Of a DNA stretch of 54,308 bases, positions 1-54,308 are shown one piece after another. The translations under genes and the position numbers were made by a program. This stretch comes from Basidiobolus meristosporus CBS 931.73 (Eukaryota > Fungi > Basidiobolomycota): the NCBI GenBank assembly GCA_002104905.1, contig MCFE01000602.1, forward strand, positions 1-54,308, given 5' to 3'. The first letter of the stretch is position 1. Each line of letters starts with the position of its first letter. Below the pieces are notes generated by a model, which saw only the letters and a list, made by a program, of their open reading frames with translations, did not search any database and had not been told where the DNA came from.

Positions 1-12
1 GTATTCACCATA

Positions 13-575
13 ATGTCTGAAAAGAGATCTGCCCAACAACCCACCCAACATCCTGATGCTGGTGCATCTTCTAGAGCCGAAGCGCCACCACCGCCATACG
101 TTGACCCAAATCCCACCACTAATACTGCACCTTACGCTGCACCTAATTCCGCACCGTACGCCCCTCAATACAACACTGCCTCCTATGGCGCAAACCCTTA
201 CCCACAACAGCCTCAACCACCTAATCCTCAGTATGCGAACCGTCCACCTCAAGTAACCCCCATCATGGTTGCTCCAGTGGAAACGGTTGTCATCGTGAAT
301 TCACGTAAACCAGTCGCTATGGTTTGCCCCTTCTGTCGCACGGACATAGTAACCAAAACCAGCCATGCACCAGGTACGTTTCCCCCACCTTAATTCGTTC
401 GTTTCAACCCAAACCAACCTTAGAAACTTTAGGTTTTATGTCTGGCTGCGGAAGTATCTTGCTTTGTTTTATCTGCTGGCCCCTCTTCTGGGTTCCATTT
501 GTGTGTACAGGCTGTATGGACGTCGTGCACACATGCCCTAGATGTAGAAACACCATAGCGGTGACGCAGTCGTAG
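13..575 (+). CDS. LITAF-domain (zinc ribbon, membrane-associated) protein with Pro/Tyr/Gln-rich N-terminus; 2 exons
   Basis: PPPPY-containing low-complexity N-terminus. CPFC, then a hydrophobic stretch (ILLCFICWPLFWVPF), then HTCPRC, which is the LITAF pattern. GT-AG intron 374-432 joins the two ORFs in frame. Confidence 0.9.
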
Positions 576-1861
576 TCGCCCTCACTCAAGTAGTCCCACC
601 CCCAATGCTAGCCGGGCACTACGTTGATGAATAGTTCTTTGCAGCTCACCCTCACCAATTGTCATGCTGACCTGCGTCGAAAGAAATCGCACTGTGTATT
701 TTCATAAGTTTTCCTACGGATCAAGTTTGATCAATGCTACATTATGTAACCATGATTCAAATCCGGTTCAAATATAAATCATCCTGCGCAATTGAACAAC
801 CCCAACAAACGGCTAATGTTTACGTATCCATTGTTGCGCGTGTTTGGGAATCCAGTGACGCCATTGAAATGCCGCGAGTCTGGGCTCCCCCGGAACCCGT
901 GATTCATGGTGGAATCCATCCTGCCAACTTTGCATCCCAAGCCAGTGGCAGCTCGAGTGAGCCTTGTTTTTGTTTGATTGGGTTGCGAAACTGGGCCTGT
1001 TCTGCCCATGCTTGCCCCAAGTGTACCAGCGGCGAATGTCTAACGGAATCAAGGTTTTGCCCTAGGCTTCGGGCAACCTGACTATTCTTTTCCAAACACG
1101 TCATGGCCAACCCCATAAACACGAGGATTACACCTGCAGGTTTCACGTGATCAAGGAACGTATGAATCTATCAGTTCAATGAATGCATGATACACCAGCA
1201 CTGCCAAATCTACCAGTGGTCTCCGTTTCCGAATTGCCAGTCACAGTGGATAGAATGAACGACATGCTGATGAGTAGCGCTCAGACGGGGGGTGGCATGG
1301 TAATCTCTTGGTAATCTTGAAATCCAAATTCCTCTCCACACTGGGTTTCTGGAGAGTAAGCAAGTTGAGTCATTCTCAAGATAAGCCTGAACATCATGCA
1401 TCACCCGTTCAATCAATTGCTATGCTCCCTAGTACTTGCCAAATATAGTTCAGCGATACTGATGTAGTATCCAGTGTATTTCCGATCCGCAGTACACTTG
1501 ATCAATTCTCTCCGTCACGACTTGCGTTGGATCATTTTGGTAGTAAAGGCCTGGCTGTTCAAGAACGAATTAATCCATCATTTACCCTTTGATGATAACC
1601 GTGCTACATGTGACGCTGGCTCATTTTGGTATGAATTTTGGGTTTAAAAGAGTCAAAATGCCGATTTAAACAACCAGAGTGGTTATGTTTTTAGTTACTG
1701 GGAGATTGGTAAGGGTCCCTGCTGCCTACCCTGGCATAACGAGATGGATGGCTGTCGGCTTGTACTCCAGATGGTTTGTTTTAATTAGCTGAGTCGAAAA
1801 ATAAACATTTATCGCGTGTTTGGTTTGAATTTTGTTGTGCTTCGCTCTCAAGTTGTTTGGA

Positions 1862-4800
1862 ATGGAGGATCCCACAGCAGCGGCGGAATTTTGGAGAGAG
1901 GTGCTTAAAGCAGAGCCCTTATCTGGCGAACATTGGGAGACTTCCCAATATGACAGTAAAGATGATAGCGATAGTGAGCTGGCTGAGGATTCACCTGTCA
2001 AGAATGTTCAGGATAATTTAAATTTAGAGATGGACTGCCTAGTTAGTACTTTCGTTTAGCTTACCCATGCATTTCACACGGTTATTAACTTTTACTACAC
2101 CAGAGTCTAAGACCCATTGAATCGGATACGTTGGCCTCCAGCTTCTTAATACCCCCATTACCAAAGAATGAGATAAACCAGATCCTAGACAATCAATACT
2201 GGTGTCAACCAGAAGTTAAGACGTGGGGCGGAGAAGGTACTTTGGAAAGAATGTCTTTGCGGAGCACCAGATCTGGCTTACACTAAACTTCTTTGCTTGT
2301 AGAATTTGACCTGCTTGAGCCAAATACGCTAAGTAAGCTTGAAATTTAGTCGGTTATTTGCCTGAACTTTCTCAGATCTCACATATATTTAAGCACCCTC
2401 AATCGCCAAGCATAGGTTGAACACCTTCCTGTATGCATCTTACGAAACGCTAAATTGTAGATACACCCAAGAAATTGATATAATTAGAGAAGTCATATTC
2501 ATGCTACTCGGAAGGGAGACTACCATATTTGATTTGCAAGACCCAACTTTTACACAGGTAAAGTTGGTTTCTCTCCATCTCTGGTCATGGATTGTCGTAA
2601 CCTGCCTACATTCCAGAAAGCACATTCTGTATCCTTACGACACGTCAGTCAAGAGGCTCTGGGGAGCTTATTCACATATTTCGGGTCCGGCGGTAGAGCA
2701 ATTCGTGATCTCAAGAGCTTTGGCACAAGGTATTATGTCTGTTAGCATTCACAGCTTGGCACGTACTAAATGCATGTAGCATTTGTCGCGGACGGCCCTC
2801 ACTCGGACAAGTGAGCCAAGCATATGCTTCAGCCCTACTGCATCTCATAGGTCAATTTGAAAAGAAACTCATGAACGTTGAGCAATCGCTTTACAGCGCA
2901 GGTATTCTCAATGGGGTGTAGTTGCAGAGAGAATCGTTGACTAAACGTGCTTTCCCATCCTGTCCAGGCGAATCATTCAACACAGTGATTAAGCTCAAAG
3001 CACATATAGATTCTGACCTGAGGATGTTTCGGTATCTTTCCCAATTCCATACCGATCTTGCACGGGACACCATTGGCCCGAACAGAAACTCTGCGGCAGC
3101 GGTGGCATGCGGTATATTGAACCGGCTATACCAAGAAGCACTCGATAAGCAGGTTTGCAATGAGGAAGACGTGTTCAAGGTGTTTGCCTTCTTGTTTCAA
3201 CGGGCATTCGAACCATACGCACGAATGATCAATACGTGGATTTTTGAGGGGCAGCTGAAAGACATCTGTTCCGAATTCATGATTGTGGAGTAAGCCTCTG
3301 GTACTCGCCACTTTTTCAGCTCCAGCGATATTTACTTGGCTCTTTAGAAACAATCGACTGATAGCTACCTCTGCGTTTGCCTGGAAGGCCCAATTTCTTC
3401 TTCGTGACAACTCCACCGACGTCGCGCACCAAGCACCTACCATCCCGGATTTTCTCCATGATTTTGGCACCAAGATTCTCTTTGCTGGTAAAGGAATCAA
3501 TTTGCTACAGACCATGAGCCTGGCAGAGGTAAATAGCGCGGGTCACAGTCCACCAGGGTCTCATGAATGACCAGTGTTCTTTAGGGTCGAATGAGTACGC
3601 TCAAGGCTGCTATTCGAGAGCATCTGGTTTCACTGAAGCTTGATTCGAGGGAGAAGATTTGGTCATTGTTTCCTGATAGTATATTCTCGCACTTGGCTGG
3701 TGAATATCGGCCTGACCAGACTTTCCACATGCCGTCTGCTTTGCAACATTTATTCGCACCGAAGTCAGTCAAAAGCAACGAGAAGCCCTCCAAGCAAGCA
3801 CCGTCACCCGATGAGACAGAAGGTAAATGCATGCTGGCTCCCACGCGAAACCTCCTTCTAACTGGAACTGTTCTATGCAGAAATGTTTCTATGGCGTCCC
3901 TTCAGGGAGACTCTAACCGATTCTCTCGACAAAATCATCACACCGCAGTATGTCAGTGTTGGCAAAAGCGTATACAACATCCTGTGTCAAAATTGCGGGC
4001 TGTCGAAGCATTTCGAGGCTTTAAGAAATCTGTACTTGATGCAAGCTGGAACCGTCATGCACATCCTGTGTAACAGCATATTTTTCAAGGTGAATCTTCC
4101 TGGCCGTGATTCCCTGTTGGCTGTCTACTTACCCATCCCAGATAAACAAGCATCAAATATGGCAAGACGCTAGAACCTTGAACGGTCTGTTGATTGAGGC
4201 CAACCGAGCCGAGAATACGTTCGATCTAGATCTGATCAGCATCCAAGTTGCACCTTTGGATCATGCTTCAGGAGACCATATGGAGGCATTCAACGCCATC
4301 ACGCTCAATTACAATGTAAGTTCCACATTGCATTCATTGCTTCTGCACCATTCTGACCCCCAACTAGGTGCCTTGGCCGCTCAACAACATCATCACTGGC
4401 TCAGACTTGGATCACTACAAAAAAATCTCGTGTCTTCTGATTCAGGTCAAAAGAGCGAAGTCCCTCATGGAGGACCCGCTCTACTTCAAAGAGAAGTTCA
4501 TCAATCGTACCCCCGACCTTTTGCTTTTTTACTCCTTACGGTTGAAGCTAATCGCATTCATCAATGGGTTTTACTACTACGTCATGACAATGGTACCACC
4601 TGCAATCTCTCCAACCCTTGGTATCCCACTAACCAGTCCACATAGGTGTTACACGGCGAGTCGGGAAAATTCCAGCATGCCTTGGAGAGAACCTTTGATA
4701 TTGATCAGATCATTGAGATGCATAGTTCTTTTGTCAAGGTGATCTTTGATCGGTGCCTCCTGAATCCAGCTGTAAGTGCTTCCGACACCAACTCCTACTG

Positions 4801-5192
4801 TGCGTGACTGACTTGCTCTCAATTAGTCGTACTCCGTACTGGATCCGATCCTCTCGATTCTGAATCTGACCGTCACCTTCCATCGCTACTTCCTGGACTA
4901 CCGTTTGTATTCCATTGAACGAGAGGGACATCGGGTGACGATACCCGTTTCGAAAACCTTCCTGAACGGCTTACAGTTTATCGACTCCGAGTTCAACAAA
5001 TACGTCGGGTTTCTGTGCGACACACTTGAGACCTCCATAAGAACTCACGCTCTATGGCATCGTAAGTACACTCGTGCATATGATTGGAAGTGGCCTCCTT
5101 GATTGACCCTTATGCAATCCATAGTGAAAGTTCTGGCGTTTCTGATCGATGTGAACCCAGGGCCTCCGAAGAAGTCTTCCCTGGCTGTTTAA
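1862..5192 (+). CDS. GCP5: Gamma-tubulin complex component 5 (Spc97/Spc98 GRIP family), multi-exon; true start may lie in further upstream exons
   Basis: Exon peptides EIDIIREVIFMLLG, FQRAFEPYARMINTWIFEG, HFEALRNLYLMQAG, YKKISCLLIQVKRAK and LRLKLIAFINGFYYYVMT match GCP5-type GRIP1/GRIP2 segments. The last exon KVLAFLID...SLAV ends at TAA 5190-5192. Confidence 0.85.
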
Positions 5193-5564
5193 TGCCGGTT
5201 CGTAGGGAGCCTGTGACCTACCCCATCCACCAAAGACCCATCTTTGTAGAGGCCATCACCTGTGCCTTTGATCCTTTCTTCACTAGCTGAGCATAGAAAA
5301 TAAACATTCGAGTACATTGAGAACTCAAGAGCACTTCGGAAGCTAACGGAACATCTATTGCTTACCCATAGCATGTGGATGTGCTTGATTCATATCACTT
5401 GGTGCTGGTGAAACCAATCAGATATGCACAGTAGAATGGTCTGATTGCTACTTCAGTTTGCACATCAGCTGCGTCCAGCCTATATGCCGTATGGGTATCT
5501 GTTATCATCCTGCGCCAGCTCGGCTCGTGTTGTTTTCTCTTGATGAAACAATCGGTCGGTCATG

Positions 5565-5572
5565 TGACGTCA
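5565..5572. promoter_or_regulatory. Perfect CRE/ATF palindrome TGACGTCA, overlapping TCATGTGA
   Basis: Exact 8-mer about 150 bp upstream of the ATG at 5725. Function is inferred only. Confidence 0.3.
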
Positions 5573-5724
5573 ATGAGCGCATGTATTAAATGTACCATGG
5601 GGAATCCAGTCACAGATGGTTGGTGAGACAGGTGCATCGACAGAGCCTCCTCACCGCTCCTTTACAAAGCGTTGCCAAGAAAAAAGTTGGTCCAAGGAAT
5701 ACCCCCCCCCCCCTCACGCACATC

Positions 5725-6030
5725 ATGTTAAGCATATACTCTCGCTCTAGCTTCACGTTCGCGCTTATCGGCTCGGTGATTTTCGTCGCTTTCCTCCCAC
5801 TCTCTTTTCTTTTCTTTGGCCTCACCTTCTTCGCTGTGTTTACCACCCTGCTCGCGTGCGGTATAGTGGCCATTCGACTGGCCGTTCTGGTCGTCAACAT
5901 TTGCTGGACCGTACTTCTTGACGCGGTGCGTTATCTCGCCGAACACGGGTTTTCGGCGCCCAGTGAGGGTTTGGAAGTGGGTACCAGCTTGGCAGAGCCC
6001 AAGTCCGAGAAATGCCACTGCACTGAGTGA
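5725..6030 (+). CDS. Small hydrophobic membrane protein (101 aa), possibly promethin/LDAF1-like
   Basis: ATG at 5725, a long uninterrupted hydrophobic stretch of about 55 aa (FTFALIGSVIFVAFLPLSFLFFGLTFFAVFTTLLACGIVAIRLAVLVVNICW), then a polar tail. The family guess rests on topology only. Confidence 0.5.
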   Translation: MLSIYSRSSFTFALIGSVIFVAFLPLSFLFFGLTFFAVFTTLLACGIVAIRLAVLVVNICWTVLLDAVRYLAEHGFSAPSEGLEVGTSLAEPKSEKCHCTE

Positions 6031-6522
6031 GGGAAAAGAGCGATGCAACCAAGGAATCGGGAAAGGGAAATGGCCGGACTATCCATGGGTCTGTGGACCA
6101 TTTTCCCCTGGTACTAGACTCCATGTTCAAGTGTACGGGACTAAGCTAATTTGGTCCGCCCATTTGTTTGCTACATAGCTACTACCAGTAAGGGCTGTGT
6201 TGGCCAGTTTTCGTATGTAAGCTACCCGTGATATAACATGTGAGCTGGTGGCTATCGATGTCTTGTTGTGAATAGTCTAATCCAGTATTAATATATCAAA
6301 ACCACTCTAGAATAAATTTTCTCTGAAATACGTGGGGCGTTTCCTCTTTTCCACAACCGACCATGCATTGCCAAACCCTCCCCACACAGCTAGTGCCACC
6401 TAAACAGTCCTGAAGTCATGACATCTTCATAGTAAGATTTATTACACCGGTTTATGGACATCCAAGTGTTGGGTTCAGGTTCAGATAAATTGAGGTTTGC
6501 TCGGATCCACGTCCACGGGAAC

Positions 6523-7365
6523 TTACTCCCAGCGAGTCTTCCACAGACAATCACCCAAATAGTGAATGTTGTCTACGCCGATACCCTTGTTCTTGGATTT
6601 GCTGGAAATTGAAGAGGTTAATGCAGGGAACATCCATCAAAAACCCGACCATCTACTCACATATCATCGGTGGACATTTTCGTATGGCCAATCGCCAGAA
6701 TGTTTTCTTTTCCTTCAGCGGCGATGGCGACAACTGTATCCTCGGGAAGAGAGACATCCATGCGAGCGCCTGGGGAGGTAAGGCCAGGGCACATGATATT
6801 TGCACCAGAAAGCACGAACTTGATAGCTCCGCGATCAACTTGTAGGCGTGGAAGCATGTCGGGGACTATCAACTAATTGTTTAGCCAGGATATTGACCGA
6901 AGACGTCCAGTGAGGGGAAGACTTACATCGATGGACCAACTTGAGGGTGGGGTAATAAGGACCATCATAATGGTTGAAGAACAGAACCTCGTTATTCATG
7001 GTAACCAAGTTGACATGCTCGTGGCTTCGAAAGGGATGTTGTGAATATTTCAGTCTGAATACTTTGCGCAGAAAGCAACAATTACCATTTCACAAGGATA
7101 AGTGGAGTCTTCTTGGGCATAAGAGTATCAATAACCGGTTCAAGGTTGGGGTAGCGTTCCAAAATCTTGGAGCGGATACCTCTTTGAACTGAGGACTTGA
7201 CTTGGCTTTGGGTGGCAACGTCCTCCTTTATGTTGAATCTGTCAAGTAACCAAGAAGCTTAGTCGTGTTTCCAATTGCCATCAAGGAGCGTGCGAAGGTA
7301 GGGATGTCACCCCGGGTATGACCCTCGGGGGAAAGGTAAAGAACTGATGCTTACTTCTTGAACAT
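6523..7365 (-). CDS. TMA20: Translation re-initiation factor Tma20/MCT-1 (pre-PUA + PUA), multi-exon
   Basis: Starts MFKK followed by a GTAAGC donor. Contains [25 protein letters not shown] and the C-terminal [18 protein letters not shown]. Confidence 0.95.
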
Positions 7366-7683
7366 GGTACTTTTCTTTGTGACTTGCTGTTGAAGCTAAG
7401 AGCGCTTGCACGGATCTGCTAGCTCAAGCCAGTTGTATTTTGTATCCAAGCCATGAGGATGGAAAAAAATTGGGAAGAAAAAAAGGAAACCACTTTCAAG
7501 GAAATAGCGTAATCTCTACCACTCTGACGTCCAGAAATATTCCAGAATTTGGAGTTTCAATCCCACTCAGCATGAAATTGGACGACTGGGCGATTCCCCA
7601 GGGATTCCCTTATTTAGGAGATAGCATTTTAGCCACTCTTTGAATAAAACGACACCAACTTGGGCCAAAGTTTGCGTTTCAAG

Positions 7684-9254
7684 ATGGGCTCAAAATCCTT
7701 GCTAGACCGCTTTAGAGATTTGGACGGTCATGCTAAAACGCTGGATGACTTCCGCATCAGGACTATGTCCGGGGCAACTGGTATTTATCTTTTTAAGCAG
7801 TTGTTGCCTGTTTATTGACCATCACCTAACATCTGGCTAGTCACCTTGGTCAGCGGGTTTGTCATTCTAATTCTACTGATGATGGAATTCTCTGCATATC
7901 GCTCCGTGGAGATGAAGCCATCCCTCTCGGTGGATAAAAGCAGAAAAGAGAAACTCAGCATCAACTTCAACGTCACCTTTCCCAAACTGCCTTGCCACAG
8001 TGAGTAAATGTAGGCTGCATAGTTGATCTGGCGCAGGGTCTAACTGCCACGTAGTTCTGAGTTTAGATGTGATCGACATCTCTGGTGCTCACCAAGAAAA
8101 TATCAACCACGACATTTACAAAGTTAGGCTAGATCCTACCGGGCAGGAAATCTCCAAAGACAGGGAATACGGTAGACGCTATTTCAAGTACTTTCCTATA
8201 TCGCGTATTCAACGTCTCTGCTTTCACCTCAATTAGAGCTGGGCGACAAGGCCAAGAAAGCTAAAGAGGCGTTTGAAAAGACACACACAGACGCGGATAC
8301 CCCCTACTGTGGTAGCTGCTACGGTGCTGAAGAAACGCCTGAGCAGTGTTGCAACACTTGCGAATCGGTCCGAGAGGCCTACTTGAGGAAATCGTGGAGT
8401 TTTGACAACCCGGATGGGATTGATCAAGTAAGAAACCCGCCTACTATTTTGTTTCTGCATGTTCCGTGATTTACTCCGAGTATTCAATTACGCTTGCAAA
8501 CACAGTGCGTTCGCGAAGGGTGGTCCGAAAGGATGAAAAGCCAAGCTCACGAGGGATGCAATATTCATGGGTTCATTGAAGTGAACAAGGTTGCTGGCAA
8601 TTTTCACATCACCTCCGGGGAAAGCTTCACTACTGGCGGCATGCACGTTCATAACACCCACAACACGCCTTACTTGGAGACCATTGATTTTACACATCAC
8701 GTACATCAACTCTCGTTCGGAAACCAAGTATCTGGAATACACAACCCTCTCGACGGTATTAAGCAAACCGCGCCCGAAGGTAGTTTGAGTTTCAATAGAT
8801 TACAAAAGATCCCATGCTAATCGGCAGTACATCGGGTCTTCTAAACCTGTCAGGAAGCTTCCAATATCAGTATTTCCTGAAAGTGGTTGGGACCCAGTTT
8901 AAATATCTTAATGGTAATCGAGCGATCTCAAATCAGTACTCAGTTACGGAGCATGAGCGTAGTGGCAGTCGCTCAGGACCGCACAGCCCCGGTGGATTGT
9001 CAGGTTTGTCCCCAACATAGGCAGCACAGCGGCTCAGCCATACTGACAATGGTTCCCTAGGAATCTTTTTCAATTATGAGATCTCCCCGATGCTTGTCAT
9101 CTACACCGAGTCCCGCCGGTCGTTTACCAACTTTCTGACGAACGCTTGTACTATTGTCGGAGGTATATTCACGGTGGCTGGATTGATCGATGCCATCATC
9201 TATCGAACCGAAAGGACTTTGAAGAAAAAGCTTGAGCTGGGCAAGACCAACTAG
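7684..9254 (+). CDS. ERV46: ER-Golgi vesicle protein Erv46/ERGIC3, multi-exon
   Basis: Contains DLDGHAKTLDDFRIRTMSG, CGSCYGA, CCNTCESVREAY, EGCNIHGFIEVNKVAGNFH, YQYFLKVVGT, FTNFLTNACTIVGG and a C-terminal KKKLELGKTN di-lysine-type tail. Confidence 0.95.
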
Positions 9255-9681
9255 GCTGCTGTTCTGTCGTTTCGCCAAGGGCCTGCTAGCGGCTGATCCA
9301 CAATTTCCTCGGTTGTCTTAATCACTACTCTATTCTACCAAACATGGTCTACTCACGGACATAACAAATCTTTTTATCTCTGGTGAGAAACGTTGCACTT
9401 GAATAAATCGTACTGGTACAAATTGCACTGCTCGTAATGATCCATCGCTAGAGTCAAACTTGCCGGCGTGGCTAATCAGTGTCGGGTGGATTTCCTGAAA
9501 GCGAGCACCAGCTCGCAGTCGAGCCTCTCGCACCGGAAGAGCATTCCCGTACAAACCTCACCCTTATCACCAGGAAGCTTCACTGGCCGTGAGGTGTGCG
9601 GTGGCCTCATCCACAACCCCATTTGCTAAGCCACATCTGGCAGTGATGAAGCGGTTTATTCATGCTGACCGTGCGACGTAG

Positions 9682-9682
<1 letters not shown>

Positions 9683-9724
<42 letters not shown>
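9683..9724. repeat. Compound microsatellite (CA)15(TA)6
   Basis: Read directly; it lies just downstream of the stop codon of the minus-strand gene at 9732. Confidence 0.95.
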
Positions 9725-9731
9725 CAATGGA

Positions 9732-10935
9732 TTAATCAAGTGGAAGGTCCTTCTTCACGATCACTAGAAATCGCGCATCCCCTTCACCGATTGAGATGCT
9801 CCTCAAGCCTCCAAGATCAAATGCCTCCTGGTGCAGAAATTTCCGATGATAGCTGCTAAGGGATATTGGGCATCGCAAGACCTGTGCCTCGTTGTCCCAC
9901 CGGAACCTTCGCACCGCACACTTCAGAGCGTCCAGAGTGAACCGCTCTGGGTTCGGATGGCTTCCAGAGGGATAATACTGTTGTAAAGTAGCGAATTCTG
10001 CCCCGATTGCTTGTTGAAACTGCGCTTCAGCTCGCTCCAGTTGCTCGTGACTGGGCCGGCGCTGGCATCGTGGGCCAGTTGGATTGGGACCAATGTTGAA
10101 ATTGGCAAATTGCGCAGCAAAATGAAAATCTACATCAGATTCGGATGGCTTTCTCTTTTGTTCCGGAGAGGGCTTACTACCGGAGGATTTCCTGCGTTCC
10201 TTCCGTGGGGATTTCTTGGAGTGCATGTGGTCTTTTTTCTGTTTCCATTCTTTGTTCTCAGCATGGCTGGTTGACCACACAGGCAATGGTTAGCATGATG
10301 GGGGCGAGGCGGTTCCAAACATCACTTACTTGAAGGGGAAGAATTTCCCAGTCAGTGACCAGCACCGTGCTAGCTCTCTCTTTAGTGCTTTTCTCTCTCT
10401 GCTCAACTTGATTTCCCAAGACGAATGGACACGACTCCGAGCACGCCCTTTTCTAGCCACTTTTCTGAAGTTCTCCTGATTCACCCACTCGTCAACTTCT
10501 GGATCGTAATCTTCCCATTCCTGACTGCTCCGTTAAGGGATCAAAGAGGAAAATGAGTCAGATAAGGCGCAAAAAGCAAGCATTACGGGACGACACATAC
10601 ACTATGTCAGTGTATTTTTCCGGCTCAGGAGGAAACACCGAAGATATATAATCCTCTATATGGTGATGCATACGAAACATCAGCTGTATCGTTGTCAAAG
10701 GTGGATTAAGTTTTTCTGTCAGAGCATATAATTCGTACAAGGGGGACGTCAATAACAAGCGGGAGAGCAAGATTGGTCGAATCATGAGGTCGAGGGAAGC
10801 GGCAACCTTTTTCACCGCATAAAGCTCACCGAGATCCAAAAAAGTGAATAAATGTCTCCATATCTCTTCCGGAAATACTTGGTAGGTTGTATCAAGCCTC
10901 GCACTTGAACTGGTTCTATCGTTAGTTGTCGTCAT
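9732..10935 (-). CDS. F-box + R3H domain protein (about 354 aa, 3 exons: 10935-10601, 10524-10330, 10266-9732)
   Basis: N-terminal F-box-like FPEEIWRHLFTFLDLGELYAVKKV and C-terminal R3H SSYHRKFLHQEAFDLGGLRSISIGEG. Introns are GTATGT...CTTAAC...CAG (76 nt) and GTAAGT...GCTAAC...CAG (63 nt); both are phase 2 and keep one open frame. Confidence 0.75.
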
Positions 10936-12035
10936 ACTACGTGGATTACGTCGGCGTAGGAAGAGGGACTTTGCTGATTGTAGAGCTGCTCGGAATCCCG
11001 TTAGATGCCAAATCTAACCAAACTGTAAGGCCAATACTCGAGTGAGCTACACTGCTTGCGCTTTATATTATCAGTAGGGGTTGTGAGTTGCGAGTGACAT
11101 AGGACTAAATCACCAATCAAATAGGAAACATCGATTGACTGATTTTTGCCCTCGTCGATTGGAACAGAGGAAACGGGTCAACTGCGACAGCTTGGTTTTG
11201 CTCATTTCGGTAGTGGGTCAGCTAGTGTACAAGGAGAGAAGGGGCCGGTGACCAATAAGACAGCAAGATCCTGGTCAACATTTGCACCTAGTGGGTAAGC
11301 TGGCAAATACAGCACTTGCTAAATTAAGCTCGTAGCATTACTCAGATGTCTTATGACTACTGAATTCCTAAGCCGCCCCGGCTATAGCTAGTGCCCAGAT
11401 GGTGAGCAGGCCTGTGTTCACGAAGATCAGCTGGTTGCGAAGGGGTCGCCAGAGCGAAGCGTTGGGTTGAGGGGGAAAAGGGGTTTGGATGCCCAGCTGG
11501 CTGTAACGTAAGTAAAATTTTGGTCAGTTGCCGTTGACCTGTCGCTGATAACATCACGGGCAAAAAATGTGTGTTGGATGCAGCACCATGCGCTCGGTTG
11601 TGGAAATTCGAGGCACCCATTTGTTGTCTCATCCGATAAAAGCTCATAACGTACGCAAGCAAACATTGGCCATGAAACATGTTGGAGCATGCTGTGTCGT
11701 TTCACTGAGTGGCTTGGATGGATGTATCGTACGAGCACATGCATCCAAAGAAGTGGAGTAAGCTTGAGAAGTCAACGACATCTGCCTTCACACTCGAAAT
11801 TGCCGCAACCGCCATGAAACAAAATCCCTCTGTGGGAAAAATATCCTATGCAGCCCTCGCATCTCCGACTTGGAGTGTTGGGCCACTCTCGTTTCACTCG
11901 AAACTACTAAAAAGGCCATCCACCCGTGAGCTCTACAGTACACTCTAGTCTGCTCCAAGCAACCTAGCTCTTCATTTGGCAACAGTAGATCTTTCCATTA
12001 GCGATTTCTCATAGGCCAGCACCACTCATAGCACA

Positions 12036-12548
12036 ATGACCACCAAATATACTTTCTTCATCGTTCTTTTTGTGCTCACTATAGGCATTTGCGCCTCGGA
12101 CATTCCTAATATTCCTCAGTGTAATAACTGCTTCAATTCATTACCCAAAGGATGCATGGAAAAGATATCCAACTCTAGCACCAATACCACCACAGCTCAG
12201 ACTGCTTACCAAGACTGTTTGTGTACAAAGCAGTACATTGATAACTTCATCAATTGTGCCACCTGCTCTGCCAAATCCATGAACTCTGATCAAATACCAA
12301 CCGAAAAGGATAAGAGTGATGCTATGGTAACCTGTAGCAGCCTTGGTTTCCCCATCCAGGTATTGCCTACCGCAACCCCCAACCCCACTGGGAGCAGCCC
12401 AAGCGAAACACCAAGCGTTTCCAGCACCACCAGGCCTGAATCCACTGTTGGCCCACGGACAAATAGTGCACGCACAATCTACCCATTGGACCTTCTGGTG
12501 GTAAACAGTGGTATCATGCTGTGTCTAGGGATGGCGAGCCGAGGATAA
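12036..12548 (+). CDS. Secreted, probably GPI-anchored 8-Cys (CFEM-like) protein with Ser/Thr/Pro stalk
   Basis: Signal peptide, 8 Cys in the mature domain (CxxC, C, CxC, CxxC, C), an S/T/P-rich linker, and an NSA omega-like site followed by a hydrophobic tail. Intronless. Confidence 0.8.
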   Translation: MTTKYTFFIVLFVLTIGICASDIPNIPQCNNCFNSLPKGCMEKISNSSTNTTTAQTAYQDCLCTKQYIDNFINCATCSAKSMNSDQIPTEKDKSDAMVTCSSLGFPIQVLPTATPNPTGSSPSETPSVSSTTRPESTVGPRTNSARTIYPLDLLVVNSGIMLCLGMASRG

Positions 12549-13069
12549 GGCTTGAGGAGTGAATCCTACCGGCCCTGCTACAGAATAGCTGGCCAATCTT
12601 TCCAACACTACTATACTATACTATACACTTGCTAATCATGCAATAGAGATGACCAATGTGCCGATATTTATTGTAACATACAATTGCACATGCCTCATAC
12701 GAACACCCGTAATAAACCTGCCACATAATGTTTTCTGCTTCCTGGATCAATAAATCGGACTTTTGTTATGCCCTGCATCCTTCTTAACTAAATTGCTGCT
12801 GGTGATCGAACATAGCATTGTCCACTCCCCAGGTTTTGCCGATTGAGCGCACAATTTCTCCGTAACCACGAGCGCACGAGTCTATTTACCAATGACCAAC
12901 GATCCAGCCAACGAATGATGCGATGATGAAGTAATTGCCATATCGATATATACAGATTGCCTATTAAGTTTATTAATATCTCGCCAAGCTCACTGATAGG
13001 CGTGCTGTGGAGTCATCGTATAGTGCCAAGCGGATGGGTTGAGATTCAGGCGGAACTGAGCTTTTCTTT

Positions 13070-14326
13070 ATGCTTGATGGTTTGCTTGGATTGTCATATA
13101 AATTATCGAGACGCCCATCCTTACTGTTAATCTCCATACTCTTTCTCTCTCCCAGGCCGCAAACGACCATGTGTGACGCCAAAAAAGCAAGTTTCGAGCC
13201 CTACACTCGGTACATGGACCCCAACGTGGTTGAAATGCTAGCCAAACGCCAACGCCATCTGGTTCCAAACGACTACATCACTCGCATAAAGAAAGCGGCC
13301 AACAATTGCTTGAAGAATGGACCGTTCTCCGTCACTTACACAGACAGGATACCGCCAAGTGGCGATGTCCATGACTTCATGACACAAGCGCCGTACTGGT
13401 GGCCAGACTCCAACGCCGAGAATCCCGCCACTGCGCCCTATATACGTATCGACGGGAAGATGAACCCAGAGTGTACGGAATTACCGAACCAAAAACAACT
13501 GGAGAACATGGCGCTATGTGTGAGCACTTTATCGCTCGCATACTGCTATGTTGAGGATAGCCGATATCTCAAGCATGCTTGGGACCTTCTCCGCGTCTGG
13601 TTTTTGGATCCACAAACTAGAATGAACCCAAATGTAAATTATGGCCAGATCAGACCGAACTGCTCTGAAGGCGGCACCTTTACTGGAATGATGGGTACCC
13701 GCGGTTTGGTCTTGGTGGCGAACTCCGTGTTGTTGATCAAAACGGCAGAGTACGAGGCCGACATGGTGCAGCTCAAACAATGGTTCACCGAATACGTTAA
13801 CTGGATCTCCGAGTCGGAACTGGCACTGCGTGCCAAACGTGCTCGGAACAACCACGGGACATTCTACTACATTCAGCTAGTATCTTGTTTGTATTTCCTG
13901 GAGCGTTACCAAGAGGCCCTGGATCATCTGAAGGAGTTTTTCCAACAAACGATGAAGCGTCAAATCAATCAAGAGGGGGATCAACCGCACGAGTCTGCAC
14001 GCGCAACCCCCATGACATATCTAGTGGGGAATCTTGAGGGATTGATCTACCTAGCGCAGATTGGGGACTCTCTAGGGTTTGATGGTTGGGGATTCCACAA
14101 TCAAGGGATCAAAAGAGCCGCCGACTTTATCCTGGAGAAACGGTGCTGTTGGAAGTACGAGCCCCGGCTGGGCATGATCGTGAGAACCATGATTCACAAG
14201 TACGGGGACCAGGATGGCAAATACTCGCAATTTCTTGAGGGGGAAGACCTTGGCAGTGCCAACAACCTGCGTGCAGCAGGTATGTCCTGCCTTTGGACCC
14301 TCCCACAGAGTGTCAGGCCCGCATAA
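13070..14326 (+). CDS. Alginate-lyase family (PF05426-type, PL5/PL38-like) polysaccharide lyase; alternative start at 13169
   Basis: PPSGDVHDFMTQAPYWWPD, PYIRIDGKMNPE, WFLDPQTRMNPNVNYGQ, the catalytic-type NNHG motif and QPHESAR. Intronless 418-aa ORF. Confidence 0.9.
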   Translation: MLDGLLGLSYKLSRRPSLLLISILFLSPRPQTTMCDAKKASFEPYTRYMDPNVVEMLAKRQRHLVPNDYITRIKKAANNCLKNGPFSVTYTDRIPPSGDVHDFMTQAPYWWPDSNAENPATAPYIRIDGKMNPECTELPNQKQLENMALCVSTLSLAYCYVEDSRYLKHAWDLLRVWFLDPQTRMNPNVNYGQIRPNCSEGGTFTGMMGTRGLVLVANSVLLIKTAEYEADMVQLKQWFTEYVNWISESELALRAKRARNNHGTFYYIQLVSCLYFLERYQEALDHLKEFFQQTMKRQINQEGDQPHESARATPMTYLVGNLEGLIYLAQIGDSLGFDGWGFHNQGIKRAADFILEKRCCWKYEPRLGMIVRTMIHKYGDQDGKYSQFLEGEDLGSANNLRAAGMSCLWTLPQSVRPA

Positions 14327-14567
14327 TACAACTTCCCATCTTGAACGTAATGCTATGTTCATGTTCATGTTCGTGTTCATTATACTTTAATACTTCGTTG
14401 TCATCAAGCCAAATCATACCCGGTACTATCCGTGTCAATAAATACCACTAGCTTTGTAGTTAAAGATAACGAAATGAGAACGTATGCACAAATAAGCTCA
14501 AGCAGTGTATGAAATGCTGTTGCTTGTCGATGAGGACATGGAGGTAGAGCGACTTGTCTTATCGGAT

Positions 14568-15341
14568 TCACCCTTCAAAGCCCTCACCACAACCCTTAAT
14601 CAGGCGTCGAAAGGTAACAGACAAACGAGTGCCTCGTTCTAGCTTCACCCCGTCCACTATATCGTATTCTCTCTCAGGAATGCCGTGTTCCCAGTCGTAG
14701 CGGGCTGTCCCCGACAAAGAGAGAACGTCGCCAGGCCTTAGATAAATATCTTTAGCTTGGACCGATTCCGGGGCCGGATGGGTACTGGCAGGCTTCAAGC
14801 TCATGATACAAGAAGATAAAAGCGAGATGATTACGATCCCATCTTCGAAACGAGCCAAGTCCACATGGCTTTTTATACCATCCCCCTTTCGATAAAGGTT
14901 AATGATGGTTTGATCGAATAGTGGCATGCGCGTACGTATCGGTTCTGGGAACAGATCGGAGATGGAGCGGAGGGAATCTATCACCCAGGTCAGAGATTCG
15001 GGCAGATCTCCGAAGCGCATCGCCTGGTTCATCTCGGGAGTCGCGAAATACTGTTCAGCTATGACTGCCTCCACCAGCTTAGTTTGTTGCGTATGGCTGA
15101 AAAGCTCCGGATAGTATACCAATCCCGGGATGTCTGGGAAGGTGATTCCCTCACTTGCATTGAACGAACCGACGACATGGTCCGGATTGAAGGTTTGGGA
15201 TTCCTCTACTTCCTCCGGGCCCGATTCTTCCCAAAATCTCTCATCCTCAACATCAGTCAATACTGTGTCCTCTGAGTCAGAGTCGGAGCCAAACATAGCC
15301 GTGTAGGCATCCTTATCCACGGTTTTACAAGCCTGAGTCAT
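14568..15341 (-). CDS. AlkB-family 2OG-Fe(II) dioxygenase
   Basis: NQAMRFG, DQTIINLYRKGDGIKSHVD (HxD), RYDWEHGI (distal His) and RLSVTFR (2OG-binding Arg). Single exon with an acidic N-terminus. Confidence 0.9.
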   Translation of the reverse strand: MTQACKTVDKDAYTAMFGSDSDSEDTVLTDVEDERFWEESGPEEVEESQTFNPDHVVGSFNASEGITFPDIPGLVYYPELFSHTQQTKLVEAVIAEQYFATPEMNQAMRFGDLPESLTWVIDSLRSISDLFPEPIRTRMPLFDQTIINLYRKGDGIKSHVDLARFEDGIVIISLLSSCIMSLKPASTHPAPESVQAKDIYLRPGDVLSLSGTARYDWEHGIPEREYDIVDGVKLERGTRLSVTFRRLIKGCGEGFEG

Positions 15342-15719
15342 CCAAGAAATACCCACTGAAATGAATGGACTTGAACAGGAATATTCACAGTAATCGCATC
15401 ATGTGTGCCAAGCAGCATCACATTTCCTTCATGGATCAGGCTGCACTCATTCCTGGGTCCCGAATGCTTCCAGTTTGAGGTATTACTGAATATCACGGAT
15501 GAGACAGATCGAAATTAGGAAATCGATTTAACCAAGATCAGCGCGGTGATACACGGCAGTGCCGTAAATGGATAGTGTCAGATAATAATAGACTCTGGCG
15601 AGTGGCTAGACTGCCTATTTTTTTCACAACTTGGATTGTTGGTTATCAGTCACCTTCCTCTGGATTTGCCCCTTGGCCCAGAATACAGTTACACCACATA
15701 TCTTGCGGAGAAGAGCGAA

Positions 15720-16614
15720 ATGCAAAAGCGGTACATTGGGTTGATTATCACTTCGGTGGCTTGCCTGATCTTTGTCCTTACCTACTTGCTGCTGATCGAA
15801 CCTTCCCCCGATGTTTCTACCGTAGCGGTTTATGAGGTGAGGGCGGAAGAGATCGCCATTGTCATGTCTCACGACGAGAACATGCCGTTCTACGTTCCCA
15901 GGGGAGTAGAGAACAAGAGGGAGTATGCCCAGCGTCACGGATACCAGTTCTTTTTGCAAAGGAACCATAGCGCCGACATACATGAGGTTAGCAGGAGCTT
16001 TGTTGGGCTTCACTTTGTTGGACTTCTGAGTAACGCTTTCTTTCACCCCCGTAACTGTTTAGTCCTGGAGCAAAATAACTTTCACTAGGAAGCTCATGGA
16101 GGAAAACCCCCAGATCAAGTGGTTCTGGTGGATCGACCTTGATAGCATCATCATGGACCCACGCATTTCTCTCGAAAAACTTGCTCTGAATTCGAAAAAG
16201 ATTGCTGCATACAAGTCCAAGGACATCGTCATTTCCTGGGATTGTAACGGGCTTAACACGGGCAGCTTCTTCGTGCGCAACAGCCTGTGGGCCCGAGATT
16301 TCCTAGACACCATGATCGAATATTCCGCGGCCGATCGTGGAATGTACGGAGAGCAGAGGGTGATGCAAAGACTTTGTCGTAAAGACCAGGCCATCATGAG
16401 CCATTTCAGCTTCCCACCACTTCGTACTTTCGCAGCCTCCCTCTCACACAAATGTGATCTGGATTACGAGGCCGACAGCGTTTACAAATACCGATCGGGT
16501 GATTTCCTTGTCCACTTCGCCAACTGCGGGCCCAACGATTGCCATGAAGATTTCGAGGCACTTTGGAAGAGACGCGTGGTGCTACCTGCACCGGCAATGA
16601 ACAACGTCGCATAA
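15720..16614 (+). CDS. Glycosyltransferase family 34 (Mnn10/Gma12-like), type II membrane protein, 2 exons
   Basis: N-terminal TM segment, NKREYAQRHGY, SWSKI, WFWWIDLDSIIMD (DxD), DCNGLNTGSFFVRN, EQRVM and GDFLVHFANC. Confidence 0.92.
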
Positions 16615-17579
16615 GACAGCACTGCATGTGGCTACTTAATGAAAGTGGTGCTCGCGAAGATCGTATGGCAACTAGTCTCTACATCGCATGTTGACTTTTC
16701 GGAATGTAAACATTTAATCGAATATGCTCCTGGCATTCCTTGGATAAGCAATTAATAAACCCCAGTTTATCTACCTGCGTCCTGTCAGATCTTTTCAATC
16801 GACAGGTGGCTCACTGCCAGATACGCCGCTAGTTGGCAATAATGCATGCAGCTGGTGCTTGCGAAGTGACCGGCAGGGGGAGGGCAGCCTGACCATGGAG
16901 AAGCTTGCGTTGGTGAAAGCAAAACACAATCAACATTCGACCAAAGGAACAATGAGCAATTGGGCACCAGCGCCCGTTGTCCCATAAATGAACAGCACTG
17001 TCTGGGAATCTCTCGCCCTCAACACAATGTCGGCATCAGGCGCTGCATAGCCCAGACCATCCGTCGTCCGGCTATTGTTGCCCCATTCCACCGTTGTTCG
17101 GAAAGATTGATGGATGAAACACCAGATGATTGTCAGCCAGCTACCCCACATCCAAATGGCCGTTTGCTGGTGGCTAGAATTTCATTTCACCGGCAACCAA
17201 AGATCGACGTGCCGTTATATTGAGTAAACATAATGCCATGCACCAGGTAACTCTCGGAGAATTTTCCTCCAGTTTGTTTTCACTGCAGCCATAACGAAAT
17301 TCAGGAAATTCCCGTTATCCCATTGCCCCATTCCCAATTGACTAAACTAGCTTAAGTAGGTTCTGTTCGGGCTGTTCAGCGCTTCCCTTGACTAGTTCTA
17401 GTTGCATCTAACCATCTCCTCCCCACCCTCAGTTCGTCCTTCGCCTTTACCTCCACCTAATCCTCTGTAACCCTAAGTAAGTTGGTCCACTCACCATTCC
17501 CCGTGGCCATCTCTCCTGATACTAACCGGGTTTCGTGTGTAGCTCTCTAACGATAACATTAAGTGTGCTTTGAAGTAAA

Positions 17580-20500
17580 ATGATTTCGGTCCCTCAAGAG
17601 ACCGTGATTAAATTCAAGGGCTTATCCTGTGCTTCTTGCTCTGCAAATGTTGCCAAGGCACTCAGGAAACTCCCAGGGGTCCGCTCCGAAACGCTGACCT
17701 TCTCTTTGCTAACCGAAGCAAGGCTGGAGCATAAACATAACCTGCAGACGGCTCACATAAAATCGGTGGTCGAGCGGAACGGCTTCGAGATCCTTGATAT
17801 AACAAATAACCTATCGGATACTTCCCTTAACCTGAGCACCGAGGATCTTGGCCAATCCCGGACTGCTGCCATCATGGAGGTTCCAACAAGCCTAATGGAG
17901 AAGCCATCGAATGATTTACGCTCTGTAGTATCTACTGAACAAGGAGAGACAATAACTAGAATCGAGGTGCGGGGAATGAACTGCTCCATATGCATGGATG
18001 GAGTTCAGACTGAATTGACCGAGCTAGAGGGAGTAGAGTCGGTCAGTATTAACGTGATTTCGGGCACTACTACGGTCATTCACAAGGACGGGGACACTTC
18101 CGCCCGCGAGATTATAGAGGCGATCAAAGAGCTCGGCTACGACGCCAGCTCCCGATGTGACGAAGACAAGAAGTTGCTTTGGATGCAGGTGGAGCAGGAG
18201 AAGCGTGACGCCCGAAAGAGGTTTCTTGTCTCGCTGGCATTCGCCGTACCAACCTTCATCCTATCCACCGTCATTATGATCTTCTTGCCAAAGGATAACG
18301 ATGCCAGGCTCTTCTTTGCGTCGGAGATATTGCACGGCCTCAGCTTCTATAACTTCTTTATGATCCTATTGACCACGGCCTTTTTGATGGTAGTCAGCGC
18401 CCCCTTCTATGGAAGAGCCTATGATTCGATTCGGTTCTCCACAGCAGCCGATGTCGACGTGCTTATTGCTGTGGGGGCCACCACCACCTACTTGATCTCG
18501 CTTATTAACATCGTGGCCAGGATGGTTGACAAACGCTCGAAGGGAGAGCCCTTGGAGTTGTTTGCAGTCACCATTCTGCTGATTACATTTGTGTTGCTAG
18601 GAGAGTACATCGAGGTCATCACAAAGAGAAAGACCCTGAGCGCGATGAGCAAGTTGCTGGAGCTCCAGCCCGACAAAGCCATTCTGGTTGTTGAGAGGAC
18701 TGACGACGAAGGAAACATCAGTACGTTGGAAACGGAGGTTGAGCAAGCGATCATCACTGGTATGGTTTGAGCGATCATCTGCATGTTACATGAGCGACTA
18801 TTCACTTTCTGTTGAAGCGGGCGATATACTCCGAGTCAATCCTGGAGCCAGGATCCCTTGCGACGGTAAACCACCTCTGACTAATATGCAGCAATTGTCG
18901 ATCATGCTAACACTCCAGGCGTTTAGGGCACATCGTCAAGGGAGCAACGAGCATAGACGAGTCGATTCTCACCGGAGAGCTTGCGCCAGTGGTGAAAGGT
19001 GAAGGCGACATGGTAATTGCAGCCACGCTGAACTTGACCGCCTCTATCATGGTCAAGGCAGAGAAAATTGGTGCCGAAACCACTCTGTCTAAGATGGTCC
19101 AGCAGATCCGTGAGGCAAGCTCCTCCCCAGCACCCATCCAGAATATCGTCAACCGGATTACCAGCATCTTCGTTCCAACGGTGGTCGTGGTTGCGGTCAT
19201 GGACTTCTTTGTTTGGTTCATCCTCGGCCTGTTGAAGAAAATCCCCGACACATGGATCCCCGAAGGAGAGACGTTTGCGATGTTCGCGCTCTCGTTTGCT
19301 ATTTCCATCTTGGTGATCGGCTGCCCTTGCGCTCTGACCTTGGCCAGCTCGTCCTCCGTAATGATCGGCACAGGCATGGCTGCCAAGTACGGTGTATTTC
19401 TCAAGAACGGCGGTGCTACCCTGGAGCTGTCTAACCAGATTGATGTCGTGGCCTTCGACAAAACCGGCACCTTGACTTACGGGAAGCCATCTGTGAGTGA
19501 CTTCAGGCTTCTGTTAAAGAATGTCGGCGATTCAACGGGCCCCAGTCGAATCTTTGCTCTGGAAAATATGGTTTGGGGCATCCTGAGCAAGGTAGAGGCC
19601 GGAAGCGACCATCCGTTGGCGCAGGCGATCGTCAAGCACGCGATAAACGTCTTGAATCACTCGTCTCATTCTCGCGGAACTCATATGCCAGACATTGAGG
19701 TGGAGGAGGTGTCTGAAGTTCCAGGGAGAGGCCTCCAGGCCACCGTCAGCTTATCAACAGCAGTGTACTTGCCGTTTGCCATCAACAAGACATCCAAGTT
19801 ATCTGTGTTCATTGGAAATGAGGCTTGGTTGGCGCAGAATAATTGCAAATACTCATCCCTTTCACACGCGGCTGTGGCTCGTGCTGCCTCCCAATCGTGG
19901 CAACAAAACGGCAAGTCGGTGGTCATGGTCGGCATTGGGAATTCTTTCGATGAGGATGGGGCCACCATACTAGCTCTGATTGCTGTCGTAGACACCATAC
20001 GCCCAGAGGCCAAGCAAGTTGTTTCTGAGCTCCAATCTCGAGGAATTGATGTGTGGATGATCACGGGGGATAACCAAGTTACCGGAAAGGCAGTTGCTGA
20101 CAAGGTCGGCATCAAGAATGTGATCGCAAAGGTTCTGCCTCACGAAAAAGCCGAGAAAATAAGATGGCTTCAGTCAAGGGGTAAGGGCTTCAAAGAATCG
20201 ACCAGCGCTAGCAAGCTTCGATTTCCATCCGTTCAAGGCGATGCTCTCGGAGAAGTTCACAGAGCCATAGTAGCTATGGTGGGAGGTTTGTTGGCCGCTT
20301 CCAAAACATTTGACCTCGAATCGGCATTGATGGGCTGACATTATAGATGGTTTGAACGATTCTGCAGCATTGTCCCAAGCGGATGTTGGGTAAGAACCTT
20401 CTTCCCTGCCCTTTGTATTGGCTTTTCGGGTCGCTAACCTATATCGTAGTATTGCCATTGGGAGCGGAACTGACATCGCCATGGACAGCGCTGATGTGAT

Positions 20501-20792
20501 TCTCCTTCGCTCGCAACTACAAGATCTACTAACACTACTTGCCCTGTCCAGGTTGGTCATCAATCGTATACGAATCAATATCTTCCTGGCCATTGTGTAC
20601 AACATCTTGGCCATTCCAATTGCCGGAGGGCTGCTGTTTCCTTGGGTGGGTATCAGCTTCCCGCCAGTACTGGCCATTCTCCTGTTGTGCATCTCAACGC
20701 TGAGTGTCTTGATTTCAAGCGGGCTGCTGAAGCTCTTCAAGCCACCAAGGATCATCGTCGAGATGGACCAGAAGGAAGCCAGTAAGAAATAA
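17580..20792 (+). CDS. Heavy-metal P1B-type ATPase of the Cu(I) CCC2/ATP7 type with non-canonical transmembrane ligands, multi-exon
   Basis: Two HMA domains (GLSCASC, GMNCSIC), TGE, CPC, DKTGT, HP, MITGDN, GDGLND (split by an intron) and YN. Confidence 0.92.
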
Positions 20793-21199
20793 TATCCCGT
20801 CTAGACATAATCGATTATCCCCATTCTTGTAATTTTGTATATATTGTGCAATCTTTCACCGAGATAATCATAACTTAAATCTCTGACTACAGCCAACCAT
20901 AAAAATAAAATAACCTCCTACTCAATAGCCAAGTGACTTTCTCTGTGGGGTGGTGAGATCTCTCGCCCGGGCAGCCTTATGCCCGACTCCAACCAAATCA
21001 CATGTTTACGTGGAATTGATTTCCGGCTTCCCCAAATTATGTTCGTTCAAAAGGATCTCCCTCGTATTATATATGGCCTTCCATACGAAATTTTTCAGTT
21101 GGGGGAATTTCATCAACCAAGTTTAAAGTTCCAATTCTGGGTTTTGCATCGAATAGTTGACACTTGTTCCTTCGCAGTGTTCATTGTAGCTTTTCAGAG

Positions 21200-22338
21200 A
21201 TGTTTCGTTTAACCAACAAGGTGGATTTTGTTCTAACTTTGAGTGCTCGGTTATGTCAGTTAACGGGCCTGAACGGGAGATTTTATTGACACGGATACTC
21301 TATCCCATATAGATCGTCCCTTCACTTTTGTTGGTAGGTTCTGTCGCAGGTGCCTCAAGGCCCACTCAGATTGTCCATTGCGAAGCCAAGGAGGAGCCAA
21401 GGAAAGAGTCGAAGGTTGATGTCGAAGCTCTAAAACTATCCCTGCATTCCATATCAACATACTCATTGAAGTCTCTATATCAAGTTGAGGATTTATGACG
21501 AGCAGCAAGAGCATGTTCTGATTGTCGAGGAGCCAACTAAGCTGGAAGAGACAATCCGTGACTTCCGAATCGTAGCTACACAATATTTACAGGAAGCTCA
21601 AGTGAGTTCACAGTGTTTATCCGCTTACTTCGCCGTCATGTTGATGACCTTTTGAATAGGCTCGCACTCAAGAATTCCTTGATGAATGCTACAAAACCGA
21701 AAAGCAAATAGAGAGTAAGTTGCGTCGCCGAGTAGCACATCTCCAGGGTACTAACCTCCACTTCCAACAAGGCAACGTATCACAGGTGATTCCAAAGCAT
21801 GAGAAATTGATGCCTGGCTCCTTGTATGTTCTTGTCGCTGGTTTAGCCGGCTCCATTGCTTCCCGAAACAGTAATCCCAAACCTGTTGCACTCTTTTTCT
21901 TGGGCCATTTCTAATTCCAGACGTTTTTATTTAGAGAACTTCCTCCTTCGTACCATTTACCCGCTTACCTTCGCTACTGCCTCTTCTTTTTACTTCTTGC
22001 CTGAAACCTCGCGGGCCGTTTTCTCCACTCTTCGCCAGAAAATCGAAGAGCACCCTGCTGCTCAAGAGCAGATCAAACTAGCCAAGGAGCAAATGCAGCA
22101 GCTCAAGGTCGACGTCAATAGCAAAGTTCAAGAAACCGTGGAAAATATTGGGATTGGCTCTCAAGTGACCAGCGTGATTAGCCAGGTTCGCGAGACTGTG
22201 GAGAAGATTGCCCCATCTAGAAGCGCTGAAGCCAATGTTGCCCCGCAACTAATCAGTGAAGAGACTGCTGCCCAAATCATCAATCTGGATACTGTCCTCG
22301 CGCAGCCAGGCTCTAAAGCACCCATCAAGGAAAACTGA
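21200..22338 (+). CDS. MIC26: MICOS subunit Mic26/Mic27 (apolipoprotein O family), multi-exon
   Basis: MFRLTNK..IVHCE presequence-like start, LRIYDE, EEPTKLEETIR, EKLMPGSLYVLVAGLAGSIASRN and YPLTFATASSFYFLPET. Confidence 0.8.
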
Positions 22339-22705
22339 ACTTTGTGTATCGTTGAATAGTAGCGCCAGAAACTTGTTTAAGCGAAGCCATTTTTTCCATT
22401 TTTTTGCCTCGTGACAGCTTCCCTTCTTCCCTCTAACGCCATCCATTTCGCCGCATCAGCATTCCTTTCTATGTCATAATAATTTCTCAACTATTTTTAT
22501 TTGATTGGGTTTCCAATTTTCCGGCCACCACTTCGCACATTATCATAGTTTACCAACATTTATCGTTCATAGCAGAGATCGCTGATTGTTTACTTCTTGC
22601 AAGTACAAACTTTTCCACATCAATAAAGGCCCTTTCAATCCCGGACGTTGGTTAGTGTTTCGAGGCAGCCACGGACAAGATTTCTATTGGAGATGAGGCC
22701 TGTGC

Positions 22706-25689
22706 TCAGGATGAGGATACCTCACCTGGGACCTTCGCTACAACGGGGTCATTCTGAAGCTTATAAAACAGCATGTAAGCTGAGGGATCTACCAGTGAGA
22801 TTGGATCGATTTTCCTGATGTGGGCGTCGTTAAACTCGAACCAGCACTTGGTGCTTTCGTTGGATGCAAATGCAGTATAATGCCCACTTTCCATGCAACC
22901 AAAATGATTGACTGTGGCATAAAGCGTGTATGTCATATTGCCAGAGCTTTTTGTGAGCCATGGATTCAAATCAACACCGTCCAAGGGGAAGTCTACCAAC
23001 ATATCTACCTTGGTCTGGCGCGAAGCTGCGTGACAAAATCTCTTCAAATGAATGATCAAAATCTCCGGCAACCTCCACAGCTCAATCCTTTTGGTGGCTT
23101 GTTGATATTCTTGGCAGTTTGCACAGAACCATCGATTGTCTTCTCCTAGTTGTTCTTCCTTAGTGAATTCCTTGAAGCATTGCTCTAATGTTATCGTCTC
23201 ATGGTCTTGACCCCCGCTGGCTTCGTGGATTATCGGTACCGCTGCGAGGACTTCTGCTCGCCTTTTGAAAACCCTCTTGCCAACACTCGCATCCCAGATA
23301 CAGACACACTCTAGAGTTTGGAGATCGCCGTAAGTTACTGGCTTCTCCTCGATGTGTATCCGAAAGACCTCCTCCTTTTGCAAATCAGAGCTATTGCGAG
23401 ATAAATGCGCGCCGGCATTCGAGCTTTCGTTCGTTTTCAAGTAACACTGGGGTTGAACGGGAGAGGTTGGAGAGTGATCGTCGAATTGCTCATGGATCGC
23501 TTGCCGAATCTGATCATCTTTTTGAGAGCAATTTCTCTGTACAGGTAGTAATTGTGGTATCGGTGAAACGCAACTGTTGTTGGAATCTACATGGTAAACT
23601 ATCAACAGCTCCAGGTGAGCTTGCAATGGAACTGGGAGGCAGTATGTGCACAAGACAACTCCATCACCAGGCTCGCCCAGGACATCGTTATCTTCAAAGA
23701 AGTTGGTGATTCGATGGTGCGTGCTGGAGCATATCAACAACTACAGGTTCAAGGCGTTTCAATTAAGACAGGTTCCTTGAGACGCTACGCAAAGCAATCC
23801 CTGTGACTTACGTTCTGAACGTCCACGCTGAAGTAGTTTCCTAGTAGTATTTTCAACTCGCCATAGGTACTAGTTGTTACTAGCTCCAGGGCACACTAGG
23901 TAAAACATATTAGCAATTAGCGAAAAATAGCGAAATCTGGTGGCAAGTGAATCCTACTATTTCTGGGTCTAGATCCGGGGGTACATATTTCACCTTGAGA
24001 AGCGTTCGGGACGGTGAAACTGGCAAGGTTAAATACATGAAGGGCTCATATGACACAGATAACTAATGGCAATATTCAGACTTCGCACTATGAGGTTATT
24101 TCTGGGTAGCAGAAATCTTCATTTACCTTATGACACCTCGTGCAAGTCACAGTGCTCCTATACTGCCCTTGGAATGTATCGACAATAAAGCTGTCGTTTT
24201 TACTTTTGTATCTCTCCCAAGAACCGAGTGCTGTGTCGGATTCGACTGGGTTATGATCTTGGTTGACATTCCCGGCCCTGTTCAAATCTTCATGTAGGGC
24301 ATCCAGCAGGTATACAAGAAACTCTTGGCAATCTTGTTGCTCATTTTCTGCATATGCTTGGCTGTTATAATATATTGCTGCCTGGAAAGAGATCCAGTCA
24401 GATTTGGTCACCATAAATCCAAAAAGCCTGTGAACCTTCAGTTTACACGGATCAATGCTTGGTTGCTGTGCTCCCCAAATTTCTCGAATTAATTCGGCAA
24501 AGAGCTCCGCAATTACCCCATCTGTTCCCAGGGGGTTGCCTCGGTTCAACTCGTGCCTGTACTTCCCTTCTAGACAGCATAGCATTCTCATTATTCTCAT
24601 ATATGAGGCGAGGTGGTCAATGAATGGTTTTACCGAGAAAATAGTTCCGCAGGTTCGTCGTATTGCTGAGACATTGCAACGCTGAATTCATGAAACAGGT
24701 ATTGCCGAGGTTGATGAGCGAGGTCAAACCTGGGATACACTCATCCATTGTGGCATCTGAATTCGCTGTGGAAACAGAGGGGCCAGTCTTCAGTACCTCG
24801 GTTGGCCAGGATCCATCACCATTTCTGACCTCAACCCCAAAGAAATATCCGAACTTTTCGCAGAAGGCCATTGCTGTGTAGTCGGCCACCACTGCAGAGC
24901 TGATCTCTTTTGCCTGATCCAACTCTGCAGGGTGTATTGGTATACTGAACGGTCTTTTGAATATCCAGAACCTGCTCTCTGCATGCGTGTGCGCATGCCA
25001 TTTGATTTCACCGAAGAACTCCGACATTGGCATGCCTTCACGAAACTTCAAGAGTGTGGTGGCAATGTCTGGGTGGATCAGGCGATGATAGACAATTTGA
25101 CTTATCTGTACCTCTTTGATATCCAAGATTGCTGCTGATATCTCTTGATCCACGTCTGGGCAGGGCCCTGAATTTGGGAGCCCAAATTTCGAACTGCTTG
25201 AAGCATCCAGTCATAAAACGTTAACATCCCGAGCAACAAATTTCCCAGTGGCTTGCTTACTTTGTGCTATTATTGCCATCGAAGTTTTCTGGGACCGTCT
25301 CGCCAACCCCCTGGCTCATACCAATAGTATGGCCATTCTCGGCCAATATCCTATCCAGAGCTGGATCGAGATAATCTTTAAACAATAGCTGGTTAGTCAG
25401 CCCGCTTTTGTGGGGATATTCATTCACCCTCTAGGATGGGACGTGAGGAACCACCTACTACTGGCTCACTATCAGGAGTCCTGGGGATCGCCTCATAATT
25501 CTCATCGCTATTGTGTGGCTCAGGCGACGTGTTTACTGGTGCTGAGTGTTCGAGGGTAACCCCTCCATCAGCCATGCCATAATATCTATAAAAGGATAAC
25601 TCATGTCTAGGCTCGCCAGGTGCATTCGCTGTTGCGTATGGTGCGTATCGATTTGCTCCTGGAGAAAAATTGGTGTTACTGGGTATCGA
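22706..25689 (-). CDS. Ubiquitin C-terminal hydrolase of the USP4/11/15 (Ubp12-like) group, multi-exon; 5' end uncertain (ATG at 25580 or further upstream exons)
   Basis: Cys box [37 protein letters not shown], zinc-ribbon CTRC and [17 protein letters not shown], His box [14 protein letters not shown] and WFEFND. Confidence 0.92.
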
Positions 25690-26860
25690 CTAGAGGGTTT
25701 CAATCAAAAACATATACCTATTCTAGTTTTGACCGGCTTAAGGAACAGCTTAGTATTTATCATTTTATCTGCCTACGAAAGAATGATCGTAAGAGGGATA
25801 CAAGGGCAGTTCTTGAGTATGTTCTTGGACCCTATGAAAGCTAGGAAGACCTCATTCCAAGTCAATTTAAATAACTCATCGCAATAGTGAGCCAGCAGTC
25901 TAATATCTATTACGTTTAGCGTTGTATCTCAAGTTTCAATGATTAATGGGTATAAACCAATGAGGGCCCCTTAGAGGAGAGCAGGCTTTTTCGTCTGGCT
26001 ACGCGGTTTGTAATACAGACTGTTGAATAGCCCTCAACAGAGCTCGCCACATCGCCCACATTTTGGCCATTCTCGTACTTGCCATCACGCAGCTCAGAGC
26101 GTAATCTCGGATCCGCCGATGCTACTGGCCATTGCAACAATAATCAATCATTGCTCCTTATTGCGAATGGTGCGAGTCAGTCCATCTTGAGAGAATCAAA
26201 GATATTTGTCCAAATGGAACGAAGGTTGGCAATGTTGATAGAAAACCACTCAACGCTGATAAATCTGATGCATGTGTGATGAAGACTAGAAGATCTACAA
26301 TGGTATTGGTCAGTACCAACTCCCACTAACCCACGTGGGTTGCTTGCTTAACCCGGGGTTTCCAACATTTTACGCCCACGTACAGCGGCAGCCGGACCTA
26401 ACAGACTTCAGGGGGCTCATCAATTGTTGTGTGGGCCTTCAACATGTCCACTTCTCCTAATGGACCACCCCATGGCTATCTTCAACCGTCACTGAACAAG
26501 CCGCCGTCTATATCGCATGCCCGTATACACGATACCCCTTACATTCCTAAGCCCTTGCATCTTGGTTTCTGGAAACTCGATGTCTACAGGAATTCCGAAA
26601 TGCAAGCGAATTAGTAGCCTATTGCCCAGGTCAATGGACGTCGCAATCCGGTGCATGGCACATATTACCGAGAGATCTAGACCATCTAGTGATCATTGAA
26701 TAGATTACACAGGGCATCGGTTTGTGACTTCATTGTGTCATACTTTATTACCACAGGTGGGGCATTCACAATGTTGCAAACAAACATGCCACAACTGTAT
26801 ACATATGGAATTGGATAAATTATGATAATACAAAAATCGTGCTCAGCCAGTAAAACTCCC

Positions 26861-27247
26861 TCAGATATGATTACTCCAAGAGACCAACTTTTCGCAGGGA
26901 AAATCGAAATCCCCTTGGCCATTCTTCCTTCCCTTTAGCACATCAACCACGAAATTCACCTTCAGCTCACCGTAATAGTGTGGAAAGAGGGTCTGGTCCT
27001 CTGTGTCGGATTTGGACTGTTCCCATTGTGTTCCGTTGACGATTTTTGAATAATCGATCTTCAGAATCCAAACCTCCCGGAAGAAACTGAATTTCCGCTG
27101 GATAATGTCAAGGACTTGCTCGGCCAATGCAAGATGTATGAACCCGGTATCTTCATCGATGGCGGATCTTTCAATGGCTTGGTTGGGATCTTCGTTCAAT
27201 GATATAACGTCAGGGAGAACTACTTTGTACACGTAATTGGGGTTCAT
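26861..27247 (-). CDS. DUF952 family protein
   Basis: YVYKV near the start, SAIDEDTGFIHLA, QV, ILKID, WE and LFPHYYGEL match the DUF952 motif order. Intronless, 128 aa. Confidence 0.85.
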   Translation of the reverse strand: MNPNYVYKVVLPDVISLNEDPNQAIERSAIDEDTGFIHLALAEQVLDIIQRKFSFFREVWILKIDYSKIVNGTQWEQSKSDTEDQTLFPHYYGELKVNFVVDVLKGRKNGQGDFDFPCEKLVSWSNHI

Positions 27248-28687
27248 AATTGCACCGGAGAAGCACTATGGCGTTGGTAGAAGTATTGGCTGATGCTGCT
27301 GGCTTGGTTGTCGAGGCGACTTGCATGGTCTTTATAGCTAGAGAGTCACTCATGCGCGGAACAGACTGGTCCACTCTAAATGTTGTGCGCCCGAAGGACG
27401 GTCCCAACTGGCTCATAACCTGCTTGGAAATCGAAATGTACCTTGAAACGACTAATTCGTCGTTTCTAGTGACATCGAGGATTAAGAGTCATGCAAAAGC
27501 CAAATGAATAAGAATCATTTGGTATTCGTGTGACGTGGGAGAACAGCATGTAAGGTGGATAAAAGGAATACGAGCTTGATTATACACGGTCTGACAAGCC
27601 CGATCTAAGCTCAGAATTGTAGCTTGGATTTACAGGCCAATCGACTTTCCCATCACACATATCAAGCTAACAATCTGTTGATGAGTCAAATAAATGTTGC
27701 TTGTTACACAAATAATCAAGTCCTAGTTAAGTTAGACAAGTGAGCTAACACGTCTCTCCAAAAGGAATCTGATGTGCAGAACAGATATTTCAGGCTTTCA
27801 TCCGTAGGCCCAGTCGACTCCCTCGAGGGAACGGTTGATATTGGCTTCATGAGCCTCAGCAGCAGATCAGATCTGCGAGATCAGGAGATGGGGTTGCAAC
27901 TATCCGTAAATACCCCGAATTCAACCTGGCACCCAACACTGGTACTCCTTCTCAGGCTGGGTGGTTACAACGGATTGTTTGACCATGGCCACCGTAGAAG
28001 CAGGAATGCTGTAAAAGCAAGCGCCTATGACCTCAACAGGCAACAGTTATTTGGGTAACGTGGGGTATGTCCATTACACTAACTACTCACCAGAAGGCAT
28101 CTGTACGTGCTGTGCATAGTGGATGTGCAGAACTTAATCTTCTATTCGAACTGCATGGTCATGGTTATAAAGGGGAAGGAGTGTGTCACGCAAGATTTGA
28201 TGGACCCAGTTAGAACTAGGTTAACGGCTATTGTTTGACATCAAGTACAATGAGCAGTATGAGCCTTTGAAGAGCATCCGAGGCCTTTACGGGGCATGTA
28301 CTGTGTCCTGACAGTAGACCCAAGCGCTATCTGGCTTGCGGCATGCATATATAGACAATGTTGATAAGTCTACATCATGTTAGAGACCCATCGTAGCATT
28401 AGCGATGTATTGAAATATCGTTTGTTTCAGGGGCTCCTGAAGAAAATTAATCAGCATCATTGAATTACACCCTTAATTTACAAGGTAGCAACGCATGTTT
28501 AAGGATTAATCAGTTCACACTAAACAGACCATCAAGAATAGCACACTTCGCAATGTGCAGTTCCATGCAACCATCAGGTTTGAGTAGCACTCCCAATCAT
28601 ACGTGGTTAAATTACAAAAGCACCCCCGCAATGCGTGGTCGCCAGTATAAGAGGGGATGCTAGAGACATGAAGCTTCGTTGTGGTAA

Positions 28688-31600
28688 ATGTCATCTACAG
28701 TCTCCCTAAGTTCTTCGCTCAATGTTCACCCTCAACCAACGGGTAATAACGGGCCCTGCATATAACTCGATCGTAATGGACTAAAGATTGCTCTGCTTTT
28801 AGGCACCTATAATACGGCCACTACGATAGACCTATTAGAGGCAATACGGATAGGTAGGATCCAGATCACTAGTACTCTGGAAGGAATGCTGATTGAATTT
28901 CGCCCATCAGGTAACTTGGAAGCTATCAGAACGATTGTAAGTTCGTGTGTTGCAACAAGCCCTAGCAACAACGTCTTTCCCTTACATATGGCTGCTGGTA
29001 GCGCAAACAAAGCCATTACAGAATTCATCCTTTCACTTACTGAAGTGGACGTGAATCAGCAGGACCATTCCGGAAACACTGCACTCCACATCAGTGCTTC
29101 TTTAGGAAGAGTGGAGATTGTCAAGCTTCTATTGAAGCATCATGACATTGATGATACCATAGTAAACCGTGATGGAAAGCAGCCCCATCATGTGGCTGTT
29201 TCTGGGGAGGTGCTTCGATTACTCGAACGTAAGAACATACATACATCTCGGTGGTTGGGCTTGCGTTAATAATTCATCCAGAGAGCCGACATGAGTTCAT
29301 GGAGAAAAGGAACTCGGATATTCTTCGTTTTCTTTCCAGCAGCAATATCAGATCGTTTATCCAAGTATTCCTCGACAACAGAGCAAGATCTCTTCTCGAT
29401 ATCAACCTAAGCGAGTCGGAAAACGGCTTCTCTGCGCTCCACATAGCAGCCATGTTAAACGATGCAGAGTCTGTGCAAGCCCTATTAAAGATGGGAGTTG
29501 ACGTATATATTCGAGACCACAAGGAACATCTTCCCATAGACCTGACCAAGTGCCCAAATATAAGAACCATTCTAAAGCAAGGTACTACACGACAATAACA
29601 GCCACTCCTGTCATATCTAACCACAATTGAAATCAGCTATGAATACCTCGCAAGTCATCATACATTCTCCGGGTAAAACACTCTCTGGATTCCTTCAAAA
29701 ATGGACAAATTACGCCGGTGGCTACAAGACAAGGTGGTTTGTTTTAGAAAATGGTATTGCGCTCTCACTACTGTTATCCACCATGAATTCTCGCATTCAC
29801 ACCATTGTCTAGGAGTGCTTTCATATTACATGAATCAAACCCAAGCAAAAGATGCCTGCCGAGGAGCTGTTAATGTCCGATCTGCCAGTATCACCATTCA
29901 CAAGCAAGATAATTCAAGATTCGATATCATCGGTCCTCAATCAACCAAGTATTATCTCCGAGCGAACCATCCTGTAGAAGCCAAACGATGGGTCTTGGCA
30001 CTTAACCAAGCTAAGAGCTCCCTTGAGCATGGCGAGAACATACCCGAAGGCTCGACTCTTTCAAGATCACCATACATCCTCCCCAACAGCCCCTGCTTCC
30101 CCTACACTCCGGACCAGTCTCCCACCAACTCTATTTTTGGCATTCCACCTGCTTCTCCTGCGTTGAAGTTAACTTTCGAAAGGAGACTGTCTTCCCTAGG
30201 AACACAGCAGGTGGATCTCGATAGCTCTGATGAGGATTCTGAAGATCCGGAGAAGTTGCCTAGTTGGAAGATCACCTCCGCCATAACAGAACTTATCTCT
30301 CAACAACTCCACATTGCACAAGCATTAGAGGAGCTTTCCACCGAATGCGACAAAAAGGATGCTATCCAGAAAGCATTACTATCAGCTAACCGACTGGCCG
30401 AGAGCGCCTCTAGATCTTTACGAGAGCAAGAAAGATATTGGAAAGGAAAATATCTACGCCAAAGTCAACAGTATGGACTCTGGGTAGAAAACTTCAAACA
30501 TCTAGCTTATGAGAATCACGCACTACAGCGAGATATTGAGCTAGGGAAAGCACGATTTCCAAGCATCGCTGAGATAAATGAGAAGGAACTTGAAGCAGAA
30601 GAGGAGCAGGATGATGAATTCTATGATGCAGTAGACTATGAAGTTCCTAGTGACAGCTTTGTTCCTACAGAGTTTTACTCCGAAAGGGAAAAACGCGCGA
30701 AAATCATCGCCACCTCCTACAAAGGATATCCGAAAGACCTTCGAACTCAACTACCAATTCAGTCGCTATCTGGTAAACCAGATCTATCGCTGTGGTCGGT
30801 TCTAGCAAACTCTATTGGAAAGGATCTCACCAGAATCGCCCTTCCGGTGTATTTCAATGAGCCAACGTCAATGCTTCAGCGTCTCTGTGAAGAGATGGAG
30901 TATAGCGAGCTAGCTGATATGGCTGCCCAACACTCCGATAGCCTACACCGCTTACTCTGGGTGGCTGCATTCGCTATGACCAACTACTCAGGTTCAGAAC
31001 ATAGAATAGCTAAGCCCTTCAACCCACTTTTGGTAAGTTTATCTGTTTATGGCAATGGAGTCCGAGTAGCTCGCTAACCTTCGAACATTATAGGGAGAAA
31101 CGTTCGAATACGTACGCCCGGACAAGGGGTATCGATACATATCCGAGCAAGTCAGCCACCATCCAGTAAGTAAGATGATATGCATATACTCAATGACATT
31201 TAAGAGTATGCCATGCTTATTCCATGTTCCTCAAAGCCCATCAGCGCCTGCTACTGCGAATCCCCCAACTTCGAATTTTATGCAGAAGTAGATTGCAAAA
31301 CCAAGTTCTACGGGAAATCATTTGAACTTTTCCCGGCCGGTCTGACCCATCTCCACCTCAAAATACCCCGAAAGTTCGTTGAAAAGGAGGAACAAACGGA
31401 CAGAGCGAACCCTCCCGACTCCCAGGCAGTGTTGGAGCATTTTTCGTGGAAAAAGGTGACCACGCGGGTCAATAACATTCTGATAGGGAAAATCTACCTG
31501 GAGAACTATGGAGATATGGAGATTATAAACCACCGTACTGGTGAGATGTGCATCCTTAGTTTTAAGGAACGAAGGTGGGGGAGCTCGGAGAAAAATCTCG

Positions 31601-32196
31601 TTGAAGGGGTAGTGAAGGATAAGCATGGCAAACCAATCTGGCGGCTTCATGGTAAATGGAGCGAATTTTTGGCTGCCAGAATGATAGACGGATCAACCGA
31701 GCCATTCCCAGGGGACAAACAAATCAAGTGCAAAGAGATTGTTCCCATCCCTATTGTATATAACAGATGCGTAGAAACCACGAATCCGGTGGTCCTATTG
31801 TGGAAGAAAAAGAAAGGCTTAACGGGTGAAATCCCGTTCAACTTAACTCCCTTCGCCATAACACTAAACGACTGTCCGGAAACATTGATTCACTATCTGG
31901 CACCCACCGACTCGAGACTAAGGCCCGATCAAAAAGCTTTGGAGAGAGGGGAATACGAAATCGCCCAGAAAGAGAAAATGCGACTTGAAGAAAAGCAACG
32001 TGTCAAACGAAAGGAGAACGAGCAGGATCCAAATTTCACCTGGTCCCCCAGATGGTTCGTAAGAGATTACGACCCTGACTCACAAAAGGGGTATTGGAGA
32101 TTCACACACCAATACTGGGAGGTGCGTGAGAAATCAGGTCAAACAGATCCATGTAAAGAGAGTACAGCATGGCGCAATACTCTGGATATTTTTTAG
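28688..32196 (+). CDS. OSH1: Long oxysterol-binding protein (ankyrin repeats + PH + FFAT + ORD), Osh1/Osh2-like, multi-exon
   Basis: Ankyrin repeats ([18 protein letters not shown]), PH domain ([21 protein letters not shown]), [36 protein letters not shown] and EQVSHHP. Confidence 0.93.
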
Positions 32197-32249
32197 TCTC
32201 TGTGGCTCCAGACACGATTGTACAGTTGCTTGTCAACATTAAATAATAA

Positions 32250-32888
32250 TCTAATCCACAATCATTGTAACAACCTGCAATCCCGAAAATGCCGCATGCC
32301 GAATACTTCCACCATAGCATCTTAGCAAGCCTCGCACCTCACCAACCATAGGGACTGCTCGTGAAATCTTGGGGAATCTTCCACTAGTCTGGTATATGTA
32401 AATGAAACCTGTTTTGGCAAATAGCACGAATTTTTGGCCCGTTTGGCAGCAAGCAAACCAAACCATTTCCATTGCACATCTATGCCAGGTCTCCGGTTGG
32501 AGAACTTTTGAAGCTATCCATTGGTCCCACGATTTTTGTACTTGACACATATTCAACGAAACCCCGACCACAATGTGCTGGTAGATTTATCAATTGTTAG
32601 GCAATCGCTTTTGCACCTGGTTACATCACACACCAAAGTACTGGAAGTCTACACATTCCCAGAGGGTTATTGATGTACATACTACCAAGTTGCGATATGG
32701 ATGTCACTCCGTCCAGAGCCATAATCCCATATAAGCCATATTCATCAGCCCTAATTCTCACACTGCTCAGGTGTCGCCATGTTCTAAACGAAACCTATTA
32801 GCTTAACACAGCGGCTCGTATTTCTGGACCACTACCTCGACAACGCCAATCGAGGATCGAATGTATCGGGGTCGTCCAGTGTATCCAT
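32250..32888 (-). CDS. Hypothetical spliced protein; 3' exon structure unresolved
   Basis: Exon 32888-32836, then a 52-nt intron (GTAGTG...GCTAAT...TTTAG), then exon 2 in frame gives MDTLDDPDTFDPRLALSRTWRHLSSVRIRADEYGLYGIMALDG. No family recognised. Confidence 0.35.
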
Positions 32889-33000
32889 CGCAAACTGCCA
32901 TGCATCAATCACAATTTCAATAAATGGTGGAATCGACTGGTCTTTATGTAAAATAGTAGCCGTACAATTCATATATGCTAGACAGGCTAATGAGCAGCAC

Positions 33001-33600
<600 letters not shown>

Positions 33601-33998
33601 TCATTTTTATTTCGCTCCTTGGGAGGAACCCTTTTTTTTTGGCAACCCCAGATTTCGTGACCCTGTCCCGACGCATCGGCCGTCCGAAAAATCAAGCCAA
33701 GCTGAGTACAACGCTGATTGGGCACAGGGGGCGGTTTCCATTGATCTAGGCATTGATTTTGCCAGTTTATTTATTGCTTTACCAACGAGGACAGGTGGAA
33801 GAGCATACCTTGAAAAAAATACATACGCCGTAGGGGCAAGGCTGCGTGGGAAGCACACAGGGAAATTTGAACAAACAAGAGGTGATAAATTTACGCGAGC
33901 CAGCCTTGACTTTTTAAGTAGTAACCGTTTCCACAAAATCGTGATTGTAACCGGTCGTGCTTTTCATATTCTTAAATATCCCGGGGATTTCTGTCAAC

Positions 33999-36312
33999 TT
34001 AGGATATCTCCTTCTCCGCCTCCACATTCTCGTCATAGTACTTGTCCATCAACAATCCTGCCTGGTGCTTCAGCTCAGGGTCTTCGATTAGCGAGACGGA
34101 TTCTAGGGCATCGATACAATTGACCTTTTCTAGGAGCGCCTTTGCATTGGGCACCTCCTTCAACACGAGATCCACATAATGCAACCCAAGGCGAATCGTT
34201 TCTGGGTCCTGTGTTCGTATGAAGTCCAAAAAGCCTAGATACAATCCAGTCAAGTGGTCAACGCCCGTCCATCAAGAAGGGTGATGAGGTAAATGCATTA
34301 CGTGGTAGGAGCTCTTCGTGGGGAAGCAGGCTCAGATACGTTTGTCCATGAGAAGCTATGTTTACGATGCTGTAAGCTGCCTAGATTGGAATTAGCATTG
34401 GTGTGGTGAGCCTGGATCGAACCGATGCAGCCCCATTACCTCCTTTCGAATATCAAAGTTGCTGTGGGTTGCAATTTCTAGCAAATGTTGAAGATAGCCA
34501 TTCTCCAGCACAGCATTCACGTGTTCGGGTGTTCTACAAGAAGGTGTCTTGTGAGAAGGGAATCCAAGGTCAAGTCATCTTACCAATTGTTCCTACCCTG
34601 CAGTTATATTCGACAGAACCCATAGGCTTTCTTTCTTGATAGCTCTGTGAGGTTGTGTGGGGTTATTACATGCAACTGTTTTGATGGAGGTTCGGCGTTG
34701 ATCAAACCTGAGCTCTGATTTGACGTAAGGGATCAGATTCTGAAGAAAGGCCGGTTGTTGCATCAAACTGTCTGCATGCCAATCAGAACAACTGGTAATG
34801 TTACCAACTGTCCGGATTAAAGGGATTGCCAATGAGCCCTTATCAGCCATAATGGGCATGTGCTTGACCTACAAAAAAGTGACTGGTCATTGTTCTATAT
34901 TCTTAGCGATCTACCGACGACCACTGATTACCAAGAGTGGAGACAACCCATCGTTGAGGAGTGTTGTGCTATAGTGCTCGTCCCCAGATGTCAAATAGGT
35001 TAAAACCCAAGTGATTTCAGATATTTCCTCGGGAACCTATTGGTACGGTCTCGAGCAATCAGTATGCAGAAAACCCTTGCTCCGATTTCAAAACTAGCAC
35101 GTACATTATCACGGTCAAGAAGCTGGATCAGAAGCTTTGATATTCCAGCCCCGAAAAATTCATCGAACCGAGTATGGTTGCGTGCTAAACTTGAGAGGGC
35201 GAAGCAGACCGTCTGCAACAAGCTTGGGTTCTACATTTTTGACGAGGGAATTCGTTTAGTTTTTGACCAAACTGTTATCAAAGCGACCATCCCATACATC
35301 TGATTTTAGCAACTTGACTAAAGGGGTTATGGCACCATTAGCTGTCAACCTCTCGCGGAATTCGGCCCCTTCCACTGCAATGTTACCGAGCGCCCAGGCG
35401 GCTTGCTCTTGAAGTTGCTGCAGGTATAGAGTGCGTAAGCGGGGATATTCGATACACAACTGATGGGCGGTGAGCATACCGAGTTGGGCTCTTCGAGAGA
35501 TGAAATCAGGTATGGGACTGTTGATAGAACCTTGGAGCAAAGTTCAGGGGTGCCAGCGGCGATGTCTGGGGTTTCGAGTGGTTAGACTCATGCTAGCTGC
35601 TCAACAGAGAGAAAACCGATCCGCAATTACTTGTGATGCACCAGGTGGCTTGGAATCTCTCGTCAAAGTCGGTGCTTGTTAAAAATTTCTAATGATACAT
35701 GCTATATTAGAAACATTTGTTGACATCCATGTTGCAGCGCGAAAAAACGCCAAATTTATGGAGAGATTTAACAACCGCTAGCAAGTCAACAGCACCGCCT
35801 TCTAAAACGAAATCATTCAAGGCCTCTGAAGGATCCACCAAGAAGTTGCTGAGCTCTTTCAATGCTTCAACACGAGTGACGCGAACAGAGCTCTGGAAAG
35901 TTGGTTAACCCTCTGCCAAACAAGAACAACAAGGATAAATGGTTTACATTCAACTGCTCGCGGAGTTTTTCCAGCTCCTTCGTAGTTAAGTCATATTCGG
36001 CTTCTATGATGCCCCAAAGTCAGTTGGCGAAAATTCAAGTATGTCAAGTAACTCACCACCACGATCGCTTAGGGGGGTGTCCTCTCGATGACGAAAACGT
36101 TTGCCCATGACTAATTGCTCTCGGCGTAACTTCCTTGACTGTGAATCCTGAGCTATTCTTTTGGCTTTGGCGGCAGCCGAGGAACGTGGGATCGTAGTAG
36201 CTTTGTAGTACTCTTTGTGTCGCGAAGGTGAGGTGCTTTTGCCATTGTCACAGCTTGTTCTTCTCTCGATGCTAGCTCGTCTATTCTGTAAGCTGTTTCT
36301 TCTATTTTCCAT
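33999..36312 (-). CDS. Atypical importin-alpha-like ARM-repeat protein (TMCO6-like), multi-exon
   Basis: IBB-like [15 protein letters not shown] and ARM segments [51 protein letters not shown], plus C-terminal [10 protein letters not shown]. Confidence 0.8.
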
Positions 36313-37234
36313 CTTTATCTGGTTTGGGGGGGGGGTTCTGGTCAATGTAACTTGAGTGAAGTGAGGTTTCACGGTTGGCTTTTCTTGATTTATATGGTCA
36401 ACTTTGAATGCCACAATATCGAGTCAAGGAAAGAGTCACGACTCGAATTTCATTGGACGCCTGTAAATCGTATCTCCATCCAGCATGTAAATTCTGAATC
36501 CCATCATATATTTAGAATAGTGGACACGGTGCTTTCGACATGCTCCCTAAAAATTGGAAGGCAAGGAGCAAATCAAATCGAACACAAACGGTATAAAGAC
36601 TCAGATGATCTGTACTCGTGCCTTCCAAATAACAACACCCCATAGCCTAGAATGACGCAAGTTACTGATGATCCAGCGCATAAACTCCCTCATCAAAATT
36701 AGTGATATATGTGGAATGCATTCAACCCTGAGCTCATGCCCATTCACCCAACATTCGAGATACTTCCTTTTTCACACGTTCTAGGCCCAGGGAAGATACC
36801 TTTGTGCGCCACTCACACAACAACCTACGGCACACTGATCTAGGTATAAGAGGGATGTCACAGTGTATTCCATATTGGCGCTAACCATTTCCCCATCATT
36901 TAGGATCAGCAGCTCTAGTCTAATCAGCATGCTTGATCTGGATCAGGCGTTGCCAGTCAGATGAGTGGCATAGGAGGATGGGAATGGGTGGTTGAAATTG
37001 GATTCAAATCAGGACTCATCCGGATCAATGTTCGAAGAGATCTTATTTACAGAATGGCTATAATGAACAGAGGCCGTGCTACAACTACAATGAGTTGCAA
37101 ATAATCAATGGAGTGGACAAACCGGGGTGGTGGTAGTTAGCTAGTACGATGTGCGTGATGGGTAACTGGAATTAGCATGCGAATGTTGGGAATTAATGAT
37201 GGCCAGCACGCACGGAGGATTGGCTATGATCAGG

Positions 37235-40200
37235 TTAGGTATCCTCGTGGTTGGTCTTCCGTCTAGTAGTGGGTGTTTCTTGCACAACGCGCTTGGTAAA
37301 CGCCTCCGTTTTCTTGAACGCTTGGATTTCCTGTTCAACCTGGTCCCTCATTTCCATGGCCATGTTGTAAACCTCGGAATCAGTTTTGTTGTACATGAGC
37401 GCGTTTTGGAACATCAGTAATATGTCGCGATGAAACTCGTCGGTGGTTGTGATGACTCCCTCTCGGATCCGCTGTTTGATCGATTTCAGGTCCATCGGCC
37501 GCTTGATAACATCATAATATCCTGGGGCAGCTTGCTCTTTGATCGGGTGCATGAACACTGCGCCGAACCGATGATTCGCGATTTCTCTCCAAATCATGGA
37601 GATCAGCTTCTTCCAGCTCTTGTGCTTTTTGTCTTCAGTAGAGGGCGAGGACGCCTCTTTCTTCTCAAAGTAAGCCCCACTATCCGATGTTTCCGCGTCA
37701 GATACTTCGTATCCATCATTTTCATCCTCCGACTCATCTTTTTTACGCTTTCCTATACTGAATTTACGCCCTTGTCTCACTGGGGTGTTTTTGTTGGATT
37801 CATCGTCTTCAAGTTTGGCCTTCTTTTCCGTTGACCCATCTGAGGCCTCTTCAAGAGATTGCTTTTGATCTGATTCTCGAGCCCGTTTGCGGGAATTCTC
37901 AAAGGGCTTGTGTGGTGGCGGAGATATGGACTTGGCATCCTTTGCACTGGCGCTGGGGATCAAAGTAGTCTCTTCAGAAATCTCTTGCTTTATGTCGGGC
38001 TCACTCAAAATCGGATTCTCCTGAAGAGCTTCAATTTTTACTTGGGGATCATCTTGCACATTTCCCTCTGATTTGGGGCTCTCTTCCGGCTGAGGTGTAG
38101 GTGACTGACCGGGGAATGAATCGCCCACACACTTCTTCGAGCTTACTCCGGTATCAGGAAACTCCTTGTTGGAGGACGAGTTGGTGATGTGGTCATCAAT
38201 CATCTCAGTATCCATCTCCTTACAATTTTTATCTTCTGAGGGGGGGCGTTCAGTCGATTCAGGATGTGTATTCAATTCACCTATGTGGATTGGCTCTTCG
38301 GTTTTCTGTTGGTGTAGATATTCATCCAAATTGGTCGAATCCGATGTTGCTTCCGGTGAGTTGGTTCGGCCAGAATTATTCTTTACCTCTAACTCTGCAG
38401 CCCCGTCGGCTTCGTTGATGTCATGAGACTCGCCATTACTGCACTCGTGAATATCTCTATCTTCATTTGTCGAGTTGTCATGGTCAGGAGAAGGGGCACC
38501 CACATTGAATGCACTGTGCATTTCCTGTGCTTCGTCCCCTGGAGTCAGAGGGTCAACTGCAGTTACAGCTGGTGTATCCTCATTTTGGGCAGGATTGCCA
38601 CGAAGAGATGCAACAGGAAGATCCCCATTGTCAGCCATAGCATCTAACGGGCTAGGCGGTGTGCTCCGTTCATAGTCATTTGTGGAAATATTGGGAAATT
38701 CGTCTTGAGATTCTGACTGAGAGATGCCCTCATCCTCCATATCTTTGACTTCATTACTGCCGCCACTTGGATTGTTCACCGCCTCAAGAGATGAATCACC
38801 TTCGTGGCCCGGACGCTCCATATTAGCCGCATCAACTCCAGATTCGTCAGGATTACTGCATTCCGTTTCGGAAATTAGAGTTCTTTCTTCTGGCTGATAT
38901 ATGGGAGTGGTAATGACCCGGGATTCAATGGGATCTTCAGCTGGCGTCTCGTCCATCTCGAGTGCATGGTTGGATAAGTCCTCCTCATCGACTATATCTT
39001 TGGCGATACTAATAATTGGCGATGAACCGCTCGAGTTCTCTTCTACCTCATCAGCAATCGGGGGTTCTAGGTCAGTTTGACCGGAATCATCCTTTCCATC
39101 CTCTAAGGGATTATCGCTAGCTGCAGACTCTAAGGCACCTCGGGATCCTAAATTCTCGCCTTCGTTTAAGGATTCGTTCGACGATTTTGCTGTGGATGGT
39201 GAGTCTGGCAAGGATGGCATATCAGAAGCAATTTGTTGAGCCGATTCTATCTGATCCATCATTGGTAATTCGTCTGTTGACTCCTCAACTTCGTGAGTTT
39301 TGGACAGATCACTGATATGGCTTTCTCCTGATCTTTCTGTTGACAACGAAAAATGCTCATTCTTACCAGGCTCATGAAGCAGTGTACTGTCAAATGAATC
39401 CGTTGCAACTTCATTTTTAACCAAAGATTCAGACTTTGGGACAGTATCCATCCGGTTGATTGGAACACCATCGTTGGTGGAGGTGTTTTGGTCAATTGGA
39501 ATTCTGCTTTCGGTCAGTGTGATCTTCTCGTCAGAAGACACATCAGCCAAAGGTAAATCGGTCTCTCGGTCTAAGGAGGCACCAGTGGGTATACTTTCAG
39601 ATATTGACGTCTCGTTAGATGCTTGCGGGTGAGAACCGGCTAGTTTAGAATCCAATTGTGTGACTTGAGTGGATTGCCCTTTCGCGTCTGCAGGAGTCAC
39701 AATATTAGGCGCGTCGCAAGGGGTCAGAGTTCCTCCCAATGCCTGATTCAATTTCTCCATCTCGACTGGCTCGTCAACTTGGACAGTGGACATGTCAGCG
39801 GACCCGGGAGCATCATCAATCAACATCTGATCTGACGATTGTTCTTCACGTGTTTGTTTTTCGTGATCACCTTCCTGGTTGGTGCTGTCATGAATGGTAT
39901 CCAATTTGGTGTCGATGCTGCTCCCTTTTTCAACCGCCTTAATAACTGTGGCCTCTACATCCATATCCATGCTATCATTACCAACCAACTCCTCTGTTAC
40001 CGCATCTTCACCCATTTGGGGTCTAGCAGATTCGACATTTGCCTGTTCCTCTCTTGATGCCTTTTCAAGTTCATTGGATGTGTGCGTACCCTGAGCATTG
40101 GCCGAAGTGTCTAATGCTGAGCTTACGAATTCAGGTTTTGCATGATCGGCCTCCAGCTCTTCCACAAAAAATTTGTTTGATACTTTGGTAGCCTCTTCTG

Positions 40201-41335
40201 GTGGCACACTCGATTCGACGCTTTGATCCTGTACACCTGTACTACCATCTTGTGTAATATTAATTCGGGTCGAAATACTCGATTCCCTCACTGGCACCGC
40301 CTCGCTCACTCCTTCATCCATAGCAACATCCGTGTCATCTTCCAAGTCTGATGCTTTAACCGGTTTAAGAGAGCCAGGTTCTGATCCCGAGGAGGATTGC
40401 GTCTTTAATTCCTTTTCGTCTGGTTTATTTCCCACTTCGTCGGATGGGAAGGCTTTGTCGGTATCTAGCCCTTGTGAAGGCGTCGTAATAGAAGTAGTTT
40501 TCGTCACTTGGGGAGATACGGCGGCTTGAGGTGACTTATGGTTTGGCCCATCTGAAGAATGAACCTCTTGAACAATGGATGATGTAACCAGCGAATGATT
40601 TGGAGGCGCTGGGTGCTCGTTTTGACTGGGTTGCTGTGGAGTAGCACTAAGATTCCTATTGAATCCTTTGTATTTCTCCAATAACTTCCTATCCCATTTT
40701 CCTGTTTGAATCTCCTCAACCTCCTTTTTAAGAACACTGTATTGATTGGCATGAATTTCAGCTCATAGCGAAAGAAAGTAAGCACACTTACCGATACTTT
40801 TCCACGTCAACCTTGAGTGCAAGCTTAAGTTCTTGGATCCGCTCCATGTATAATTCTCTGGCCAGTTTTAACACGGGGGGCATCTCTATATTGACATCTA
40901 GGCTGCCATAAGAGTCTATAAAAGTAGATCCTTACAAAAGAGTTGCTGATTTACCTGGTGTCGTAAATGTAAGCTGTTTTCTGTTTGGGAAAATGTACCA
41001 CTTAGTTGCGATCAACGAAGGTAAGGCAATCCAAATCTTACCTTTTGTCCTCCAAGTCTTTTATGAGAGAGGCATATTGAAGAGCACAACTCTATTTGGA
41101 GTCAAAAACGTGAAAAATCAATGAGATGCAGACCTACTACATACAGGAAGAGAGAAAATACGGAATCCCACTTTACATTTTGGGTAAAGAAATCGTCAGA
41201 TCGGGTTGCCGAACGATGATGGTTCAACGTTCTCGCGATGGCCAACCAGTTGCCATCGCCATATTTATACACGGATTGGGCCAGCAATAGTTTCTCTAAA
41301 ACGGTCCAATTTGAATTTGCTTTTAAACCGTCCAT
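37235..41335 (-). CDS. BRD8: BRD8/Bdc1-like NuA4-associated bromodomain protein, multi-exon
   Basis: N-terminal SANT-like WTVLEKLLLAQSVYKYGDGNWLAIAR and C-terminal bromodomain WKKLISMIWREIANHRFGAVFMHPI...PGYYDVIKRPMDL...FQNALMYN both match BRD8 motifs. Confidence 0.88.
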
Positions 41336-42534
41336 GTACGCATTATTCGCCTTCGAAAATTGTACGAATACTATTCTTTGACCAAGTATTAAAGATACGT
41401 TTCTACTACCAAGAACTCGACGGCTTCTTTACAAAAGGTTTGGACAATAACAATACTCTGAAAATAATTTTCTGGATCCACGAAAAGTTTGCCAGGTATT
41501 TACGTGGTGACGTATTAAACGTGGATTCCGATTTAGATAACCCCTATTCAATAAATTGGGATTGTTGTTCATGAATCACAAAGCATGAAAAAAAAATTCA
41601 ATTTGAATGTCATATTAGGATGAATTGATTGGATACAAGCCGAATCTTCAATAAATGATGAATCTGTATATTCCGGAATGGAAAGGCTAGTCATCAAGTC
41701 ATACTCGCATTGTGTAGGATGTAGATGGATCTTTTCGTGACTTCAAGGCCATTCAAAGTGGAGATCGTGTTTTGAGGGATATCCCTCTATTCTTTTCAAT
41801 CCTGATACACCCAAATCCTCAGTACTCCAGTACGGGAAATTTGTGAAGAAATCAACAGTGAACTATAACAATCAGGAAGCTACCAAGGTGCCCTATTACT
41901 TGGTGAGATGGGCGGCGTAAATATAGTAGGGGCGTTTACGGGTCGGCTGCATGGTCTTCTGAATAAGCACTATCAAGAAAATTTATCGGGAGGCCAAACA
42001 ATAACAAGTATTCGCATGCCTGTTGATTCCACACTTGTATCAGAGATAATAGATATTCGATTATATATAAATGATCATGATATTTCCTTTTTCGATGATA
42101 AGCATCTCCATCTTCAATGAACACTTCTGCTGGTAGAGTTACCATGGACTCTATCAGCGGATGGTTACAGCCTGATATCCATTACTTACATTACTAAAAT
42201 CGATTAGATTGAGTGGCTGCGCTTCAGTAGATTTTTCAATACCCATTCTATGACCAACTTGAGTAGTGAGCATACGTATAAGACTGGCACTGATGGGATT
42301 TTGTGCAGACTTAATTTTCAGAGTAAATACAGAACATTGTTTATTTCTGTTGATTAACTACCAGTGATACGATGTGACAAATAGCTACTAAGAGTATTTG
42401 TGGCAGTTTGTTGATTTTTTCACGGTCTGAAAGCAAATCAAATCTACCATCAACCCAAGAGACCGGTTATTTGTTGCTTCATTGACCTCATCTCTCGTCG
42501 CTTCAAGCTCTGCTACAAGCAATACAAAGTAATC

Positions 42535-43888
42535 ATGAATTTCGCCGCTAATGTATCAAGTAATCCAGACAACCTGTTCCAGAGTGATCGGGAGCTAGCC
42601 ATAAGAGAGTACAGAGAGCTCAAGATGCAAAATAAAATTGGCTCACCAATAGATGTTAAGTCCAAGATCTTGTGCTTGTTGGTCCTAGACAGTGAGCATC
42701 TCATCATCGGGCAAGCTTCCCATGTAGCTCGCAAAGTGAACATCAAGGTAGTTCCGTGCTGTTTTCTAACCATATGAGCGACATACTCATTTATATTCTT
42801 ATCACCTGGTGCTCAACGAAAATATAGAGTGGAAAAACTATCAAAATTTATTCTGGACATACAGGCCCTGTGACTAGCGTGGCTTTGATACGTGATCATC
42901 AAAACGTACTTAGATTGGCCACTGGTTCTTGGGATAAATCTATCAAAATTTGGGATCTTGAAGTGAGTTGTATTTCTATGCTAAATAGAACGAATCCCCT
43001 AACCGAAGTTTCCATAGTCCAAGGAATGTATTCGTACATTGCAGGAGCACACCGATTTCGTAAAATCTCTTGTGTTCCATCCTAAAGGGTACTTGTTTTC
43101 TGGTTCTTCGGATGCCAGTATTCGAAAGTGGTCTCTTCTTGATTATTCCTGTGTAAAGCTTATGAAAGGGCATGGGCGCGGGATAGAGGATATGGCATTA
43201 ACTCTGGATGGAGAGTATCTGATAAGTGCTAGTTCCGATGTCAAAATCAAGAAATGGAACGTAGAAACCGGTGCCGAGATTCAAGAATTTAATGGGCATT
43301 TAACGTCGGTCTATGGGCTTTCGATTACCGAAGACGAAATTTGGTCAGGTATGGGTATATTTGTGTTGCGCCGAATGAGGGTTAGGCCTAACCACCCGCT
43401 GCTTCTTCTTAATAGTTTCTGGAGATAAAACTGCCCGCAGGTGGAGTCTTGACACTGGTAAGCAAGATACGACTTTGGAGCATCCTGACTTTGTGAAATG
43501 CGTAACGGTGGCCGGGTCATACGTGATTACTGGGTGCAGAGATGAGAACGTTCGTGTGTTCGACATCGGGGTAATATGAGTTGTAGTCATTTGGATCTCG
43601 CTCAGACTGATTAAATGGTCTTATTTGTTATATGTCTAGTCCGGAAAGTGCCTGAAAACCTTGGAAGGCCACTTCGATGAGGTTACTGGTTTGGCTGTGA
43701 TAGGTACAGATGTCTACTCTGGCTCCTTAGATGGAACAATTCGTAGCTGGAGCATAACCGCAAAGTCCCTTTCCGAACCCGCAGAGAAGGTGAACGTGGC
43801 CCCACCCAAGTTGAACAACAATTCTATAGGCTTGACTGAAGAGGAGGAGAGAGAACTGGCAGAATTAATGAGTGACGAAGATCTTTAA
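42535..43888 (+). CDS. WD40-repeat protein, multi-exon
   Basis: Repeated GH...WD/WS/WN units (GHTGPVTSVAL...ATGSWDKSIKIWD; EHTDFVKSL...SGSSDASIRKW; GHFDEVTGL...SGSLDGTIRSW) and an acidic C-terminal helix LTEEEERELAELM. Confidence 0.92.
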
Positions 43889-45725
43889 TTTGCACTCCTA
43901 GAAATGCCTCCAAGTCACTATTTAAAAATAAACATCTAATTATTAACGCTTAGTAACATGAGCCCACTGGCACTGCTGTACTATTCGTTGTGGTGGATAC
44001 TGATTTCTTGCAGCTTACCAAGCATAAAGGCCACATGCTCACGATCACATTATATGATCTGGCTACATCTGATTGAGAGCAAGACGATTCATCTGCATTT
44101 CCATATACTTCAACAACGTGGCAACTGAGAATCATTTCATATCAAGATTGCGTCCGATTCGGCGCTGGCAGCGTATTCGATCAAACAAACATCCCAATTC
44201 AGTTCCACAGTCCTTGCTGACTGACTGCAAAATTCTTGCATCGTAATTCTCATGATGGGGAGAATGGTGATAAGAAGCATACATATGTTCATGTGTTTTC
44301 CAACCCATCAGAAGTTCATAACAGCCATCCCATTTTTCTGCCAAGCTATGACAGTTTAGGTGTTGAGTAATCGTAGACTTTACTGACATTGTTAACCAGG
44401 ATAGTCTGTTATCTCATCATGCATATCTTCAGCTCTGACACTACTGATGAATCCCTCAGCCCCGCCATATTTCTGCGAAGCCTCAGTGGTTTGTAGATTT
44501 TGCGGGTGCCCACGGTAACATTACATGTTAAAATGATTTCCTTTTCATAATTATTTGTTGTATGCTTTTCAGTAGTTGGTTAAATATGCTTGTGTTGACT
44601 GTATCTCTAGGAGCGACTGTGAAATGTCATTGATTTCAAATAAAATGAAGCTGTTACTGTTCTAGACCAAGCTGCACTTCCTTAAAGCTAACCCGAGATA
44701 TCTGTGTTTGGGCCATGCTTGAGTGATAGCACCTCTAGTGGTGCCGATTATATCGTTTAGTGCCTAATAGATGATAAAGTCTATCCGGAGATGGCCATCT
44801 AATGAATGCGAGCCTTGGTATAACCATATTTTGAGTGATGCAGCGTTCTCTTTCCCAGCCACAACGAACAGATCTGCAAATCGAGTTAGTGGACAGAAAA
44901 GGCAATGGAATATGTATGTATATGACTGGTATTCTGATCACTGACCATTCTCATCATCGTTCACGTTGCTCCAATGAGATTTCCAATACGAGCTCAACGT
45001 TGTCGTCTCCATGTAGCGTTTGAGTTTGGTATGGCAGTTTCCAAGCAATTCGCAAATCAAATCTGTAACTCCTCAACGACTCGGGTCTGTTCTTGGGGAG
45101 TGACGGAGAGGTGGTTTAAGGAGGTTTTAATCATTCCTCATATACAGCAGATGCTACGATTTTGATGAAATATCGCATAAATCAGATTCATGCAAAAGTG
45201 AATCACAACTTAAACCTTGAAGATGATGTCGGATTTGAAACTCTGTTGATTGACTCGACATTTCATATCAGTAATCGGATACTATCTTGTCGAGATTGAC
45301 TGGGGAAGTTGGAATACGTGCTGCAGCAACGAGGTGTAGTGTGAGTGACGCCGTCGACCTATTGGCTCGCACCCAGTTTCATGTTTAATCTTTCTTGTAA
45401 ACATAGAGATTCGTAAAATAGCTAGCGACGATTGGCTACGTTACTGAGCTCTTCCAGTATGATTTCCAGACCAGTCGTTGCTTCCCCAGTTCTCTCTTGC
45501 AAGATCTCAAACAATAAACCAATAGATTCCCAACAGGCAATTTCCACGATACCACCTGCTAAACAGATCGAATGGCATAATGAAAAGTGCATTTGCTATT
45601 TCCCTGCTGGCACCACTGAAGTGACCTATCGTTGGCCACAGCGAATGGATGATGGATATATAAGTAAGCATTCACCACGGCCTCAATTGCTCACAATCGC
45701 TACACTTTGTCATCCTCCAGCACAG

Positions 45726-48700
45726 ATGTCGACCACTGCTGCTAAACAAATCGATACATCAAACAACTCCAACTCCATTAATACTTTTGCTTCATCTCTA
45801 TTCTTCAATGTCATTGTGTCCTCCACCATATTTGTTACCTATAATGTAGTTCGGCTTGTGAACAAGAACCTATACCAGCCGCGGACCTTTATGATGGGCC
45901 AAGAGTCGGTAGCACTTCCATGTGCCTTTAATATTCCGTCAGCTGTACTAATTTAATTTTTTAATAGCAAGCGTCCCCCATTGCTTACCAAATCCCCGCT
46001 AAAGTGGGTCATGACGGTGATCAAAACGCCTGATGAGCAACTACTGAAACGTATTGGAGTGGACGCGTATATGTTCCTAAGATACATACGACTCTGTCTT
46101 ATTCTGTTCGCACTGTTTAGCATACCCGGTTATCTCGTACTCATACCAGTCAATGCAATCAACCAAGAAGGACTTGACGGGCTCAACAAATTGACATTTG
46201 GAAACATCAGGGACCCGGAAAGGCTCTGGGTTCATTTGTTTTTCAACTATGTATTCACTGGTATATCTGGCTTTTCATAATCAGCACTTCAACTGTATTA
46301 ATTGTAATACAAACAGGCGTAACGTTGTACGCGGTGAATCGTGAGATGAGCAGGTTCATTTTATTCCGACAAAAATACTTGTTGAATAGGCAGCATCAGC
46401 TGGATCCAGTCGCGAATACGATCCTTGTGTCAGGCATTCCCGACGAGATCAACACTGAGGCGCAGCTCATGAAAATATTTGATCCTCTACCGGGAGGAGT
46501 AAAAAAGGTGTTTATTGTCAGGTAGGTGTGTATGTCGTTGTAAACGTCTGTTCTAGATGTCTAACGCTCAACGGCCCAATAGACGTGTTGACAATATCTC
46601 GAAGTTAGTGAGGCAGCGCAACAGGGTCATCTCCCAACTGGAGTTGGCCTTCGTACGGTATGGGGTAAGCAAACAGAAGTACCCGCATAAAGAAGTGCCC
46701 CGTCCGACCCATCGACCCCAGTGGTGGTGGCTGTTTGGAAAAAGAGTGGATTCAATTGATTACTGCTCCCAGAAACTGCACGATCTAAACATCAAAATCG
46801 CCGAGAAACAGAGCAATCCAGCAAACTATTCAAAGCAGGCATCTGCCTTCATCAGCTTCAATAACCAGTTGGCTGCACACATTGCGGCGCAGTCAGTTAC
46901 TTATCACTTACCTCTGGCAATGCAGACAAAATACGTAGATATGAAGCCAGAGGATGTGATCTGGGAGAATTTAGATATCATTCCAATCCAGCGGTTTATC
47001 CGACGCTTCCTCTCCTATGTGGCCTCCTTTTGCCTGATCTTGTTCTGGGTATTTCCTGGTAAAGCAGATAATCTGATAGGTATCGAAATAAGCAGAACAA
47101 CTAACTTTTGGTAGTGACGTTCATATCTTCCTTGGCATCGCTTAGTGCCCTTATACATATACTCCCTTTTCTGGGCTTCATGCAAAGCTGGTCTCCAGTG
47201 ATTATTGGAGTTATCCAAGGGATTCTTCCAGCAGTATTATTATCACTGTTAGTGGCGTTGCTCCCCATCATCTTTCGAGGTAAGGAAAGACAGAATATTG
47301 ACCCCGACCTCTATATAGCATTGACCCGCACTTACTACTCACAGCCCTATGCAAGCATGAAGGAACTATTAGGCGAAGTGATGTAGAGCAATCTGTGATG
47401 ACCAGGTTCTTCATATTTCTGGTAAGCACTCAGTGCGTTTTGTACCAATTTTATGCTTTGTCATTAATTCTTTCATGACAGCTGATCAACGTATTCTTGG
47501 TTACAACGTTCGCCTCTGGGATCTTCACAGCGTTAGGGGATCTGGTCAAAAATCCCATATCCTCTGTTACTATATTAGGGAGGAGTTTACCAAAAGTATC
47601 TACCTTCTTCGTTACCTATGTTCTCTTCCAAGCACTGGTGGGAGCTAGTCGTGAAATGTTACAAATCAATAGGTTACTCTACTACTACATCAGAGCCGTT
47701 TTGCAGTTTAGCACACCAAGGAAGATACTAAGCTTGAACAGATTAACCAAATTTCAATTTGGTACAACCTTCCCTGAACACACATTGATCTTTGTAATTG
47801 GTAAGAATATTGAGGTAACCTAACCTTTGTAAACTTCAATCCATTCTAACCCTTTCTTAGGCTTAACCTATTCTACTGTTGCACCCTTCATTCTATTTTT
47901 CGTAACAGTATACTTTCTCATCTACTACTTTGTGTACCATCATCAGTTCCAGTACGTCTATGACTCCGTTATACATCAAACTGGAGGATTGCTCTTTCCA
48001 AAGGCGATGGAACACATGGTAGTAGGCATTTATTTTTTTCAGCTGACATCTCTTGGCCTTATCATGGCCAAAGGAGGTGCGGTTCCTGCAGTAGGGATGG
48101 TGATATTAATACTCATCACTACTGGGATTGTTCGCCATGGAAAGCGAGTATACCTCCCTCTTTTGAAGTATCTGCCTGTCAATATATCTCAAAAGCCATC
48201 CCTCATTGGATTAGAGGCAGAGTTGACCATTCGTCGGGTTGGAAAGCAGGCTACATTTGGCTATTTCAATGAGCAAAGTCCATCGTCCACCTTCTGTGTG
48301 CTATCCCAGGGTGAGATAAATGACTGCCAGAACAGCTTTGAAACGAAAGAGGATACCGTGATCGATTGCTACCAAAAAGATATTTACAACTTATCCGATC
48401 TATCAACACAAGAGGATGCATTGCCTTTATCCAGACAAAGCCTACCTGAGACCATGATGTTCCTGCATCCTTTACTTCGAGACCCAATGCCAGTTATATG
48501 GTTACCTCAGGATGAGACCGGAGTATTTCAGGCAGAATCCAATAATTTAAAGCTCAATAATATACCCGCGACAACCGGTGGTGCCCATCTAACGTCCCAA
48601 GGAAATATTAAGCTCACACGTTGGAGTGACCCCACCCCAAAATATTGGCTTCCATCAGAATTGAAACACTATGGAATTGGGTCCGATGAAACACACGTTA

Positions 48701-48726
48701 CTCGTAATTCACAGCCCATGGTATAA
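45726..48726 (+). CDS. OSCA/TMEM63 (CSC1/PHM7/RSN1, DUF221) stress-gated cation channel, multi-exon
   Basis: LYQPRT, GVDAYMFLRY, VLIPVN, ANTILVSGIP, SAFISFN, PEDVIWENL, LPKVSTFFVTYV, YVYD...TGGLLFPKA and the PHM7-type C-terminus HPLLRDPMPVIWLPQD. Confidence 0.93.
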
Positions 48727-49560
48727 TCCTGGCTATAATGGCCTATAAATATCAATTTGTAACAAGTATGGTTGAGGTCTTGGATGTATCCACAATAGCG
48801 CCTCATAATTTATAGCTTATTTTGATCCGATCCACTCCTACACCGAAAATCATTTGTGCTACTTTACCAAAATAGTAAATACCACTGAACAATAAATCTT
48901 AATTCTAAATATAATACAGGAGGGTCTAAATCCTACTGTGACGAGTCAAAGCAGTAATATTGACCCCTTCGTATTATATGGCAAGTTGTATACAAGTATC
49001 ATATATGGTAAGAGACGTCGATAGAGTTCAGGGTGTGTCGCCTTAACCTAAGACCAAAGCACTAGATTTTGAGAGATGAAGGTGGCGAGTTTTGAAATGG
49101 CCCAAACACTCCGTAAATGTACAAGGGGCTGTTGAGTGGCGGGCCTCGGTATATACAATATAACTAAAGTATACTGGAAGTTCGGTTGATTTGCATTCGA
49201 CAATTCGAACAGATCTTGAGAACCGTGTCCTCAGCATTCCCATATAGCGGGGGATAGGCCTACAGCCGAAAACGTATGGCAGAAAGCCATTCCTACTATA
49301 TTGGGATATCTGAACCATCAAGAATATTGACAGGTATTTGGGCCTGCAACAACCAATTAGAGGCACCCACTTTGGGGTATGCCTCACAAGTACAGGGCTG
49401 GTTACCTGGTCTAGAGTATGAGTGTATCGCTAATATCAGTACACTTCAGTATGGTGACGTTACTATTCCAAACAACTATTTATTAGATCGAAAAATAATC
49501 AAGATGGATGGACATGCTCTGGATATGAAGCTCGTATAGCCTCTATACGCAGCCAAACTC

Positions 49561-51186
49561 TCATTGCTTAATAGTTATGCGACCATCAATAAGTGGAGTA
49601 ATGGTTCCCTTCTCTTTGATGTACTCGGTCAAACTTGCGTCGAATGTTTCCAGCTGGACGGGGTTTGCAGAAGGCACCGGCAAAATATTATCCCCACCGC
49701 TGACGACAAAATCTAAGGTAACAAAGCGATATACAGCATCAGGTTCGAGAGGCTCGAAGGCGGTCTTGTCTTTGGTGGCAACCTCTACTCCGCTAACTCT
49801 GGATCCTGCTGGAGCATTGGTGTCGATAGTAAATTTCATCCCGGACACTTGGATAAAGCTGGTCACTGGTTTGTCAAAAACCGAGTTAAAGCGACTAGCG
49901 ACTCCCTCCAACATGGTAAGAATTTCTTTCCCAGATAAGCTCATATCGGAAAGTGCGTTTCCAAATGGGGCAATTGTTAACACATCACGTACTTTGACAT
50001 CTCCAACATCAATACCCGCTCTAATTCCCCCAGAATTGATAAGGGCAAAGCGAACATCTTCGGACTCGCGGCGAGACCAGAGCATCGCGTCAGTGACCAA
50101 GTTTCCCGCAGTACATTCTTGGGTTTGGCAGGTGGCTTGATCAAATGATTCAGTGGCCTTTCCAATAACTACCTCCGCGAATTCATCGAAGGGCTTGCGC
50201 CACTGTTTCACAAGACGTTCGGTGCATCTATCTTTCGGGATCTTATGGTCAATGTAAATCGGTTCTCCACCGATGGCAGCAACTTTTCCTGATTTGTCAT
50301 AGTAGAGATTTACATGTCCAACGTATCTTCCCCAAGCCCAAGCTTGTACAACATATGTGTTCTCGTTCGCCAGATTCTTTACCGTGGTAGTGTAGGGTCC
50401 TTTAGATTGCAGATAATTTGGATCATTCCATGTGCTTGAGAGGTAGGTGTGACTGTGACCACCAACAATCAGATCAATCCCTTTAGTACGCCTAGCAAGA
50501 TCAATATCTTCTTGATAACCATTGTGACTAACGCAAATGATCTTTTTGATGCCTTTTCCACGCAGTTCATCAACATACTTCTGAACAGATATCGCTGGGT
50601 CGAAAAATGTGATGTTTGCAGCCTTGGGTGCAATGGATGCAGTAGTATTGGTAACATATCCAATGACACCCAAACTCTTCTTGGGGAAGATGTGATATGG
50701 CCTGATGGCCTCATTGAAAGCTTTCTCCTTATGAGCATCGATGTTCGAGCTTACTACCGGGAAATTGACCTGATGGATGAAATTGGCCAAGTGGTCTGGC
50801 CCATCATCGAATTCATGGTTGCCAACAGTCATCAGATCATACTTGAGCCGATTCATGATGTCGGCTGTCACATTGCCTTTGTAGAAGGTGTAGAATAAAG
50901 TTCCTTGGAATTGGTCACCAGCATCAAACAGGTAAAGATCCCGATATCTCTTGCGTAGACGGTCAATTACGGTCTTGATACGCGCGACTCCTCCCATGCA
51001 CAGCTTGTTCTCAATTTGTTCAGGGGTACAGTCGGTTCCGTACTTGTTGAATTCGTCAAGATGTGCATGGATATCATTGGTATGAACAATGGTGACTCGT
51101 TCCAAATTTTCTCGACGAAGCAGGGTAGCGGAGGCTGTTCCAACAAACAGAGAATAGACGGAAATCAGCAAGGCCCAATTTTTCAT
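49561..51186 (-). CDS. Secreted 5'-nucleotidase/apyrase (calcineurin-like metallophosphoesterase + 5'-nucleotidase C-terminal domain)
   Basis: Signal peptide, HTNDIH, DAGDQFQG, GNHEFD, SHNG, GGHSH, NSGGIR, PFGN and QVSG. Intronless 541 aa, no hydrophobic GPI tail. Confidence 0.95.
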   Translation of the reverse strand: MKNWALLISVYSLFVGTASATLLRRENLERVTIVHTNDIHAHLDEFNKYGTDCTPEQIENKLCMGGVARIKTVIDRLRKRYRDLYLFDAGDQFQGTLFYTFYKGNVTADIMNRLKYDLMTVGNHEFDDGPDHLANFIHQVNFPVVSSNIDAHKEKAFNEAIRPYHIFPKKSLGVIGYVTNTTASIAPKAANITFFDPAISVQKYVDELRGKGIKKIICVSHNGYQEDIDLARRTKGIDLIVGGHSHTYLSSTWNDPNYLQSKGPYTTTVKNLANENTYVVQAWAWGRYVGHVNLYYDKSGKVAAIGGEPIYIDHKIPKDRCTERLVKQWRKPFDEFAEVVIGKATESFDQATCQTQECTAGNLVTDAMLWSRRESEDVRFALINSGGIRAGIDVGDVKVRDVLTIAPFGNALSDMSLSGKEILTMLEGVASRFNSVFDKPVTSFIQVSGMKFTIDTNAPAGSRVSGVEVATKDKTAFEPLEPDAVYRFVTLDFVVSGGDNILPVPSANPVQLETFDASLTEYIKEKGTITPLIDGRITIKQ

Positions 51187-52089
51187 GCCTGAGAGCTTAG
51201 ATGGTGAAAGCAGGGGAAGTAGACTATTGATGACGGCTAGCCAGACACCAACGAATACTTATAGCCTTTGACACCAGTTGCGAGTATCCGCAAATAGGAT
51301 AAATTAAACTGCAGCTGGGCACTGTGGAAGCGATCATCAATAACACGGAACGCAACAGAACCTATCTTCAAGTGAAATTAAGTTCCATACTGACTAGAGA
51401 CTTTGATCGATCTTTGAGGCGACCAACCACCGTTTCCTTAGTGTGTCATAGTCCTGGCCCTCTTGCATGTACGGGACTGGGTACGAAAGTGGCTATATTT
51501 CGCAACATATATAGGCCCATGTTAAAGCGTTCATTAGTAGAGTACGTAGTGCCCACTCGATCCCTGTAAACTGCACGGAGTGGTGGCACAGCAAAGCAAA
51601 TACATTCATTCGATAAAGAGCCGTAGGGACCTCTAGAATCCAAGTGGGAGAGCCGGAAAGTTGGCAATGGCGAAGTATGATTGGGCATCGGATGACTGTT
51701 TATCCTTATTCCTACCATAAAAACCAAGTAGGCGATGTCCTAAATCAGCAAGAAGCAATTTTGTGGTTGTCAAGAAAATATTTTGGGCGCAAAATAGTAA
51801 CATTCGAAACTGTTGAATGTGCTGGTCCCAAAAATCCTTTCTGATACAAATAAACCCCTACCTTGGCGCCAATTTAGGCCAAAATCACCCTGTAAAACGC
51901 TCAGATGAAGCCATCACTTGTGTCAAATGATATTCACTGAGAAGTGCAATTTTGTGAGAGTAATGTGAAAAGTAGTGATCAAAACCACCACAAAATTTCT
52001 CACGCACAAAGGTTTGTTTGACATTTCCAGAACAATTCTTGGTCTAGAAAAAGACAAAGCGTGTTCCAAGACTAATAATCTATTATACA

Positions 52090-52108
52090 GTGTGTGTGTG
52101 TGTGTGTG
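52090..52108. repeat. (GT)n microsatellite, about 9 units
   Basis: Read directly. Confidence 0.9.
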
Positions 52109-52803
52109 GAGTACATATCGGGGGTCGTAGAATGGAGTAAAATATTGCACTAGAAGGTATAATCGTTCCCTTGTTGCCATGGGTGAACAGTGATTTTACG
52201 AGCGGGAAAAGCCGTCATTAGGTTCAAGTGTTATCAATATAATACCCAAAATTAGCGCCTCATCTTTGTAAGTGATACTTCTCGCTTAATTAGGTAAATC
52301 TTGATGAACAATTTGATATGCTGGGGCAAGGGCATAGCTCACGGATTCCCAGACCCAGGAATGGAACCTCATTGTAATTTGTTGACTTCTACTCAAAGAG
52401 GCCGTGGATTAGTCCTTAAAGTAGATGTTGGAAGTATTGGGAAACATGTAAATTACGTGATTCAAACCTAGTAATTTGTTGAATGTAAAAGTTACTTTAT
52501 GAAAAATAATTGGGTCCCGTGGGTGGATCTGATTCGCATCAGCCATGTTATAATACCAGCAGCTTGGAATTCTTGACCCTCACAACAAGGTTATGATGGG
52601 ATCTTGATGGTATTTTGCTGTCTAGACTGCCTAGTATAGTAGTAAAGTTGATGATAATTTGATGGCCTTATAACAAATTTCTCATGGCTTTGTAAAAGTT
52701 CTATTGCTGTTGTAAGAGTCTTCAAGGTGTTGGAAGTGATTACAAGAGCAACTAGATTATGTAGTCTTTGTTGTAAGAATTTGGAATTCCACCTAAATAT
52801 TCA

Positions 52804-53516
52804 CCTAACTTAGTCACTTAGATCATTACCTACAAATCTTAGAGAATACTGACCAAATTCCCTGCCAGGATTTACTTGCAATATTTTCACCAGAATATCA
52901 GGTACCCAGAACATGAAAATTCTCAAAGTTGTCCAAGCAGCTCAAACATTTCACAAATGCTCTCAAGAACTTTCTACATCTATTCTATATGTTTTTTATG
53001 TTGTAAGAGTCTTGGAGATATTGGAAGTGATTGGGAGGACAAGTAGATTATGTGCTTTTCACTTAATGATTTATTGAATGCAACGTAGTATTTATACTTT
53101 TACATGGTCTTGGCGTTACAAACATGTAGAATAGGTTAGGGAAGGTCCCAAGAACATGTGTGCAAAGTTTGGGGCTGTTTGGACAACTTTGATAATTTTC
53201 ATGTTCTGGGTGTTGTAAGAGTCTTGGAGATATTGGAAGCGATTGGGAGAACAAGTAGATTATGTGGTTTTCACTTAATGATTTATTGATTGTAAAAGTA
53301 GTATTTATACTTTTACCAAGTCTTGGCATAACAAACACGTAGAATAGGTTAAGGAAGGTCCCAAGAACATGTGTGCAAAGTTTGGGGCTGTTTGGACAAC
53401 TTTGAGAATTTTCATGTTCTGGGTACCTGGTATTTTGGTGAAAATATTCTAAGTAAATCCCGACAAGGAATTTGGTCAGTATTCTCTAGGATTTGAAGGT
53501 AATGATCTAAGTTAGG
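52804..53516. repeat. Subtelomeric fold-back: imperfect inverted repeat with ~180-190-bp arms (about 52804-52994 and 53335-53516)
   Basis: Left arm CTTAGATCATTACCTACAAATCTTAGAGAATACTGACCAAATTC...GGTACCCAGAACATGAAAATTCTCAAAGTTGTCCAA aligns by eye to the reverse complement of the right arm. Confidence 0.92.
52999..53423 (+). repeat. Tandem direct duplication, two ~212-bp units (52999-53210, 53211-53423), with a shorter degenerate copy at 52708-52762
   Basis: Both units start TGTTGTAAGAGTCTTGGAGATATTGGAAG and end AATTTTCATGTTCTGGG. Confidence 0.95.
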
Positions 53517-53523
53517 GTTAGGG
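53512..53523 (+). repeat. Interstitial telomeric seed (TTAGGG)2
   Basis: TTAGGGTTAGGG, about 520 bp inside the terminal tract. Confidence 0.85.
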
Positions 53524-53600
53524 GGAGGAAAGTCACCAAGTGATGAAATCTTTATTTACTTATGACAAGTATCTAAAGAAGCCAAGTTAATCTGAAGTAA

Positions 53601-53745
53601 TTCCTAGAAAGCTAGGTCTGAGAGATATCTTCCTGGTAAGCCAGGTCTGAGAGTTGAGAAGCTGAGTGGTACTATATTTCCTAGTTAGCTAGGTCTGAGA
53701 GAGGTTTCCTGGAAAGCCAGGCCTGAGAAGTGAGAATCTGAATAT
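53601..53745 (+). repeat. 77-bp-period tandem repeat built from AGCYAGGTCTGAGA subunits
   Basis: Units start TTCCTAG at 53601 and 53678. Four AGC(T/C)AGG(T/C)CTGAGA copies at 53610, 53639, 53687 and 53715. Confidence 0.85.
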
Positions 53746-53864
53746 ATCTGAGCTGAGTTATACTGGTTTGCGGTAGCTGAATTGTGGCCGGAATGGCCAG
53801 TAGACTGGGGGAACTGAGATGAAATTCTGGGCGATCACTGGCCAAATTTACTAGGCAAATCTGG

Positions 53865-53939
53865 CCAATTAGCATTTCAAGGATTTCAGCCAATCAGAGC
53901 CTTTACTTTGCCCAATGGTTGATCAAGCCATCTCCCAAT
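53865..53939 (+). promoter_or_regulatory. Array of four CCAAT boxes at 22-25-bp spacing
   Basis: CCAAT at 53865, 53890 (AGCCAATCAG context), 53912 and 53935. Function is inferred. Confidence 0.45.
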
Positions 53940-53968
53940 GAGCACACATCAATTTATTAATCAAATTT

Positions 53969-54040
53969 TGTTGGATCCAGGATTTGAACCCACAACCATG
54001 GGTATGGAAGGGTTAGGGATAACCACAAGGCTAAGTGTTC
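53969..54040 (-). other. tRNA-derived Pol III internal promoter element (A box + B box), not a foldable tRNA
   Basis: Minus strand TAGCCTTGTGG (54033-54023, one mismatch to TRGCNNAGYGG) and a perfect GGTTCAAATCC (53990-53980) at tRNA-like spacing. Acceptor and D stems do not pair. Confidence 0.55.
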
Positions 54041-54042
54041 TT

Positions 54043-54308
54043 GGTTAGGGTTAGGGTTAGGGTTAGGGTTAGGGTTAGGGTTAGGGTTAGGGTTAGGGTT
54101 AGGTTTAGGGTTAGGGTTAGGGTTAGGGTTAGGGTTAGGTTAGGGTTAGGGTTAGGGTTAGGGTTAGGGTTAGGGTTAGGGTTAGGTTAGGGTTAGGGTT
54201 AGGGTTAGGGTTAGGGTTAGGGTTAGGGTTAGGGTTAGGGTTAGGGTTAGGGTTAGGGTTAGGGTTAGGGTTAGGGTTAGGGTTAGGGTTAGGGTTAGGG
54301 TTAGGGTT
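54043..54308 (+). repeat. Telomere, (TTAGGG)n, about 44 units to the end of the window
   Basis: G-rich strand runs 5'->3' toward the window end, the orientation of a true right-hand chromosome end. Confidence 0.99.

What the first reader, a model, noticed from the sequence alone, without database searches (positions are those of the whole stretch)
17580..20792. Cu-type P1B ATPase with intact motor but rewired metal entry, binding and exit residues
Seen: DKTGT, TGE, HP, TGDN, GDGxND, CPC and YN are all intact. However, the entry Met of N-M-D-x-L is Val (DVDVL), the entry Asp of APIQxxAD is Asn (APIQNIVN), the exit Glu of FE/DT is Ala (LFAVT), and the last-helix MxxSS is LCIST. Known: in L. pneumophila CopA these positions correspond to Met148, Asp337, Glu189 and Met717/Ser721, which are near-invariant in Cu(I) pumps. 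Inference: four coordinated losses without damage to the catalytic core suggest a paralogue with changed substrate or a regulatory role rather than random decay. A new Cys lies next to the lost Met.
Basis: partly seen in the sequence, partly recalled or inferred. Interest (0 to 1): 0.7.

Follow-up and report, generated by a model that had tools for sequence, protein, structure and literature searches.

The report
Copper pump paralogue with rewired channel
This fungal gene encodes an intact copper-pump-type ATPase that has lost four almost universally conserved residues lining the metal path. A fly-killing fungus carries a relative with the same changes, so this looks like an old, maintained, undescribed variant rather than a dying gene.

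Summary
Window 17580-20792 (+) is a clean 5-exon gene with four GT..AG introns of 58-61 nt, encoding a 990-aa P1B-1 (Ccc2/ATP7-type) ATPase. It has two CxxC HMA domains and intact TGE, CPC, DKTGT, HP, TGDN, GDGLND and YN.

In about 440-500 relatives fetched here:
- The M1 Met is invariant (441/441); here it is Val292.
- The M2 Glu/Asp is 443/449; here Ala329.
- The M3 Asp is 489/496; here Asn485.
- The M6 Met is 458/462; here Leu956. Cys957 and Thr960 are each seen in no other sequence.
- A Pro after CPC (498/500) is Ser551.

Deviations at conserved columns are enriched in membrane helices (10/44 against 4/65, p=0.013). The overall branch length is ordinary.

The only relative that shares the changes is a duplicated Entomophthora muscae gene, with the same Val, Asn and Leu and no M2 acid. 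It groups with the window protein (SH-aLRT 83-95). It has further lost TGE and the first CPC Cys. Its two copies still differ by 20 synonymous against 7 non-synonymous changes, which indicates purifying selection.

I read the window gene as an old, selectively maintained, diverged paralogue with a working motor and a remodelled ion path. Substrate and role are untested. No RNA data were available, and the joined protein could not be folded.

The parts
17580..18759 (+). Exon 1. Contains HMA1 (CASC), HMA2 (CSIC), helices MA, MB, M1 (AADVDVL, Val292) and M2 (LFAVT, Ala329; GEYIE, Glu345 kept), and the start of the A domain.
   Evidence: Pfam HMA x2 (2.8e-16). phmmer alignment to ATP7B 7xuk and OsHMA4 8q73.
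18760..18817 (+). Intron 1, 58 nt, GTATGG..AAG.
   Evidence: The same position is an intron in E. muscae L002 and in Diversispora P0121.
18818..18865 (+). Exon 2, a 48-nt mini-exon encoding (A)GDILRVNPGARIPCD(G).
   Evidence: The same mini-exon is found in Diversispora epigaea and E. muscae.
18866..18926 (+). Intron 2, 61 nt, GTAAAC..TAG, with a CTAAC branch site.
18927..20285 (+). Exon 3. Contains TGE, M3 (APIQNIVN, Asn485), M4 (CPC 542-544, then ALTLASSSS with Ser551), DKTGT, the N domain (SDHPLA), TGDN, and the start of GDGLND.
   Evidence: E1-E2_ATPase 1e-32, Hydrolase 2e-22, TIGR01525 4.7e-93. Best solved relatives are OsHMA4 and ATP7B.
20286..20346 (+). Intron 3, 61 nt, GTTTGT..TAG. It splits the Asp codon of GDGLND.
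20347..20389 (+). Exon 4, a 43-nt mini-exon encoding (D)GLNDSAALSQADV(G).
20390..20449 (+). Intron 4, 60 nt, GTAAGA..TAG, with a CTAAC branch site.
20450..20792 (+). Exon 5. Contains the end of the P domain, M5 (IVYNILAIP, YN kept), M6 (LLLCISTLSV: Leu956, Cys957, Ser959, Thr960), a short tail and the stop codon.
   Evidence: TIGR01511 Cu-ATPase 5e-24. Alignment to OsHMA4 and AfCopA.

Best explanation
The gene encodes a functional, selectively maintained, anciently diverged paralogue of the Ccc2/ATP7-type Cu(I) P1B-1 ATPase. It belongs to a lineage shared with the entomophthoralean fungus Entomophthora muscae.

Shown:
- The ATP-driven phosphorylation and dephosphorylation machinery (A, P and N domains), both CxxC metal-binding domains, the M4 CPC and the M5 YN are all kept.
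- Four conserved residues are replaced: the sulfur/carboxylate entry residues (M1 Met, M3 Asp), the M2 exit carboxylate and the M6 Met of the internal site.
- Three of these replacements are the same residues in the E. muscae homologue.

Inferred:
- The replacements were probably made in the common ancestor with E. muscae.
- The protein still cycles as a P-type ATPase and still takes a thiophilic metal, most likely Cu(I), through its HMA domains and CPC.
- Hand-over from the chaperone platform, occupancy of the second site and luminal release must work differently from canonical pumps. The likely result is a slower, differently gated or differently selective pump, possibly with Cys957 as a substitute sulfur ligand.
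- It works beside a canonical paralogue that does the housekeeping copper delivery.
For: - Intact 5-exon gene.
- Family assignment and best solved relatives.
- Near-invariance of the four positions in about 440-500 relatives. The window protein and E. muscae are the only two sequences without Met in M1.
- 14 deviations at 109 conserved columns, 10 of them in membrane helices, with all catalytic motifs kept.
- Ordinary branch length: 0.59 against a median of 0.49.
- The E. muscae homologue carries Val, non-acid, Asn and Leu at the same four positions.
- E. muscae is sister to the window protein. SH-aLRT is 95. With the M1, M3 and M6 trait columns dropped it is 91 under LG+G4 and 83 under LG+C20 PMSF.
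- An AU test rejects a clade of the window protein with the canonical Basidiobolus genes (p=0.022).
- The two E. muscae copies differ by 20 synonymous and 7 non-synonymous changes. The neutral expectation is 9 synonymous, and 0 of 20,000 simulations reached 20.
- The roles of M148/E205/D337 (entry), C382/C384/M717 (internal site) and E189 (exit) in LpCopA are as summarised in PMC11213822 and PMC13677743.
Against: - There is no expression evidence; no RNA run was listed.
- No close orthologue exists in the libraries, so no dN/dS could be computed for this gene itself.
- The sister relation to E. muscae involves a long branch (1.44-2.35), and support falls to 83 under the mixture model.
- The E. 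muscae relative has also lost TGE, the first CPC Cys and the Asp of GDGxND. The lineage may therefore be drifting away from pumping altogether.
- In canonical pumps the M6 Met and the M2 acid are described as parts of the transport path, so transport by this protein is not assured.
- Cys957 is not conserved in E. muscae.
- I could not see the rest of the genome, so the presence of a canonical paralogue in the same genome is not shown.
Confidence: 0.55

Rival explanations
1. It is an ordinary Cu(I) exporter. In this lineage the four residues are dispensable: Cu(I) goes from the HMA domains straight to CPC and is released without the M2 carboxylate. The gene may even be the lineage's main Ccc2 orthologue.
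For: - CPC, YN, Glu345 and both CxxC domains are kept.
- The gene tree places the protein where an entomophthoromycotine Ccc2 would sit: next to Basidiobolus and Kickxellomycotina, then Mucoromycota, then chytrids.
- No canonical Entomophthorales protein appeared among the 120 best relatives of the Basidiobolus canonical pump.
Against: - The M1 Met is invariant in 441 of 441 other sequences and the M6 Met in 458 of 462. That is hard to reconcile with dispensability.
- Canonical paralogues do exist in Basidiobolus (P0131, P0272, P0396).
- The E. muscae relative lost TGE and a CPC Cys, which an essential housekeeping pump would not tolerate.
Confidence: 0.17
2. It is a non-transporting 'pseudo-pump'. 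The protein binds copper on its HMA domains and perhaps at CPC. It uses ATP-dependent conformational change, or none, for sensing, regulation or scaffolding rather than for moving ions.
For: - Entry, internal-site and exit residues were all lost together.
- The E. muscae relative lacks TGE (AAE), the first CPC Cys (GPC) and the GDG Asp (GEG), yet is under purifying selection.
Against: In the window protein every catalytic motif and 95 of 109 conserved columns are preserved over a long branch. That argues for selection on a complete catalytic cycle. I know of no precedent for a regulatory P1B ATPase (own knowledge).
Confidence: 0.18
3. It is a pump with a changed substrate: another thiophilic or divalent metal such as Zn, Cd, Co, Pb or Hg, or a non-metal.
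For: The selectivity-determining M6 motif changed from MxxSS to LCxST. A possible three-Cys site (C542, C544, C957) would suit other soft metals.
Against: None of the signatures of the other P1B subgroups is present: no M5 Lys with an M6 DxG as in ZntA, and no SPC, CPH or HEGxT. NCBIfam scores are best for the Cu subfamily on the M5-M6 exon (5e-24 against 2.9e-9 for the Cd family).
Confidence: 0.07
4. It is a subtelomeric duplicate in early pseudogenisation.
For: - The gene lies about 33 kb from a telomere.
- It deviates at more conserved columns than any of the other 117 full-length sequences compared.
- It is absent from all protein libraries searched.
Against: - The reading frame is open across five exons with canonical splice sites.
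- All catalytic motifs are kept.
- The branch length is ordinary.
- The key changes are shared with a distant genus, so they are old.
Confidence: 0.03

Closest known systems
Ccc2 / ATP7A-ATP7B / plant HMA5-8 (OsHMA4, PDB 8q73; ATP7B, 7xuk and 7si3): eukaryotic P1B-1 Cu(I) ATPases
   Same: Domain order is the same: N-terminal CxxC HMA domains, eight helices MA-M6, and A, P and N domains. TGE, CPC, DKTGT, SxHP, TGDN, GDGxND and YN(x4)P are all present. These are the best PDB matches (1.5e-65).
   Different: The M1 Met, M2 Asp/Glu, M3 Asp, M6 Met and the second M6 Ser are replaced, as are the Pro and Gly after CPC. Identity to any library protein is at most 43-46%.
Legionella pneumophila CopA (3rfu, 4bbj), the structural reference for the Cu(I) path
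   Same: The residues map one to one: M148 to V292, E189 to A329, E205 to E345, D337 to N485, C382/C384 to C542/C544, M717 to L956, and S721 to T960.
   Different: Five of the eight path residues differ. LpCopA is bacterial, with one degenerate HMA domain.
Entomophthora muscae KAJ9074901.1 and KAJ9074878.1 (P0180, P0273; loci L002, L001), annotated 'hypothetical protein'
   Same: - Val in M1, no acid in M2, Val-Asn in M3 and Leu in M6.
- One extra residue after KxGG.
- Similar N-domain insert and similar C-terminal P-domain strings.
- The same two introns around the mini-exon.
- Sister to the window protein in the tree.
   Different: - Only 37% identical, on a branch 2.5 to 3 times longer.
- Additionally TGE to AAE, CPC to GPC, GDG to GEG, and the CxxC of HMA2 lost.
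- No Cys after the M6 Leu.
- The linker before MA carries a frame change and two in-frame stops, or else an unusual 113-nt intron.
- It is annotated as three separate genes.
Canonical Basidiobolus meristosporus P1B-1 genes (ORX91016.1 = P0272, ORY04433.1 = P0131)
   Same: Same fungal subphylum-level clade in the tree. Highest identity to the window protein (46% over 696 columns). Similar GC and codon usage.
   Different: All path residues are canonical (TANMDVL, FFETS, GD, LLMIGSS). They lack the introns around the mini-exon. A clade with the window protein is rejected by the AU test (p=0.022).

Membership tests
P-type ATPase superfamily | DKTGT phosphorylation motif, TGE in the A domain, and TGDN and GDGxND in the P domain. 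| tested here: met
   All are present in the spliced product. Pfam E1-E2_ATPase and Hydrolase match.
P1B (heavy-metal) ATPases | CPx motif in M4, the eight-helix MA-M6 topology, an SEHP-type N domain and N-terminal HMA domains. | tested here: met
   CPC at 542-544, SDHPLA, two HMA domains and TIGR01525 at 4.7e-93 on exon 3 alone. Topology is inferred from the alignment to solved structures, not modelled.
P1B-1 (Cu(I)/Ag(I)) subgroup | M4 CPC. | tested here: met
   C542-P543-C544.
P1B-1 (Cu(I)/Ag(I)) subgroup | M5 YN(x4)P. | tested here: met
   Y927-N928-ILAI-P933.
P1B-1 (Cu(I)/Ag(I)) subgroup | M6 MxxSS. | tested here: not met
   The motif is LCIST. Met is found in 458 of 462 relatives and the second Ser in 456 of 457.
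P1B-1 (Cu(I)/Ag(I)) subgroup | Entry-site triad: M1 Met, M2 Glu and M3 Asp (LpCopA M148, E205, D337). | tested here: not met
   Val292, Glu345 (kept) and Asn485. Met is found in 441 of 441 relatives and Asp in 489 of 496. The roles are taken from PMC11213822 and PMC13677743.
P1B-1 (Cu(I)/Ag(I)) subgroup | Exit carboxylate in M2 (LpCopA E189). | tested here: not met
   Ala329. Glu or Asp is found in 443 of 449 relatives.
P1B-1 (Cu(I)/Ag(I)) subgroup | Cu(I)-dependent ATPase activity and transport. | not testable with these tools
   Needs biochemistry or complementation.
P1B-2 (Zn/Cd/Pb, ZntA type) | M5 Lys and M6 DxG. | tested here: not met
   M5 has YN and M6 has no Asp. ZntA models score far lower.

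The most novel reading that the evidence does not exclude
Entomophthoromycotina (Basidiobolus plus Entomophthora lineages) carry an old, selectively retained clade of P1B-1-derived ATPases in which the canonical copper entry, binding and exit residues were replaced in the common ancestor. The clade has a new job: either a pump with a new coordination chemistry (Cys-rich site) or substrate, or a copper-binding pseudo-pump used for sensing. The window protein would be the member that still has a complete motor, and E. muscae the member that has given up the catalytic cycle.
Probability: 0.3. Interest if true: 0.75.

Novelty: new variant of a known kind. Interest (0 to 1): 0.55.

Why it matters
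The transmembrane copper path of P1B-1 pumps (M1 Met, M2 acid, M3 Asp, CPC, M6 Met) is treated as universal. It underlies the interpretation of Menkes and Wilson disease variants.

This protein keeps the whole motor but has replaced four of those residues. Three of the four changes recur as the same residues in a second genus, whose two gene copies are under purifying selection.

It therefore offers a ready-made experiment on which path residues are really needed for turnover, on how selectivity is set, and on how a pump can evolve into something else. It also adds a piece to copper handling in a group of animal-associated early-diverging fungi that is little studied.

Tried and rejected
- **Word-index searches.** The search with exon 3 and with a profile of exon 3 plus the E. 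muscae proteins gave no further member of the diverged group. The length filter also hides full-length relatives.
- **Exhaustive search.** The best hit with exon 3 is only 43-45% identical, so no orthologue was available for dN/dS on this gene.
- **RNA evidence.** No run was listed.
- **Exact look-ups.** Two neighbouring ORFs used to identify the assembly are not on record.
- **Shared introns as evidence of exclusive kinship with E. muscae.** Rejected, because Diversispora P0121 has the same mini-exon, so the introns are ancestral. They only show that the gene is not a recent copy of the canonical Basidiobolus gene, which lacks them.
- **Low divergence of the E. muscae gene as evidence of selection.** The gene differs by 1% and the flanks by 7-10%. 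This is not used on its own, because gene conversion could explain it. The synonymous to non-synonymous ratio is used instead.
- **Mac1-type copper-response element TTTGCKCR.** None lies upstream of the gene, and there are 4 in the window against 6.8 expected.
- **Biosynthetic or metal gene cluster around the gene.** The neighbours are an alginate lyase, an AlkB-like oxygenase, a GT34 transferase, a MICOS/ApoO-like protein, a UCH protease and an OSBP, so no cluster is apparent.
- **First tree attempt.** It timed out.
- **Column error in two trees.** In some searches I dropped column 328 instead of 329, so the M2 trait column stayed in those trees. It is one column of about 700.
- **Joined protein.** The 990-aa product has no reference. 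It was therefore not handed to any search or folding tool and was used only inside local scripts.
Full report
**Gene model.** ORF listing and three-frame translation show three long ORF pieces in different frames on the + strand. Four short GT..AG introns join them into one 2973-nt CDS:
- 18760-18817
- 18866-18926
- 20286-20346
- 20390-20449

The introns are 58-61 nt long, and two carry CTAAC branch sites. The result is five exons, including mini-exons of 48 and 43 nt. The product is 990 aa, and each junction restores a canonical P1B string (IPCDG|HIVKG..SIDESILTGE; VAMVG|DGLND..ADVG|IAIGSGTD). The joined protein was used only in local scripts.

**Family.** Pfam finds two HMA domains, E1-E2_ATPase and Hydrolase. 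NCBIfam scores best with the heavy-metal and Cu subfamily models. The best solved relatives are rice HMA4 (8q73/8q75), ATP7B (7xuk, 7si3), AfCopA and LpCopA (3rfu). TGE, CPC, DKTGT, SDHPLA, TGDN, GDGLND, YN and both CxxC motifs are present.

**Observation.**
- NMDVL becomes DVDVL (Val292).
- FFDT/FFET becomes LFAVT (Ala329).
- APxQxxAD becomes APIQNIVN (Asn485).
- MxxSS becomes LCIST (Leu956, Cys957, Thr960).

Their frequencies at these positions are:

| Position | Canonical residue in relatives | Window protein |
|---|---|---|
| M1 | Met, 441/441 | Val292 |
| M2 | Glu/Asp, 443/449 | Ala329 |
| M3 | Asp, 489/496 | Asn485 |
| M6 | Met, 458/462 | Leu956 |
| M6, second Ser | Ser, 456/457 | Thr960 |
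| After the M6 Met | Cys, 0/461 | Cys957 |

The third entry residue (LpCopA E205) is kept as Glu345. Two further near-invariant residues just after CPC are lost: Gly547Thr and Pro551Ser (Pro in 498/500). The roles of M148/E205/D337 (entry), C382/C384/M717 (internal site) and E189 (exit) are as summarised in PMC11213822 and PMC13677743.

**Pattern of change.**
- At 109 columns conserved at 90% or more, the protein deviates at 14. That is the most of 118 full-length sequences (median 3).
- 10 of the 14 lie in the 44 conserved membrane-helix columns, and 4 in the 65 soluble-domain columns (Fisher p=0.013).
- The soluble-domain changes are mostly conservative (I/M, V/I, L/F).
- The terminal branch (0.59) is close to the median (0.49). 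Its root-to-tip length matches that of canonical Basidiobolus and Kickxellomycotina genes.
- So the protein is not globally relaxed. The change is concentrated on the ion path.

**Relatives.** No library protein exceeds 43-46% identity. Named hits place the protein among early-diverging fungi: Glomeromycotina, Mucoromycotina and Mortierellomycotina in one group, Basidiobolus and Kickxellomycotina in another, and chytrids further out.

One hit stands out, Entomophthora muscae P0180/P0273. Its two loci lie on one contig, and I read them by tblastn. Its features are:
- SVDGL in M1 (Val)
- FYMPT in M2 (no acid)
- STLQDNVN in M3 (Val-Asn)
- LLLVSSS in M6 (Leu)

These are the same four positions as in the window protein, and three carry the same residue. 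The window protein and E. muscae are the only two of about 440 sequences without Met in M1. They are sisters in the trees:
- SH-aLRT 95 under LG+G4.
- SH-aLRT 91 with the M1, M3 and M6 trait columns dropped.
- SH-aLRT 83 under LG+C20 PMSF.

The E. muscae branch is long, so the placement is moderately rather than strongly supported. An AU test rejects a clade of the window protein with the canonical Basidiobolus genes (p=0.022). The two introns around the 48-nt mini-exon are shared with E. muscae, but also with Diversispora. They are therefore ancestral. The canonical Basidiobolus gene lacks them.

**The E. muscae gene.** It has gone further:
- TGE is AAE.
- CPC is GPC.
- GDGxND is GEGTND.
- HMA2 has lost its CxxC.

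The linker before MA needs either a frame change and two read-through stops or an odd 113-nt intron. This feature is identical in both copies. Yet the two copies differ by 20 synonymous and 7 non-synonymous substitutions. The neutral expectation is 9 synonymous of 27, and 0 of 20,000 simulations reached 20. The lineage is therefore kept by selection even where the classical catalytic cycle looks compromised.

**Which genome.** Notes of other agents call this genome Basidiobolus (meristosporus). I could only test consistency:
- GC is 45.7% in the window and 45.2% in a B. meristosporus contig.
- Codon usage correlates best with the Basidiobolus gene (r=0.50-0.57).
- Identity is highest to the Basidiobolus canonical pump.

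Two complete neighbouring ORFs are not on record as exact proteins, and this gene is absent from the libraries. So the window comes from another isolate or species, or from an unannotated region. If the assignment holds, canonical paralogues (P0131, P0272) exist in the same genus, and this gene is an extra, old paralogue.

**Interpretation.**
- Shown: an intact gene, an intact motor, four path residues replaced, and three of them recurring as identical residues in a second genus whose gene copies are under purifying selection.
- Inferred: the protein still runs a P-type cycle and still handles a soft metal, most likely Cu(I), through its HMA domains and CPC. It would do so with altered uptake, site occupancy and release.
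- Possible but unconserved: Cys957 lies three residues before Thr960, which corresponds to LpCopA S721. It could therefore supply a sulfur ligand.
- Rivals are an ordinary pump in which these residues are dispensable, a non-transporting pseudo-pump (favoured by the E. muscae state), a changed substrate, and early decay (disfavoured).

**Limits.**
- No RNA data were available.
- No fold of the joined protein was made.
- I had no view of the rest of the genome.
- The promoter has no Mac1-type element, and the neighbours form no obvious functional cluster.
- I found no paper on such a variant in two targeted searches. That is a thin basis for claiming absence from the literature.

Noticed in passing
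L001:4561-7686 and L002:4454-7581 (E. muscae QTSX02002844.1): Two copies of a degenerate P1B gene (TGE to AAE, CPC to GPC, GDG to GEG, HMA2 CxxC lost), annotated as two or three separate genes. The copies differ by 20 synonymous and 7 non-synonymous changes. The gene differs by about 1% while the flanks differ by 7-10%. The linker before helix MA holds a frame change and two in-frame stops shared by both copies.
   Followed up: partly
P0122 (581 aa, close to Ambispora gerdemannii P0003): Another degenerate P1B copy in Glomeromycotina: CPC is SHC and DKTGT is AKTGT.
   Followed up: no
window 18818-18865 and 20347-20389: Two mini-exons of 48 and 43 nt. The first, with both flanking introns, is conserved in Diversispora epigaea and E. 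muscae. It is absent from the canonical Basidiobolus, Coemansia and Dissophora genes. Intron 3 splits the Asp codon of GDGLND.
   Followed up: yes
window 13070-14326 (+): A 418-aa ORF with a strong alginate lyase domain (PF05426, 2e-52), an unusual enzyme for a fungus. It lies next to an AlkB-like 2OG-Fe(II) oxygenase (14568-15356, -) and a GT34 galactosyltransferase split over two ORFs (15636-16614).
   Followed up: no
same genome, another piece (note s1-219014): Another reader noted an 'intact P-type ATPase in which the conserved acidic and catalytic residues are replaced', 3211 letters long. It could be a second member of this diverged group. I could not see it.
   Followed up: no
window 49561-51186 (-) and 37235-40681 (-): A complete 541-aa 5'-nucleotidase/metallophosphoesterase ORF and an 1148-aa bromodomain ORF lie between the gene and the telomere. 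Neither the 5'-nucleotidase nor the alginate lyase product is on record as an exact protein in the public collection.
   Followed up: partly
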